From: an uncultured Candidatus Binatia bacterium
GTDB taxonomy: Bacteria; Desulfobacterota; Binatia; UBA9968; CAXXLF01
NCBI GenBank assembly: GCA_965218425.1
Contig: OZ244621.1
Location: 2,656,001-2,720,000, forward strand
Length of the DNA stretch: 64,000 nt
Direction: 5' to 3'
Shown here: piece by piece, positions 1 through 64,000 of the stretch
How the letters are laid out: each line of letters opens with the position of its first letter
Position numbering within the stretch: the first letter of the stretch is position 1
Translations under genes and position numbers: made by a program
Notes under the pieces: model-generated
Told to the model about the DNA's origin: nothing
Seen by the model: only the letters and a program-made list of their open reading frames with translations
Databases searched by the model: none

Positions 1-2
1 GT

Positions 3-863
3 GGAAGGATGAGCCTGGATATGGCGCGGACCACCAAAATCATGGGGGCGTTCGCCCGTACAGTGAAACTGAGTCCATCGGCCATTGCCTGGGGTATCAT
101 CCAGGTGGTCAACAGCAATATGGAGCGAGCCATACGGGTTGTATCTCTGGAGCGGGGGCTGGATCCTGGGGAGTTCACTTTGGTTGCCTTTGGAGGTGCG
201 GGTGGCCTTCATGCGGCGGACTTGGCGGAGGGACTCGGAATGTCTCACGTGGTAATTCCACTTCGGCCTGGCCTCCTGTCTGCTTGGGGCATGGCGGTTT
301 CCCCACTGGTGAAAGATTATTCGCTCTCCGTGCTGGAATCCAATGCCAACTTCGGGGAAATTGAAAAACAAATTTCCGCTTTAACTGCGCGTGGGCTCAG
401 GGAGATGGGTCGCGAAGGGTTGAAAAAGAAAGAAAGCAGAGTCTTTCTTTCAGTGGATATGCGCTATGCGGGTCAAGCCTATGAGATCAACCTTCCATGG
501 GATAGAGGTTTTGCTCGTCGGTTCCACCAGTTGCACGAAGCTCGCTTCGGTCATTGTGACCCCTCCAAGGAGGTGGAAGTAGTTACCTTAAGAGTGCGTA
601 TCCAGGGAAAAAAGGGAGTCAAAAAACCGCGCCCATTATCATTGAAACCGGGCAGCGGCAAACAGGCGTCTATCGGTCAGAGGAACGTTTATTTTGAAAA
701 GCGCTTGCTCCGTTGTTCCACCTATGAGAGAGAGCGGCTGAATCCCGCCGACTGCATTCGGGGTCCAGCCGTTATCCATGAGTTCAGTTCTACCGTGGTG
801 GTTCCGCCGGACTGGCAGGTGCGAGTGGACAAGTATTCTAACTTGGATCTCTTAAGAAACTGA
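3..863 (+). CDS. Hydantoinase A / 5-oxoprolinase family subunit, C-terminal part (5' end outside window)
   Basis: Motifs NSNMERAIRVVS, LVAFGGAGGLHA, GLLSAWG, DMRYAGQAYEI, GPAVIHEFSSTVVVPP. Confidence 0.9.
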   Translation, partial: GRMSLDMARTTKIMGAFARTVKLSPSAIAWGIIQVVNSNMERAIRVVSLERGLDPGEFTLVAFGGAGGLHAADLAEGLGMSHVVIPLRPGLLSAWGMAVSPLVKDYSLSVLESNANFGEIEKQISALTARGLREMGREGLKKKESRVFLSVDMRYAGQAYEINLPWDRGFARRFHQLHEARFGHCDPSKEVEVVTLRVRIQGKKGVKKPRPLSLKPGSGKQASIGQRNVYFEKRLLRCSTYERERLNPADCIRGPAVIHEFSSTVVVPPDWQVRVDKYSNLDLLRN

Positions 864-1263
864 ACCTGTCTTGTGAAACACGGGGTCCTTTTACACACAG
901 ACCCCATGTTGAAACGAAAGTCTCCATTCGAATCCGTCCATCTACCCCAAGAGAGTCCGGAGTGTCTGGATCCACTTTTCCCGTGACCGTTAAACCCTTG
1001 GCGGATTGGTACCGTTTCGGGGCGGAAACGGTCTTTGGGCCCATGATGCCGCCGGGACGTCCCGATTGATACCCTTCAGCTCTCAATAGCTGTTGGGCTT
1101 TGCGAACCTGTTGCCGACTTGGGGTAAATTCATTTTCCTTGGAGAAGATACCTTTCACCTTGGAGGCGGCAATTTTGGCGTCCTCTTTCAGACCACGAAA
1201 GGTGGAGCATCCTCCCAAGGCAAATACGAAAACAACCACGAAAAGAGCAACGAACCTGTTCAT
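838..1263 (-). CDS. Lipoprotein with entericidin-like N-terminus and a peptidoglycan-binding domain (possibly degenerate)
   Basis: Signal peptide with lipobox LGGC, then STFRGLKED; PG_binding_1-like QQLL..GY..G..GG.MGPKT..A..RYQ..KGL.VTG; GGAGG RBS. Confidence 0.65.
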   Translation of the reverse strand: MNRFVALFVVVFVFALGGCSTFRGLKEDAKIAASKVKGIFSKENEFTPSRQQVRKAQQLLRAEGYQSGRPGGIMGPKTVSAPKRYQSAKGLTVTGKVDPDTPDSLGVDGRIRMETFVSTWGLCVKGPRVSQDRFSFLRDPS

Positions 1264-1376
1264 TTTGTGCCTCCCCGATATCGATCCGGCCTTTGATCGG
1301 TTTTAGTTGCCAAAGTGGGGGCCGCCCCTTTACTGATGCCGTGGTTTTAACATTGGCGGACCTGCTTAGGATTCGA

Positions 1377-1392
1377 GGCAAGAAAAGTGCCT
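1377..1392 (-). promoter_or_regulatory. Possible sigma54 (-24/-12) promoter of the lipoprotein gene
   Basis: Minus strand AGGCACTTTTCTTGCC, GG-N10-GC spacing, about 115 nt upstream of the ATG. Confidence 0.4.
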
Positions 1393-1767
1393 TTAAAATA
1401 GCGTGAACCTATAAGCAAAAAATAGTCGCTGTTGTACCACCTTTGTCAGAACCCGCCCGGGCTCGGGTCACTCAAGATTGCGGGATTGTCTATCTCTGCC
1501 TTCGGATGATTCCCAAGCGTGCAGAATGGTTCACGAATGATACTCGCGGCTCAAATGTTAAGCTGTTGCGGTGAGTTGGGTTTGCGGTTCGTTCTGACGA
1601 GAAGAGTTTGATTTAAAAGCGGTTTTAATCTAGGGCCTGGCTCAGATTCTTTCCCTTGAAGTGTTCAGCAAAACAGCTTCACTCAGTTTATCGCGCCAAG
1701 TCATTGACGTCGCAAAGAAAAATATTTTTATGCTCTCCGAACTTGGCATGCTTTGCGGTTCGACCGA

Positions 1768-1799
1768 TTCGACAGGCTCACGGCCCTGAGGCTCTCGAA
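1768..1799. repeat. REP-like short palindrome
   Basis: TTCGAcaggCTCA-cggccc-TGAGgctcTCGAA imperfect hairpin downstream of senB; single copy in window. Confidence 0.4.
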
Positions 1800-1866
1800 G
1801 GACGCGAGTCATTTTTTCCCGGAATGCGCTATCCAAGATTCTGCTGAAAATTTCAAATACGTCGGG

Positions 1867-2823
1867 TTAGCTTTTGGACAGCTCGAGGAGAAGTCTCCTC
1901 CAGGATTCAGACTCGCCCTTGGGATCCACCAGGGGGGATAGACGGGTGCAGTGGTCTTTCAGTTGGCGGTAAAAGTATGGTTCATTTTCAGCTTTTTGCA
2001 GGAGGCGGGTCAGGGCACGAGTATCGCCAACCGGGAAGTATCCTGGGTAGTTCTCGCCAAGTGTCCCCATTAGGCCGGTAATTTTTGAAGCCAACACCGG
2101 TATCGATGAAGCAAGGGCCTCGGACAGGACATTGGAACTTCCTTCAATCTTGGAACTGAGTGACATCAGGTGACTGTGGGCCAATACTTGGCGTGTCTTC
2201 CAATGGGGCAGCTCTCCTACCCAGTGATAGCGAGGGTTGCGCTCAACTTCCTTCCGCGCCCGCTCTCCCATCTCATTGCTCAGTGCGCGTCCTACATGGG
2301 TGATCCGTACACGAGACGATACAGGAAGCTGGCGGGCGGCCATGGCCGTGCGAAAGGGGTCCTTCTCGGGGCGCAGGTGTCCAACCACACAGACTTTGAA
2401 GACCTTACTTGCATTGGAGGCCTTCCCATTGACTTTAGGGGCTGACTGATAAATCGCCCGGGTCTTGCTGTGAAGGCGCCGTGGGAGTTCCTCCATGGCC
2501 TTCCTTTGCAGAACGATGAGATGCGTGGCAAGTTCGAGGGATTCCTGGGCACGGGAGTCCTTGCGGATATCCCGGTAAAGATCGGTGCCCGTGAGTACTA
2601 CAATGAGTGGAAGATTGGGAAACTTTTCGCGATAATGGCAGATGGACTCATAACTGCGCAGGGCGTGCAGGGCAATTAGCAGGTCGCATGATCGGCCGTT
2701 ATAGTTTCGTTCGACACTAACACGGTGACCCAGCCGCTTTAAGATCCCTGCCCATCGAAGGGCTGTAATCTGGTTGCCGTTTCGGGCATGGGGTGGCGCC
2801 GGCGTAATGAGCTTGATTCTCAC
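1867..2823 (-). CDS. senB: Selenosugar synthase SenB-like glycosyltransferase (TIGR04348-type, GT-B)
   Basis: Family motifs ITPAP...GNQITALRW, LIALHA, VVLTGTDLYRD, LIVLQ, GHLRPEKDP, SKIEGSSNV, LGENYPGYFPVGD; GTG start with GAGG RBS. Confidence 0.85.
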   Translation of the reverse strand: MRIKLITPAPPHARNGNQITALRWAGILKRLGHRVSVERNYNGRSCDLLIALHALRSYESICHYREKFPNLPLIVVLTGTDLYRDIRKDSRAQESLELATHLIVLQRKAMEELPRRLHSKTRAIYQSAPKVNGKASNASKVFKVCVVGHLRPEKDPFRTAMAARQLPVSSRVRITHVGRALSNEMGERARKEVERNPRYHWVGELPHWKTRQVLAHSHLMSLSSKIEGSSNVLSEALASSIPVLASKITGLMGTLGENYPGYFPVGDTRALTRLLQKAENEPYFYRQLKDHCTRLSPLVDPKGESESWRRLLLELSKS

Positions 2824-2957
2824 ACTGGACCTCTGCTCTATGCAATTACGCGATCAGGCGCTCGGTTGGGGCTGGATACGGTCAATTGGTAAAACTCAAT
2901 GTTGCCCATCTGGCTCTTCCCGAAGGTTCAATTTTTGCGAATGTACGACACTTGCCC

Positions 2958-4166
2958 TCAAGTATCAAGTTCAAGATTGATTTTCATCATCTCCAACCAT
3001 GGGTGAAATTCTTCAAACCAAGGTTCCCGTTGATTTTCCAAGAGAAATCGATAGGCCCCTCCAAGGTCGGCTCGTTTTTTTTGCGTAAGGGCCAGGGGTT
3101 TTTCCTTGTCCTTTGAACCGTTGACCTGCTCACAAAATCTGCGAATAACCCGCCAGTGAGGTAATGCCGTTGAACCGAGTCGCTCCGTAACCGCAACTTC
3201 CCAACTCGATTCGGGATCATATCGGACCGGGTTGGAGGCATAGTCGAAACAGGTGGCAAGGGGAATGAAGCTAAGATTTTCCTGCAATAAAGGGTTATTC
3301 AGATAACCATATACCAGTTCCGGCAACCGGGGGTCTCGGCTTTTTAGGGGACCCAAATGCATTTCCATGCTCATGGTGAGGTCGTTCACGGGATAGTTGT
3401 CCCAAAGAATGAGGCGGCGGTGGAGGGCTTTCTTTACTTTTCTCGCATGGGCCAAGGTGATGGACTTTGAGACCACCGCCGGGCCAGTCCAGAAGCAGCA
3501 TACCGATTCGGGCAGATGCTCATCCAGGGTCTCAAGGAATGAGGGCTCAAAGGCCCCAAAGGTTCGAGCAAGAAAGGGATCTTCCGTGTAGTAGGAAGGG
3601 CAGATCCACCATTCCACTTCGTTCCAGAACTTCGATTGTCGGTTCAATATTGTTTTTAGCCACAGACCTTCGGCCTTTGCCAAGCTCCCGTCGAATAGTT
3701 TTTTGTCTTGGGGAAATTCCAACTGGGAGGGGATATCATCGAACAGGACAGCGAAGGTCCGTACACCGGCCTCGTACAGGCCCTTGGCTTTGGCAAGCAG
3801 CCAGTCCACGGGTTCGGCTGCGCCAAAGTGGAGTCCCTTTCCTGGATGAAACCCGTAGACGAAATCCACATCATGCTTGGTGGCTTCACCAATGAGTTGT
3901 AACAAATCCTGCCATTGCTGCTCTGGGTAGGGTTTTTCCCAGTGTTCCCTGTGATAGGGGTCATCTTTTGGGGCGTACAGGTAGGTATTCATTCTCCTTC
4001 TCTGTCCGAACTCGAAAATCGCGGCCCGATGGGACATACTCCAGGGGGGACCGAAAAATCCCTCAACAATGCCACGACGCTGAAAAGTCTGATCCGCAGG
4101 CATAGGATGAGTCAAAAGATATTTTGATTGTTTGTCAAGCATGGGGCCCCGTTGACCCATGGTCAA
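2958..4166 (-). CDS. GH84 beta-N-acetylglucosaminidase (O-GlcNAcase-like), cytoplasmic; true start may be ATG 4103
   Basis: GIVEGFFGPPWS, YLYAPKDDPYHR, FAVLFDDI (catalytic Asp-Asp), WTG, LWDNYPVND; no signal peptide. Confidence 0.9.
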   Translation of the reverse strand: MTMGQRGPMLDKQSKYLLTHPMPADQTFQRRGIVEGFFGPPWSMSHRAAIFEFGQRRRMNTYLYAPKDDPYHREHWEKPYPEQQWQDLLQLIGEATKHDVDFVYGFHPGKGLHFGAAEPVDWLLAKAKGLYEAGVRTFAVLFDDIPSQLEFPQDKKLFDGSLAKAEGLWLKTILNRQSKFWNEVEWWICPSYYTEDPFLARTFGAFEPSFLETLDEHLPESVCCFWTGPAVVSKSITLAHARKVKKALHRRLILWDNYPVNDLTMSMEMHLGPLKSRDPRLPELVYGYLNNPLLQENLSFIPLATCFDYASNPVRYDPESSWEVAVTERLGSTALPHWRVIRRFCEQVNGSKDKEKPLALTQKKRADLGGAYRFLLENQREPWFEEFHPWLEMMKINLELDT

Positions 4167-4243
4167 ATTTGGGGTTTGGTTAGTTCGGGTCGTTTTTTCT
4201 GACGGTGAAAATATTGTTTTTGCATGGGAGCGCTGCGAAATAT

Positions 4244-5059
4244 ATGGATACGCCTAAAGCAATCTTTAAAAGCCCAAAATTCCTCCAGGCCATTGCTGTT
4301 ATATTCGTAAGCTATGCCGTGGTCTATGCTCAAGGGCCTAGCACGGCCATGATCACCATTCCCGCGGGGCCGTTTATAATGGGAAGCGATAGAGGTCCTG
4401 AGGACGAAAGGCCCGCGCACGCTGTAGAGCTCCCGAGTTTTGCCATTGACCGCACTCCGGTGACCAACGCTCGGTTTGCCGTGTTTTTGGACGTGGCGGG
4501 TCCGGAGAGTCCCGAGGGAAGACGCTTCTATGATGTTGACGATAATGACGCGCGCATCCACCGGATGGATGGAAGGTGGCAAGCCGATGATGGTTTTGCA
4601 GATCATCCGGTGATGGAAGTTTCCTGGTTCGGTGCAACAAGCTACTGCGGTTGGGCAGGTAAGCGCCTGCCCACGGAAGCGGAATGGGAGAAGGCAGCCA
4701 GGGGAACCGATGGTCGCAGGTTCCCTTGGGGAAACATCCCTCCAGATTCCAGCAGGGCTCAGTTCGATGCGGGATGGAATGAATCCGCTCCTGTGGATGG
4801 TTTTCCAGCTGGGGCGAGTCCCTACGGAGTTTTGGATCTTTCAGGGAATGCCTGGGAGTGGGTTAGCAGCGCCTATCTTCCCTATCCTTATAACCCGTCA
4901 GATGGCCGCGAAGATTTACGGGCGGGTCCAGTTCGTGGCACACGAGGGGGAGGCCACGATTCGCCGGCTGAGGAGTTGACCACAACCCATCGGGGTGAGA
5001 ACCTTTCGCGTAACTATCGAGGGGGACACCATAACATTGGGTTTCGTTGTGCAAGGTAG
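4244..5059 (+). CDS. FGE-sulfatase (SUMF1/EgtB/PvdO) domain protein, probably exported
   Basis: FIMGS, PVTNARF, HPVMEVSW, RLPTEAEWEKAARG, DLSGNAWEW, IGFRCA; N-terminal hydrophobic segment ending VYA; no DinB domain. Confidence 0.85.
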   Translation: MDTPKAIFKSPKFLQAIAVIFVSYAVVYAQGPSTAMITIPAGPFIMGSDRGPEDERPAHAVELPSFAIDRTPVTNARFAVFLDVAGPESPEGRRFYDVDDNDARIHRMDGRWQADDGFADHPVMEVSWFGATSYCGWAGKRLPTEAEWEKAARGTDGRRFPWGNIPPDSSRAQFDAGWNESAPVDGFPAGASPYGVLDLSGNAWEWVSSAYLPYPYNPSDGREDLRAGPVRGTRGGGHDSPAEELTTTHRGENLSRNYRGGHHNIGFRCAR

Positions 5060-5122
5060 TTTCCCCCTTCCTGCAGGTTTGTATGGTGCATTCGTGAAGG
5101 TGGACGAAACCCACGGCGAGCT

Positions 5123-6442
5123 ATGATAAAATTTTCAATGGTGCGCATAATACTACCAATGATTGAGCATCGAAGCATAACCCGGGTGCTAAATTACCAG
5201 TGGACCGTGGGCCTATTTTGCTTGCCGCTGGTCATTCTCTCAGCGATTCGCATACCAGCACAGCCATTTCCAACTCCCGTGGAGGTTGCCCCTGTGGTGA
5301 CCCAAACGGTGGAGGAAGAGGTCTCCTTCATCGCAACCCTCGAGCCCAATATTACCACCACGGCGGGTGCTGTGGTTTCAGGACGAGTTATCAGAGCTGA
5401 GGTGCGGGAGGGGGATCGAGTGGAGAGGGGAAAAACCCTCCTCATGCAAATCGACCGTACCTCCAGAGAGATCGCGCTCAGGGAAGCGGAGGCGTCAGTG
5501 ACCAAGAATCGTGAAAAATGGCAGCGCTTGCGACGTGGCTATCGCCTGGAAGAAGTGGCACAGCGACGGGCCGAATCGGAGGAGCAAAAAGCCATCCTTT
5601 CTCGCACGGAGCAGGACTTCAAAAGGGGGGAGCGCCTTTACCGCGACGAGCTTGTTAGCCTCGCTGAACTTGAGCGTCTTCAAAGCGAGTACCTTGCAGC
5701 CAAGGAGAAGCATGGACGAACCCTGGCGGCCCTTCGGATGGCTGAAGCCGGCCCGAGGCGTGAAGAGATCGCGGAAGCAGAGGCCGAACTCAGGGAGGCT
5801 CAAGCCAGATACGACCTGATCGCCTATGAGCTCGACCGTACGACTCTACGTGCCCCACTCACAGGTTTTCTGGTTAGAAAATATGTAGAGGTGGGCACCT
5901 GGGTAAGCACGGGTGATCCCATTGCCGACCTGGTGGACTTGAATCCCGTTTATGCCAGCGGGCCGGTGGGAGAGCGCAAGATTAGCCTTCTCCAAAAGGG
6001 CCTTACTGCAACAGTGGCGGTGGATGCCCTTGCGGGACAGAGCTTTGAAGGAATGGTGACCCAGATCGTTCCCCGTGCGGATCCACGAAGCCGAACCTTT
6101 CCTGTGAAGGTCCGCATTTCCAATGAGAATGGACGGTTGAAGAGCGGCATGCTGGCACGAGTTACGGTGAAAGTGGGCAATGGACGTTCCGGCCTGCTGG
6201 TACCAAAAGATGCCCTAGTTCGTAGAGGGGTGGATGAAGTTGTATTTGTGGTGGAAGACGGGGTGGCGAGACAGGTAAAAGTGAAAACGGGGCGCGCCGT
6301 TCAACAATTGATGGAGATACACGACAGCGATCTTAAACCCGACCAGGAAGTGGTGGTCATCGGCAATGAATCACTTACCGGCGGGGCTAAGATTCGAAAG
6401 ATAGACCGAAAAGAACCAGGTCGAGCACCAAGGACTCAATGA
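5123..6442 (+). CDS. RND efflux periplasmic adaptor (membrane fusion protein); start uncertain
   Basis: Lipoyl-like VREGDRV and LRAPLTG segments, long coiled coil, SRTFPVKV, LKSGM; overlaps the permease start (ATGA). Confidence 0.9.
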   Translation: MIKFSMVRIILPMIEHRSITRVLNYQWTVGLFCLPLVILSAIRIPAQPFPTPVEVAPVVTQTVEEEVSFIATLEPNITTTAGAVVSGRVIRAEVREGDRVERGKTLLMQIDRTSREIALREAEASVTKNREKWQRLRRGYRLEEVAQRRAESEEQKAILSRTEQDFKRGERLYRDELVSLAELERLQSEYLAAKEKHGRTLAALRMAEAGPRREEIAEAEAELREAQARYDLIAYELDRTTLRAPLTGFLVRKYVEVGTWVSTGDPIADLVDLNPVYASGPVGERKISLLQKGLTATVAVDALAGQSFEGMVTQIVPRADPRSRTFPVKVRISNENGRLKSGMLARVTVKVGNGRSGLLVPKDALVRRGVDEVVFVVEDGVARQVKVKTGRAVQQLMEIHDSDLKPDQEVVVIGNESLTGGAKIRKIDRKEPGRAPRTQ

Positions 6443-9400
6443 AGCTCATCGATTTCTGCATTCGCTACCCCGTGACGGTGATGGTTGGGGTCTTGCTGTG
6501 TCTCCTTTTCGGAGTCATAGGGCTATCACGCCTGCCTGTTCAGCTAATTCCTGCGGTGGATCGTCCTGAGATCACAGTTGAGACAGAGTATCGCGGGGCC
6601 GCACCCCTGGAGGTGGAACGAGAGATCACCGATCGCATGGAGGAGAAGCTCAACGCCGTTGAGGGTCTCAAGGAGATGTCCTCCGTTTCCATCGAGGGCA
6701 AGTCCACTGTGATCCTGAAATTTGATTGGGGGACCAACAAGGACATTGCCCGGCTGGGGGTCTCCGAAAAACTTGACCTGGTTACAGAATTGCCTCCAGA
6801 TGCAGAGGAATCGCAGGTCCGCGCGGTCAACACCGATGAAGAAAGTCCCATCGCCTGGATTATTGTCGAAACCACTCGTGACCTCAACGAGGTGTGGGAG
6901 GAAGTGAAAGACATTATCGTCCCACGGATTGAGCGGGTCAGCGGTGTGGGTGCGGTTTGGCGATTTGGAGGGCAGGATCGCGAGGTCCATGTGACCCTGG
7001 ACCCCCGGGCAATGGCTGCAAGGGAGGTCACCATCGGTGAGGTACGCCAGGCGATCCTGAGGGAGAACAGGAATATTAAGGGTGGTGATCTGAGTGAAGG
7101 GAAGAGCCGCCATATGGTTCGCACCCTGGGTCAGTTCACTGATATCTCCCAGATCGGCGGTGTCATCGTGCGTCAAGACCGGAACCGGCCGGTCTATATC
7201 CGGGATATCGCCACTGTGACCTTTGGCAATGAGGACCGGGATTTCGCAGTGCGCATCAACGGCCGGCCGGCCATCGGCATGGGAGTACTTCGCCGCTCAG
7301 GGGCCAACACCGTGGAGGTCATGAAGGGGCTCAAAGCAGAGCTCAACTATCTTGCTGAAGGTATATATAAGGGCAAAGGGATTCATCTTCGCATGGTGTA
7401 TGACGAGACGGAGTATATCAACGACTCTCTGGATCTCGTAATCAACAACATCTATTACGCTGCCCTTCTGGCGGTTGTGGTTCTCCTCCTATTCCTCCGC
7501 AGTTTCTCGAGCATCCTCGTCATTTCTGTGGCAATACCGGTTTCCGTAGTCACCACATTCGTATTTCTGAGCGGTCTCGACCGTACGCTTAACATCATCA
7601 CCCTTGCCGGCTTGGCGTTTGCCACGGGCATGGTGGTGGACAACGCCGTCGTGGTATTGGAGAACATCTTCCGCCATCGTGAAATGGGCAAGGACCGATT
7701 CCAGGCGGCCTTTGACGGTGCAAAGGAAGTCTGGGGGGCCGTGTTGGCCTCCACGTTGACCACAGTGGCGGTCTTCGTCCCCGTCCTGTTCGTGCGCCAG
7801 GAGGCCGGTCAGCTTTTCCGTGATATTGCCATTGCCGTCTCCGTTGCCGTGGCGCTGTCGTTGGTAGCCGCCCTCACCGTGGTCCCCATGCTCTGCGCAC
7901 GGGTCCTCTCGGCGCGCGCGCGTTTTCCCATAGCACCGATCCAGCGCATGTTTGATCTGTTGGACCGGGTAGGCGGAGTTTTCAGTGCTGGCATTGTGGG
8001 TCTCCTTGCCTGGCTCCATCATAGCTTTTTACGACGCGTGACAGTGATCTGGGTCATCGTCCTCGGATCTCTCACCGTGGCCTACCTGTTCGCGCCGCCC
8101 CTGGACTACCTGCCGAAGGGGAATCGCAATCTGATCTTTGTCGTGGTGAACACGCCCCCTGGCTTCAGCGTGGGACAAAAAGAAGAGATTATTACGACTT
8201 TGGAATCGCGCTTTCTCGGCATACCAGAGGTTGCCCGGCTCTTTGCAGTGGTGCGGATCGAGGACCCCATCATGGGGGCCATCGTCAAGCGGGAGGATGC
8301 CGACCTGAAGGGGATGCGTCGTGTTGTCGATGAAATGCGGCGCCGTGCCCAGGGAATCCCTGGCACCCAGGGCGTCTTCATTACCCAGTCTTCACTATTT
8401 AGGCAGCGCAGGGCGTTCTTTGGTGGTACCAACATAGATCTGGATGTGCGTGGAGATGAACTGGGGGTCATCCGAAACATTGCCGAAAGGCTACGTGAGC
8501 AAGTCGCAGGCGTCCGGGCGGTGAACTTTGTCAGCTCGACCTTCGAATGGGGAAATCCAGAGATTCAAGTGGTGGTGGACCGTGAACGGGTGGCTGCCCT
8601 TGGGCTCGGTGTCACCGAAATTGGTGAAGTGGTTGAGACCATGGTGGAGGGGACGTTGGCAGGGGATTATCGTGAAGGGGGTAAGGAGATCGACATCGTT
8701 CTCAAAGGGCCGGACCTCGAGCTAACCCGGACCCAAGACCTGGGTCAAGTGGTTTTATCGGACCGCTCGGGACGGTTAGTTCAACTTTCAGACATCGCAG
8801 CCATCAAACCGGGAACCGGACCCACAAAGGTCGATCATGTGGACATGGACCGAGCCATTAAGCTTACGGTCAATATAAGTGAGGGTATTCCACTGGAGCG
8901 AGCGGTAGGCCTCATCGAAGGGGCCGCGGTGGGCCGGGCACGGCAGGCGCTTCCCCTGGGCTATTCCATCGACGTCAGCGGTCAGGCCCGCAGCCTCGCT
9001 GAAGCTTGGAATTCCCTAAGGTGGTCCTTTCTCTTGGCCATCATCGTTATCTACCTTCTCATGTGTTCGCTCTTTGAGTCCTGGAGCCTACCCTTCATTA
9101 TTATGTTCAGTGTACCCCTGGCCATGACCGGCGGTATTGTTGCGGTGAGCCTCGCCCATGCCACCGAGCCGAGCATCAAGATGGACACAGTGACAATGCT
9201 GGGGTTCATCATCCTGGCTGGCATCGTGGTCAACAATGCCATTCTGATCGTGCACCAGACCCTGAATTTCATGGGAGAGGGTGCCCCTAGGCAGGAGGCT
9301 TTACTGAAAAGCGTAAGGAGCCGGATCCGACCCATCTTCATGACTAGCACAACGACGATATTTGCCATGCTACCCTTGGTGGTTTCCCGGGGAGCAGGTT

Positions 9401-9597
9401 CGGAGCTCTACCGGGGTTTGGGCTCGGCGGTGCTGGGAGGGTTGGCCTTCTCCACGCTGTTCACCCTGATCCTGATCCCGACCCTTTACTCCTTGTGGCT
9501 TGACATTCGGTTTCCCGCACGACAAAAGGTTCCTCAAACGGTTCCTGAACAGGAAGGCAAGTCCGCCGTGGCCCCAGGGGTCGCAGGAGGAGAATAG
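6439..9597 (+). CDS. RND efflux permease, AcrB/AcrD/AcrF family
   Basis: 1052 aa; GMVVDNAVVVLENI, GIVVNNAILI, RIRPIFMT. Confidence 0.95.
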   Translation: MKLIDFCIRYPVTVMVGVLLCLLFGVIGLSRLPVQLIPAVDRPEITVETEYRGAAPLEVEREITDRMEEKLNAVEGLKEMSSVSIEGKSTVILKFDWGTNKDIARLGVSEKLDLVTELPPDAEESQVRAVNTDEESPIAWIIVETTRDLNEVWEEVKDIIVPRIERVSGVGAVWRFGGQDREVHVTLDPRAMAAREVTIGEVRQAILRENRNIKGGDLSEGKSRHMVRTLGQFTDISQIGGVIVRQDRNRPVYIRDIATVTFGNEDRDFAVRINGRPAIGMGVLRRSGANTVEVMKGLKAELNYLAEGIYKGKGIHLRMVYDETEYINDSLDLVINNIYYAALLAVVVLLLFLRSFSSILVISVAIPVSVVTTFVFLSGLDRTLNIITLAGLAFATGMVVDNAVVVLENIFRHREMGKDRFQAAFDGAKEVWGAVLASTLTTVAVFVPVLFVRQEAGQLFRDIAIAVSVAVALSLVAALTVVPMLCARVLSARARFPIAPIQRMFDLLDRVGGVFSAGIVGLLAWLHHSFLRRVTVIWVIVLGSLTVAYLFAPPLDYLPKGNRNLIFVVVNTPPGFSVGQKEEIITTLESRFLGIPEVARLFAVVRIEDPIMGAIVKREDADLKGMRRVVDEMRRRAQGIPGTQGVFITQSSLFRQRRAFFGGTNIDLDVRGDELGVIRNIAERLREQVAGVRAVNFVSSTFEWGNPEIQVVVDRERVAALGLGVTEIGEVVETMVEGTLAGDYREGGKEIDIVLKGPDLELTRTQDLGQVVLSDRSGRLVQLSDIAAIKPGTGPTKVDHVDMDRAIKLTVNISEGIPLERAVGLIEGAAVGRARQALPLGYSIDVSGQARSLAEAWNSLRWSFLLAIIVIYLLMCSLFESWSLPFIIMFSVPLAMTGGIVAVSLAHATEPSIKMDTVTMLGFIILAGIVVNNAILIVHQTLNFMGEGAPRQEALLKSVRSRIRPIFMTSTTTIFAMLPLVVSRGAGSELYRGLGSAVLGGLAFSTLFTLILIPTLYSLWLDIRFPARQKVPQTVPEQEGKSAVAPGVAGGE

Positions 9598-9599
9598 TT

Positions 9600-10853
9600 A
9601 TGGGACAAGTGAACGCAGAGATTGTGGCCATCGGCTCCGAGCTATTGTTGGGTCAAATTGTCGATACCAATTCGGCTTGGATGGCCCAGCGCCTGAGCGC
9701 CCTGGGCATCAACCTGTTTTACAAGACCATCGTGGGCGATAATCCTGGACGAATGAAGGAAGTGATTGGCCGGGCGTTGGAACGGTCCCATGTGGTGATC
9801 ACCAGCGGAGGACTTGGTCCTACTCAGGACGACCTCACTCGAGAGATTGTTGCGGAGGTGGCAGGTAGAAAACTGGTGCTCAGCCGTGAATTACAAGATC
9901 AGGTGGAAAACCGGTTCCGCCGTCGCGGCCTCACCATGACCCCTAACAATGAGCGGCAGGCCTACATGCCCGAGGGGGCAATTGCAGTGGAGAACCCCAA
10001 TGGCACAGCTCCCTCATTTATCGTTGAAGATCCTCGCGGGGTAATCTTTTCACTCCCGGGAGTTCCCTGGGAGCTCAAGTGGCTGTTCGACAACGAAGTG
10101 GTTCCTTATCTGCGCAAGAAATTTGATCTGTCTGAAGTGATCACCTACAAAGTACTGAAGGTAGCCGATATGGGAGAGAGCAGCGTCGATGACCGTATCG
10201 GCCATCTCATTGCGAACTCCAGCAACCCGACGGTGGGTGTCCTGGCGCATCCAGGCCAGGTGGACGTGCGAATCACGGCCAAGGCAGCCAATAACGATGA
10301 AGCCATGAAACTGATCGTTCCATTGGAAGGGGAGGTTCGTAAGCTCCTGGGACGCCATGTCTTTGCCAGCGACGATGAAACCATGGAAGACGCTGTGGGT
10401 AGGCTGCTGAGGGAAAAGAACGTTACCATCGCCGTATATGAAGACCTCACCGGAGGCTTGGTGGCCGAGCGGTTGCAACAGGCCGGTGCCGAGCACTTTG
10501 TGGAAGGGGTCATTGGGGCAGGCGTAGGCTCTGTTCGACGTATTCTAGCCTCCTCGCGCCAACCGCAACGAGTGGATGAGCTATTGACACAGCCAACTCA
10601 ACTAACCGACGAGCTTGCCTGGGCCGTTCGCGCCCAGGCGCAGTGTCACCTTGGCTTGGCCCTGCACGCGGTAGCCGACCCCTCAGACAAGGCGGAGAAC
10701 ATGGCCAAAGGTCAGACATTCATTTCCGTCACCGACGGCAAGGGTTTTAAGAATCGGACCACCAACATGGCAGGCCGGGGGCGTCCGGACCGAACACGCA
10801 TGAGTCAGAACGCAATGGGACTGGTTCGGTTGGCGCTTCTGGAGGGAATGTAG
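9600..10853 (+). CDS. cinA: CinA-family protein (MoCF domain plus degenerate PncC-like domain)
   Basis: IGSELLLGQIVDTN, GGLGPTQDDLT, GTAP, LPGVPWE. Confidence 0.85.
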   Translation: MGQVNAEIVAIGSELLLGQIVDTNSAWMAQRLSALGINLFYKTIVGDNPGRMKEVIGRALERSHVVITSGGLGPTQDDLTREIVAEVAGRKLVLSRELQDQVENRFRRRGLTMTPNNERQAYMPEGAIAVENPNGTAPSFIVEDPRGVIFSLPGVPWELKWLFDNEVVPYLRKKFDLSEVITYKVLKVADMGESSVDDRIGHLIANSSNPTVGVLAHPGQVDVRITAKAANNDEAMKLIVPLEGEVRKLLGRHVFASDDETMEDAVGRLLREKNVTIAVYEDLTGGLVAERLQQAGAEHFVEGVIGAGVGSVRRILASSRQPQRVDELLTQPTQLTDELAWAVRAQAQCHLGLALHAVADPSDKAENMAKGQTFISVTDGKGFKNRTTNMAGRGRPDRTRMSQNAMGLVRLALLEGM

Positions 10854-10866
10854 TTCTATTAGCGTG

Positions 10867-11256
10867 TCACCTGCCTCGAAAGCGGGTGAGAGCCCGGCGA
10901 TCCTTTTTGGATGGGCGACCTTTTATGTGGGGAGATTTCCACTCGTGAGCCCTTATTTCGGAGGCGGCCTCCTTACGATGGAGCTTGCTTTCTTGCGTTT
11001 CCTCGTACAGCAGTATGGCCACGCTTGCGGGTCCCCGTTTTGCGGAAACAGCTCGTACCACCACGGTCCATTCATAGGAGCCCCTCCGAATGGTGAGTTG
11101 GTCGCCGCTGTTAATCTCCCTGGCAGGTTTCGTGCGTGCGCCGTTCAGGTGCACCTTGCCTCCTGAAACCGCTTCGATGGCCAAGGATCGTGTCTTGAAA
11201 AAGCGCGCCGCCCAGAGCCACTTGTCGAGTCTTACTTTCTCCCCGTTTTCTTGCAT
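10867..11256 (-). CDS. hslR: Ribosome-associated heat shock protein Hsp15 (S4 domain)
   Basis: VRLDKWLWAARFFKTRSLA, RGPASVA..LYEET, GRPSKKDRR. Confidence 0.92.
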   Translation of the reverse strand: MQENGEKVRLDKWLWAARFFKTRSLAIEAVSGGKVHLNGARTKPAREINSGDQLTIRRGSYEWTVVVRAVSAKRGPASVAILLYEETQESKLHRKEAASEIRAHEWKSPHIKGRPSKKDRRALTRFRGR

Positions 11257-11311
11257 GGTGATTGATTCACGATACCAGAATTTGTCGGAGCCTTAAATAT
11301 AAAGTGCTTTA

Positions 11312-12401
11312 TTGAGAACCGCATAATATAGTAACATTGGATAAGAACTTAATGTATAGTGGTGGTATGGGAAACCCACTTGGAGTGCGACGGGACTTTG
11401 AAGCATTGGAGCGACGGCGGATGGAGGCGGGGAGGCTGTTGAAGCGAGGGCTGTCGGAGGCGGAGGTGGCGCGTTGGGTGGGAGTGCACCGCCAGTCGGT
11501 GAATCGATGGGCGCGGCAGTTGGCCGAGAGCGGCAGAGCCGGGCTCAAGCAGGCGGGGCGTGCCGGACGCAAGCCGCGACTGAGCCCGGCGGATCTGAAG
11601 AAGATCGAGGGCGGTTTGAAACGGGGACCCGAAGCGCTGGGGTACGACACGAGCCTGTGGACCGCAAGGCGAGTGGCCCACTTGATTGGGGAAGCCTGCG
11701 GAGTCACATACCATCCGGGCCATGTTTGGCGGATATTGCGGCAGTTGGGGTGGAGTTGCCAGCGGCCGACGGGACGTGCCTTGGAACGAGATGAAGAGGC
11801 GATCCGGCAGTGGAAGAAGAAGCGCTGGCCGGAGATTAAAAAAAAGCCCGAAACGAGGGGCGAACCATAGTGTTCGTGGACGAAAGCGGGCTGAGCGAGC
11901 GGCCGAATCGGTATCGTACGTGGTCGCCCCGAGGACAGACGCCAGTGCTGCAATATCACTTCAACTGGAAGAGTCTGTCGGCCATCGCCGGAGTCACCTG
12001 GTGGCGCTTGTACTTTCGAGTGTATCCGGGAGCCATCAAGAGCCCCCAGATCATCGAATTCCTGAAGCACTTGATGCGTCATGTTTCCGGGCCGCTGCTG
12101 GTAGTGTGGGACGGACTGCCCAGCCACCGGAGCCGGTTGGTTCGGGACTTTGTTGCCGCTACCGAAGGCGCGTTGGTGCTGGAACGGTTGCCGGCCTATG
12201 CACCGGAACTGAATCCCGTCGAATACCTCTGGGGATACTGGAAGCATCATGAACTGCCCAACTTCTGTGCCAAGGACTTCGCTCAACTCAGCCACCATGC
12301 TCGTCGCGCCCTTTGCCGAATGCGCCGCAGGCCTCGTCTCGTTACCGCCTTCTGGAAACAGTCCAGCCTTTTCTGATGTCATTATATTATACGAGGATCA
12401 A
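11312..12401 (+). mobile_element. IS630-family insertion sequence, copy 1 (1090 bp)
   Basis: TA on both sides (11310-11311, 12402-12403); imperfect 26 bp TIRs TTGAGAACCGCATAATATAGTAACAT / TTGATCCTCGTATAATATAATGACAT; near-identical copy at 33784. Confidence 0.93.
11367..12376 (+). CDS. IS630 transposase in two ORFs (HTH + DDE) joined by a probable -1 frameshift at A8G 11838-11846
   Basis: ORF A has HTH/winged-helix motifs; ORF B has FVDESG, VWDGLPSH, LPAYAPELNPVE; the -1 frame reads KKARNEGRTIVFVDESG. Confidence 0.9.
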
Positions 12402-12521
12402 TAATAGACCATTTACAGCTCCGACTCACGCGGACAATGTTTGTACATTCTCAATTCCTGTTGCTTTTGGCTTCGGTGACTTTCTTCGCTCCACGGGACT
12501 CCCGCACCCCGAACCGCAATT

Positions 12522-12621
12522 CGACGCAGGGGAGGGAGACGTAAGGCCACGGGCATCGAACGTTCAGCTTCAGATATTCACTGGCCTGTTGCCCGCGGCT
12601 GCAGGCTCGCTCCCCGAGGAG
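12522..12621 (-). repeat. ~100 bp structured dispersed repeat, copy A
   Basis: Reverse complement aligns with 33487-33585 and 34880-34978; nested inverted repeats. Confidence 0.85.
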
Positions 12622-12691
12622 AATTGCGCAAACACAGAGCAGGTCCCTGAGCCTCTTCTTGTCCGCAAATCGCCCTACAAACAGATAGAAG

Positions 12692-12719
12692 TTGACATAA
12701 AGTTGCAAGATCACATACT
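12692..12719 (+). promoter_or_regulatory. Possible sigma70 promoter of tcuAB
   Basis: TTGACA-N16-CATACT ending 18 nt before ATG 12738. Confidence 0.4.
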
Positions 12720-12737
12720 CTCTGGTTTTGGTTGCTC

Positions 12738-14159
12738 ATGAGTTCACCGGTAAAACAGAATTCTGCCATTCCATCCGGAGAATTTGACGTGCTGGTTGCG
12801 GGAGGAGGAAACGCCGCACTCTGCGCCGCCATCACAGCGCGGCTGGCGGGTGCGAGGGTCCTCCTCCTGGAAAGTGCTCCCGAACATCTTCGCGGCGGCA
12901 ATAGCCGGCACACACGAAACCTTCGCTATATGCACAATCGTGGAAACGACGTCCTCACCGGCGCCTATGCAGAGGAGGAGTTCTGGAACGATCTACTGCG
13001 GGTGACGGGGGGCGAGACAAACGAGGAGCTCGCGCGTCTCACCATTCGAGAGTCGGAGGATCTGGGTGAGTGGATGGTCGAGCACGGCGTTCGGTTTCAA
13101 CCATCCCTCAGGGGGACACTTCAATTATCACGCACCAATGCCTTTTTTCTTGGCGGTGGAAAAGCTCTGGTCAATGCCTATTACAAAACCGCTCAGAGCC
13201 TGGGGGTGGAAATATTTTACGAGTCCGAGGTATGTGATCTAAAAATCCAGGACGGGCTTTTCCAGTCGGCAGTGGTGAAATCCAATGGAAATTCCACGGA
13301 AGTGAGCGCGAAGGCACTGGTGGCGGCGTCCGGAGGATTCGAGGCAAACATCCCTTGGTTGAAGGAATACTGGGGCGAGGCGGCGGAAAATTTTGTGATT
13401 CGCGGCACACCGTACAATCGAGGCGGGTTACTGCGCGAGTTGCTCAACCATGGCGCATGCCCGGTGGGTAAGCCACGGGAGTTTCATGCCATCGCATTGG
13501 ACGCCAGGGCGCCCAAATTCGACGGGGGTATTGTGACCCGGTTGGATTGCATTCCTTTCGGCATCGTCGTTAATAAATTCGCTCAGCGTTTTTACGATGA
13601 GGGGGAAGACTTCTGGCCCAAGCGCTACGCCATCTGGGGAGGACTCATTGCACATCAACCGGACCAGATCGCCTATTGCATCGTCGATGCCAGGTGCATG
13701 GAGCTGTTTTTACCCTCGGTCTTTCCGCCGATTGAGGCGGCTTCCATTCTAGAGCTGGCCGTGAAGCTGGAGTTGGACGCTTCCGCGTTAGAAAAAACCG
13801 TAGTTGCCTTCAACGGGGCCGTTGAGTCTGGGAGCTTCAACCCCTCAAGCCTGGATGACTGCCGGACCAATCGGCTGGACCCTCCTAAATCCCACTGGGC
13901 TCGTACTATCGTAGAACCGCCGTTCTATGCCTATCCCCTTCGTCCCGGGATCACCTTCACTTATCTTGGGGTCTCCGTGGGTGAGCGGGCGCAGGTGTTA
14001 TTAAAAGATGGACAACCCACCAGAAATATTTTTGCCGCCGGCGAGATCATGGCGGGTAACATACTAGGGCGAGGATACCTCGCCGGATTTGGTATGACCA
14101 TCGGCAGCGTGTTCGGGCGAATCGCCGGAAGGGAGGCCGCACGACATGCCCTCGCCTGA
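12738..14159 (+). CDS. tcuA: FAD-dependent tricarballylate dehydrogenase TcuA
   Basis: GGGNAALCAA, RGGNSRHTRNLR, LSRTNAFFLGGGKAL, DARAPKFDGGIVTRLD, GEDFWPKRYAIWG, GYLAGFGMTIG. Confidence 0.93.
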   Translation: MSSPVKQNSAIPSGEFDVLVAGGGNAALCAAITARLAGARVLLLESAPEHLRGGNSRHTRNLRYMHNRGNDVLTGAYAEEEFWNDLLRVTGGETNEELARLTIRESEDLGEWMVEHGVRFQPSLRGTLQLSRTNAFFLGGGKALVNAYYKTAQSLGVEIFYESEVCDLKIQDGLFQSAVVKSNGNSTEVSAKALVAASGGFEANIPWLKEYWGEAAENFVIRGTPYNRGGLLRELLNHGACPVGKPREFHAIALDARAPKFDGGIVTRLDCIPFGIVVNKFAQRFYDEGEDFWPKRYAIWGGLIAHQPDQIAYCIVDARCMELFLPSVFPPIEAASILELAVKLELDASALEKTVVAFNGAVESGSFNPSSLDDCRTNRLDPPKSHWARTIVEPPFYAYPLRPGITFTYLGVSVGERAQVLLKDGQPTRNIFAAGEIMAGNILGRGYLAGFGMTIGSVFGRIAGREAARHALA

Positions 14160-15267
14160 GAGACTCAAAGAGGCCGAGCGGCTCATGGTGATCTGCAATG
14201 CCTGCCGCTACTGTTCGGGTTACTGTGGGGTGTTCCCGGCCATGGAACGGAAGAGGACTTTCACTAAGCAAGATCTCGTTTATCTCTCCAACCTCTGCTT
14301 CGAATGCCGGGCCTGTCTCTACGCGTGCCAGTACGCTCCACCCCACGAGTTTGGGGTGAATGTTCCCAAGGCCTTCGCTGAACTCCGGGTGGATACTTAT
14401 AGTGACTACACCTGGCCGCGAATTTTTTCGGGTCTTTTTCGCCGCAGCGGGTTGACGGTTGCGGTGACCACCACCCTGTGCGTGGCCTTGGCGCTGCTGT
14501 TGACGTTGACCTTACGGGGACCTTCGGTCCTGTTCGCCACACATGTGGGAAGTGGGGCCTTCTACGCGGTGGTACCGTTCGCGGCGATGGTGCTACCAGC
14601 CTCGGCAATGATGCTGTACGTTTTCCTGGTCTTTTTGGCGGGTTTCGTTAAATTTTTGCGCGACACTGGAGGGCAACTGAAAGAGGTGATCAATGCCGCT
14701 GCCTTTTTTCGGGCTATGCAGGATGCCTTCGGGCTTGTTTACATGAAGGGTGGCGGTGCCGGATGCAACTATCCGGACGACGAATTCTCACATAAAAGGC
14801 TCTGGTACCATCACCTGGTCTTTTACGGTTTCCTGCTCGACCTGGCTGCAACAACGGTGGCCGCCGTCTATCACCATTTCCTGCACTGGGAAGCGCCTTA
14901 CCCCATCTGGAGTGCTCCGGTGGCGCTCGGCACCGTCGGTGGTGTTATGCTACTGATCGGCACTGGGGGTTTGCTGCTCCTCAAGGCGCGCAGCGATAAG
15001 GAAGCTTCAGATCCGCAAATGCTTCGTATGGACGTTGCCTTCCTCGTGCTACTTTTCATGACCAGCCTCACGGGGTTGCTTCTTCTGGCCTTCCGAGAGA
15101 CGCCGGCCATGGGAACGCTCCTGGCAGTGCACCTGGGTGTGGTCGCCGGTCTATTTTTGACCCTGCCCTATGGCAAGTTCGCCCATGCCGTATACCGCTA
15201 TGCGGCGCTGGTGCGGAATGCCATCGAGGAGCGCCAGGAAGCGGAACAAGACACCGTCTCTGGTTAA
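14146..15267 (+). CDS. tcuB: Tricarballylate utilization 4Fe-4S membrane protein TcuB
   Basis: CNACRYCSGYC and CFECRACLYACQYAPPHEF, membrane helices, LPYGKFAH; overlaps tcuA. Confidence 0.93.
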   Translation: MPSPERLKEAERLMVICNACRYCSGYCGVFPAMERKRTFTKQDLVYLSNLCFECRACLYACQYAPPHEFGVNVPKAFAELRVDTYSDYTWPRIFSGLFRRSGLTVAVTTTLCVALALLLTLTLRGPSVLFATHVGSGAFYAVVPFAAMVLPASAMMLYVFLVFLAGFVKFLRDTGGQLKEVINAAAFFRAMQDAFGLVYMKGGGAGCNYPDDEFSHKRLWYHHLVFYGFLLDLAATTVAAVYHHFLHWEAPYPIWSAPVALGTVGGVMLLIGTGGLLLLKARSDKEASDPQMLRMDVAFLVLLFMTSLTGLLLLAFRETPAMGTLLAVHLGVVAGLFLTLPYGKFAHAVYRYAALVRNAIEERQEAEQDTVSG

Positions 15268-15353
15268 GCTCAGTAACGAATCATTGGTATCTATAAGGTC
15301 CTGGGGCTGCACTTTTCAGGACTCAACCGGCGGTTGCGTTATGGCAAACGGAA

Positions 15354-16349
15354 TTAATTTACCCGTGAAAGGACGTTCTCAGCGAAGCGCTGCAGGAAGT
15401 CTTTGCGATCCTGGAGTGTCTTGGGCAGGTTTAAGATGGTCATGTTGACGTAGCTGACACCTTTATCTGCGAGCCGAAGGAAACCCCCCACGCAGTCGTC
15501 GGGACCACCCGCCACGGCCCAGTCGGCCACCTGCGAGTCGGAGTCGATGTTGATCTTTACCATGGCGTTCTCCTGCATGTTCCAGGTCTTGTAAGTGCGG
15601 TAGGATGACTCGGCGGCTTCCTGCGCCTGTTCTGTGGCCGATTTTCGATTCGATGCAAAGCTTACGCCCCGGGAAATCGTTATTCGACCTGCGTCTTGCC
15701 CCGTCTTTGCCCGTTCGTCCCGGTAAATGGAGATCAAACCGCTGAGATCGTCAAAGCCCACCTGAGGTGCAAGGTAACAAGCATCGGCGATCCTCGCCGC
15801 CCGGCGTACGGCTCCCTCACTCTGGCAGGCCATCCAGATGGGCGGGTGCGGCTGTTGAAGCGGCACAAACCCCATCCTGGCCTTGTGCACGGTCCAGTAC
15901 TTTCCTTCAAAATCAATCTCTTCCCCCGTCCATAGCCGCTTCATGAGTTGGATGGACTCGGTGAGTCTTGGTACCCGGTCCTTGCGGGTGGCGCCCACGG
16001 CCTCCAGTTCCGTGTCTCGGTAGCCGAGGCCGGCGCCCAATACGAAACGGCCTTTGCTGACATGATCCAAGGTGGCTGCATCCTCGGCCACCTGAAGGGG
16101 ATTGTGTAACGGCAACAAGAGGATGCCGGTGAGCAAGCGCATATTACCCGTCTCCGGGGCAAGCCTTGCCAGCATCTGAAAAGGTTGCGGCCAGATGGTG
16201 GGGTGAGAGACCCAATGCTGGGGCATGGCTACTCCTGCGAAGCCACAATCCCGTGCCACGTGACAGATCTCCACCACATCGTCGATCTGCTCATGAAGTG
16301 GCCTTGACCGGTCGGTTAGAAAAGAGCGAAGGTAAAGTCCGAATTCCAC
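15354..16349 (-). CDS. LLM-class flavin-dependent oxidoreductase
   Basis: LLLPLHNPLQVAEDAATLDHVSKGRFVLGAGLGYR, PLQQPHPPIW. Confidence 0.9.
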   Translation of the reverse strand: MEFGLYLRSFLTDRSRPLHEQIDDVVEICHVARDCGFAGVAMPQHWVSHPTIWPQPFQMLARLAPETGNMRLLTGILLLPLHNPLQVAEDAATLDHVSKGRFVLGAGLGYRDTELEAVGATRKDRVPRLTESIQLMKRLWTGEEIDFEGKYWTVHKARMGFVPLQQPHPPIWMACQSEGAVRRAARIADACYLAPQVGFDDLSGLISIYRDERAKTGQDAGRITISRGVSFASNRKSATEQAQEAAESSYRTYKTWNMQENAMVKINIDSDSQVADWAVAGGPDDCVGGFLRLADKGVSYVNMTILNLPKTLQDRKDFLQRFAENVLSRVN

Positions 16350-16506
16350 TAAAGCATCCCCAACGAAAAAGGAGAGTCTTCACACCCACATTCACGGGCC
16401 AGATATAACATGCAATCCAAAAATTTCCTATTGGTGGAGAAATGTTTTCTCCAGGTTGATATGATGCACACCGGCGCAACTTCCATGGGTGTTTGAGGAG
16501 GTTCCC

Positions 16507-17442
16507 ATGCGTATTGCAGTGTTCGGCACGGGTGGAGCGGGGGGGTACTACGGCGCACGACTGGCGCAGGCCGGAGAGGACGTCACGTTTATCGCGCGGG
16601 GTGAGCATTTACGGTCCATCCAGGAGCATGGCCTGCGTGTGGATAGCCCTAACGGCGACTTTGTGCTCCCCTCTGCGCGTGCCATCAGTGACCCGGGGCA
16701 AATAGGAAAGGTGGATGTCGTCATACTGGGGGTAAAGGCATGGCAGGTGCAAGAGGCCGCCAAAGCCGTGAGTTCTTTGCTTGGGCCGGAATCTGTCGTG
16801 GTGCCGTTGCAAAATGGGGTCGAGACCCCTGACCGACTGGCAGCGGTTTTAGGTCGTGAGCATGTTTTCGGTGGCTTGGCCAAGATCTTCAGCTCGGTCA
16901 TCGCGCCGGGGCACATTCAACACGTTGGTGGACCCACCTCCGTCACTTTTGGCGAGTTGGACAACCGTCCCAGCGAACGTGCGGAAAAACTGCGCGGGGT
17001 CTTCGCCCAGGCAGGAATCGGTGCCGATATACCTCCAGATATTCAGGTGGCCATGTGGGAGAAGCTGTTGTTTGTAGCTTCCTTTGGGGGAGTGGGTGCT
17101 GTGACACACGCTCCCATCGGTATCATTCGCACTCTGCCGGAGACCCGACGGATGTTGGAAGAGGGAATGCGCGAAATCTTCCAGGTCGGCAGGGCCCGAA
17201 GGATTCAACTGGATGACGATGTCGTGGACAGGACAATGGCTTTTGCCGATAGCCAGCCACCCGCCGGAACCGCCTCAATGCAGCGGGACATCATTGCCGG
17301 ACGGCCCTCCGAACTGGAGGCGTGGAATGGTGCGGTGGTGCGCTTGGGACGGCAGGTGAATGTCGCCACACCCGTGCACGGCTTTCTTTATCACTCCTTA
17401 CTGCCCTTGGAGCTGCGTGCGCGTGGGCAAATTCACTTCTAG
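16507..17442 (+). CDS. panE: 2-dehydropantoate 2-reductase (PanE/ApbA family)
   Basis: MRIAVFGTGGAGGYYG, PLQNG, MWEKL, SMQRD...GRPSELE; GAGGAGG RBS. Confidence 0.88.
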   Translation: MRIAVFGTGGAGGYYGARLAQAGEDVTFIARGEHLRSIQEHGLRVDSPNGDFVLPSARAISDPGQIGKVDVVILGVKAWQVQEAAKAVSSLLGPESVVVPLQNGVETPDRLAAVLGREHVFGGLAKIFSSVIAPGHIQHVGGPTSVTFGELDNRPSERAEKLRGVFAQAGIGADIPPDIQVAMWEKLLFVASFGGVGAVTHAPIGIIRTLPETRRMLEEGMREIFQVGRARRIQLDDDVVDRTMAFADSQPPAGTASMQRDIIAGRPSELEAWNGAVVRLGRQVNVATPVHGFLYHSLLPLELRARGQIHF

Positions 17443-17531
17443 CTTTGGGGACGGCACTTCCTCAGAGCAATGAAAACACTAGAGTTGACCATATTCGGTG
17501 TAGTTTTACCGGGCTTCAGGCTAAGTTTCCC

Positions 17532-17663
17532 GAACTCGTTTGGGAGCACGTTAAGGCCGGCTATTATCACTTCACCAACGGCAACGTGATCTTTCGAGGT
17601 CCCGCGCCTGCCTCGGGCCTCTACGAAGACAGCCTGCTTACCTTCCCGGCCTTCAAGGCCTAG
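17532..17663 (+). pseudogene. Possible orphan 3' gene fragment
   Basis: 43 codons with strong GC3 bias ending in TAG; no plausible start or RBS. Confidence 0.3.
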
Positions 17664-17842
17664 TGGTCGCGGTTCTTGACAGAATTTATTACTTAAATTT
17701 GGTTATGGTGCAGGCAATCCGGTTGCTTCGCACCAGTAGGAAGCATCGTAGAATCGCTCAGGGGGATGATATGGGGGGCGGGGGTTGGGAAATACAGACG
17801 GTCCATGTATCATGTGTGATTCGGGTTAACGCCCCTTGAGCT

Positions 17843-18721
17843 ATGATCGAGTTATTATCGCTTGCCACCGCCCTCATGTACGCGCTGAGTCACATCGCCG
17901 TGAGAAAGGGCTTAGCTTTTGGCTCCAATGCTATCACCGCGGCGAATCTATCCCTATTTATAACTTTTTTCGTGTTTTTGGTTTTGCTTTCTGTTTTTGT
18001 GCCCTTCGACCGGTGGAGTGTTTGGGCGCTGCCATATTTTTTATCCGCTGGAATACTTGCTCCCGGTCTATTTCGCTTTTTACTTTATTCCGCTATTTCA
18101 CGGGTTGGCATTGCGGTGGCGACCGTGGCTACGAATGTGTACCCGTTGGTTGCCGTTGTTGTCTCAATGATATTTCTTGGCGAGCGGCTCACTCCTCTGA
18201 AGGCCCTGGGGGTCGCGTTTATTCTGGGTGCTGTTTTCCTTGCCGCACCCAAGGGGAAAAACCGAAGGTTCGACCTTGATACCCTGTCCAACCGGGGATT
18301 TATGCTGGCAGTCACAGCGGCACTAGTCCGGGGGGCATCCGAGACCCTGCGGAAGTCCGGCCTCTTTGTATTGGATTCGCCGATTTTCGGTGCCGCCACT
18401 GCCAATGGGGGGGGGTTTTTAGTCTCGGTGTTTCTCCTGGCGGGATCGAGTTCCACCCGGAGCGCCCTGACCTATGAGAAAAGGAGCATGATATATTTCC
18501 TCTTCTCCAGCCTGTTTCAGGTGGCGGCATGGATATTGGGCTTTTATGCTCTCTCCTACGGAGAAGTGGTGCGGGTTGCGCCCATTGTTGGATCGGTTCC
18601 GCTTTTCACCGTGCTGCTCAGTGCGGTTTTGTTGCGGGGAGTGGAGCAAATTACCCCGAGGATCATCGTGGCCAGCTTGCTCGTTGGAGTAGGCGTGGTC
18701 TCGATCCATCTCGGCTCATGA
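17843..18721 (+). CDS. EamA/DMT family transporter
   Basis: About 10 TM helices in two repeats; FLGERLT, GEVVRVAPI, LRGVEQIT. Confidence 0.9.
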   Translation: MIELLSLATALMYALSHIAVRKGLAFGSNAITAANLSLFITFFVFLVLLSVFVPFDRWSVWALPYFLSAGILAPGLFRFLLYSAISRVGIAVATVATNVYPLVAVVVSMIFLGERLTPLKALGVAFILGAVFLAAPKGKNRRFDLDTLSNRGFMLAVTAALVRGASETLRKSGLFVLDSPIFGAATANGGGFLVSVFLLAGSSSTRSALTYEKRSMIYFLFSSLFQVAAWILGFYALSYGEVVRVAPIVGSVPLFTVLLSAVLLRGVEQITPRIIVASLLVGVGVVSIHLGS

Positions 18722-18799
18722 ACAATCGACTCTTATCCATAGAACGGTTAATAAAACGAATCCAACGAGGTTTTTTGTGACAATTCGCTATCGCGTTAA

Positions 18800-19060
18800 A
18801 AACCGAGTTCCGAAGCTCGAAATGTCACAAAAAACCGCATTCAAATCCGAAGTCTCAATTTCGAAATTCGAAGCAGTGCCGAAATTCAAATCACCGAAAT
18901 CCTGAACTTTTCAACCCTTGGGTTTCGGACGTTTGCCGTATTGTCGGCTGAAATTGTTTGGAATCTTATGTTCCCGGTCATTTGGATTTGTTTGGTATTT
19001 CGGATTTCGAGTTTGTCATTTTTTTACTTTGCGTCTTTGTGCGGGTCTTTTCTTTTCCGA
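18800..19060 (+). repeat. AT-rich heptamer-based intergenic element, copy 1
   Basis: CGAAAT/CAAATCC units then complementary GGATTT units; 18950-19060 aligns with the reverse complement of 37298-37411. Confidence 0.75.
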
Positions 19061-19125
19061 CTTGGATTGATATAGGGTGTAACCTTCAACCTTCACTATG
19101 ATTCAAGACTGCGGGGTGTATTAAA

Positions 19126-19896
19126 GTGATTGAGGCTGTGGGATATGCGGCCCCCATTTGGGTATCTGGGGCGGCCGCTCTCGTTACCTTCACGGCGGGT
19201 ATGCTTGCGTTAGTGGGGGGGATGCCTGCAGGACGGCGTCTTCATTTCCTCCTTGGGTTAACCTCCGGAGTGTTGCTGACAACGGCCTTTGTGGATTTGA
19301 TTCCGGAGGCCATGAGCGGGGGAAGGTTAACGGGGTTGACCATGACCCTTGGTTTTTTAGCGCTCTATGCTGTGGAATGGGCGGTGGGGGTGCACGGCCA
19401 CGGCGAAGGCCTTACGGCTACACAAGGGGAAGTGGACACCCACTTCCACCGTCATGCGCCCAATCTTCCAATGGTGGCCTTCACGGCCCTTGCGTTACAT
19501 CGCCTGGTGGACGGCATTGCGTTGCCGGCGGCGTTCCATGCTAGCAATGCCATCGGATTGACCGCCGGAGGTGCGATTCTGGTCCATCAGTTCCCCGACG
19601 GGTTTGTGGCTGCCGTACTGTTTATGGCCGGTGGCTGGTCGCGGGGTCGCCTTATTGGAGCTGTGGGCGTCCTTGCACTGCTCACTCCTGTGGGGAGTCT
19701 CATCGGCATCGCCCTGGTTGGTGTGCCGGAGTGGTATCCCCATATCGTTGGGTTCGCGGCTGTGACGTTCATTTTCATCGCCGTCGCGGAACTCATGCCT
19801 GAGCTTCACCACGGTCCCCACAAGCCGACCGTTGGAGTTAGCCTTGTGATCGGGGTATTGGTCGCCTATGGGATACATTGGTTCGTTGGGGAATGA
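19126..19896 (+). CDS. ZIP-family metal transporter
   Basis: GVLLTTAFVDLIPEA, His-rich loop, LHRLVDG, HQFPDG, ELMPELH. Confidence 0.9.
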   Translation: MIEAVGYAAPIWVSGAAALVTFTAGMLALVGGMPAGRRLHFLLGLTSGVLLTTAFVDLIPEAMSGGRLTGLTMTLGFLALYAVEWAVGVHGHGEGLTATQGEVDTHFHRHAPNLPMVAFTALALHRLVDGIALPAAFHASNAIGLTAGGAILVHQFPDGFVAAVLFMAGGWSRGRLIGAVGVLALLTPVGSLIGIALVGVPEWYPHIVGFAAVTFIFIAVAELMPELHHGPHKPTVGVSLVIGVLVAYGIHWFVGE

Positions 19897-19977
19897 TCGA
19901 CAACCCGGGAATACGATGGTGTTATATGCTTCTCAACATCATAGTTTTCTCTGAGATTTTCTTCGGGGATTAGTGAA

Positions 19978-20919
19978 ATAGAATACACCATTTTGGGCAG
20001 GACTGGTTTGAGGGTGAGCGTCGCCGGTCTTGGCGCCGGCGGGAGCAGTCGGCTGGACCGGGCCACGGGGAGAAGCGAGAAAGAATCCGTTGCCTTGGTG
20101 CGCCAGGCACTGGATTTGGGAATCAATTTGATCGATACGGCTGAGGCCTATGGAACCGAGTCCATCGTGGGCAAGGCCATGGAGAGTTTCCCGCGGGATC
20201 GGGTCATTCTCTCCACGAAGAAACAACTTCCACCTCCTGATCACCCGAATCCCGTCGGCGAAGTGAGAAAATCTTTAGAACAAAGCCTTCAAAAGCTCAA
20301 AACCGACTATATCGATATTTACCACGCCCACGGGGTCAAACCCCATCAGTACTCGTATGCCCGTGATGTCCTTGCACCCATCTTTTTGAAGATGCGTGAG
20401 GAGGGCAAGATCCGATTCCTTGGGGTCACGGAGTATTTCGGTCCTGACGCGGGTCATCGTATGCTCACGCAAGCCCTGGAGGGGGATTGCTGGGACGTTG
20501 TCATGCCCGGCTTCAACATTTTGAATCCATCGGCCCGGGACAGAGTTTTTACAAAAACAACAGTGAAGAATATAGGAGTGCTGGTTATGTATGCGGTTCG
20601 AAGCGCCCTCAGTCAACCAGATCGACTCCGGACGGTGGTCTCGCAGTTGAAACAGGAGGGGAAGATTCCAAAAGATTCCTGTGACTCCAAAGATCCCCTT
20701 TCGTTCTTGATGGGGAAAGGCAAGGCCTCAACCCTGCCCGAGGTCGCCTACCGCTTTTGCCGGCATGAGCCTGGCGTCCATGTGATCCTGACCGGTACGG
20801 GTGACCCCGATCATTTGAAGGCCAATGTGGAGACCCTCTCCAAACCTCCCTTGCCCGAAGGCGATTTGCAACGTCTTCAAGAAATCTTCGGATCACTGGA
20901 CTCCGTTACGGGTGGGTAA
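19978..20919 (+). CDS. Aldo/keto reductase (start ATA 19978 or TTG 19993)
   Basis: EYTILGRTGLRVS, GINLIDTAEAYG, SLQKLKTDYID, GKIRFLG. Confidence 0.9.
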   Translation: MEYTILGRTGLRVSVAGLGAGGSSRLDRATGRSEKESVALVRQALDLGINLIDTAEAYGTESIVGKAMESFPRDRVILSTKKQLPPPDHPNPVGEVRKSLEQSLQKLKTDYIDIYHAHGVKPHQYSYARDVLAPIFLKMREEGKIRFLGVTEYFGPDAGHRMLTQALEGDCWDVVMPGFNILNPSARDRVFTKTTVKNIGVLVMYAVRSALSQPDRLRTVVSQLKQEGKIPKDSCDSKDPLSFLMGKGKASTLPEVAYRFCRHEPGVHVILTGTGDPDHLKANVETLSKPPLPEGDLQRLQEIFGSLDSVTGG

Positions 20920-23144
20920 GTTGCGGATACTCCCTTCGCTTGCAAGGCTTGAAACACCTTTTCCGAAGTAACCGGCAGGTCCCGAATACGTACCCCCGCG
21001 GCATCCTCCACAGCGTTTGCTATGGCAGCCGCCACGGGCGTGTTGGGGTTCTCCCCGATTCCCTTGACATTGTACGGACCCACGCCGCTTTGTCCCTCGA
21101 GAACCACGGTTGTGAGCGGTGGAATATCTTTTACTGTGGGAATCTTATAATCGCCGAAGTGAAGGGTGGTCACATGCCCCTCATCCACCAGCAGTTGTTC
21201 CATTAATCCGAAGCCTATTCCTTGAATGACACCACCGTCGATCTGCCCTTGATGACCAATGGGATTCATGACGGTTCCTGCGTCGTGGGCCGTGGTAAAA
21301 CGGAGCACCTTGATCTCGCCCGTTTGGGGATCCACGAAGACTTCTGCAACCTGGGCGGTAAAGGAGGTTACGTGAGCCTGGCCCGAGTCTTTGTTGATCA
21401 CCTGTTTGAAAATGGTTTTTCCCGCGCGGGATAATAATTGGTCCCAACGCTGCCGTTGTCGAGTTTTCTTGCGCACGACTTCTCTTCCTACGAGAGCGAG
21501 TTCCTCCCGGGGCCATCCCAGCTCCTCCTCCACCAAGCGAAAGAGTTCTTGCTTGGTTTGCTTCGCTGCTTCAAAGGCAGTCTTGGTCGCGGTGCGGGTT
21601 CCCCGGCTGCCCCCGATGCCTGAATCGAAAGGAGAGGAATCTGTGTCCAAGGTCTTGATTTGGATTTCATCCGGGCGGATGGAAAGCTCTTCTGCCACGA
21701 TTTGCCTGTGGGTGGTATAAGTCCCGGTCCCTTGCTCCACCACCCCCGTATGCAGCACCACGGATCCGTCAGGGTTAAGCTCTACAGCCAGTGAGGTTTC
21801 TCCTCCTCCGGGTTTTCGCTCTCCCATGGCGACCCCTCGCCCGACGTTGGGTAACTTGCGGGACCTGTAGCGCGCGGCTTTCTCAGCGGCATCGAGGGTC
21901 TCCTTCGCCCTGAGTTCCTGGTAGGCGCCTCCCGTCAGCATGCTGTCCCCTGCTTGGATTAGGTTCTTTTGCCGGAAGTCAACCGGGTCCATGCCGAGTT
22001 TGCGGGCCACGCAATCCATATGGGATTCAGCGGCGAAAAACGATTGCGGTTCCCCGGGAGCCCTCATCTGACCTCCGGGGATGTTATTGGTGTAGATTCG
22101 CTTTACCGAGATGCGTGCGTGGGGGCACTTGTACCAGGCTCCCCCCTGGGCGGCGCCGTTGATGACGGCCCCCGGCCTGAGGCCACCGTAAGCTCCGCTG
22201 TCGAAATAGGCGTCCATTCCATAGGCAACCAGGGCGCCGTCCTTCATGACTCCCGTCTTCATATGAAAAACAGCCCTGTGCCGTGGGTCACCGGCCATGA
22301 ACTCTTCCTGATAATCCATGACCATCTTCACGGGACGCCCACTCTTTAACGCTAGAAAATAACAAACGGGCTCGTCCAGGGCGCCTCCCTTTCCGCCGAA
22401 ATCACCTCCGATGGTGACGGGGTTCACCAGGATGCGCTCCGCGGGTATGTTAAGTGCTTCTGACATGCTCTCCTTGACTCCATGGGGGGCCTTGCTGGAA
22501 GACCAGATCTGCACCCGTTCCTGGCGGTCAATCCAGACGAGGCAGCAGTGGGGTTCAATAAACGCCTGGTGCACTCGGGGAACGGTAAAGGTGTTTTCGA
22601 TGACAATGTCAGACTGGCGGAATCCGGCTTCAATGTCACCCTTTTCGTGGAGATCGTGAACATAGGCGTTGGATGGCCTTTCCAGTTTTTCGGGAAGGCC
22701 CGAGTAGCTGTTCACGTCGGGATGAATGATAGGAGCGCTTTCTTCAAGTGCCGCTAGAGGATCGAAGACAGCCGGCAACTCTTCGTAATCCACGTGGATG
22801 AGTTCAAGGGCCGCCTCGGCCGCCTGGCGGCCTTGCGCCGCCACCGCCGCCACGCGTTCTCCTGCGAATCGGACCCGATCCTGGGCCAAGACCGACAGAT
22901 CCCGGTAACGGCGTCCATAGAGGATGCCGCGCACGTCGTCCCTTGTGATGACGGCGTGTACGCCGGGCGCCGACTCGGCCCGTGAGGTGTCGATGCCGAC
23001 GATGCGTGCATGGGGGTAGGGACTCCGCAGGGTCTTTGCCCAGAGGGTCCCAGGCAGCATGGCGTCGACGGAGTACTTTTCTTCACCGGTGACTTTTGCG
23101 AATTCCGCCCGAGGGGTGGAATGTCCAACGATGCGATACGACAC
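20877..23144 (-). CDS. Xanthine dehydrogenase family molybdopterin-binding subunit
   Basis: KVTG, LRSPYPHARI, IGGDFGGKG, MRAPG, EQGTG, GQIDGGVIQGIG, KGIGE. Confidence 0.92.
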   Translation of the reverse strand: MSYRIVGHSTPRAEFAKVTGEEKYSVDAMLPGTLWAKTLRSPYPHARIVGIDTSRAESAPGVHAVITRDDVRGILYGRRYRDLSVLAQDRVRFAGERVAAVAAQGRQAAEAALELIHVDYEELPAVFDPLAALEESAPIIHPDVNSYSGLPEKLERPSNAYVHDLHEKGDIEAGFRQSDIVIENTFTVPRVHQAFIEPHCCLVWIDRQERVQIWSSSKAPHGVKESMSEALNIPAERILVNPVTIGGDFGGKGGALDEPVCYFLALKSGRPVKMVMDYQEEFMAGDPRHRAVFHMKTGVMKDGALVAYGMDAYFDSGAYGGLRPGAVINGAAQGGAWYKCPHARISVKRIYTNNIPGGQMRAPGEPQSFFAAESHMDCVARKLGMDPVDFRQKNLIQAGDSMLTGGAYQELRAKETLDAAEKAARYRSRKLPNVGRGVAMGERKPGGGETSLAVELNPDGSVVLHTGVVEQGTGTYTTHRQIVAEELSIRPDEIQIKTLDTDSSPFDSGIGGSRGTRTATKTAFEAAKQTKQELFRLVEEELGWPREELALVGREVVRKKTRQRQRWDQLLSRAGKTIFKQVINKDSGQAHVTSFTAQVAEVFVDPQTGEIKVLRFTTAHDAGTVMNPIGHQGQIDGGVIQGIGFGLMEQLLVDEGHVTTLHFGDYKIPTVKDIPPLTTVVLEGQSGVGPYNVKGIGENPNTPVAAAIANAVEDAAGVRIRDLPVTSEKVFQALQAKGVSATYPPVTESSDPKIS

Positions 23145-23599
23145 TTTTGTACCTCCACGAATCCAGTGAAGGTAGAACCTATTTCATCTCCCGGAAAAAT
23201 ACAACGAGTTTTGTGCCCTGCGGGCAAAAGCGCAAAACTTTCAGAAATTAACCGCCGATTTATGCAGATAGACGTCGAGGGGCGTGCGCTGAGCGTATGG
23301 CGCAAAGCGACTGAAATTAGTGACGGGCAATGAGCGCTGAGGACTGAGTGAGGTGGGATGAGAATCGAGAATAGAGGGTTGAAGATGGAAAAGGGGCTGA
23401 AAGAGAGATCCGGACGCTATGCGCTCTATCCTTTGCCGTTTTGCGTCTCCGTTAATCGGCGAAAATCTGCGGTTAAAGCCCTACTTGGCGGCTTGACGGG
23501 AAAAATTTGTTGAAATCGTTCCCTGGTGGGCATAGGATCTAGATTCTTTTTAGTGGATTGCCGCGCAATCCGGTCTGCGAATTAGTGTACGAGATTAGT

Positions 23600-24847
23600 A
23601 TGAGCACGGAATCAAAAACGGATACTTTGGAGCGAAAGACCCTATTCAGCATCGTCTGCGCTTCCCATCTGGTCAATCATTTCCAGACCTCCATGATGTC
23701 CGTTCTCTTCCCGCTGCTGATGCGGGACCTGGGGTTCAGCTACCTGGATATTGGGGTGATCAGTACGCTCAGAGGCATGGCCGGCCAGTTCCTACAGGCC
23801 CTATACGGATTCATCGTCCCTTATGTGAAAAGGGCCATCATCTTGGGTACGGGAAATTTCGTGGTGGGACTTTCCGTCATAGCCACTGGTTTTGCCTCGA
23901 GTTATTCATTCGTCCTTGGCACCCGTATTTTCTCCGGTCTTGGATCAAGCCCGCAGCATCCGGTGGGCTCCACCATGCTCGCCACCCACTACCCTGAGGC
24001 TCGCGGCCGAACCCTCGCGCTCCATACCACCTCGGGAAACATCGGTTCACTGTTGGCCCCAATTTCCGCCGGCCTTCTGCTTCTGCATGTGGACTGGAGA
24101 ACCGTTTTCTGGCTTGTGGGGGGTATCAGTTTTTTAACGGGAGTTCCCTACTTCCTCTTCCGTGACGCGGTTCGTCCAGCCGCGCCGCGGGAAACGTTAG
24201 TAGGAGGAGGCAAAAGGGGCAAGGCTATTGAAGGGTGGGAGGCCTACAAGGAGTGTCTCAAGAACAGAAACTTCCTAGTGATATCCCTGGTCCTGATGGT
24301 GGGGGCCGCAGGCAGGGGCGGCGGGGTGAATACAACCTTTCTGGTCCCCCACTTCGTCAACGATTTAAAAGTCGATATCACCTATGCATCGTTTCTATTC
24401 ACTCTACTTCAGGTGGCCGGGCTGGTTGCGCCTTTACTTTGGGGTTGGGCCTCGGATCGAGTCAGCCGGGTCGGCACGATGCAGTTGTCGCTTTTCGTAT
24501 CATGCATCTCCACAGTCTGGCTGGGGTGGGTGTCGAGCATGTCGATTTGGTTACTGTTCAGTCTCGCCTTTTACGGCCTGGCGGTTCATTCCCGCCAATC
24601 ACTGACCCAGGCATTGCTGAGCGATATCGTGGAGGAGCGGTCCATGGACGCGGCCTTTAGTCTCTACTACGCCATTGGATTTATTTCCGGGCCGTTCTGG
24701 ACTCTCCTCACGGGTTGGATGATGCATAGGTATGGCTTCAGTCATGCCTTCTCGGTTATTGCCGTTTCCTATTTGCTGGGGATGGTATTGTTGACCTTTC
24801 TCCACGACCCGGTATCCAAGAGGGCCCAAGGGGGAGGGCCGGCCTAG
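23600..24847 (+). CDS. MFS transporter
   Basis: About 12 TM helices; GLGSSPQHPVG, RGRTLALH, GWASDRVSR. Confidence 0.9.
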   Translation: MSTESKTDTLERKTLFSIVCASHLVNHFQTSMMSVLFPLLMRDLGFSYLDIGVISTLRGMAGQFLQALYGFIVPYVKRAIILGTGNFVVGLSVIATGFASSYSFVLGTRIFSGLGSSPQHPVGSTMLATHYPEARGRTLALHTTSGNIGSLLAPISAGLLLLHVDWRTVFWLVGGISFLTGVPYFLFRDAVRPAAPRETLVGGGKRGKAIEGWEAYKECLKNRNFLVISLVLMVGAAGRGGGVNTTFLVPHFVNDLKVDITYASFLFTLLQVAGLVAPLLWGWASDRVSRVGTMQLSLFVSCISTVWLGWVSSMSIWLLFSLAFYGLAVHSRQSLTQALLSDIVEERSMDAAFSLYYAIGFISGPFWTLLTGWMMHRYGFSHAFSVIAVSYLLGMVLLTFLHDPVSKRAQGGGPA

Positions 24848-24881
24848 TTCGTGGGCTCGTGGCCGGCGAATTCGCCGAGAT

Positions 24882-25049
24882 TCATTCTTCCGCGACACTG
24901 GCGGTATTGTAGCATTCCGGACGGGTTCCCAGTTTCCAGATATCATGTTGGACTTGTTTCCACTGATCTTCAGTGGAGATGTCATGCTCGACATCGAAGT
25001 CCTTGCCGCAGGCGGAGCATCGTTGCGGGTAACCGATATGTCGAGACAT
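24882..25049 (-). CDS. Small 55 aa zinc-ribbon-like protein (not in ORF track)
   Basis: Hand translation MSRHIGYPQRCSACGKDFDVEHDISTEDQWKQVQHDIWKLGTRPECYNTASVAEE; RBS AAAGGAGAGG just upstream. Confidence 0.6.
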   Translation of the reverse strand: MSRHIGYPQRCSACGKDFDVEHDISTEDQWKQVQHDIWKLGTRPECYNTASVAEE

Positions 25050-25095
25050 GTGCCTCTCCTTTCAGACCGAGCAGATCCGCAGGCTAGGATATTTA

Positions 25096-25111
25096 AGCGA
25101 GTGGCATGCCA
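25096..25111 (-). promoter_or_regulatory. sigma54-type promoter for the 55 aa ORF
   Basis: Minus strand TGGCATGCCACTCGCT (consensus TGGCACG-N4-TTGCW, GG-N10-GC). Confidence 0.5.
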
Positions 25112-25206
25112 TGCTTGATAAATGTTATCCCTAAATTTGAGAATGGGTATTTTGTAAGGTTTTTACCCCTTCGTTGTGTAAACGATTTGCACGTCAATTA
25201 CATGGG

Positions 25207-25235
25207 TTGACATCCTTTACGGCACAATATAGAAG
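25207..25235 (+). promoter_or_regulatory. Possible sigma70 promoter of the Bug/TctC-like gene
   Basis: TTGACA-N17-TAGAAG; near-palindrome GTGTAAACGATTTGCAC just upstream. Confidence 0.4.
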
Positions 25236-25314
25236 AAGTGTCTGCCTCTCGCTGGGGTCGCGTAGAATTGGGGCATCATAAAAATTGTCCGGATCAAAAG
25301 AGGAGGATTGTTTT

Positions 25315-26382
25315 ATGCATGTAACAAGTAGAAGGCGGAATTTGATGATAGCCACAATTTCGTTGACGGCGTTTGTGGCGTTATCGTTTGCTCAGGCTTA
25401 CAAGGCTCACGCCCAGAACAAGGCCTTTTTCGATGGCAAAACCATCCGGGTGATCGTCTCTGCCGCCGCAGGTGGCGGTACCGATTCCGCGGGAAGAGTG
25501 ATGGCCCGGTTCATACCCAAGCATCTGCCCGGAAGTCCCAAAATCTTTGTGCAGAATATACCGGGAGGGGGTGGAATCCTTGGCAACAACTTCTTCTACA
25601 ATAAGGCAAAGCCAAACGGTCTGGATCTCTTTCAAGCCTCATCCTCAACGGTGACCCAGTATAATAGGGGTGGTAAGAGGATCAAGTACGATCCGCGAAA
25701 GTTTATCGGTGTGGCTTCCATCAACCGAGGCGGGAGCCTAATTATGATACGTAAAGATGCGCGTAGCCGGCTTAACGATCCCAAGGCCGAGCCGGTGGTG
25801 GTGGGAGATGCCGATGGCAGCCGTAACTGGCTCGCAGCCATCGTGTGGGGAAACGACTACCTGGGTTGGAATACGCGTTATATCTACGGCTATTCCGGAA
25901 CCTCAGACATGGCACTGGCATTTCGACAGGGCGAGATCGAGATGATGGCGACGGCAAACGTCCCCATCGTCGAAGACTTGATCAAGGACGGATCCATCGA
26001 AATATTGGGCACCCATGGCAGCATGCGAAGAAGAGACTATCCTAAGATCAAAACCTTTGAGGAGCTTCTGGGTGACAAGCGCCCCGGTGGGGTTTCATGG
26101 GAGGCCTATCGATTCTGGTCCTTGCCTTCCGAACTCGACAAGATGGTCATGCTTCCCCCCAACACTCCTGCTAATATTGTAAAAATTTACCGTGATGCCT
26201 ATGTAAAAATGAGCAAGGATCCCGAGTTTAAGGATGCAACCACAAAATTCTTCGGCGAGGGATGGGTTGTCCGTGGTGGAAAAGAAACCGAGGAGTTGAT
26301 GAAGGAGACCACATCCGCATCTAAAGAAGTTCACGACTTTTTGAGAAAAATGCGGAAGAAGCGTGGTTTGCCTGCCGGATAA
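25315..26382 (+). CDS. Tripartite tricarboxylate transporter substrate-binding protein (Bug/TctC-like)
   Basis: Signal peptide; GKTIRVIVSAAAGGGTDSAGR, HLPGSPKIFVQNIPGGGG, AKPNGL, PPNTP. Confidence 0.85.
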   Translation: MHVTSRRRNLMIATISLTAFVALSFAQAYKAHAQNKAFFDGKTIRVIVSAAAGGGTDSAGRVMARFIPKHLPGSPKIFVQNIPGGGGILGNNFFYNKAKPNGLDLFQASSSTVTQYNRGGKRIKYDPRKFIGVASINRGGSLIMIRKDARSRLNDPKAEPVVVGDADGSRNWLAAIVWGNDYLGWNTRYIYGYSGTSDMALAFRQGEIEMMATANVPIVEDLIKDGSIEILGTHGSMRRRDYPKIKTFEELLGDKRPGGVSWEAYRFWSLPSELDKMVMLPPNTPANIVKIYRDAYVKMSKDPEFKDATTKFFGEGWVVRGGKETEELMKETTSASKEVHDFLRKMRKKRGLPAG

Positions 26383-26820
26383 GGCACCATTGGGAAAGAG
26401 ATCTTTTGGTCCAGCTTAAGTTGCTGGAGGGATTTAGCTTCCTTGCCTCTCAAATAGGCGGCTTTTTTTCCTTGAGAGTTAGTGATTGGTAACGCGCGTT
26501 CCGAAGGTAGCTATAGGCATTTAAAGAGGGTGCCTTCCTGCGGGCTTCTTGCTCGTAGGGTGGGGCGAAGACGCTGAATGCCTCCGCTCACCTGTCACGG
26601 TCCAGGGAGTTTAAAGCTGAAAAGGCTTGGTGGCCTTTCCCGTGGTCGGTGAATTCATAAGGATTACTCGAAACCTTGGAGCGCTCGATCATGATCCTTC
26701 TGACTTCCTCCGTTGGACGAGTATAACGTGTGATCTGTGGTCGGGCCTGCCGCGACCTCCTTGCGTGCCGTTATATTTGGAAACTTGCATCGGCAGGCGT
26801 CCCGCGGCTACGGGTTGTCC

Positions 26821-27693
26821 TCAGGAAGTCCGTTGTTGGGATAGAAAGTGGTTCACGATCTCCTCACCTGTGGCGCGCCACACGCCTTGGTGTGAGCAGA
26901 TGTATTCCAGGCCCTTGTCGAGGGCGTCGATCCGGTGGGGGAGGCCTATGAGAAAGGGGTGTAGGGAAATCGCAACCACCCGGCCTGATTCCTCGGACTC
27001 CCGATACAACACGTCGAAGGCGCGGTTGATCATGCGCTCAAAGTCCTCCGGCGTGTAGTAGTACCGGTTGAACGCCTGCAGGTCGCTGACCCCCGCGCCA
27101 TAGGGCATGGAGACCAGCGGTTTTCCGCCGATATCCATTAACACGGGCTGATCGTCGTTATCCCAATCCACGGTGTAACTGCAGCCTTCCTCCACCAGGA
27201 GATTTACCGTGTTCCATGTCTCCTGGCGCCCGGCGCCAAGCCAGCCTTTGGGTTTTTTGCCGGTGGCCTTTTGGATACGGGCAAGGGTATCGTGTACAAT
27301 CCGGGTGGCTTCTTCCTCCGAGTCCACGTCAATCAACCGGCGGCTGTTGGTTTCACAGTGCCCCATCATTTCCCAACCATGCTTCAAGCACTCGTCCACT
27401 ACTTCCGGGCACATGTCGCACACGCTGCTGTTTAAGGCCACGGTTCCCCTAACACCGTAGCGTGCCATGACATCGATTATGCGAAAGACGGCCACACGGT
27501 TGCCGTAATCCCGCCGTCCCCAGGCCGATACATCTGGAATATGGTCCACGCCTCCCGGTATCTTCTCATCCAGGGGGAAATACTCGATATTGGGAACCAC
27601 GTAAAACGCTACACGCGCACCGCCGGGCCAACTCACCTTAGGACGGTTTTTGATGGGTTTATAGGGGAAAGGGCCGTAGGGTCTCGGTTGCAT
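26821..27693 (-). CDS. Polysaccharide deacetylase family protein (PuuE/allantoinase-like)
   Basis: WPGGARVA, RDYGNRVAVFR, WEMMGH, PKGWLG, ISLHPFLIG. Confidence 0.88.
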   Translation of the reverse strand: MQPRPYGPFPYKPIKNRPKVSWPGGARVAFYVVPNIEYFPLDEKIPGGVDHIPDVSAWGRRDYGNRVAVFRIIDVMARYGVRGTVALNSSVCDMCPEVVDECLKHGWEMMGHCETNSRRLIDVDSEEEATRIVHDTLARIQKATGKKPKGWLGAGRQETWNTVNLLVEEGCSYTVDWDNDDQPVLMDIGGKPLVSMPYGAGVSDLQAFNRYYYTPEDFERMINRAFDVLYRESEESGRVVAISLHPFLIGLPHRIDALDKGLEYICSHQGVWRATGEEIVNHFLSQQRTS

Positions 27694-27755
27694 ATTATGT
27701 GACCTGTGTGGGAGCTTCCATCTAGGATGGTCCGGCGTTTCGTGAAATACCCGAG

Positions 27756-30272
27756 CTAGAATTCGTACGAAGCTTTCAGGTAATAGAATCCGCCGTCGAA
27801 CCCATAGGGGGAAGACTCGGGGTACTTCGCGCCCGTCTTCCCTTTGTGTGGATTTTCGGTGGGAAACGTGTCGAACAGGTTTTCCGCCCCCGCCGCGAGT
27901 GTAAGCCCGGGCTTGAAGGTGTACGAGGCTTCCGCGTCCGCCAACAACCGTTCAGAGGCGTCTATGCGAAAATCATCAGTATTCGCATGGAACTCAACGA
28001 AATCGTCGTAGTAGCGAAGCCGGGTCAGAAACCTCCAGGGTCCGCGCAGGTGATCAGCCGACAGCGAGGACCGGAAATTCGGCAGATTCTCTTCCAATTG
28101 AGTCACTCGCTTAGAATTGATGATGTCCGGATTGAACTTGTCAACCTGGGTTTGATTCCAGTTGGCCGCGAGAGTGAAGGTGGTGTCTCCGCCGAACATC
28201 TTCATCGGGTAAGTCGCCACGACGTCGATTCCCTGCGTGGTGGTGTCGAAATCGTTGGTGAAAAACCGCACGCTCGTGAAGCTGGAGGCGTCAGGAACGT
28301 TAGCAGCGATCAATGTCTGACGATCATTGTCGTCCAAAGGCAAGTTACTGGTCAGCGCGATACGGTCCTTCACCTTGATGTGGTAGTAGTCGGCGGTGAC
28401 CGCAAGGTCCCCGAGGTTGAACACTATGCCCGCGCTGACGTTGACGGACTTCTCCGGCTTCAGTTCCTTGCCCCCCTTGAGAATCGCGCCCGGATGAGTC
28501 GGCGGCAGGGTGACCCGGTCGGCGAGTGTACCCCCGATGAACTCTGTGGTGACGTTTTGAACGTTCGCTTGCCCCGCGGTGGGCGCGCGAAAGCCAGTGC
28601 TGAACGAACTGCGAAACGCAACGCTGTCGGTCGCTTGCCAACGGGCGGCCACCTTGCCGTTCAGGGTGTCTCCGAAGGTTTCATAGTTCTCATACCGGCC
28701 GGCCACGCCGACCAGAACGTCCTTGATCACGTCGGCTTCCAGGTCCAGGTAACCGGCGTAGCTGCCCTGGTTGAACTTTCCAGCAATCCTAGCCGGGAAG
28801 CCAGCAAAGCCGTTGGAGCCTACCCCGAAGCCCTCCGGTAGGGTGGTGTCAATAAACCATGAATTCTCATCGCCGGCTTCGATTTGGAACTCTTCCTCGC
28901 GATACTCCATGCCGAGGGAAAGGTTCAAGGGGGAGGCAAAGACGTTTGTGACGAACGGTTTGGACAGATCGAAATTGAATACGCGATCGGTCTCCGTGTA
29001 GGCGCCGGGTTCGTAGTCCGTCGGAATGTCAAATCCCAGTCTGATGAGCTGTGGATTGATGGTGTTATGCAAGAAAAAGTCCGTGCCGTGCTGACCGAAA
29101 ACGGCGCTTAAGTCATAGCGCCAGCCGTTGAGCCATGCGTTGTCGTGGGACAGTTTCCCCCGCAGACCGAAGGCGGCGCTCCAGTCGCGCACGGTGGCTC
29201 CGAACGTCGGGGTGAATCCGCCGGGGAAGAGATCTCTGAACGAAAACCCATCCACTCTTGGGAGGAGGTCGCCGTTAGCATCAACGAAAACGCCCTTGCG
29301 GGGGTTAGTGGCTCCCACTCCCATGACACACTGGACGTCGCTGGCTCGCACGGTACAGGGGTTACGGAAAAAGAACCCTCCTTCCACCTTGCGTTGGGCA
29401 AAGTTGCCGAATGCGTAGGCTTCCATGCCGCCGGCCAGATCGAGGCCGAGGTTGCCGAATAATTTATAGTCGTTGTGAAGCTCCGGCGAGCCCCAGATCT
29501 GCGCTGCGGGCTGCCGCACGTCGGTATTGCCGGCGTCGATCAGCCCTTGCGCATTATCCAGCTGGACGCTACGGCTGGTCGGGTCGGCTTGATTGTACTC
29601 GAAGCTGAAGTTGGCAAAGCCCGCCTTGGTCAGGGGCAGGCCGAGGTTGCCTGCAATATTGTACGTGTCGCCGTCCCCCTGGTAGTACCGGCCCCAGCGG
29701 GTTTCTACCGTGCCCCCGTCGGGCGCGTCTTTCAACACGAAATTCATCACGCCGGCCACGGCGTCGGAACCGTACTGAGCCGACGCGCCGTCGCGCAGCA
29801 CTTCCACGCGCTTGAGCGCAATGGCCGGTATCGCGGCGAGATCGGGAGGATGCGACCCGTCCGAAATACCGCCGCCCAGGAAGGTGATCACCGACGAGCG
29901 ATGGCGTCGTTTGCCGTTGACCAGAACCAGGGCGGAGTCCGGGGGCAGCCCGCGCAGGTTCGCCGGGCGCACCAGAGTTGCGGCGTCGCTGATGGGTTGC
30001 TTGTTGACGTTGTAGGACGGAACGGTGGCGGACAGGAGAGAGTCCATGTCCCTGGCGCCGTAATTCTCTAACGCGTCACCGGGAATCACATCCACCGGCA
30101 CCGGAGAATCAAGGGCCGAGCGTCCCGGGAGACGGGACCCCACGATTACCACTTCTTCGAGCTCCACGACCTTCTCTTTCTGATCCGGAGCTTCCTGTGC
30201 GGCGCCCGGTGAAACCGGCAGTACCACGAGGCTCAGCAGGAGGATGCACTTCAACGATTTCCATTTGTTCAT
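27756..30272 (-). CDS. TonB-dependent outer-membrane receptor
   Basis: Signal peptide, LEEVVIVGSR, SPVPVDV, LVLVNGKRRH, RVEVLRDGASAQYGSDAVAGVMN, C-terminal YEF; GAGGAGG RBS before ATG 30272. Confidence 0.95.
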   Translation of the reverse strand: MNKWKSLKCILLLSLVVLPVSPGAAQEAPDQKEKVVELEEVVIVGSRLPGRSALDSPVPVDVIPGDALENYGARDMDSLLSATVPSYNVNKQPISDAATLVRPANLRGLPPDSALVLVNGKRRHRSSVITFLGGGISDGSHPPDLAAIPAIALKRVEVLRDGASAQYGSDAVAGVMNFVLKDAPDGGTVETRWGRYYQGDGDTYNIAGNLGLPLTKAGFANFSFEYNQADPTSRSVQLDNAQGLIDAGNTDVRQPAAQIWGSPELHNDYKLFGNLGLDLAGGMEAYAFGNFAQRKVEGGFFFRNPCTVRASDVQCVMGVGATNPRKGVFVDANGDLLPRVDGFSFRDLFPGGFTPTFGATVRDWSAAFGLRGKLSHDNAWLNGWRYDLSAVFGQHGTDFFLHNTINPQLIRLGFDIPTDYEPGAYTETDRVFNFDLSKPFVTNVFASPLNLSLGMEYREEEFQIEAGDENSWFIDTTLPEGFGVGSNGFAGFPARIAGKFNQGSYAGYLDLEADVIKDVLVGVAGRYENYETFGDTLNGKVAARWQATDSVAFRSSFSTGFRAPTAGQANVQNVTTEFIGGTLADRVTLPPTHPGAILKGGKELKPEKSVNVSAGIVFNLGDLAVTADYYHIKVKDRIALTSNLPLDDNDRQTLIAANVPDASSFTSVRFFTNDFDTTTQGIDVVATYPMKMFGGDTTFTLAANWNQTQVDKFNPDIINSKRVTQLEENLPNFRSSLSADHLRGPWRFLTRLRYYDDFVEFHANTDDFRIDASERLLADAEASYTFKPGLTLAAGAENLFDTFPTENPHKGKTGAKYPESSPYGFDGGFYYLKASYEF

Positions 30273-30505
30273 GATTTTTACCTCCTCAAAGCGTATTCCG
30301 TAGCACAACATTATACGGCAAAGCAACTGCCCCTTCGGTAATTTTTATTCGAAATGATGTCAACCTGGGCGGGTAGGAAGGATGTCCACTTGTTTGCTTC
30401 CTTTTTTGCCCGCTAGTATCAAGTAAAGGAACGAGAGAATCGTTTCCACCTAGATCCACTGGAATAAACCTCATTGCAACTGTCGGAAGGAGAAGGAAAG
30501 ACCCC

Positions 30506-30706
30506 GTGAGCGCTCCTCAGCAGCCGGACCTCAAGCGTCCCTGCAAATTCTGCTCGCGTTTGGTGGAACAAGAGGTTTGCCGTAACTGCCAACGCCATCG
30601 TGATGTCTTGGGGCATTTTCCGGTTCCGGTGCGATGGCAGCAGGCGCCGGGGCAGCCGAGGGTTCTCGACCGGGTCTGCGGAACCTGTGGTCGGGAACTA
30701 TCCTAG
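30506..30706 (+). CDS. Small 66 aa protein with three CxxC motifs
   Basis: CKFC, CRNC, CGTC; purine-rich RBS GGAGAAGGA upstream of GTG; fills the gap before the surE stop. Confidence 0.6.
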   Translation: MSAPQQPDLKRPCKFCSRLVEQEVCRNCQRHRDVLGHFPVPVRWQQAPGQPRVLDRVCGTCGRELS

Positions 30707-30713
30707 TGCCGAC

Positions 30714-31463
30714 CTATGGCCATGGAAACATGAGGGACTTTACCTGATCAAAGGAGGCGTGGTTGGTCATGTCCACATGGAGCGGGGTCACGGAAATGAA
30801 TCCTTCGTGGACCGCCACGCAGTCCGTTCCGTCTTCGGGGGCAAACCCCAGATCGTCGCCGCCGATCCAGTAGTATTTCTTCCCTCTGGGATCCACCCGT
30901 TCCACGACGTTTTCAGCGTAGTGTCTCTTGCCCTGACGGGTGAGGCGCCAACCCTTGATTTCACGGGCGGGTACGGGGGGTACGTTAACGTTGATGAGGG
31001 TTCCCCGGGGTAGCCCCTTGTCCAAAATGCGCTTGGCCATGGCGGCGGCAAAGTCGGCTGCCACGCCGAAGGAAAACTCCTTTTGCGCCACCAATGACAC
31101 GGCGAGGGAGGGAATTCCCAGAATGGTTCCCTCGATGGCGGCCGAAACTGTGCCGGAGTAGATGATGTCGTCTCCAAGGTTGGGACCCTGATTGATGCCG
31201 GATACCACCAGGTCGGGTTTTTCCGGTAGCAGCCCGGTGAGTGCCAGCTTTACGCAATCGGTGGGGGTGCCGTCCACGGCATAGCGCCTGGGCCCCAGTT
31301 CCTCGACTCGAAGCGGGCGGTGCAAGGTCAGGGCGTGGCTCATGGAGGTCTGTTCGCGGTCGGGGGCCACAGTGTATAACTCGCCCAGTTCCTGAAGCTT
31401 TTCTTCCAATGCCGAAATGCCTTCGGAACGGATGCCGTCGTCGTTTGATATGAGAATTTTCAT
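30714..31463 (-). CDS. surE: 5'/3'-nucleotidase SurE
   Basis: ILISNDDGI, GTPTDCV, SGINQGPNLG, YSGTVSAA, INVNVP. Confidence 0.97.
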   Translation of the reverse strand: MKILISNDDGIRSEGISALEEKLQELGELYTVAPDREQTSMSHALTLHRPLRVEELGPRRYAVDGTPTDCVKLALTGLLPEKPDLVVSGINQGPNLGDDIIYSGTVSAAIEGTILGIPSLAVSLVAQKEFSFGVAADFAAAMAKRILDKGLPRGTLINVNVPPVPAREIKGWRLTRQGKRHYAENVVERVDPRGKKYYWIGGDDLGFAPEDGTDCVAVHEGFISVTPLHVDMTNHASFDQVKSLMFPWP

Positions 31464-31538
31464 TGGTTTATTTCATCAGAATACGGGCCAAGGAACAAGC
31501 CGCGGCAACTCCGGTTGTATTTAGACAGCGTCCCGACC

Positions 31539-33359
31539 TCATTCAGCTAGCACCCCGGGCAAGAGAGTCTCCATCTGGTTGAGCGGCTCCTCGAGGCTCC
31601 TAATCGCCTCGATCCAAAATTCGCTGGTTTCAAGGTCGCGATTGATCGCCTGCCGGGCGATGTTTTCAGGGGTGTCACTCCCCGTCAGGCGCAGGAACTC
31701 TTCATATTTGGGCAGGAACCCTGCTCCCTGCTCCTTGAACATCGCAAACAGCCCGCGGCTCAGAAGAAAGCCGAAGGTATAGGGAAAATTATAAAAAGTC
31801 ATCCCCGATATGTAGAAGTGGAGTTTCGATGCCCAGAAATAAGGGTCCTCGCGTCCCGCTTCCAGGACGTCGCCTAAAACGCGACGCTGGGCCGCCACCA
31901 TCAGTTCCTTGAGACGGCTCACGCTCACTTCACCCTTGGCCCTTTCCTGGTAGAGGGTCTTTTCAAATTCATAGCGTACCGGGATGTCCAAAAGATAAAT
32001 GGCGCCATGACCGGTTTCCATATCCAATACCAGCGTTTTCTCGGCCTCGCTTATGGCAGGATCCTTGAGCATGCCGCTAGTCAGGACCATCTCGGCAAAC
32101 GTGGAAGCCGTCTCGGCAAGGGTCATGGGCCCTCGTCTGGCATAGGGACGGATGTCGCCCATGACTTTACTGTGAAAGGCGTGTCCGGCCTCATGGGCCA
32201 AGGTCAACACGTCTCCCATGGAACGGTTGTAGGTCATGAAGATTCGGGATTCTTTGGTCAGGAGAGAACCCGTGCAAAAGCCGCCGGGGCGTTTACCGGC
32301 ACGGGGCCGCCAGTCGATCCAGCTCCTGTGGACCACCGACCGGAAGAAATCGGCGAGAGCGGGGTACGATTGATCGAAGGAGTTTTGGATGAGGGCTTTT
32401 GCTTGATCCCAAGAGAGCTGCCCTTGACCAGGAATGGAGAGCGGGGCGCCCAAGTCATACCAGGCTACCCCCGCGGTCTTCATGGCCCTGGCCTTGAGAC
32501 GGAGAATTCGGCGGGGCAATTCGAGTTCCGCGTGGACGGCCTCCATCATGGCATTGAGGGTCTTTTGTGTGATCCCGGACTGGAACAGGGCGACATCGAG
32601 GAAGTGGTTCACGCCTCGATGCCGGTCGAGAGTCAGGCGGGTTCCTGAGATGCCGTTCAGAGCGGCAGCGGTGGTGTCTTCAACACTCCGCCATGCTCTG
32701 TTGCCGGCCTCGAATGCGGCCTTTCTGACGCGGCGGTCCGGGTTTTCCATGAGAGAACGCCGCTGGGATATGGGCAAGCGCTGGCGGGTACCGTCCGGGT
32801 AGATCATGTGGAATTCAAGCTTTCCGGATAGGGTGTCGTAAAGACGCCCCCAGGCGTTGATGCCGTCCACCCCGAGATCGGTGGCGAGCACTTCCTCTTC
32901 CCGGCTCATCCTGTTGAGAGCCTCCTGGCGCAGGCGGTCTAGATAATGCCGTGCGCCTCGAAACTGATCACGTTTAGACACCATGGCAAACGCCTCAGGG
33001 GATGCCTCTTTGACGGCGCGCAGTAGTTCGACTCTGAGCTTGGCAAATTCCGCCCTCATCAAGGACATCTGAGCTTCCTCTTTGACGTAGGCCTCGTTTC
33101 GTGCGTCGGCGGAGGCCAGACAGCCGATGTAGGAGCCAAGGTGAGAGAGACGCACCTGGAGTTCCTCGTTCTTCTCCAGTATTTCCGACCACTGACCAAC
33201 AGTGTCGGGGTTCAGGGAGGGTAGGGCGCCAGCCCGTTCCCGGAGTGAAGCAATGTCTTTTTGTAACGACTCTTTGAATTGTCGCATCTCGCGGCCATTG
33301 AACTCCGGAAAATAGCTGGTGAGGTCCCAGTCCATTTTGTTGTGATTGATATTCGCCAT
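31539..33359 (-). CDS. M3B oligoendopeptidase F family
   Basis: KRPGGFC, TLAHEAGHAFH, LAETASTFAE, FYNFPYTFG. Confidence 0.92.
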   Translation of the reverse strand: MANINHNKMDWDLTSYFPEFNGREMRQFKESLQKDIASLRERAGALPSLNPDTVGQWSEILEKNEELQVRLSHLGSYIGCLASADARNEAYVKEEAQMSLMRAEFAKLRVELLRAVKEASPEAFAMVSKRDQFRGARHYLDRLRQEALNRMSREEEVLATDLGVDGINAWGRLYDTLSGKLEFHMIYPDGTRQRLPISQRRSLMENPDRRVRKAAFEAGNRAWRSVEDTTAAALNGISGTRLTLDRHRGVNHFLDVALFQSGITQKTLNAMMEAVHAELELPRRILRLKARAMKTAGVAWYDLGAPLSIPGQGQLSWDQAKALIQNSFDQSYPALADFFRSVVHRSWIDWRPRAGKRPGGFCTGSLLTKESRIFMTYNRSMGDVLTLAHEAGHAFHSKVMGDIRPYARRGPMTLAETASTFAEMVLTSGMLKDPAISEAEKTLVLDMETGHGAIYLLDIPVRYEFEKTLYQERAKGEVSVSRLKELMVAAQRRVLGDVLEAGREDPYFWASKLHFYISGMTFYNFPYTFGFLLSRGLFAMFKEQGAGFLPKYEEFLRLTGSDTPENIARQAINRDLETSEFWIEAIRSLEEPLNQMETLLPGVLAE

Positions 33360-33486
33360 GGTGAAAACGTTTCCTTTCTGAACTGCCCAGAAGGCTACCT
33401 GCCTTGTTCGCCGGTGTAAAGAAGATTTTGCGGAAGGCTTCGAGAATTGAAACTCTCCGCCGGGACCTGAAAAGACTTGCTCAGTG

Positions 33487-33585
33487 CTCCTCGGGGAGCG
33501 ATCCTCCGGCCGTGGGCAACAGGCCGGTGAATATCTGAGGCTTTACGTTCGATGCCCACGGCCTTACGTCTCGCTCCCCTCGTCG
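33487..33585 (+). repeat. ~100 bp structured dispersed repeat, copy B
   Basis: GGGGAGCGA..GGCCGTGGGCA..TGCCCACGGCC..TCGCTCCCC nested stems. Confidence 0.85.
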
Positions 33586-33783
33586 CCCCACGTTGTTAGG
33601 CGCAGGGGGTCTGGCACGAAGAAAGGGAGACGTCCGGTACTGGCGGCTCATGCCAATTTGGCATGTCAGATCAAATGATGGGGCCTCGTGGCCGAGACCC
33701 ATCGGCTCCCGCTGAGAGGCAGGCCCCCAAGCCCAGAAATTCGCGATTTTGTAAATGGCGCGCTGAGCGAGCTTGCAAACCTA

Positions 33784-34873
33784 TGGAGAGCCGCATAATA
33801 TAATGACATTGGATAAGAACTTAATGTATAGTGGTGGTATGGGAAACCCACTTGGAGTGCGACGGGACTTTGAAGCATTGGAGCGGCGGTGGATGGAGGC
33901 GGGGAGGCTGTTGAAGCGAGGGCTGTCGGAGGCGGAGGTGGCGCGTTGGGTGGGAGTGCACCGCCAGTCGGTGAATCGATGGGCGCGGCAGTTGGCCGAG
34001 AGCGGCAGAGCCGGGCTCAAGCAGGCGGGGCGTGCCGGACGCAAGCCGCGACTGAGCCCGGCGGATCTGAAGAAGATCGAGGGCGGTTTGAAACGGGGAC
34101 CCGAAGCGCTGGGGTACGACACGAGCCTGTGGACCGCAAGGCGAGTGGCCCACTTGATTGGGGAAGCCTGCGGAGTCACATACCATCCGGGCCATGTTTG
34201 GCGGATATTGCGGCAGTTGGGGTGGAGTTGCCAGCGGCCGACGGGACGTGCCTTGGAACGAGATGAAGAGGCGATCCGGCAGTGGAAGAAGAAGCGCTGG
34301 CCGGAGATTAAAAAAAAGCCCGAAACGAGGGGCGAACCATAGTGTTCGTGGACGAAAGCGGGCTGAGCGAGCGGCCGAATCGGTATCGTACGTGGTCGCC
34401 CCGAGGACAGACGCCAGTGCTGCAATATCACTTCAACTGGAAGAGTCTGTCGGCCATCGCCGGAGTCACCTGGTGGCGCTTGTACTTTCGAGTGTATCCG
34501 GGAGCCATCAAGAGCCCCCAGATCATCGAATTCCTGAAGCACTTGATGCGTCATGTTTCCGGGCCGCTGCTGGTAGTGTGGGACGGACTGCCCAGCCACC
34601 GGAGCCGGTTGGTTCGGGACTTTGTTGCCGCTACCGAAGGCGCGTTGGTGCTGGAACGGTTGCCGGCCTATGCACCGGAACTGAATCCCGTCGAATACCT
34701 CTGGGGATACTGGAAGCATCATGAACTGCCCAACTTCTGTGCCAAGGACTTCGCTCAACTCAGCCACCATGCTCGTCGGGCCCTTTGCCGAATGCGCCGC
34801 AGGCCTCGTCTCGTTACCGCCTTCTGGAAACAGTCCAGCCTTTTCTGATGTCATTATATTATACGAGGATCAA
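33784..34873 (+). mobile_element. IS630-family insertion sequence, copy 2 (1090 bp)
   Basis: TA flanks 33782-33783 and 34874-34875; reconstructed empty site AACC-TA-GGTT; near-identical to copy 1. Confidence 0.93.
33839..34848 (+). CDS. IS630 transposase, frameshifted at A8G 34310-34318
   Basis: Same two-ORF structure as copy 1; one R-to-W difference near the N-terminus. Confidence 0.9.
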
Positions 34874-34879
34874 TAGGTT

Positions 34880-34978
34880 CTCCTCGGGGAGCGATCCTCC
34901 GGCCGTGGGCAACAGGCCGGTGAATATCTGAGGCTCTACGCTCGATGCCCACGCCCTACGTCTCACTCCCCCTCGTCG
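34880..34978 (+). repeat. ~100 bp structured dispersed repeat, copy C
   Basis: Direct repeat of 33487-33585, starting 4 bp after the IS right-end TA. Confidence 0.85.
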
Positions 34979-35220
34979 CAAACCGCTGCAGGGTGAGGAG
35001 TTTTGGCCCCCGGTCCTTTTCAATTACCACGGCCTGTTGCAGGTTGATGTCGTGCTAAGTAAGCCTTCGCGGCATAGCCGCAGCCCGCGGTGGAGTCATT
35101 TTAGTCCGTCGAAACTCTAGGCGACTGGAGTGACTGGAATGGAAATTCCATGACTTCTTGACTTTGAAGTTTCTTCTCACCTAGAGTGCCGTGAGAGTAA
35201 TAAATGAGGAGGATCAATTT

Positions 35221-36048
35221 ATGGCAATTGCGTCCTACGCAACCGTAAAGGTTGAAAAGGAAGATGGAATCACTTGGGTGACTTTGAATCGCCCGGAGAA
35301 ACGCAATGCGATGAACCCGCAGCTCCACTTTGACATGCTGGATGCGATTACGGATCTCGAGGTGGATGACGAGACCAAGGTGCTGGTTTTGACGGGCGCC
35401 GGGGACAGCTGGTGCGCCGGACAGGATCTTAGAGAGTATTTTCGCGGACTGGAGAACAACCCCAAAGAGCGCAGGCGCGCGGGATGGTCCAGTCAGCAAT
35501 GGCGCTGGGAAAAACTCTACATGTTCCCCAAGCCCACCATCGCCATGGTGAACGGATTCTGTTTTGGTGGCGCCTTCACCCCGCTGGTGGCCTGCGACTT
35601 CGCCATTGCAGCGGAGGAAGCGATCTTTGGGCTTTCCGAGGTCAACTGGGGTATCCTTCCCGGTGGGCTAGTGACCAAGGTGGTGTCCGACATCATGAGC
35701 TACCGCGATGGGCTCTACTATTGCATGACCGGGGATAGCTTCGACGGCAAAAAGGCCGCCGAGATCCGCCTGGTGAACTATGCGGTTCCACGTGCCAAGT
35801 TGCGCGGGGAGACCGTCTCATTGGCCAAGAGGCTCATGGAGAAAAATCCCTGGGCGCTGCGCGGCTGCAAGCAAGCCTTCAAGACGGTCCGAACCATGGA
35901 TTATCACCAGGCGGGGGATTATCTCGCAGTCAAGAGTTTGGAGATCAGACACACGGATAAGGAAGGGGGCCGTGAGAAGGGCATGGAGCAGTTTCTGGAC
36001 GAAAAATCCTATCGTCCCGGCCTTCAAGCCTATGACCGTAAAAAGTAA
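35221..36048 (+). CDS. p-hydroxycinnamoyl-CoA hydratase/lyase (crotonase family)
   Basis: LNRPEKRNAMNP, WCAGQDLREYFR, FGGAFTPLVACD, GLSEVNWGILPGG, QFLDEKSYRPGL. Confidence 0.88.
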   Translation: MAIASYATVKVEKEDGITWVTLNRPEKRNAMNPQLHFDMLDAITDLEVDDETKVLVLTGAGDSWCAGQDLREYFRGLENNPKERRRAGWSSQQWRWEKLYMFPKPTIAMVNGFCFGGAFTPLVACDFAIAAEEAIFGLSEVNWGILPGGLVTKVVSDIMSYRDGLYYCMTGDSFDGKKAAEIRLVNYAVPRAKLRGETVSLAKRLMEKNPWALRGCKQAFKTVRTMDYHQAGDYLAVKSLEIRHTDKEGGREKGMEQFLDEKSYRPGLQAYDRKK

Positions 36049-36086
36049 CCAGAAGTGAGGCGAGTTGACAGGGGAGGGAAAGCAGC

Positions 36087-37253
36087 GTGAACTTTGAGCT
36101 ACCGGAAGAGATCCAGCTCATCAAACGAACCGTAAGGGAGTTTATTGACCGAGAGGTTATTCCCTTGGAGCGTGAGTATCGCCCTGAAGGGGAGGAGATG
36201 CCGGACCATATCATGAAACCCCTCCAGGAAAAGGCCAAGGCTCTGGGGTTCTGGCACCTCGACGTCCCCAAGGAATACGGCGGTACTGGGCTCGACCTGC
36301 TCACCCGCTGTGTCATCACCGAAGAGGTTTCCCGTACGGCAGCCATCCCGTTTCGCAGCAACGAACTGTTCGGACCCTCGGTGCGGCCGGTTTTGTTTCA
36401 TTCCAATGAGGAGCAGAAGGAGCGCTTTCTCTTTCCCGTATTGAGGGGTGAGATGAAGGTCTGTTTTGCCCAGACTGAGCCGGACGCAGGAAGTGACCCC
36501 GCGAACATGCGAACCCGGGCGGTGCGTGATGGAGACCACTTTGTTTTGAATGGAACTAAACGCTTCATCACCGGCGCCGGTCGTGCGGACTATGCTCAAT
36601 TGATTGCTGTAACTGACCCGGAAAAACGAGCGCGCGGCGGCATTACCTGCTTCATGGTGGACATGAAGAGCCCGGGGGTATTACTTGAACGCCAGTGGCC
36701 CACCATGATGGGGGATGCACCCTGGCAGATCGTCTTCGACGACGTACGGGTCCCCGCTGCGAATATCATTGGAAATCTAGGACAGGGCTTTGCCCTGGGC
36801 CAGAATTGGATCCAGGAGGGTCGCATCAAAGGGCATGGCGCCCGGCCCCTGGGGATCGCCCGGCGCGCCCTGGACATGATGATCGATTACTCCCACAACC
36901 GTGTCACCTTCGGGCAACCGCTAGCCGAGCGCCAGGCGGTGCAGTTTATGGTGGCCGATTCCGCCACGGAACTCCATGCGGCACGGCTCTTGGTTTACGA
37001 ATGTGCCTGGCGTAGCGACCGTGGAGAGGACGTGCGCAACCTTTCCTACATGGTCAAGATCACGTGCACGGAGATGGCCAGTCGGGTGGTGGATCGTGCC
37101 ATTCAAGTGCACGGTGGTGTCGGGTTGACCAAGGACCTGCCCCTGGAATGGTGGTATCGGCAGCTTCGCAGTATTCGAATCACGGAGGGGGCCACCGAGG
37201 TTTTACGTTGGCGGCTGGCGCAGAACCTCATGAAGAGACGCGGGCCGCGCTAA
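36087..37253 (+). CDS. Acyl-CoA dehydrogenase
   Basis: FAQTEPDAGSD, LNGTKRFIT, RVTFGQPL, AIQVHGG, RITEGATEV. Confidence 0.93.
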   Translation: MNFELPEEIQLIKRTVREFIDREVIPLEREYRPEGEEMPDHIMKPLQEKAKALGFWHLDVPKEYGGTGLDLLTRCVITEEVSRTAAIPFRSNELFGPSVRPVLFHSNEEQKERFLFPVLRGEMKVCFAQTEPDAGSDPANMRTRAVRDGDHFVLNGTKRFITGAGRADYAQLIAVTDPEKRARGGITCFMVDMKSPGVLLERQWPTMMGDAPWQIVFDDVRVPAANIIGNLGQGFALGQNWIQEGRIKGHGARPLGIARRALDMMIDYSHNRVTFGQPLAERQAVQFMVADSATELHAARLLVYECAWRSDRGEDVRNLSYMVKITCTEMASRVVDRAIQVHGGVGLTKDLPLEWWYRQLRSIRITEGATEVLRWRLAQNLMKRRGPR

Positions 37254-37297
37254 CCAAATCTATTTTGAAATTTTCTCCCTGAAATTGGGTTTGGGGA

Positions 37298-37490
37298 TCG
37301 GATAAAAGACGACTCGGGCAAAGGCGCAAAGGATAAAAAAATTATAAACTCGAAATCCGAAATTCGAAACAAATCCAAATGATCAAAAGACATAAAATTC
37401 CAAGCAATTTCGTTTTGGATTTCGGTTTTTGGATTTGAGTGTTTTGGTTTGTTTGAGATTTCGAGCTTGGGATTTCGAATTTTAATTCGG
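37298..37490 (-). repeat. AT-rich heptamer-based intergenic element, copy 2
   Basis: Reverse complement aligns with 18800-19060. Confidence 0.75.
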
Positions 37491-37587
37491 CGGCGTCTTG
37501 GCGCGATAAACCTTGACGAAGTTGCTCTGATGAACATTTCAAAGGGTTTTATACGCTTAACATGCCAAAATAAGATCTCGTCAAGAC

Positions 37588-38031
37588 TTAGTTTATCCCT
37601 CCTGTCTTGTTGCGAACCTGTGCCTCTTGTATAGCCTTCCGAAAGTTCAAAGGTCCAGAGATAACAGGAAGCTCGATATCGCCTGCGCCTGTCCCGTAGC
37701 AAACTAGCTTACCGTAACCCAGAATGCGACCGATCACTCCCTGCTTTACGTTGATTTCTTCGATTCGATTGAGACTCATCTCTTCTGTCTTTCTCGCGAT
37801 CCAGCCTTTCTTGTAGACGAGACGACGATTGGTAACGACGACCTCTGTCGTCCATCGATTGACGAGCATCACGAGTCCGAAAAAGCTAAGAACGTAGGGT
37901 AATATGAACAGGAAACCTCCAACAATTCCTCCCACGAAAAGGACAATAGCCGAGTAGTTGTAAAGCCAGTGGAATTTCGCCCAGCTGATAATTCTTTCTC
38001 CGGAAACCATTGTCTTAGTTACGTACGACAA
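37588..38031 (-). CDS. Bacterial PH domain (bPH_2-like) membrane protein
   Basis: Two TM helices, then VVTNRRLVYKKG, IEEINVKQGVIGRILGYG; GGAGG RBS before TTG. Confidence 0.85.
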   Translation of the reverse strand: MSYVTKTMVSGERIISWAKFHWLYNYSAIVLFVGGIVGGFLFILPYVLSFFGLVMLVNRWTTEVVVTNRRLVYKKGWIARKTEEMSLNRIEEINVKQGVIGRILGYGKLVCYGTGAGDIELPVISGPLNFRKAIQEAQVRNKTGGIN

Positions 38032-38298
38032 GAGAACCTCCCTCCCTTTCTAGAGCCGGACCCAGGTGGAATTGCCGGGTCATGAAGCCATCACAACAGA
38101 GGAAGTAAAGTTCCGCTTATTCACCCAAGGCTCCGGGAGCTACCCTTCGCCAGAATCGGGCTCTTGTATTCAACGGATGGCCCGACACACGGACCTCTGT
38201 TGAATGGCTTCGAGACTTAGGATAGGCTTTACATGTCTCTAAAGTCAACGATCCCCGCTAGGGTTAGATTATTTGATGGCTTGACAGGGGAACCTCCA

Positions 38299-38541
38299 AT
38301 GACAGACGAAGAAAGAGACCACTTACTCGGTAGATTTGCTGCTCTTGAGTACGTGGTCTACATCACCGTCCTGAGCTTGGACTCTGAGGTTTATGACAAG
38401 ATTCAACGGGATCTGAACCGTACCAGCAGCTCCTCTGATGTTGCCGCACTTCTCGCAAGTGAAAGCAATAGCTGGAGAGATGGGTTTTTTGCGGTTCTTC
38501 ATAAACTCCGGATCTTTGCTCATCACTTTCCAGATAGCTAA
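38299..38541 (+). CDS. Hypothetical protein (80 aa)
   Basis: ORF MTDEERDHLLGRFAALEY... with AGGGG RBS; no recognised motif. Confidence 0.45.
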   Translation: MTDEERDHLLGRFAALEYVVYITVLSLDSEVYDKIQRDLNRTSSSSDVAALLASESNSWRDGFFAVLHKLRIFAHHFPDS

Positions 38542-38654
38542 AAGCAGTTCTTCGTCTTTCACTTTGATTCTCCCGCGGAGGATAAACAGCCGTTCGGTTA
38601 TTTTTGGCATGTCATGTTAGGCGTATAAAACCCATTTCAAAGGTAAAAATCTAA

Positions 38655-41093
38655 ATGGAAGCATCGTCAGCCTCGCTCCTTTCGGGTCTTCGAGTCCTGG
38701 ATCTCAGCACGGCCATGGGGGCCCTGTGCGGCAGGCTGCTAAGCGACCTGGGAATGGATGTGGTCAAGGTGGAGCCTGCGGGCGGGGATTCCCTGCGCAG
38801 TGAACCTCCCTTTGCAAAAGACCAGCCCCACCGGGAGGGAAGTCTCCCCTTTGCTTACCTGAATGCCGGCAAGCGCGGCATTACCCTGGGTCTCACCCGA
38901 CCTGATGGTCGGAAACGTTTCCTAGATCTCGTGGAGCGGTCCGATGTGATTTTGGAGAGCCATGCGCCCGGTACCTTGGAAGAATGGGATCTCGGTTTTA
39001 GTGTCCTCTCTGAACGTCAGCCGAAGATTATCTTGGCTTCCCTCTCGGGATTCGGACTGAGCGGCCCCTACCGGGACTACCTCTCACCGGACATCGTTAC
39101 CACGGCCATGGGCGGGTTACTTTACATCAGCGGTGACCCGGGCCTTGCGCCCTGCATGCCTCCCGGCGCTCAGTCCTACAACTATGCCAGTCTATGCGCG
39201 GCCTACGGTGTGATGCTCGCCCTTTGGCAGCGGGAAAAAAGCGGTATTGGAATACACGTGGATACTTCGGCACAGGCAAGCATGGCTCTCCACGAGCATG
39301 TGGCCTTTACTTACTCTGCGGAAGGAAGGCTCATGAAACGGGCCGGAAGCCAACATCAGCATGCTGCACCAGCCAACCTCTTTCCTTGCCGGGACGGTTA
39401 TATCTCCCTATTTGTAACCCAGCGTCACTGGCCCCTGTTTCTCGAGATCTGGGAGAATCACCCTCGGGAACTCGATGACCCGAGCTTGAATAGCAACGCG
39501 GCAAGACACGCTCGGGCCGGTTGGTTGAACTCCCTGGTAGCTACTTTTACGTCGAAGTATAACAAGGACGAGCTCGCTCACATCATGCAGAAGCGAGGGC
39601 TTCCTGCTTTGCCGGTAAACAGTCCCGGGGATTTCCTGGGTGATCGCCACATCCGGGAACGTGGGTTCTTTGGGCAGGTGACTCATCCCGTGCTCGGATC
39701 CTTTCAACAGCTGGGAGCCCCGTTCATGGTGGAGGGAGAGCGCCTCGCGCCATCCGTGGCGCCGCTATTAGGCCAGCACAATTCAGAGATCCTTGATGGC
39801 ACGCTGGGATCGGGTGAAAAAGCGCCAAGGGATTTGGCGGGGCAGGGGAGGAACCAACGGGACAGACCCACGGCCTCCGTGCCAAGCACAAACAAGATCC
39901 TTCAGGGGATCCGAGTACTTGCCTTGACCAACGGATACGCCGGTCCCTACGCAGGGCGATTTCTCGCCCAGTATGGGGCTGAGGTGATCAAGGTGGAATC
40001 CATGAAGGGCGGCCTCGATGCGTTTCGGCATTACGGTCAGTCTCCAAACATAGATGCCGCCCCTCGATTCATCGAGTGCAACCTGGGGGTGCGTTCCATT
40101 ACAGTTAACCTGAAGCATCCGGTGGGGGCGCGACTCCTGAAGGAGTTGGCGGGTCATTGTGATGCGGTGTTAGTCAATTTTCGACCGGGGGTTCTTGGAC
40201 GTCTCGGCCTCGGCGACGAGGAAATTCGAAAGGCAAATCCGAAGATTATTATTCTCAAGTTACCTGGTCTCGGTGAGACGGGACCCAAGAGCTGGTACGG
40301 CACCTGGGGATTTAACCTTACCGCCTTTTGCGGGATGACCTACCTTTGGAATCACCCCGGACAGCCCCGTCCCATTGGTAGCCAGGGTGTTTATCCGGAC
40401 CATGTGGGGTTCGTCCTGGCTCCCACAGTGCTGGTGGCAGCGCTGCTCCATCGAAGGCTCATGGAGCGAGGCGTGTCCATTGATCTGGCGCAGGCTGAAT
40501 CCACCGCGTATACCATGGGGGTGAGCTATCTGGAGGCCGGGATCAATGGCAGAGAGCCGGAGCCCCGGGGCAATCGGGACCCCGTTGCGGCTCCTCAAGG
40601 CTGCTACCGTTGCCAGGGAGAAGACCGATGGTGCGTGGTTTCAGTCCGGTCGGATGAGCAGTGGAGCAAGTTCTGCCATGTCCTGGATCGGGACGACCTG
40701 GTTGGAGATCCACGGTTTGCCAACATTTCATCCCGGTCTTTAAGTGCAGTGGAGCTTGATAAGATCATAGAGGAATGGACCCGGGCGCAGTCGGCAGAAG
40801 AGGTGATGAAAAAGCTCCAGGCAGAGGGAGTGCCGGCAGGCGTAGTGCAGAGCGCAGCGGATCTGTTAAAGGACCCGCAGCTCCGCGGCCGGAATTACTT
40901 TGAGGGATTTAGGGATTCACCCATCGGACCCTTCGAGCTTCCACGTAGCCCGTTGGAGTTCCGCGGTATGAGTAATGAACCGCTGGCCCTGCCCTCTCCT
41001 CTGGGTACGGATACCGGTCCGATTATGCGTGACCTGCTCGGATACGACGATGCGACCATAAATCAATGGCGTGACGACGGTGTTCTAACCTAG
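38655..41093 (+). CDS. Class III CoA transferase (CaiB/BaiF), tandem two-domain fusion
   Basis: Two repeats of L.G.RVL...G...L...GA/MDV.KVE; LNAGKRG and NLGVRS; AP..G.Y.C. Confidence 0.92.
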   Translation: MEASSASLLSGLRVLDLSTAMGALCGRLLSDLGMDVVKVEPAGGDSLRSEPPFAKDQPHREGSLPFAYLNAGKRGITLGLTRPDGRKRFLDLVERSDVILESHAPGTLEEWDLGFSVLSERQPKIILASLSGFGLSGPYRDYLSPDIVTTAMGGLLYISGDPGLAPCMPPGAQSYNYASLCAAYGVMLALWQREKSGIGIHVDTSAQASMALHEHVAFTYSAEGRLMKRAGSQHQHAAPANLFPCRDGYISLFVTQRHWPLFLEIWENHPRELDDPSLNSNAARHARAGWLNSLVATFTSKYNKDELAHIMQKRGLPALPVNSPGDFLGDRHIRERGFFGQVTHPVLGSFQQLGAPFMVEGERLAPSVAPLLGQHNSEILDGTLGSGEKAPRDLAGQGRNQRDRPTASVPSTNKILQGIRVLALTNGYAGPYAGRFLAQYGAEVIKVESMKGGLDAFRHYGQSPNIDAAPRFIECNLGVRSITVNLKHPVGARLLKELAGHCDAVLVNFRPGVLGRLGLGDEEIRKANPKIIILKLPGLGETGPKSWYGTWGFNLTAFCGMTYLWNHPGQPRPIGSQGVYPDHVGFVLAPTVLVAALLHRRLMERGVSIDLAQAESTAYTMGVSYLEAGINGREPEPRGNRDPVAAPQGCYRCQGEDRWCVVSVRSDEQWSKFCHVLDRDDLVGDPRFANISSRSLSAVELDKIIEEWTRAQSAEEVMKKLQAEGVPAGVVQSAADLLKDPQLRGRNYFEGFRDSPIGPFELPRSPLEFRGMSNEPLALPSPLGTDTGPIMRDLLGYDDATINQWRDDGVLT

Positions 41094-41154
41094 CCCACCA
41101 AAAGTCACGTAACTGGCCAAAGTATCCAGCGGGCTACGGAACACGCAATTTTTA

Positions 41155-42291
41155 CTATTTCCCCTTGGTTGCAATCAGCCTTTTGACGAATTTCTGCGAC
41201 GCCTCCATCTTGGGCAGGAAGCCGGGGTCTTTTTCTAGAAAAATATACGGGAACCCTTTCTTCCTCAGATTGTGTGGAAGCACTTTGTCTTTGGGAATGT
41301 CGATACGCAGGGAGTTGGCTCCGTCCACTCTTTGCGCAAATTCCTGTCCCTCCCGGCTGAGCCACCAGTTGATGAATAGCTTCTGGGCATTAGGGTTCGG
41401 CGGGCTGTCCATAGCAAAGACGGCGCTCCCGCCAACGGCGATTCGCGATCCCTCTGAGAGGGCGTGGGGGAAGCGTTCGTCCACAGGTAGGCCTTGCCTC
41501 CTTGCGTTGCGAACCTCTGTCCTGCAGGCGAACATGCAGATGCTGTATTTCCCCAATGCAAGCCACTCCGCCGCCTGCCGGGCATTACTTGAGATGGTCA
41601 CATTCATCTCCGTCAGCAGGCTGCGTAAAAAAGGCTTCCCCAGATTGGGGTGCATGTAGTAGAAGGCCGTGCTCTGAAGGGTCCCGGCGGAACTGGGATC
41701 ACGCATGACGATCTTTCCCTTCCACTTGGACTTGAGCAGGTCGCTGTAGGACTGGATCTCTTTGGGGTCCACAAGGTTCGTGTTGTAGGTGATCTCTGCC
41801 GTCGAAGCGTTTCCGCCCCAGGCCACGATGTATGCACGGTCCTTTTCATCCAGGTAGGTGAGCCCACCCTCGTACCAAGCGGAATCATCCAGTGCCTCCG
41901 GGTGTATGAGCAGCGGTTTCAGGGGAGCAAGAGCCCTGGCGGGCATTAGCCTCGCTTGAGAAGTGCGGGCGCCGCCCATCCAGAGGTCTATGGTGAACCT
42001 TCCGGCCCGACGTTCTGCCAGAACCCTGGACGCTTGCTGACCCGAGGAGCCGGTGGAATTGATCCACTTGATGCCAAACTTCTTTTCGAACTCGGGGATC
42101 ATCTTGCCCACGGCTCGGCCGGTTCCGCAGCAGATGAACGTAACAACTTGCCCTTCCGCCTGTGCGGCCTTGATGAGTGCATTCCATTCTTTCTTGAAGT
42201 CGTCTGCCTTAGCGGGTGTGACTGTTCCAAGAATGATGACTATCGTACCTGTAATTAGCGGGAAAAACGCAAGAGCTTTGGTCAGCTTCAT
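41155..42291 (-). CDS. ABC transporter substrate-binding protein (Fe3+/polyamine-like fold)
   Basis: Signal peptide; AAQAEGQV, RVLAERRAG, YNTNLV, DLLKSKWKGKI, PNPNAQKLFINWWLSREGQ. Confidence 0.88.
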   Translation of the reverse strand: MKLTKALAFFPLITGTIVIILGTVTPAKADDFKKEWNALIKAAQAEGQVVTFICCGTGRAVGKMIPEFEKKFGIKWINSTGSSGQQASRVLAERRAGRFTIDLWMGGARTSQARLMPARALAPLKPLLIHPEALDDSAWYEGGLTYLDEKDRAYIVAWGGNASTAEITYNTNLVDPKEIQSYSDLLKSKWKGKIVMRDPSSAGTLQSTAFYYMHPNLGKPFLRSLLTEMNVTISSNARQAAEWLALGKYSICMFACRTEVRNARRQGLPVDERFPHALSEGSRIAVGGSAVFAMDSPPNPNAQKLFINWWLSREGQEFAQRVDGANSLRIDIPKDKVLPHNLRKKGFPYIFLEKDPGFLPKMEASQKFVKRLIATKGK

Positions 42292-42854
42292 AATTGTTTC
42301 CCTCCGTATTTAATTTAAAGGTCCGAACCGTATCCCCTTCTTTCGACGGGGCATGACGTTACCAGTCCAGTATGATTCAGTCAAGGCGCTGGACCTGTTC
42401 CATATCAACCACGATTTTCATCATTTTTCAGAGGCCCTTCAGGATGACCGCCGGCGAGCGGGCCGTCCTGTGATTCTTGCTCCTAGGATTAAGGTTATTC
42501 CAAGTATTTATGTCTGCAACCTTTTTTCTGTTTTCTAATGGAGTTTAGGTCTCGCGAAGAATGTCGGATCGGAGTTGACAGACCCCATTCCCTATGCTGA
42601 TATAGGGTCACTTGAAGCTAAGAAATTGATCCCTATTCCCTTGTTGGTTGAGGCAGTTTTGGGAGCATTCTCAGACAAAATGGAGGGAAAAAGTATCATT
42701 AAAGGGGGAATCAAGGGATTAAAAATCGGCCAGGTGCCCTACTCATTCGTGGTGGGTGTGTGCTGGCCTTTTCTTTTGCGACAATGACGGTTGTTTTGAA
42801 ACTGGGTAGGGTTGATATTTTGAGTAGATCCATCATGGAGGAGGAGACAAGACG

Positions 42855-44081
42855 ATGCCCATAACCAAAGAGATGAACGATTTTCTGACCAAGGTGGGTC
42901 CAGGCGAACCTGCAGGTGAGCTCTTGCGCCGTTACTGGCATCCTGTTGCCGTGGCTAAAGAACTGACCGAGGAGAATCCCACAAAGTTTGTCCGCATCCT
43001 CGGGGAAAACCTGGTGCTGTTTCGCGACATGAAAGGTCGGGTGGGTCTCCTGGAGGACCGTTGCGCGCATCGCGGTGCCTCTTTGGTTTACGGAAGGGTT
43101 GAGGAGCGGGGGATTGCCTGCGCCTATCATGGATGGCTCTATGACACGCAGGGGAATTGTTTGGAAACCCCACCGGAGCCTGCCGAGAGCAAGTTCAGAC
43201 TGACCATCAAGCAAAAGGCCTATCCGGTGCAAAAACTCGTGGGTCTCTATTGGGCATACATGGGTCCGGAGCCCGCCCCCCAGATCCCGAAGTACGATAC
43301 ATTGTTCCGTACGGACGGCCACCGCAAGATCGTGGTTCATCCCCAGTTGGACTGCAATTGGTTTCAGGCCATGGAGAACTCTGCGGATCCATCCCATCTG
43401 CAGGTCCTTCATCAGGAATTTGCCGGCAGGAAAGGGAGAAAACCGGAGAGCACGACCCGGGGATTTACCGATGACGTTGATAATTTCGAGTTCTACACGG
43501 TCCCCTACGGCATCATCAAAAAACGGCTCTACAAAAACGGCATGCTGGATGAACATCCCGTAATCTTCCCCAATATCCTCAGACAGGGGCCGAGCACCCA
43601 GATCCGCGTGCCCATCGATGACGAGCATACCATGCATATCCACGTTATGTTTACGCTCGCTGGAAACGGAGCTCCCTCACAGGACCCGCAAGACCTGCCG
43701 GTGGAGTACAAACCACCATACAAGGAGCCGGCCCACCAGATCCATCCTTTTACCAGGTACACCCTGCAGCATGTGATCCCTCAGGACCATATGGCATGGG
43801 AAACCCAGGGGCCGGTTGCTGACCGAACCAGGGAACGCCTGGCCACCGCGGATAAGGGGATCGTGATGCTGAGGGAGATGTTGAAGGAAAACATCGAAAG
43901 GGTGCAAGCAGGGCTTGACCCCATACATGGATATTCCCGTGATCCTAATCAACCCATTATCGATACCAACATCGATAGCGGACTGGAGCAGACGAGGGCC
44001 GACCGGGCTCCGGAGGTGAAGAAGGGTGGAATTCGAGAAATCGCTCCACTCGGCAGTACCTCGGCCGACCAAGCTAAATAG
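42855..44081 (+). CDS. Rieske non-heme iron oxygenase, phthalate 4,5-dioxygenase-like alpha subunit
   Basis: CAHRG and CAYHGW Rieske ligands; ENSADPSHLQVLH and QD iron-site motifs; VGPGEPAGELLRRYW. Confidence 0.92.
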   Translation: MPITKEMNDFLTKVGPGEPAGELLRRYWHPVAVAKELTEENPTKFVRILGENLVLFRDMKGRVGLLEDRCAHRGASLVYGRVEERGIACAYHGWLYDTQGNCLETPPEPAESKFRLTIKQKAYPVQKLVGLYWAYMGPEPAPQIPKYDTLFRTDGHRKIVVHPQLDCNWFQAMENSADPSHLQVLHQEFAGRKGRKPESTTRGFTDDVDNFEFYTVPYGIIKKRLYKNGMLDEHPVIFPNILRQGPSTQIRVPIDDEHTMHIHVMFTLAGNGAPSQDPQDLPVEYKPPYKEPAHQIHPFTRYTLQHVIPQDHMAWETQGPVADRTRERLATADKGIVMLREMLKENIERVQAGLDPIHGYSRDPNQPIIDTNIDSGLEQTRADRAPEVKKGGIREIAPLGSTSADQAK

Positions 44082-44102
44082 AGTCTCATAAGGAGAAACA
44101 AA

Positions 44103-45248
44103 ATGAAGCTGCGTAGTCAACTTAATCTCCGGGCAATGCTTGCGGCCATGGTTGTCCTTTTGGCCTTGCCTGCAGCGGGGTTCGCTCTGAGTGGTTCGTT
44201 CGACCAACAGTGGGCGGAACTCCTCAAGAAGGCCCAGCAAGAGGGAAAGGTAGTTGCCTTTATTTGCTGTGGTGTCGGGCGTGGGGTCGGGAAATACATT
44301 GGGGAGTTTGAAAAGAAGTACAAGATCAAGGTTGTGTTTTCCACCGGCTCATCCCGGCAGCAGTCGGACCGCGTTCTAGCCGAGCGCAGGGCCGGTCGGT
44401 ATTCCCTTGACGTCTGGATGGGGGGTATCACATCGGTGAACACGCGCCTACTCCCTGCAGGGGTTGTAGAACCCCTCAAACCACTCCTGATCCACCCTGA
44501 GGTTCTCGACAAGAAGGCATGGTACAAGAGCGAGGGTCCGGTCCTTATGGACCCGGAGGCAAATTATGTTGTGGCCTTCCGTGGTAACGGCGGTTTCACG
44601 TCGGAAATCACCTACAACACGGACAAGCTCAACCCGGACGAAATTAAATCCTTCTGGGATCTATTGAAGCCTAAGTACAGGGGGAAAATCGTAGGTCGCG
44701 ATCCCAGTACGGCAGGTGTGGGACAGAGCACCGCGTACTACTACATGCATCCAAAGCTAGGTCCCAAGTTCCTCCACAGGCTGTTGACCGAAACGGATAT
44801 TACCATTGTGAAAAACGCCCGGCAGGCAGCGGAATGGTTGGCTCTGGGTAAATACTCCATGTGTCTGTTTGCCTGCGGACGGGAGGTGAGGAGTCTGATG
44901 AGGCAGGGGATGCCGGTGCGCGATGAAATTCGAAAACTGCTCAAAGAATCTCCGCGAATCAGCGTCGGAGGCGGGGCCATCTGGTCCATGAAGAATGCGC
45001 CGCATCCTAACGCCCGCACGTTTTTCCTCAACTGGTGGCTAACCCGGGACGGCCAGACCCTGATGCAAAAGGCCGATGGCGATGACTCCCTACGTGTGGA
45101 CATCACTAAAAAGGGGGTGAATAAAGCAGCCAGACGGCAAAAGGGCGTTGAATATTGGTTCCCTGACAGTGACCCCGAGTTCCAGAAAAAGCTGGGTGAG
45201 TCCATGGCCTTCGCGCGCAAGGCCCTGGTCTCGGTGGGCAAGAAATAG
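44103..45248 (+). CDS. ABC transporter substrate-binding protein, paralog of 41155-42291
   Basis: Shared FICCG, STGSS, NARQAAEWLALGKYS, FAC and PHPNA motifs. Confidence 0.88.
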   Translation: MKLRSQLNLRAMLAAMVVLLALPAAGFALSGSFDQQWAELLKKAQQEGKVVAFICCGVGRGVGKYIGEFEKKYKIKVVFSTGSSRQQSDRVLAERRAGRYSLDVWMGGITSVNTRLLPAGVVEPLKPLLIHPEVLDKKAWYKSEGPVLMDPEANYVVAFRGNGGFTSEITYNTDKLNPDEIKSFWDLLKPKYRGKIVGRDPSTAGVGQSTAYYYMHPKLGPKFLHRLLTETDITIVKNARQAAEWLALGKYSMCLFACGREVRSLMRQGMPVRDEIRKLLKESPRISVGGGAIWSMKNAPHPNARTFFLNWWLTRDGQTLMQKADGDDSLRVDITKKGVNKAARRQKGVEYWFPDSDPEFQKKLGESMAFARKALVSVGKK

Positions 45249-45274
45249 GGATAAACGAAAGGGCGTAGTAGCCT

Positions 45275-47023
45275 ATGAATCGAATCGCCGGGACCGGTAC
45301 AGCCGCATCTCCCTGGAGTGCCATCCGCCGTCCAAGCACGGGCACATTTGTGATGGCAGCGCTGATTCTGACCTTCGGGTTCTACATCCTCTATCCGGTG
45401 GTGCTCATCTTTGTAAACAGCTTCAATATCGCCAGTATCGTAGATCCCTACAAATTCAGCTTTCAGAACTGGCAGATGGCCTTCTCCCAGCCAGGGATCA
45501 TGAAGTCCATCGGCAACACCTTCCTGGTTTACGTTGCCTATACATCTATCAGCTTCCCTTTGGCCGTGGTTATTTCCTGGATCCTGGCCCGCACTCGAAT
45601 CCCCTTCAGCCATGGCCTGGAATTTATGTTCTGGGTCTCCTTCATGCTGCCGTCACTCTCGACAACCGTCGGGTGGACCTTTCTCTTGGACCCGGATATT
45701 GGCTTTATCAATCAGGCGGTGAAGTGGTTTCCCTTTGTGGAAGAGGGCCCGTTCAATATCTATAGCGTCCAGGGAATTATTGGCGCCCACCTGTTCGGCA
45801 ACGCCATCTCCCAGAAGGTGATGCTGCTCACACCTGCCTTCCGCAACATGGACCTGTCTTTGGAGGAGGCGAGCATCGTGTCCGGGGCATCGAATTTGGG
45901 CACAATGATGCGGGTTACCCTGCCCGTGATGATTCCGCCCATGGTGGTTGTCTTCATGTTGAACGTGGTGCGCATCTTCCAAAGTTTTGAGACCGAAAGA
46001 ATTCTGGGCACACCCATTGGGTTTTTCGTGTACTCCACCAAGATCTTTCAGCAGATTCGGGATTTTGATCCACCGGAATATGGGCAGGCAACGGCCCTAG
46101 CCAGTGTCACCCTTATTCTCATCGCCGCCATCATCCCAATCCAACGCTGGCTCCTCCATCGGCGCCAATACACCACCGTGACGTCGGCATACAAACCGGG
46201 GTTGATTCATCTGGGATGGTTTCAACCCATAGCAACCACTTTAGTTATCACCGTGGTTGCCCTGCTCACTTTGGTCCCCGTACTGACCCTCGTTGGAGGG
46301 AGCTTCATGACCCGGGTAGGGTTTTTCCAAGTCAACACCGTATGGACCCTCCACCATTGGCGGGAGGTGCTCCAGGACCGGTTTTTTCTACTCGCTTTAC
46401 AGAACACAATACTCCTAAGCTTGAGCACCGCGTTGATTTCTCCCTTGCTGTTTTCCATTGTTGCTTACGTGCTCGTGCGTACCAAGTGGCATATGCGGGG
46501 CATCTTGGACTCCCTTTTCTGGATGTCCGCATCCATTCCCGGTATCTTGGCCGGCTTGGGCTTGCTCTGGCTGTTCCTGGGGACACCCTTATTGAAGCCC
46601 ATATTCGGCACCATTTGGGCGCTGGTCCTGGTGACGTTACTTCAGGGTAAACTGACCAGTACCCAGCTATTCAAGGGGATATTCCTCCAGATGGGAGAAG
46701 AACTCGAAGAAGCGTCAAGGTTATCCGGAGCTGGTTGGTGGCGGACCTACTTTAGAATTTGGCTTCCCTTGATCATGCCGATGCTGGTCCTGGTGGGGAC
46801 GTTCAACTTCGTATTGGCGGCCCAGGCGACCAGTGGCATTATCCTTTTGGCCAGCCGTGGGACGGTGACGTTGTCAATTCTTGCGCTGGAACTGATGACC
46901 CATGCGGATGGGGCCGAGCTGGAGGCGGCAGGCATCGTCAGCCTTGTGATGATTGCCCTGACTGTGGGAGTCGCCCTGGTGGCCCGAAGGTTCGGACTCC
47001 GTGTGGGTGTCCCGCAGCGGTAG
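45275..47023 (+). CDS. ABC permease, FbpB/ThiP-type (two fused domains)
   Basis: Two EAA loops: MDLSLEEASIVSGA and MGEELEEASRLSGA. Confidence 0.92.
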   Translation: MNRIAGTGTAASPWSAIRRPSTGTFVMAALILTFGFYILYPVVLIFVNSFNIASIVDPYKFSFQNWQMAFSQPGIMKSIGNTFLVYVAYTSISFPLAVVISWILARTRIPFSHGLEFMFWVSFMLPSLSTTVGWTFLLDPDIGFINQAVKWFPFVEEGPFNIYSVQGIIGAHLFGNAISQKVMLLTPAFRNMDLSLEEASIVSGASNLGTMMRVTLPVMIPPMVVVFMLNVVRIFQSFETERILGTPIGFFVYSTKIFQQIRDFDPPEYGQATALASVTLILIAAIIPIQRWLLHRRQYTTVTSAYKPGLIHLGWFQPIATTLVITVVALLTLVPVLTLVGGSFMTRVGFFQVNTVWTLHHWREVLQDRFFLLALQNTILLSLSTALISPLLFSIVAYVLVRTKWHMRGILDSLFWMSASIPGILAGLGLLWLFLGTPLLKPIFGTIWALVLVTLLQGKLTSTQLFKGIFLQMGEELEEASRLSGAGWWRTYFRIWLPLIMPMLVLVGTFNFVLAAQATSGIILLASRGTVTLSILALELMTHADGAELEAAGIVSLVMIALTVGVALVARRFGLRVGVPQR

Positions 47024-47034
47024 AACAGATTCCG

Positions 47035-48054
47035 TCAAAGGTTGTAGAGGGCGCTCGGGTTGTCGTTGAGAATCTTTTCGATGACGCGCGGACTAAACTC
47101 ACCTTTCTGTTGTAGACTTCGTAGCGCGTCGATCTCGGTGGCCGTGTCCGCATGACCGTAATCGGACCCGATAAGGATGCTGTCCTCTCCGGCATACTTT
47201 AGTATATAGGAGAGGTCGTCATCAGTCTGGCACGCCACGTAAAGCCGCATTTCCCGCATAAAGTTGGGACTGAGAGTCCTTTCTTTTCTCTTGAACCGCT
47301 TGACCATGTCGTGGATCGCGTAGGGTATCCACTGGGCGCTCACCTCTATAAAGCCGAACTTGAGTTTGGGAAACCGTTCCATGAGACCATCGGAGACGAT
47401 GGAATGGAAACTTGAGACCACCGGGAGCTTGTTTTTTCCAAACCCGATCTCTTGCTCGAATACATTGACCCAGTCAAAGCTGCCCGTGCCTGCGTGGACG
47501 CAGACGGGCACGTTGAGCCGGCTGGCTTCCTCGTAGAGGGGGTAAAAACAGGAGTCGGTGAGCACCCGGTCCTCGGGTATGGGTCGGGTAAAGAGTGCGC
47601 AGGCACCGTTGTCCTTGGCCCACTTTGCCTCGGCCAGGGCGTTTTCCATATTCAAGAGCGGAACAATAGCCGCCCAGTGCAGCCGTTTTTCCCCCTTTCT
47701 ACAGATGTCGACCATCCAGCGGTTGTAGCTTCTTGCAAGGGCCCGTTCGACCTCGGGTCGGCTGGTGAGGGGCCGGAGAAAGATGGAAGGGTAAAGGACC
47801 TGAACGTCCACTCCCAATTCGTCCATGTGTCTCAGCCTGACCTCGACGTCTTTCATCTCCCGGGAGGGCGCAGGGAATTCTTTGCCAACGTTGCCGCCCC
47901 GACCAAAGACTTTGCCATCGATCACCCAGAACTGCTTTCCCGGGTCGGACGAGGAGGTAACGGTAACAGGCCTAAATTTAGCGTCGGACCCGTCCATAAA
48001 TTCCCAAGTTCGCTCCGTTTCAATGACATGCGCGTCCGCATCGATTGTAGGCAT
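47035..48054 (-). CDS. Amidohydrolase_2 family protein
   Basis: IDADAHV, MDELGVDVQVLYPS, YNRW, VCVH, GSDYGHAD; GGAGGT RBS. Confidence 0.9.
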   Translation of the reverse strand: MPTIDADAHVIETERTWEFMDGSDAKFRPVTVTSSSDPGKQFWVIDGKVFGRGGNVGKEFPAPSREMKDVEVRLRHMDELGVDVQVLYPSIFLRPLTSRPEVERALARSYNRWMVDICRKGEKRLHWAAIVPLLNMENALAEAKWAKDNGACALFTRPIPEDRVLTDSCFYPLYEEASRLNVPVCVHAGTGSFDWVNVFEQEIGFGKNKLPVVSSFHSIVSDGLMERFPKLKFGFIEVSAQWIPYAIHDMVKRFKRKERTLSPNFMREMRLYVACQTDDDLSYILKYAGEDSILIGSDYGHADTATEIDALRSLQQKGEFSPRVIEKILNDNPSALYNL

Positions 48055-48181
48055 GGATTTACCTCCCCTTGGCCCCAATTGGGATCAACTTACACTATTC
48101 CTGCGGATTTTGACAAGCGGTGCTAGGGGAAAAATCTTACGAATCAAGGTATGTTTCCAATTCGCGGCAATCCAACGGGCA

Positions 48182-48381
48182 TTATTTTAGCAAATCCAGT
48201 TGCTGCTGCCGGCTCCGATTGGAAGTCTTTTGAATATCCGCGAGTGACTCTTTGGTACTTTCGTATATCTTAAACTCCTTAGTAACGACTTCTTTCACGG
48301 CGCGCGAACCCGGTTCTCGTCGTCCTTTCCGCCACAGGGGGTGAGAATCAGGGCCATTGTTAGAACCTCAAGCATATTCAT
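48182..48381 (-). pseudogene. Possible frameshifted small lipoprotein gene
   Basis: MNMLEVLTMALILTPCGGKDDE, continuing in a shifted frame as PGSRAVKEVVTKEFKIYESTKESLADIQK...LDLLK*. Confidence 0.35.
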
Positions 48382-48650
48382 GTGATTTCGTTTCATATTC
48401 TTGGCCTCCCCATTGTTCTTGCAAGGGTTTGCTCTCATCACGTCACCCGCTATTATACGATACTCAGTCCCATGGAGCCATTTGAGGATCAGGAGGCCGG
48501 TCGAGTCAGTATTCTGCTGATGGGATCAAAGACCGCTGGATTTTATGCTGCTATTTTGCTACCCGATGTGGATGTGCGGTTCATGGCTTTTCGTTTGTGG
48601 GGAGCCAATCTCACTATCCACTGTCCGTTATAAGGAAAGGGAGGTCTACC

Positions 48651-49673
48651 GTGTGTGATTTCGCCGCCGATGCCGCAGCCGCGGAACAGCTATTGGTTGG
48701 GAGGACCCTCACTGTGGAGCGAGTCCGCGAGCTCAATGCCAAGGACTATTTCTACCAGATGCTCAAGGATAATCCGGAGATGCTCAAGATCTATCCGGGC
48801 ATCGAAAATGAACTGTTGCTGGGTGCCATTGACTGCCACATCCATGCCTACCCCGACTTTGTCCATCGCTCCCAGAATATGATCCAGATCGCCCTGGAAG
48901 CTTCCAAGTCGGGTATGCGGGCGGTGGCCTTCAAAGACCATTGGAACATCAGCTGTAGTTCCGCCTATCTGGTCCAGCGCCATGTTGATTTCTTATTCGA
49001 GCGCGGTGAAATCGAGCGCCGGGTGGAGGTTTACGGCGGCGCCGGCACATGTCATGGGATGAATCCCGACTACATCCGTGTGGCCCTTCAGTATCCCAAT
49101 TTCAAGATGATCTGGTTTCCCACCTTTACCTCGCTGGGTTTCTGGCGCGGGGCGGGTCATCCCGACAGGGGAGGCGTCAGGTTGGTGGGGGAAGACGGTG
49201 AGGTATTGCCCAATGTGGTGGAGGTCATGCAGATGGCGGTGGAGAAGAAAGTCGGCATCGGTTTTGGCCATACCGATTTTAAGGAGTTGCTGCCCCTGGC
49301 CAAAAAGGCCAAGGAGCTTGGCGTTCGTGCCACACTCGATCACCCGCTACTGGAACTCAACAAACTTCTTCTGGATGAAATGAAGGAACTGGCGGAGCTG
49401 GGGGTCTATGTGGGCACCTATTGCCAGCCCATGATCCCAAGCCTCTACCAACCGGTGGCTGACCCCATGGAGACCATTAAGACCATCAAAGAGATTGGAC
49501 CGGAGCGCTGTATTATTGGCAGCGACTTTGGCCAGGTGCTTCATATGGACGCCATCGACGGCATGCGCGTTTTCATCCGCGCCTTGCTGGCCTATGGGAT
49601 CAAGCCCGACCAGGTGAAGATGATGCTCAAAGACAATCCCGCCAAGCTCATGTGGTTGGATGAGTCGGCGTAA
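48651..49673 (+). CDS. DUF6282-like metal-dependent hydrolase (amidohydrolase fold)
   Basis: GAIDCHIH, GMRAVAFKDH, IWFPT, GH, DHP, SDFGQ, DNPAKL; GGAGGT RBS before GTG. Confidence 0.75.
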   Translation: MCDFAADAAAAEQLLVGRTLTVERVRELNAKDYFYQMLKDNPEMLKIYPGIENELLLGAIDCHIHAYPDFVHRSQNMIQIALEASKSGMRAVAFKDHWNISCSSAYLVQRHVDFLFERGEIERRVEVYGGAGTCHGMNPDYIRVALQYPNFKMIWFPTFTSLGFWRGAGHPDRGGVRLVGEDGEVLPNVVEVMQMAVEKKVGIGFGHTDFKELLPLAKKAKELGVRATLDHPLLELNKLLLDEMKELAELGVYVGTYCQPMIPSLYQPVADPMETIKTIKEIGPERCIIGSDFGQVLHMDAIDGMRVFIRALLAYGIKPDQVKMMLKDNPAKLMWLDESA

Positions 49674-49693
49674 CGGAATAGGAAAGGAAATCC

Positions 49694-51385
49694 ATGGCTC
49701 AAGACCTAAAGAAACACAGCCGCGCAATCACTGACGGGCCGGACCGGGCGCCGTCAAGGGCGATGCTCAAGGGAATAGGATTCACGGATCAGGATCTAGC
49801 CCGCCCATTGGTGGGTGTCGCCAACACCTGGATAGAGGTGATGCCTTGCAACTATCACCTGCGTAGGCTCTCGGCAAAGGTGAAAGAGGGAATCCGTGCC
49901 GCAGGGGGAACCCCCATTGAATTTAACACCGTGGCCGTTTCCGACGGCATTTCCATGGGAACTGAAGGAATGAAGGCCTCCCTGGTTAGCCGGGAAGTCG
50001 TGGCGGACTCAATCGAGCTGGTCACGCGGGGTCACCTCTTCGACGCCGTGGTGGCGCTGTCCGGCTGCGACAAAACCATCCCGGGCACCGTCATGGCGCT
50101 GGCCCGTTTGAATCTGCCTTCATTGATGCTCTATGGAGGCTCCATCATGCCGGGAAGCTTCCGCGGCAGGGATGTGACGATTCAGGACGTCTTTGAGGCG
50201 GTGGGAGCTCACGCCTCCGGCAAGATGTCCGATGCCGATTTAAAAGAGCTCGAGGGACAAACCTGTCCAGGACCAGGGGCCTGCGGCGGGCAATTCACCG
50301 CCAATACCATGGCCACCGCATTTGAGATGATGGGAATATCCCCCATCGGCAGCGCGAGCATTCCGGCCATGGACACAAAAAAAGACGATGCAGCATTCAG
50401 CGCGGGTCAGCTGGTGATGAAGCTGTTGGAGCAAGGTCTGACTGCCAAAGACGTCATCACTGAGGAGGCCCTCGAGAACGCCATTGCGGCCATCGCGGCC
50501 ACGGGTGGCTCCACCAATGGAGTGCTGCATCTCCTGGCGGTAGCCCGCGAAGCCGGCGTGTCTCTGGTGCTCGATGATTTTGACCGGATCAGCGCACGCA
50601 CCCCTCTGCTTGCAGATCTCAAACCGGGCGGGCGATTTGTAGCTACAGATCTTTATCGGGCGGGTGGTGTCCCGCTGGTCGCCCGACGTCTTTTGGAAGG
50701 CGGGTTGCTCAACGCTAACGCCATGACGGTTACGGGTCGAACCATTGGTGAAGAGGTTAAGAGTGCCAATGAGGCCCCGGGACAGGAGGTGGTTCTTCCC
50801 CTCTCAAAGCCGCTGAAGCCCACGGGGGGACTGGTGATCCTCAAGGGGAATTTGGCACCTGAGGGATGCGTGATCAAGGTAGCTGGACATGAGAGGGTTA
50901 AGCATCGCGGGCCGGCCCGTGTCTTTGACCGTGAGGAAGACGCCTTTCAGGCCGTGCAGGCGGGAAAGATTCAGGCCGGTGACGTGGTGGTCATTCGCTA
51001 CGAGGGCCCCAAGGGAGGTCCAGGGATGCGCGAAATGCTGGCGGTCACGGCGGCGCTGGTGGGTGCTGACCTGGGAGATTCCGTGGCGCTGCTCACGGAC
51101 GGCCGCTTCTCTGGTGCGACCCACGGGCTCATGGCGGGCCACGTGGCCCCGGAGGCGGCCCATGGAGGGCCCATTGCGGCCCTGCGGGACGGAGATATGG
51201 TGTCCTTCGATGTGGAGGGTCGTCGCCTGGACGTGGAGCTGTCGGATGATGAGATCCGGTCACGGCTCGGCCAGTGGACGCCACCAAAGGCGCGTTATGC
51301 GACCGGGGTCATGGCAAAATATGCTTACCTGGTCTCCTCAGCAGCCGATGGTGCGGTGACGGGATTCAACCGCAACGGGGGGTGA
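49694..51385 (+). CDS. ilvD: Dihydroxy-acid dehydratase
   Basis: [50 protein letters not shown]. Confidence 0.97.
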
Positions 51386-51392
51386 TAAGGCA

Positions 51393-52256
51393 ATGCGGTC
51401 CACAATAATTAAATTGATGGTGGTGTTGGTGGGTCTACTGCTCGCGAACGCCGTTCCCAGCTCAGCCCAAAGAGAGCCGGTCCGGAAAATTGACAGGATC
51501 TCCGGCGCACTCTATCGATTCCAGAACAATTTTCACTATTCGGTCTTTTTGGTGACCGGGGATGGAATCATTGCAACTGACCCCATCAACGCGGATGCGG
51601 CTAAATGGCTCAACGGGGAGCTGCGCAAGCGCTTTAACCAGCCGGTTAAGTATCTTATTTACAGTCACGACCACCCTGACCACATTGCCGGCGGAGAGGT
51701 CTTTGCCGACACCGCGGTGGTTGTAGCGCATGATAATGCAAAGGCGGCCATAGTTGGAGAGAAGCGGCCTGCTGCGGTCCCCAACGTCACCTTTTCCGAC
51801 AAGATGACCATTGAACTGGGTGGCCAAACCGTGGAGCTTCAGTATGTTGGCCGGGGACATTCGGACAATTTGATCGTCATGAATTTCCCGGGGCAACGTG
51901 CGCTGTTTGCGGTTGATTTTGTTTCGGTTAATAGACTCCCGTATCGGAATCTAGGGGACGCTTATTTTCCAGACTGGATGGAGGGACTGAAGGTCGTGGA
52001 AGGGATGGAATTTGACATTCTGGTGCCAGGTCATGGTCCCATGGGCAAGAAACAAGATGTCCGAAACCATCGTGCTTATCTCGACGATCTATACGAGGTG
52101 GTTCTCAAAGAGGCCCGTGCGGGGAAATCTCTTGAGGAGATGCAGCACAGCGTCAGGCTCCAAAAGTATAAAGACTGGGGCCGGTACAAGGAGTGGCTGC
52201 CGCTTAATATTGAGGGGATGTACCGAAACATCCAGCTCCACCGTCGAGGAAATTAG
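51393..52256 (+). CDS. Exported MBL-fold metallo-hydrolase
   Basis: Signal peptide; SHDHPDHIAG, GRGHS, VPGHG. Confidence 0.88.
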   Translation: MRSTIIKLMVVLVGLLLANAVPSSAQREPVRKIDRISGALYRFQNNFHYSVFLVTGDGIIATDPINADAAKWLNGELRKRFNQPVKYLIYSHDHPDHIAGGEVFADTAVVVAHDNAKAAIVGEKRPAAVPNVTFSDKMTIELGGQTVELQYVGRGHSDNLIVMNFPGQRALFAVDFVSVNRLPYRNLGDAYFPDWMEGLKVVEGMEFDILVPGHGPMGKKQDVRNHRAYLDDLYEVVLKEARAGKSLEEMQHSVRLQKYKDWGRYKEWLPLNIEGMYRNIQLHRRGN

Positions 52257-52280
52257 AAACGTAAGGAGAACACCGTAGCA

Positions 52281-52685
52281 ATGGCTAAGTATACAATGCT
52301 TTCTATGCCGTTAGGTAAGGTGAAAGAAAGGCAGTTTCTGGCCCGCGCCATGGGTTGTAAAGGAGTGGGTGTGAGTCTCATGCGACTCAAGCCGGGGGAA
52401 GGGGCCGGCTATGTCCACCGGCACAAGGTGCAGGAAGAGGTCTTTATCATCCTCAAGGGTACCGGCACCATCCTCCTCGATGGAAAACGTCACTCCATGC
52501 CGGAGGGTGCCATGGTGCGGGTTGGTCCCACCGTTTATCGTGCCATGGGCAACACCTCGAGACGAGATGTGGTGTACATGGTGCTCGGCGCGATCCCGCC
52601 AAAGAATTTTCCCAAAGGCGGTAGAACTCTTCTCGGAGATGGCATCCCAAACCGAAAAAGGACCGTACGCTGGAAAAAAAAGTAG
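52281..52685 (+). CDS. Cupin domain protein
   Basis: HRHKVQEEVFIILKGTG cupin motif 1. Confidence 0.85.
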   Translation: MAKYTMLSMPLGKVKERQFLARAMGCKGVGVSLMRLKPGEGAGYVHRHKVQEEVFIILKGTGTILLDGKRHSMPEGAMVRVGPTVYRAMGNTSRRDVVYMVLGAIPPKNFPKGGRTLLGDGIPNRKRTVRWKKK

Positions 52686-52784
52686 AGACGGCAAATTTGT
52701 TGCGTATCTTCTTTGACAAAATACCGGTGATCCCATAAAAAGGAATTAAGGCCGGCTCGTTTCAATCCATGGATTAACTGAACC

Positions 52785-53111
52785 ATGAGTAAACGGGAAA
52801 AAGATTTTGACCATGGGGTGGTCACGGAAACCGATAAAGAGACCGAGAAGAAGCTCAAAAAACCGCCCCTTTATAAAGTCCTGTTGCACAATGATGACTA
52901 CACCACAAAGGAATTTGTAGTGCAGGTTCTGGAGTACGTATTTCACAAGGCGCACACTGAGGCCGTGCATATCATGCTGCATGTTCATCAAAACGGTATT
53001 GGTGTAGCGGGTGTTTATACCTACGAGGTGGCGGAGACCAAAGTGGCCCTGGTGGATAGTTTGGCACGACAACACGAGTACCCTCTCAAGTGTACTATGG
53101 AAGAGGCCTGA
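52785..53111 (+). CDS. clpS: ATP-dependent Clp protease adaptor ClpS
   Basis: [32 protein letters not shown]. Confidence 0.97.
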
Positions 53112-53112
53112 G

Positions 53113-55362
53113 ATGATTGCGAAAGAACTTGAAAAGATCTTAAAACTAGCGTTCCAAGAGGCAAAGAAACGACGTCATGAGTTCGTTTGCCTCGAGCATC
53201 TTCTCTACGCATTGCTCCAGGACGATGAGGCAAGCCGCACCATTTTGAAGTGCGGGGGCGATGTGGAGCAGTTGAAAAAGGATCTAGAGGATTTCTTTGA
53301 GAACAACCTGGAAAGGCTGCCGGCGGAAATGGACCGAAAGCCTCAGGAAACTTTGAGCTTCCATCGTGTGCTGCAACGGGCGATCCTCCATGCCCAATCC
53401 GCCGAAAAATCAGAAATCCATGGGGGAGATATCCTGGCCGCGCTGTTCCGAGAAGGGGACTCCCATGCAGCCTTTCTCTTGCAGAAACAGGGAATCACCC
53501 GCTTTGATGTGATCAACTATATCTCCCATGGGGTCTCCAAGGTCGATGACGAGGAAGAAGGAGAGGAGCTTGCCGAGGAGGAGGAAAAAGACGGCGAGGG
53601 CGCGAGGCCCTCCAGGGATCCCCTCAAGGCCTTCACCGTCAACCTGGTGGAAGAGGCCAAGCAGGGACGCATTGACCCTCTCATTGGTCGGGAGAACGAG
53701 ATTCAGAGAACCATTCATATCCTTTGCCGTCGGCGAAAGAACAATCCCATATACGTAGGCGATCCTGGAGTGGGGAAGACCGCCATCGCCGAGGGCCTTG
53801 CCTTAAAAATTCATCAACAGAAGGTGCCCGAGGCCCTCAAGGACGCGGTCATTTATGCTTTGGATATGGGGGCGTTATTGGCAGGGACAAAATTTCGGGG
53901 GGAGTTTGAAGCCCGTTTGAAAGGTGTTTTGAGCGCACTGAAAAAACAACCCGAATCGATACTTTTCATTGACGAGATTCACACCGTGGTTGGGGCAGGG
54001 GCCGCCAGTGGCAGCTCCATGGATGCGTCGAATATATTGAAGCCCGTCCTTGCCTCCGGACAGCTCAAGTGCATTGGCTCTGCCACCTACCACGACTACA
54101 AGAGTTATTTTGAAAGAGATCGAGCACTGGCGCGACGATTTCAGAGGATTGAAGTTCCAGAGCCCAGCGTGGAGGAAACCTATCAGATCCTTCAGGGATT
54201 GAAGGCCCACTACGAGAAGCATCACGGGGTAACCTATAGCTCCCCGGCCCTTCGCACCGCTGCACAACTGTCGGCGAAACACATCAACGACCGCCGCCTG
54301 CCTGATAAGGCCATTGATGTGATTGATGAGGTGGGGGCTTCGGTTAAAGTCTTGCCGCCCGATAAGCGCAAGAAGACCATCAGTCCCAAGGATATCGAAA
54401 AGATCGTGGCCACCATGGCCAAGATCCCGCCCCGCAGCGTGTCGGTGTCGGATAAAGAGCAGCTCAGTAACCTGGATAGAGACCTCAAACTAACCGTCTT
54501 TGGACAGGACGAGGCCATTGATACTGTGTCCAGCGCCATCAAGTTATCACGCTCCGGGTTGGGTCAACCTGAAAAACCCATCGGCTGTTTTCTCTTCCTG
54601 GGACCCACAGGGGTGGGGAAAACCGAAGTGGCAAAACAGCTTGCCCGTACCCTGGGAGTGGAATTCCTCCGCTTCGACATGAGCGAGTATATGGAAAAGC
54701 ATACGGTCTCGCGTCTCATCGGAGCGCCTCCGGGCTACGTGGGATTCGACCAAGGTGGCCTGTTGACCGACGCCGTAAACAAGACGCCTTATTCGGTGTT
54801 GCTCCTGGATGAAATCGAAAAGGCCCATCCGGATCTGTTCAATATCCTGCTTCAGGTGATGGACCACGCAACGCTAACCGATAACAACGGGAAGAAGTCG
54901 GACTTCCGCAATATCATTTTGATCATGACCACCAACGTGGGCTCGCGGGAGATAAGTGGATCGCCCTTGGGATTTGGAAAGAACACCAATGTGGGCAAGG
55001 GTAAGGAAGCCATGGAGAAGATGTTCAGCCCCGAGTTCCGAAATCGACTGGATGCCACGGTCTTTTTTAACTCGCTGAACCCTGAAGTAATCGAGCGCGT
55101 GGTGGATAAGTTTGTTATGGAGCTGGATCTTCAACTAAACGAGAAGAAGGTCTACCTCCACCTTACGCCGAAAGGACGTAGTTGGCTTGCCAAGAAGGGC
55201 TATGACCCCGTATTTGGTGCCAGGCCCATGGCCCGTGTCATTCAGACCGAGATTAAACGGGTGCTGGCCGACGAGATACTTTTTGGAAAGCTGCAAAACG
55301 GCGGCAGGGTAGAGATCGACGAGAGCGAAGACAAGCTCACGTTTAAGTACAAGGAATCCTAG
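53113..55362 (+). CDS. clpA: ATP-dependent Clp protease ATP-binding subunit ClpA
   Basis: Two AAA+ modules (GDPGVGKT, GPTGVGKTE), no ClpB M-domain, directly after clpS; start ATG 53113. Confidence 0.96.
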   Translation: MIAKELEKILKLAFQEAKKRRHEFVCLEHLLYALLQDDEASRTILKCGGDVEQLKKDLEDFFENNLERLPAEMDRKPQETLSFHRVLQRAILHAQSAEKSEIHGGDILAALFREGDSHAAFLLQKQGITRFDVINYISHGVSKVDDEEEGEELAEEEEKDGEGARPSRDPLKAFTVNLVEEAKQGRIDPLIGRENEIQRTIHILCRRRKNNPIYVGDPGVGKTAIAEGLALKIHQQKVPEALKDAVIYALDMGALLAGTKFRGEFEARLKGVLSALKKQPESILFIDEIHTVVGAGAASGSSMDASNILKPVLASGQLKCIGSATYHDYKSYFERDRALARRFQRIEVPEPSVEETYQILQGLKAHYEKHHGVTYSSPALRTAAQLSAKHINDRRLPDKAIDVIDEVGASVKVLPPDKRKKTISPKDIEKIVATMAKIPPRSVSVSDKEQLSNLDRDLKLTVFGQDEAIDTVSSAIKLSRSGLGQPEKPIGCFLFLGPTGVGKTEVAKQLARTLGVEFLRFDMSEYMEKHTVSRLIGAPPGYVGFDQGGLLTDAVNKTPYSVLLLDEIEKAHPDLFNILLQVMDHATLTDNNGKKSDFRNIILIMTTNVGSREISGSPLGFGKNTNVGKGKEAMEKMFSPEFRNRLDATVFFNSLNPEVIERVVDKFVMELDLQLNEKKVYLHLTPKGRSWLAKKGYDPVFGARPMARVIQTEIKRVLADEILFGKLQNGGRVEIDESEDKLTFKYKES

Positions 55363-56522
55363 CCCCCATCGTCCATCCCCTTTTTTAACTGGCTTCTTTC
55401 CAGCAACGCGTTTTGTTTGGAGACGGTGTAGGACCTTTCCTCCTTCAAGTGTTCCCGCAAGACTCGCCTGAAACCCTCGTCTGATATGTAGTGCATGCTG
55501 TAGGTCTTTTCCGGCTCGAGCCCCCGGAGTTCCTTGAAGCTTCCCCCCGCGCCCGCCTCGAAGCGCTGTAGACCCTTGAGAACGCAGTGTTCAATGGCCG
55601 AGTAGTAACAGACGTTGAAGTGAAGGAACCGGTGGTACTCGATGGCCCCCCAGTACCGACCGTACATTGCCGTCTCGTCCTGAGCGTTCAGTGTTCCGGC
55701 AATGACCCGTGAGTCTTTTTCCGCAATCACGAGACAAACATAAGGTTTAAACCTTCGGGCCAGCTCCTCAAAAAAGCCCATGGTGAGGTACTGCCTCCCA
55801 TAGTAGAGTTCATCAATATGGGCTTTGTAAAGATGGAACATGGTCTTGAGGAGGCCCGGGCTCAGTTCATCTCCTTCTACTGCCCGAACCTGAATGCCCT
55901 GGGCCGACAGCTCGCGCCGTTCCTTTTTAATCTTGTTGCGTCGGTCGCTGCGAAAGGAGCCCAGGTAGTCGTCGAAGGTCTCATAGCCGTGGTTTTGCCA
56001 ATGGAACTGGAGGCCAATTTTAGGTAGGAATCCGAGCTTCGTGAGCACCTCTGTCTCATCCTCCAGGCAAAAATTCACATGGACTGAGGAAATAGTATTG
56101 TCCCTACAGATCTGGATCAGAGATTGTCCGAGGAGATGAATCAGCTGACGACGATCCTCCTTAGGGTCGGTCAAGAATCGCATTCCCGTGACGGGAGTGA
56201 ATGGGACACCAACGAGCATTTTTGGGTAATACTGGATCCCCGACCTGGACGCGAAATGGGCCCACTCATGGTCAAAGACGAACTCCCCCATGCTGTTCCC
56301 TTTGAGATACATGGGACAGGCCGCAACGGGTTTACCCTCCTTCTCAATGACGATGTGCTGAGGTAGCCAACCGGTCCGTCCGGTAGCGCACCCCGTCTGT
56401 TCCAGGGCGTCGAGCCAATCCCACCGCATGAACGGCGATCCGCCCTTTAACAGGCGATCCCAGTCGTTGCCCTGAACCTCGCTAACCTTCTTGAGGACCT
56501 TGACCGTAAGCTTCGTTTCCAT
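55359..56522 (-). CDS. FemAB-like GNAT protein (DUF482 family)
   Basis: YLKGNSMGEFVFDHEWA, YYPK...VPFTPVTG, SSVHVNF, YGRYWG, LHFNVCYY, FEAGAGG. Confidence 0.88.
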   Translation of the reverse strand: METKLTVKVLKKVSEVQGNDWDRLLKGGSPFMRWDWLDALEQTGCATGRTGWLPQHIVIEKEGKPVAACPMYLKGNSMGEFVFDHEWAHFASRSGIQYYPKMLVGVPFTPVTGMRFLTDPKEDRRQLIHLLGQSLIQICRDNTISSVHVNFCLEDETEVLTKLGFLPKIGLQFHWQNHGYETFDDYLGSFRSDRRNKIKKERRELSAQGIQVRAVEGDELSPGLLKTMFHLYKAHIDELYYGRQYLTMGFFEELARRFKPYVCLVIAEKDSRVIAGTLNAQDETAMYGRYWGAIEYHRFLHFNVCYYSAIEHCVLKGLQRFEAGAGGSFKELRGLEPEKTYSMHYISDEGFRRVLREHLKEERSYTVSKQNALLERSQLKKGMDDGG

Positions 56523-56715
56523 TGTCCCCTTACATGCCAGATGCATTCCGAAAGGTCCAGAGGGGATGAGATCGCTACGAATTTCATTTCAACCAGCGAT
56601 GCAAAGTGGAACTATCGGGGAGATATAGTAATAACTGATTTTGAGTAGAGTCTTGAGAACCATAGCCTGCGATCACAGGGGTAAGATGTTTCACAAAGCA
56701 TAGGTAGGTTTCACG

Positions 56716-57393
56716 TTAACCCTTTTCCACTTGAACGGCTTTGACCCTGACCCGGGCGGTTCCTTTTTTATGGAAGCCAATCTTTTTGGCGGCCCCCAGG
56801 CTAAGATCAATGATCCTATCGCCTGATCTGGCGTTGTGATCGCTGGGGAAGGGCCCGCGATCATTGACCCTGACGATAATGGAACGCTTGTTTTCAAGGT
56901 TTGTGACTTTAACGTACATCGGAAGAGGTAAATGCTTATGGGCGGCGGTTAACCCATTGGGGTTGAAGGCCTCACCATTGGCTGTCATACGCCCGCCTTT
57001 TTTATTTTGAGTCTCGTAGCCATACCAGGAAGCGACGCCAGTCTGTTTGTAGTTCTGAGCCTTCTTAACCGACATGGGATAGTATTTTCTCCCTTTAACG
57101 GTGTAGGGAGCGTTCTTGACTTTACCCTGGCGTATGGCTTCCTTTGGTGAGAGGCCGTCGATGGTTTCGATATCATTGGTTAGCGGCCATTGTATGGGAG
57201 CCTTAATCACCACATAGGTGAATTTACCCACCTTGTAAATGACCTTTCCGGTCTTATAGGTCGCCTTTCCTACCCATATTCCTCCTTTGATTGTCCCTAC
57301 AGTGGCCTTGTAGGGTGCTTTGATTACGGAACAAGCTCCCAGAACCAGGGCCAGAGCACCAAAAACGCCGCTGTTATAAGAGTTTATCTTCAC
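56716..57393 (-). CDS. rlpA: RlpA-family lytic transglycosylase lipoprotein (start uncertain)
   Basis: Lipobox LGAC; PYTVKG..Y, GVASWYG, TANGE, TAAHKHLP, VRVNDRGPF, RIIDLS. Confidence 0.88.
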   Translation of the reverse strand: MKINSYNSGVFGALALVLGACSVIKAPYKATVGTIKGGIWVGKATYKTGKVIYKVGKFTYVVIKAPIQWPLTNDIETIDGLSPKEAIRQGKVKNAPYTVKGRKYYPMSVKKAQNYKQTGVASWYGYETQNKKGGRMTANGEAFNPNGLTAAHKHLPLPMYVKVTNLENKRSIIVRVNDRGPFPSDHNARSGDRIIDLSLGAAKKIGFHKKGTARVRVKAVQVEKG

Positions 57394-57536
57394 ACTAAGA
57401 CCTTGCAAGGAGTGCCCGATTTGGGATATAGAAAACCTGGACGACCTGACACGGACGCTGTATCCAGCCCTATTTTCTACCAAGTTGACTGTCATTGCAA
57501 AGGCTGAGTGTGAAGTTGTAACCGGAAAGGTGGAAG

Positions 57537-57800
57537 ATGACTTACAAATTTTCCGTGGGTGACAAGGTTAGAATCAAAACCGAAGACTACAATGATCGAA
57601 AGAGGGTCCCCAGGTACATCATGGGAAGAGTGGGTACGGTGGAAACCGTGCGTGGTTTTTTCAGTAACCCGAGGGACCATCGGGAGGATCGGCCCCCCAT
57701 CTATTCCGTCGGTTTTGATCAGGAGCAGATCTCTCCACAAGGCTTCAAAAAAGATAAAATTATTGTGGATGTATTTGAAGACTGGATGATGGCCGAATAG
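57537..57800 (+). CDS. Stand-alone nitrile hydratase beta C-terminal SH3-like domain (ScnA-like)
   Basis: FSVGDKVRI, RVPRYIMGRVGTV, YSVGFDQ, VDVFEDWM. Confidence 0.85.
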   Translation: MTYKFSVGDKVRIKTEDYNDRKRVPRYIMGRVGTVETVRGFFSNPRDHREDRPPIYSVGFDQEQISPQGFKKDKIIVDVFEDWMMAE

Positions 57801-57810
57801 GAGGAATGAG

Positions 57811-58728
57811 ATGCAAAAAGATCACGGGCATTCACACGAGGGTCACGACCATTCACACGAGCCTATTACAAAAGTGGTGCCACAGCAGCCCGAACATGTG
57901 CTCAGGCTGATCGCTCTGGGTGAAACCCTGGGGAGAAATGGAGTCACGGTGGTGGAAGATGGCCGGCTCAAGGCAGATGAACTGAACGCCAAAGGCGTGA
58001 CCAAGGGACTTCCCTACTTCGAAAAAAGACTCATGTCCATGCGAGGAGTGCTGGCGGACAAGGAGGTGGTTTCACAGGAGGAAGTGGAGCAGAAAAAGGA
58101 TCAGTTGAAAAAGAGCCGGCAAGGTTCCGACTTTGAGCTGCGTGTGATGGCGCTCACAAACCTGTTGGTTGAGAAAGGTGTTGTGACCCATGAGGATATT
58201 AACGGGCGATATGAAATCGTACGAGCACGGACACCCATGACCGGCGCGAAGATAATTGCCAGGGCATGGGTGGACCCCGAATTCAAAGCCAAATTGAAAA
58301 AGGACGCTAAAGCAGCGATTACGGAGATGGGCCCCGATCTCCTTGATGCAAATAACGGGGAGCCTGTGGACACCTGGAACATTACAAGGTTGGAAGTCAT
58401 AGAGAACACCGAAAAAGTTCGTAATGTGGTGGTGTGCACCCTCTGCTCCTGTTATCCCCGCGGCATCCTGGGTGAGCCTCCGGAGTGGTATACCAGCGAA
58501 AGTTACAGGGAGAGAGTCGTCAAAGAGCCCAGGAAGGTTCTTGCGGAGATGGGTACGAAACTTACAGATGACGTGGAAACTAAGGTTTACGACAGCAGCG
58601 CAGACATTCGCTACCTGGTGATCCCCATACGCCCAAAGGGCACAGAGGGAATGCCGGAAGACCAATTGGCCGAGCTGGTGACGCGGGATAGCTTGATCGG
58701 CGTGGCGGACCCTGTGGCGCATCCGTAA
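57811..58728 (+). CDS. Co-type nitrile hydratase alpha / thiocyanate hydrolase gamma subunit with His-rich beta-N-like extension
   Basis: VVCTLCSCYP metal motif, GAKIIARAWVDPEF, RYLVIP.RP.GTEG, LVTRDSLIG; about 105 extra N-terminal residues. Confidence 0.9.
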   Translation: MQKDHGHSHEGHDHSHEPITKVVPQQPEHVLRLIALGETLGRNGVTVVEDGRLKADELNAKGVTKGLPYFEKRLMSMRGVLADKEVVSQEEVEQKKDQLKKSRQGSDFELRVMALTNLLVEKGVVTHEDINGRYEIVRARTPMTGAKIIARAWVDPEFKAKLKKDAKAAITEMGPDLLDANNGEPVDTWNITRLEVIENTEKVRNVVVCTLCSCYPRGILGEPPEWYTSESYRERVVKEPRKVLAEMGTKLTDDVETKVYDSSADIRYLVIPIRPKGTEGMPEDQLAELVTRDSLIGVADPVAHP

Positions 58729-58775
58729 AAGTAGCGAATCGAGGCGGGAAATCTTTTTTTGCAAACGGAACCGAA

Positions 58776-60335
58776 TTGGATCCTGTTCAACTAGAGGTCT
58801 TTTCCAATCGCATGAGTTCCATTGCGGAGGAGATGGGTGTCCTTCTCAGCCGCACTGCTTATTCTCCCAACATAACAGAGAGACACGACTGTTCCTGTGC
58901 CGTTTTTGATGGCCGGGGCGATATGGTGGCCCAGGCCGCTCATATCCCTGTACACCTGGGCTCGACGCCGCTCTCCGTGCGAGCGGCCATTGAACGGATA
59001 CCCATGGAACCAGGTGATGTGGTCATTTTGAACGATCCCTTCGCCGGAGGGACTCACCTACCGGATCTCACCATGGTAACTCCGGTTTTCTTTCACAAAA
59101 AAGGGAAACCCATCGCTTATGTCGCTAATCGAGCTCATCATTCCGACGTGGGGGGCATGACACCCGGTTCCATGCCTCTTTCCACCGACGTTTTTCAGGA
59201 GGGATTGCGCATCCCCCCTGTGCGGATGGTTCGCGGCGGTAAAATCGTCAGAGACGTCTGGGATCTGCTGCTCAATAACGTGCGCACGGCTGAAGAACGT
59301 GACGGTGATTTGAAAGCCCAGTGGGGATCTTTGAGGATAGGAGCGCTCCGGGTGCTGGACGAAGCAAGGAGTCGAGGGTTGCCGCGGCTCGCCCGGGAAA
59401 TGATTGCCTTAACGAATTATTCCGAAAGACTTATGGGAGCTACTCTCAGAGAAATCCCGAACGGCTCCTACAGTGCCAAGGATTATCTTGATGATGATGG
59501 CATGGGTGGGAAGAGAATCCGGATTCAAGTGGAGGTGACCATCCATGGATCCAAGGCTCGAGTGAACTTTACCGGCACGGATCCCCAAGTGGAGGGTTGT
59601 CTCAATGCCAACGAGGCCATCACGCTTTCCTGTGTCTTCTATGTCTTCAAGGCCATCAGCCGATTTTCCATTCCCGCCAATGGCGGAATCATGCGCCCCG
59701 TCCAGGTGGTAGCTCCCCAGGGAAGCCTCGTAAACGCGAGATTCCCTGCGGCGGTGGCGGGAGGTAACGTGGAGACATCCCAGCGAATCGTGGATGTTCT
59801 ATTGCGTGCGCTTTCTGAGGCATTGCCCGGTCGGATACCGGCGGCGAGCTCCGGCTCCATGAACAATACCGCCATGGGCGGCTACGACCCGATTCGACAA
59901 AGGGTGTTTTCATATTACGAAACGGTGGGAGGAGGAGCCGGGGGCGGCCCGGGTGGACCCGGAGCTTGCGGCCTCCATACCCATATGACTAACACAATGA
60001 ACACACCCATTGAGGCCCTGGAGAGCCATTACCCCTTTCGTGTCTGTGCCTATTCATTGCGCAGAAATTCCGGGGGGACGGGGACACAGCGGGGCGGAGA
60101 CGGCCTGGTCCGTGAATTGGAGTTCCTCGCGGATACGCACTGTACCTTGCTCACGGAGAGGAGAACGATTGCGCCCTACGGACTCAAGGGAGGTGGGGAG
60201 GGTAGGAAGGGCAGAAACTCTCTCATTCGCAATGGTAGAGCGGCACGACTCCCTGGGAAGGCGAATCTGAACCTTCGCGCGGGTGACCGGCTTAGGATTG
60301 AATCGGCCGGGGGTGGAGGCTTCGGCCGGGGGTAG
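58776..60335 (+). CDS. Hydantoinase B / 5-oxoprolinase family subunit
   Basis: SPNITERHDCSCA, HIPVHLG, NDPFAGGTHLPD, RAHHSDVGG, NTPIEALE, GGGGFG. Confidence 0.93.
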   Translation: MDPVQLEVFSNRMSSIAEEMGVLLSRTAYSPNITERHDCSCAVFDGRGDMVAQAAHIPVHLGSTPLSVRAAIERIPMEPGDVVILNDPFAGGTHLPDLTMVTPVFFHKKGKPIAYVANRAHHSDVGGMTPGSMPLSTDVFQEGLRIPPVRMVRGGKIVRDVWDLLLNNVRTAEERDGDLKAQWGSLRIGALRVLDEARSRGLPRLAREMIALTNYSERLMGATLREIPNGSYSAKDYLDDDGMGGKRIRIQVEVTIHGSKARVNFTGTDPQVEGCLNANEAITLSCVFYVFKAISRFSIPANGGIMRPVQVVAPQGSLVNARFPAAVAGGNVETSQRIVDVLLRALSEALPGRIPAASSGSMNNTAMGGYDPIRQRVFSYYETVGGGAGGGPGGPGACGLHTHMTNTMNTPIEALESHYPFRVCAYSLRRNSGGTGTQRGGDGLVRELEFLADTHCTLLTERRTIAPYGLKGGGEGRKGRNSLIRNGRAARLPGKANLNLRAGDRLRIESAGGGGFGRG

Positions 60336-60417
60336 TTTTCCCTAGTAATTGTTATTGAGTTCGGCTATAGAAAAAGCCGTGCCAGTCAATACAGCGTAAC
60401 GAAAGGAGAAGATACAG

Positions 60418-61155
60418 ATGGCAGAAGCGATACCCAACATAGTTCCGGCTGATGACCCCGGTCTTTCCTCATCCATGGTTGATATTTCGGGGAAGGGGGG
60501 AGTCGTCAAAGCTTATCTCTCACACCCCAAAGATGGGAAGAATCTTGGGACGGTGATCGTAATTCATGAAAACAAGGGGTTGGTGGACCATATCAAAGAT
60601 GTGGCCAGACGGTTTGCCAAGGAGGGCTTTGTGGCCCTGGCACCGGATCTCCTCTCCCGCCTTGGGGGAACCGATCAGTACAAGACGGAAGACGACGCCA
60701 TTGCGGCGATCAGGAACGTTACCAATGACGGTGTGGTTGAGGATCTGACAGGCTGTGTGGATTATTTGAAGAAGCTCAATTTCGGTAATGGCCGTGTGGG
60801 CGTGGTGGGGTTCTGTTGGGGAGGGGGGCAGTCGCTGAATTTTGCCACAAAGTGTAAGGATCTAAATGCGGCGATTGTTTACTACGGTCGCAACCCGGAT
60901 CCCCTGGACGCCGTACAAAACGTTCCTTGTCCCGTGCTTGGAAACTATGGCTCGGAGGATAAGAACATCACGCCGGGCGTTGAGCCCTTGCAGGAAGCGA
61001 TGAAAAAGTTCGGCAAGAGCTTTGATCCCAAGATTTATCCCGGAGCGCAGCATGCTTTCAATAACAACACCAACGCGGGTCGCTATCATCCGGACGCGGC
61101 CAAGGACGCTTGGTCAAGATCGGTGAGTTTTTATAAGAAGAACCTAGCTGCCTAG
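60418..61155 (+). CDS. Dienelactone hydrolase family protein
   Basis: VIHENKGL, GFCWGG nucleophile motif, YPGAQHAFNN. Confidence 0.92.
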   Translation: MAEAIPNIVPADDPGLSSSMVDISGKGGVVKAYLSHPKDGKNLGTVIVIHENKGLVDHIKDVARRFAKEGFVALAPDLLSRLGGTDQYKTEDDAIAAIRNVTNDGVVEDLTGCVDYLKKLNFGNGRVGVVGFCWGGGQSLNFATKCKDLNAAIVYYGRNPDPLDAVQNVPCPVLGNYGSEDKNITPGVEPLQEAMKKFGKSFDPKIYPGAQHAFNNNTNAGRYHPDAAKDAWSRSVSFYKKNLAA

Positions 61156-61184
61156 GTCAAGAAGGGATTTCCTCCGGCACGTGA

Positions 61185-61538
61185 TTACTCCTCGTGGTCA
61201 CGTGTCGGATTCCATTCTGCGGTTGGATCCGGCCGCCTTCCAATGGCCCTACTCGCCTCTTTAGGAGAAATAAAGTAGGGCGTATCCGTCAAATCCTTCC
61301 AAATTGCTTTTACTTGTTTAGTATCTCCGAGGGAGCCCAGCCACGAAATAACGGCCACGGGAGCTGCGAAACCCATTATGGCAACTTTCACTGGTACGAA
61401 AACTAGATTGCCCACGGTGACCCCGGTGATCTCCCCTGCTTTATTGACCGCCTCTGCGGCATGGAGGTGGGCGGGGGACATGATTGCGATCATGAGGAAT
61501 ACAACCACAAGGGATCTGAGATTTGCGCGGTGGACCAT
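61185..61538 (-). CDS. Hypothetical exported/membrane protein
   Basis: Signal peptide ending AHLHA, hydrophobic segment; AAAGGA RBS. Confidence 0.6.
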   Translation of the reverse strand: MVHRANLRSLVVVFLMIAIMSPAHLHAAEAVNKAGEITGVTVGNLVFVPVKVAIMGFAAPVAVISWLGSLGDTKQVKAIWKDLTDTPYFISPKEASRAIGRRPDPTAEWNPTRDHEE

Positions 61539-61550
61539 AATGATGTTCCT

Positions 61551-61823
61551 TTATTCAGAAAAGAGTTTGGCTCGGATGGCGTTAGTCTTGTTCGATGGGT
61601 CCCAATATCGGCGCATGCCGAAATAGTAACAACACCTTTCGCTATCCAGATCGTTATCAAAGACACGTAGTTTTCCGTCCTGGAAACGAATCCGAGTCAG
61701 GCAGGTACCCCCTGGGACAGAGGAAGTCATGATTTCTTCAACCACGCCAACTCCCCATTGGCTGTTTTGTTTATGAGAGACCTCGTTTCCCACCTGGAGG
61801 AATAGTCTTTTCCCTCTTGCCAA
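61551..61823 (-). CDS. DUF3553-like small SH3-type protein
   Basis: GNEVSH....WGVGVV, RIRFQDG, C-terminal CCYY. Confidence 0.7.
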   Translation of the reverse strand: MARGKRLFLQVGNEVSHKQNSQWGVGVVEEIMTSSVPGGTCLTRIRFQDGKLRVFDNDLDSERCCYYFGMRRYWDPSNKTNAIRAKLFSE

Positions 61824-61879
61824 TTTCCTGCCCTCTTTTTTGAAACCTACCAGGATTCAACATTCAGTTCAATGTTTTG

Positions 61880-62758
61880 TTATCCCCTTGCGATCTTAAG
61901 AAAAGATGCCACGGCTTTAGCCAACCCTTGCGGGTTGTCACGATGGACCATGTGACCGGCACTTGCAATTTCAACCATGGATGAATGGGGAATTGCTTCG
62001 AAACGCTCATCCAGGTCCTTTCGATGCACCTGCCGACTCTCCTTGCCTCGGACCAGGAGTACCGGGCACTGGATGCGGCGCAGAAATTCCAGGGCCTGTC
62101 CCGCATAAAGCGGTTGGGGTGAGACGGTGCGGTGCAGGGGATCAAACTTCCATACGCGCTTTCCATTTTTTGTTTGCTGCGATCCGTGACGGGCAACGTG
62201 CAACGCCACCTTTAATTTCAACCTGGGATCTCTCCGTTGCAACCGCCTCGCCATTTGTTCCACCGACGCATACTCCACGGGTCTTTTCTGTTCTAGCGCG
62301 TTTACCTCCGTGACCCATTCCCCCATGCGCTCAGGCGCGTGTGCAAAGGAGAAGCCGGCGGGGCCAACCCCTTCCACCAGGATGAGTTTCTTGACCTGGG
62401 TGGGAAAGGTCCCGGAATAGATAAATGAGATGGTTCCTCCCATGGAATGGCCCATCAAGATCACGGATGAAACCTTTAAACTACGAATGAGAGAGTCCAC
62501 GTCCAGGACGTAGTCTGGAAAGTGATAGTAGCCCCCCGTACCCACCCAGCCGCTGTCGCCATGCCCTCGGCAGTCCGGCGCGACAATCCATAGCGGCTTT
62601 TTGGCTTTCTTCTCTATGGCGGTGACGAAAGGATCCCAGCTTCGAGCGTGATCCAGAAAGCCGTGGATCAGTATGAGGGGTGTTCCATTGGGGCTGCCCC
62701 ACTCGACGTAGTGGATCTTGAGTCCGCGGGCCTCGATGGTGTGGTCCTTGAGGCTCAT
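61880..62758 (-). CDS. Alpha/beta-fold hydrolase
   Basis: IHGFLDH, PDCRGHGDS, GHSMGG, AGHMVH. Confidence 0.92.
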   Translation of the reverse strand: MSLKDHTIEARGLKIHYVEWGSPNGTPLILIHGFLDHARSWDPFVTAIEKKAKKPLWIVAPDCRGHGDSGWVGTGGYYHFPDYVLDVDSLIRSLKVSSVILMGHSMGGTISFIYSGTFPTQVKKLILVEGVGPAGFSFAHAPERMGEWVTEVNALEQKRPVEYASVEQMARRLQRRDPRLKLKVALHVARHGSQQTKNGKRVWKFDPLHRTVSPQPLYAGQALEFLRRIQCPVLLVRGKESRQVHRKDLDERFEAIPHSSMVEIASAGHMVHRDNPQGLAKAVASFLKIARG

Positions 62759-63237
62759 GGAGATGGGATTTTACTCAAAGGGATTTCAATGAAATCTTTT
62801 TCCTGCGGCTTCCAGGCGTAGGCGCAAATCTCTTTTACCACGTGATCGTAAATTGAGATGACGATCTGGGCGCTTTGGGGGTAGGTGGGTTCTCCGAAGG
62901 GGCTGGCAAACCCTTTGTCCTCGTCAGAGAAGTATGCCTTGTGGTTCGGGTGAGAGTGATAAAAGGCCTTGAGAGTTGCCCCTTCCCGTTCCGCCTGCTG
63001 GGTGAGCATATCGAGTTCCTTGAAATCCATTGCATAGGCGATGGTGGCGTCCCGTGGATAGGTCTGCGGGTCCAGGGCGTGGAGTTTGTTTTGAATGTTC
63101 GTGCAGCGATGCACTGCATCCCCTTGACCCCTGGAGAGGATCATCCCACAGCACTCTTCGGGGAAAGTGTCCCTCGCGTGACGTGAGATTTCCTCCCACG
63201 CGTTGTCTGTTAAGGTTAACTGGCTGGGCTCATTCAT
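62755..63237 (-). CDS. JAB/MPN+ (M67) metallopeptidase, Mec-like
   Basis: FPEECCG and FYHSHPNHKAYFSDED (JAMM motif). Confidence 0.9.
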   Translation of the reverse strand: MNEPSQLTLTDNAWEEISRHARDTFPEECCGMILSRGQGDAVHRCTNIQNKLHALDPQTYPRDATIAYAMDFKELDMLTQQAEREGATLKAFYHSHPNHKAYFSDEDKGFASPFGEPTYPQSAQIVISIYDHVVKEICAYAWKPQEKDFIEIPLSKIPSP

Positions 63238-63262
63238 GGTGCCTGGGGGGGGGAGCAACTGA

Positions 63263-64000
63263 CTAATCGATTACGCCTTGGTCCACCAGCTCGGCGTATT
63301 CCTCGGTGGAGAGTCCCAAGAGCTCTTTGTAGAAGTACTCGTTGTGTTCGCCCAATAGAGGGTCGCATTTTTCGGGTCCTGCTGGGCTTTTTGAAAGAAT
63401 AAACGGGGGACGCTGATACTGCATCACTCCGATCTCCTTGTGCTTAAGCGGGACCCATTGGCCGCGATGGGATAGCTGTGGATCGGTGTAAATATCCTTC
63501 ATGGTGTTGACAATCCCCGCTCGAATACCCGCGGATTGAAGCTTCTCCACGATCTCTTTAGGGGCCCGTGTTTTCGTCCATTCTCCAATCTTGAGTTCCA
63601 ACTGGTCCTCGTTCGCTTTTCTTCCCTCACGGGTACTCAGATCTTTTGCCTTGGCCCAGGCGGGATTTCCCATCACCTTACACAGGGATTTCCATTCTTC
63701 ATCCGTGGACACGCTGATGACGCACCAACGATCCTCACCTTTGCAGGGAAACGCCCCATGGGGAACCATGTACGGGTCACGGTTGCTATCGCGGGTGGCT
63801 ACTCTGTCGTTCACCTTGTAATCGAGGAGGATCGGAGCAAGGTACTGAAGACCGGTTTCATACTGGGCCAGATCGATGTGCTGTCCCGTGCCGGTTCTGT
63901 TGCGGTGGTCCAGGGCCGCAAGGATTGCCACTGCGCCGTAGCCCACGGCGATGTAATCGATATAGGGCCCGTAGAGGATTTGGGGAGAGCCGTCAGGATA
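63263..64000 (-). CDS. Class III CoA transferase, C-terminal part (5' end outside window)
   Basis: GPYIDY, RTGTGQHIDLAQ, PHGAFPCKGEDRW, PLLGEHN. Confidence 0.9.
   Translation of the reverse strand, partial: YPDGSPQILYGPYIDYIAVGYGAVAILAALDHRNRTGTGQHIDLAQYETGLQYLAPILLDYKVNDRVATRDSNRDPYMVPHGAFPCKGEDRWCVISVSTDEEWKSLCKVMGNPAWAKAKDLSTREGRKANEDQLELKIGEWTKTRAPKEIVEKLQSAGIRAGIVNTMKDIYTDPQLSHRGQWVPLKHKEIGVMQYQRPPFILSKSPAGPEKCDPLLGEHNEYFYKELLGLSTEEYAELVDQGVID

What the first reader, a model, noticed from the sequence alone, without database searches (positions are those of the whole stretch)
1867..5059. SenB-type selenosugar synthase paired with a cytoplasmic GH84 O-GlcNAcase instead of senA/senC
Seen: a GH84 gene with an intact Asp-Asp catalytic pair and no signal peptide lies 134 bp upstream of, and co-oriented with, a SenB-like glycosyltransferase. 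A divergent gene encodes a lone FGE-sulfatase domain, the fold of the SenA/EgtB C-terminal half, but without the DinB iron-binding domain. No senA or selD/senC is in the window. Known: SenB makes 1-seleno-beta-sugars, including Se-GlcNAc, from UDP-sugar and selenophosphate in selenoneine synthesis; GH84 enzymes cleave beta-GlcNAc, and O-GlcNAcase can cleave activated thioglycosides. Inference: a make-and-break module for Se-GlcNAc (selenium storage/release, or unmasking a selenol on an unknown selenometabolite or protein), distinct from selenoneine synthesis.
Basis: partly seen in the sequence, partly recalled or inferred. Interest (0 to 1): 0.8.

Follow-up and report, generated by a model that had tools for sequence, protein, structure and literature searches.

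The report
Selenoneine pathway's extra GlcNAc hydrolase
The selenium-sugar synthase gene here is part of an ordinary selenoneine (selenium antioxidant) pathway whose other genes lie elsewhere in the genome, but a special sugar-cutting enzyme stays beside it across most of this bacterial order and may perform an undescribed, untested sugar-removal step.

Summary
The three genes are as described: SenB (403 bits, cut-off 300), a signal-less GH84 with intact Asp-Asp 134 bp upstream, and a divergent FGE-domain gene. 'Instead of senA/senC' is wrong. The genome has a full senA (483 bits, cut-off 420; all 12 checked SenA residues) 1.4 Mb away, plus selD and egtD.

The GH84 link is real. In 41 genomes of this order (Ca. 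Binatia by relatives' titles), 33 have GH84-senA-senB and 3 (this family) GH84-senB with senA elsewhere; 5 are fragmented or lack genes. The GH84 forms its own subfamily; its SAR324 sister group occurs in 10 genomes, all with a senB hit, unlinked. It is dispensable: 2 of 251 Burkholderiales carry any GH84, 93 carry senB.

Best reading (0.42, inferred): an accessory hydrolase that frees selenoneine from the reduced GlcNAc-selenoneine shunt product. Rivals are SeGlcNAc turnover, 2-acetamidoglucal salvage, NagZ substitute and passenger. No activity was tested. I found no paper on this link, but this scan noted it six times before on other DNA.

The parts
1867..2823 (-). senB, selenosugar synthase (318 aa)
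   Evidence: TIGR04348 403 bits against cut-off 300; PDB SenB hits E 2e-61; N17, T20, H53, R56, T78, T80, R151, K154, E227 match V. paradoxus N20, T23, H58, R61, T83, T85, R155, K158, E231; V157 is E153 here
2824..2957 (.). 134-bp gap at the place where senA sits in 33 of 41 genomes of the order
   Evidence: no senA remnant by tblastn; a sigma70-like site at 2968-2940(-) is within chance (4 found, 2.8 +/- 1.8 expected)
2958..4166 (-). GH84 beta-N-acetylglucosaminidase of a sen-associated subfamily; likely true start at 4103
   Evidence: PF07555 276 bits; closest structure 5DIY, Foldseek TMq 0.82, model pLDDT 92; subfamily of 80 rows at 51% identity or more against 90 rows at 41% or less
3735..3740 (-). 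catalytic Asp143-Asp144 pair
   Evidence: sequence; kept in 79 of 80 subfamily rows, the other row a gap; role of hOGA D174/D175 from PMC10636738 passages
4104..4243 (.). region between the likely starts of the divergent GH84 and FGE-domain genes
   Evidence: start positions; no promoter-like site listed here
4205..5059 (+). FGE-sulfatase-fold protein, probably exported, not a split SenA; likely start at 4244; function open
   Evidence: PF03781 183 bits; SenA model only 107 bits against cut-off 420; two Cys only; ortholog divergent and within 0.5 kb of GH84 in 7 of 22 loci

Best explanation
The locus is the remains of the order-wide cluster GH84-senA-senB. In this family senA became separated but is intact, so the cell makes selenoneine by the known route: SelD gives selenophosphate, SenB makes SeGlcNAc, EgtD makes hercynine, SenA joins them as a selenoxide that eliminates spontaneously. 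The gene content is shown; the chemistry is transferred from V. paradoxus. The GH84 is an accessory fourth member (linkage shown). Its most likely job (inferred) is to hydrolyse hercynyl-Se-GlcNAc selenoether, the dead-end product formed when thiols reduce the selenoxide before it eliminates. Substrate-assisted catalysis by Asp143/Asp144 with the imidazole-2-selone as a good leaving group would release selenoneine plus GlcNAc. It would play the part EgtE plays for ergothioneine, but as an optional rescue step.
For: senA 483 bits at C1:4060247-4061539, with N48, E53, H56, H90, R93, H138, H142, Y394, Y397, N426, F427, F428 matching the SenA residues, including the hercynine-type Y/N/F set rather than the OvsA set. 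selD 378 bits in a selA-selB-tRNA-Sec region. egtD in 38 of 41 genomes including this one. GH84-senA-senB in 33 of 41 genomes, GH84-senB in 3; all 38 GH84-positive genomes have a senB hit, 2 of them fragments. egtD lies within about 4 kb on the other side of GH84 in 5 of 22 loci. None of 62 genome loci and 28 metagenome loci with GH84s of 41% identity or less shows a senB or full-length senA hit; flanks vary. The ten GlcNAc-site and catalytic positions checked are invariant apart from gaps. SAR324 sister group: 10 of 10 genomes have a senB hit, against 16 of 88 in the phylum. The selenoether was seen in vitro and ascribed to reduction by DTT (bioRxiv 10.1101/2022.04.13.486033). OGA cleavage of thioglycosides: title of Macauley 2005 seen in reference lists only.
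Against: No activity data. The pathway was reconstituted without a hydrolase, and 93 of 251 Burkholderiales have senB while only 2 of 251 have any GH84. The 6 senB-positive genomes of other orders in the class sample lack this subfamily. The selenoether is reported only in vitro with excess DTT. Alkyl S-GlcNAc resists OGA (PMC8451060 passages). When the cluster splits, GH84 stayed with senB, not senA, in this family and in metagenome loci L184/L185, which fits a SenB product better; in G044 (unpublished genome) it stayed with egtD and the FGE gene instead. Outside the order it is mostly unlinked (G041, G042, G043; SAR324). The loop insertion at 196-207 also occurs in short GH84s mostly found without senB. 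The genomes are kin, so most linkage counts reflect one origin.
Confidence: 0.42

Rival explanations
1. The GH84 turns over SenB's own product (SeGlcNAc, its diselenide or a mixed selenenyl sulfide) to release selenium and GlcNAc when the selenosugar is in surplus.
For: GH84 stays beside senB without senA in G000, G001, G002 (one event) and in L184/L185, where a divergent senB (373 bits; outside the Binatia clade) sits with ArsR-rhodanese, desaturase, rhodanese and SemiSWEET genes and no senA in 17 kb. SeGlcNAc accumulates in an ovsA mutant (PMC11030361). The genome has Sec machinery.
Against: It would be an ATP-costly futile cycle in one operon. Free SeGlcNAc has no aglycone to explain the subfamily-specific residues F38, H107, S191 (their role is unknown). 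Whether the L184 organism has senA elsewhere could not be checked.
Confidence: 0.2
2. The GH84 hydrates 2-acetamidoglucal, the sugar by-product of selenoxide elimination, to GlcNAc for salvage.
For: 2-acetamidoglucal is the detected by-product of the OvsA reaction (PMC11030361 text and supplement passage). The acid/base D144 is kept. Glycal hydration by hexosaminidases is recalled, not found.
Against: No paper found for GH84. It gives no reason for the enzyme to stay with senB after senA left. Salvage enzymes other than AnmK were not searched.
Confidence: 0.13
3. The GH84 is a passenger: it landed next to sen genes in the ancestor of the order and stayed by conserved gene order, with an unrelated GlcNAc substrate.
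For: One origin explains the order-wide linkage. It is unlinked in G041, G042, G043 and in SAR324. With senB in 37% of Burkholderiales, 3 of 3 co-occurrence is weak.
Against: Other neighbours turn over (AmpG-like 14, desaturase 9, LysE 9, FGE 7 of 22 loci) while senB is in 21 and senA in 20 of 22. It stayed with senB through a rearrangement, is linked to a second senB lineage in L184, and its SAR324 sister group occurs only with senB (10 of 10).
Confidence: 0.12
4. The GH84 replaces NagZ in peptidoglycan recycling, cleaving GlcNAc-anhydroMurNAc imported by the neighbouring AmpG-like permease.
For: No GH3 found in this genome or in families f1 (0 of 4) and f3 (0 of 18). AnmK is present here. 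An AmpG-like MFS (250-263 bits, below cut-off 350) lies near in 14 of 22 loci.
Against: Family f2, where the permease is adjacent, has GH3 in 17 of 18 genomes and keeps the GH84 too; G041, G042 and G043 also have GH3. The permease is convergent to senB, not co-oriented, and is not adjacent here.
Confidence: 0.08
5. One reading: a senA-independent module that makes a new selenometabolite or Se-GlcNAc-modified protein, with the FGE protein as partner.
For: senA is absent from the window. The FGE ortholog is adjacent in 7 of 22 loci. G003 has senA but no senB or GH84 hit (500 contigs).
Against: An intact senA and egtD are in the genome; senA sits inside the cluster in 33 of 41 genomes; the FGE protein is probably exported and is also present where senA is in the cluster.
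Confidence: 0.05

Closest known systems
sen cluster senA-senB-senC of Variovorax paradoxus (Kayrouz and Seyedsayamdost, bioRxiv 10.1101/2022.04.13.486033; main text read, parts 1-2 of 4)
   Same: SenB, SenA, SelD and EgtD are all encoded, with the key residues kept.
   Different: The genes are dispersed in this genome; selD sits with selA/selB and has an in-frame TGA; a GH84 leads the cluster in this order; SenB has E at V157 and EGSSNV for EGGAHV.
ovs cluster for ovoselenol, Halomonas utahensis OvsA (PMC11030361; parts 1-2 of 7 read, supplement searched)
   Same: Uses SeGlcNAc; OvsA is the best whole-sequence PDB hit of this genome's SenA (337 and 328 bits).
   Different: This enzyme has the SenA-type Y397/N426/F427 set, not OvsA's M/Q/A, and egtD is present.
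GH84 O-GlcNAcases: Thermobaculum terrenum OGA (5DIY), C. perfringens NagJ, BtGH84, human OGA
   Same: Fold (TMq 0.82 to 5DIY), Asp-Asp pair and GlcNAc-site residues.
   Different: About 380 aa with a short helical C-terminal part, no signal peptide; GFFG and GFHPG motifs, S191 and a loop insertion; sen-cluster context; 33% identity to 5DIY.
EgtE/EgtC steps of ergothioneine synthesis
   Same: Proposed functional analogy only: removal of the sulfur/selenium carrier after oxidative coupling.
   Different: Unrelated fold and chemistry (glycoside hydrolysis against PLP lyase), and not required for selenoneine.

Membership tests
SenB (TIGR04348) | HMM score over curated cut-off | tested here: met
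   403.2 against 300
SenB (TIGR04348) | N20/T23/E231, K158 and selenophosphate-pocket residues | tested here: met
   N17, T20, E227, K154, H53, R56, T78, T80, R151; V157 is E and the EGGAHV motif reads EGSSNV, as in 38 of 50 SenB rows
SenB (TIGR04348) | selenosugar formation from UDP-sugar and selenophosphate | not testable with these tools
   needs an assay
selenoneine pathway | senA with His triad, catalytic Tyr, hercynine and selenosugar residues in the genome | tested here: met
   483 against 420 bits, 12 of 12 residues
selenoneine pathway | selD/senC and a hercynine source (egtD) in the genome | tested here: met
   selD 378 bits; PF10017 298 bits at C1:2962603-2963502
canonical senABC cluster | senA, senB and senC adjacent | tested here: not met
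   senA 1.40 Mb and selD 1.35 Mb from senB; no SelD hit in the loci of the order examined
ovoselenol pathway (OvsA) | M401/Q430/A431 histidine-binding set and usual lack of egtD | tested here: not met
   Y397/N426/F427, egtD present; OvsM not searched
GH84 | PF07555, barrel fold, Asp-Asp pair, GlcNAc-site residues | tested here: met
GH84 | beta-N-acetylglucosaminidase activity; activity on Se-glycosides | not testable with these tools
   needs an assay
SenA/EgtB (for the FGE-domain gene 4205-5059) | DinB domain with His triad plus hercynine motif | tested here: not met
   107 against 420 bits, no DinB hit, no YRNFF motif, hydrophobic N-terminus

The most novel reading that the evidence does not exclude
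This GH84 subfamily is a dedicated natural selenoglycosidase: it breaks the C-Se glycosidic bond of GlcNAc-selenoneine or of SeGlcNAc itself, giving Binatia, some Betaproteobacteria and SAR324 an enzymatic release or recycling step in selenoneine metabolism, where the final step is now thought to be spontaneous.
Probability: 0.4. Interest if true: 0.8.

Novelty: new variant of a known kind. Interest (0 to 1): 0.52.

Why it matters
The selenoneine pathway is described as three enzymes with a spontaneous last step. A conserved fourth gene points to an in vivo problem the test-tube pathway hides: trapping of selenium as a reduced selenoether, surplus selenosugar, or sugar loss as 2-acetamidoglucal. 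One purified protein and three substrates decide between these. A true selenoglycosidase could also raise yields in engineered selenoneine production. The locus itself is not a new pathway, and it shows that a missing senA in one window says little.

Tried and rejected
Split-SenA idea: a DinB-only EgtB-type fragment exists at C1:1801049-1801741 (148 bits, profile 21-139), but it is EgtB-like, 0.86 Mb away, and a full senA exists; rejected.
OvsA identity of the distant enzyme: rejected on motif.
IS-driven recent move of senA: an IS copy abuts senA here, but G001 has senA among the same neighbours and the four f1 SenAs group together, so the separation is older.
Loop insertion as a sen-specific marker: rejected, since short GH84s share it and 1 of 5 such SAR324 genomes has senB.
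Fisher test for SAR324: not used, because the genomes are kin.
Promoter/terminator scan: within chance.
Expression: no RNA holder listed, which is no evidence either way.
Atlas search of the FGE protein gave only FGE-sulfatase clusters.
Literature: searches listed no paper joining selenoneine or SenB with a GH84; GH84 is not in the table of genes co-encoded with NHISS enzymes (PMC13674229 section 7 and supplement search). The library lacks most subscription papers, and the supplement of the 2022 bioRxiv preprint, whose Figure S1 shows cluster contexts, was not seen.
No complex prediction was run, because no binding is claimed.
Full report
Observation. The ORFs are as reported: 1867-2823(-), 2958-4166(-) and 4205-5059(+), with 134 bp between the first two. 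The first scores 403 bits on TIGR04348 (cut-off 300) and keeps the residues shown to matter in V. paradoxus SenB (passages of PMC10891094; alignment; positions), with E in place of V157. The second is a GH84 (PF07555 276 bits). Its closest structure is T. terrenum OGA, it has D143-D144 and no hydrophobic N-terminus. The third has only the FGE-sulfatase domain, two cysteines and a hydrophobic N-terminal segment. The window holds no senA or selD.

The rest of the pathway is in the genome. G000 is one contig, 97% complete. It has selD (378 bits, one in-frame TGA at the usual Sec position) beside selA- and selB-like ORFs (named from their sequence, not scanned) and tRNA-Sec, egtD, and a full-length enzyme at C1:4060211-4061545 scoring 483 on SenA (cut-off 420) and 348 on EgtB (cut-off 360). 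Its best PDB hit by whole sequence is OvsA, so I checked motifs. It has the His triad, catalytic Tyr, N63/E68/R120 equivalents, His and Phe at the positions that separate SenA from EgtB, and the Y/N/F set that separates SenA from OvsA. It is a SenA.

The GH84 linkage is conserved, and includes senA. From the coordinates, 33 of 41 genomes of the order have GH84-senA-senB on one strand and 3 (G000, G001, G002, all family f1) have GH84-senB with senA elsewhere. The other 5 are G009, G016 and G023 (genes at contig ends or on short contigs) and G003 and G004 (no senB or GH84 hit; 500-640 contigs). Record titles of the nearest relatives say Candidatus Binatia. The four f1 SenAs form one group among the order's SenAs (FastTree, 67 rows covering at least 380 residues), so the simplest reading is one separation in the family ancestor. 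In 22 longer loci senB is present in 21 and senA in 20, against AmpG-like 14, desaturase 9, LysE 9, FGE ortholog 7 and egtD 5 (22 of the 41 genomes, some loci cut by contig ends). An OpuA/OpuB-type transporter with similarity to the ergothioneine binder EgtUC lies next to egtD in some.

The enzyme is a distinct subfamily. Among 170 distinct GH84 rows covering at least 280 residues, 80 are 51% or more identical to the window's protein and 90 are 41% or less; the 80 fall on one side of a branch with support 99 (the group was defined by identity, and the tool warned of long branches). The ten catalytic and GlcNAc-site positions checked are invariant apart from gaps. Subfamily-specific residues include F38, H107, S191 and an insertion at 196-207; that these lie near the aglycone site is inferred from alignment and recalled OGA structures, not measured. 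None of the 62 genome loci or 28 metagenome loci with the distant GH84s shows senB or a full senA, whereas 24 of 52 metagenome loci of the subfamily do, most of the rest being short contigs.

Outside the order. Three betaproteobacterial genomes carry subfamily members nested among the Binatia sequences. All three have senA and senB, on other contigs or far away. This is weak, because 93 of 251 Burkholderiales have senB over cut-off (two of these genomes are unpublished), and only 2 of 251 have any GH84, one being the centre of the search. Metagenome loci L184/L185 join a subfamily GH84 to a senB from outside the Binatia clade, with ArsR-rhodanese, desaturase, rhodanese and SemiSWEET genes and no senA in 17 kb; an earlier scan note gave me this lead. 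A sister group in SAR324 shares the His and the insertion. It occurs in 10 of 88 genomes of that phylum, all with a senB hit (8 over cut-off, 2 partial), against 16 of 88 overall; it is unlinked, and 6 senB genomes lack it. These genomes are probably close kin. In the class sample, the 6 senB genomes outside the order lack the subfamily. So the subfamily has not been seen without senB, but senB usually does without it.

Mechanism. Shown: gene content, linkage, intact catalytic site. From papers: SenA's selenoxide either eliminates, or is reduced to hercynyl-Se-GlcNAc selenoether, seen in vitro with DTT; elimination releases 2-acetamidoglucal, shown for OvsA; alkyl S-GlcNAc resists OGA; OGA can cleave some thioglycosides (title only). 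Inferred: the selenoether is the best substrate because it is a beta-GlcNAc glycoside with a heteroaryl selone leaving group and would otherwise trap selenium, hercynine and sugar (0.42). Turnover of SeGlcNAc (0.2) gains from the enzyme staying with senB twice. One split went the other way, with GH84 beside egtD, in G044, an unpublished genome. Glycal hydration (0.13) rests on recalled chemistry that one search did not find. A NagZ substitute (0.08) is possible here, since no GH3 was found and AnmK was, but family f2 keeps both GH3 (17 of 18) and this GH84. A passenger (0.12) cannot be excluded, as the order-wide linkage has one origin. A senA-independent pathway gets 0.05.

Novelty. Searches listed no paper on this linkage, and GH84 is absent from the table of genes co-encoded with NHISS enzymes (PMC13674229, section 7 read and supplement searched). 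Subscription papers and the 2022 preprint's supplement were not seen. The scan's own notes reached a similar reading six times on other genomes; I had stated my reading before opening them and do not count them as support. What this locus adds is the senA-separated arrangement, the SAR324 co-occurrence and the NagZ test. Verdict: a known pathway with an undescribed, testable accessory gene; interest 0.52.

Noticed in passing
L293 (G440), L294 (G434), L295 (G429): senB, at the codon aligned with R172 of the window's SenB: Three of ten SAR324 senB loci fetched have an in-frame TGA at the same conserved Arg position, with the frame conserved on both sides despite sequence divergence and a similar 6-7 bp hairpin starting 4-5 nt into the folded stretch. 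Possible readthrough (Sec or recoding) that would make SenB synthesis selenium-dependent; the hairpin may just follow from the protein sequence.
   Followed up: partly
G000:C1:1801049-1801741 (L007): N-terminal fragment of an EgtB-type enzyme without its C-terminal half; no complete egtB over cut-off was found in the genome.
   Followed up: partly
window 11251-12450: Insertion sequence (IS630-like by recall, not scanned) with 20 near-identical copies listed in the genome, one at 33783-34875 of the window and one directly upstream of senA.
   Followed up: partly
L295 (G429:C84:18946-21661): Two tandem SenA-family genes (491 and 439 bits) upstream of senB.
   Followed up: no
L063, L065, L071, L072, L251: egtD, a fatty-acid-desaturase-like gene, LysE and often the exported FGE-fold gene recur on the far side of GH84, in some with an OpuA/OpuB-type transporter; may be a larger thio/seleno-imidazole island with unknown tailoring or transport steps.
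   Followed up: partly
L247 (G003:C211): G003 (95% complete, 500 contigs) has senA and egtD but no senB or GH84 hit: joint loss or an assembly gap.
   Followed up: no
G000 whole genome; families f1 and f3: No GH3/NagZ found in 23 genomes of these two families, although G000 and G002 have AnmK.
   Followed up: partly
window 5123-9597: RND adaptor and permease downstream of the FGE gene; an RND adaptor gene also lies near the cluster in family f3 loci.
   Followed up: no
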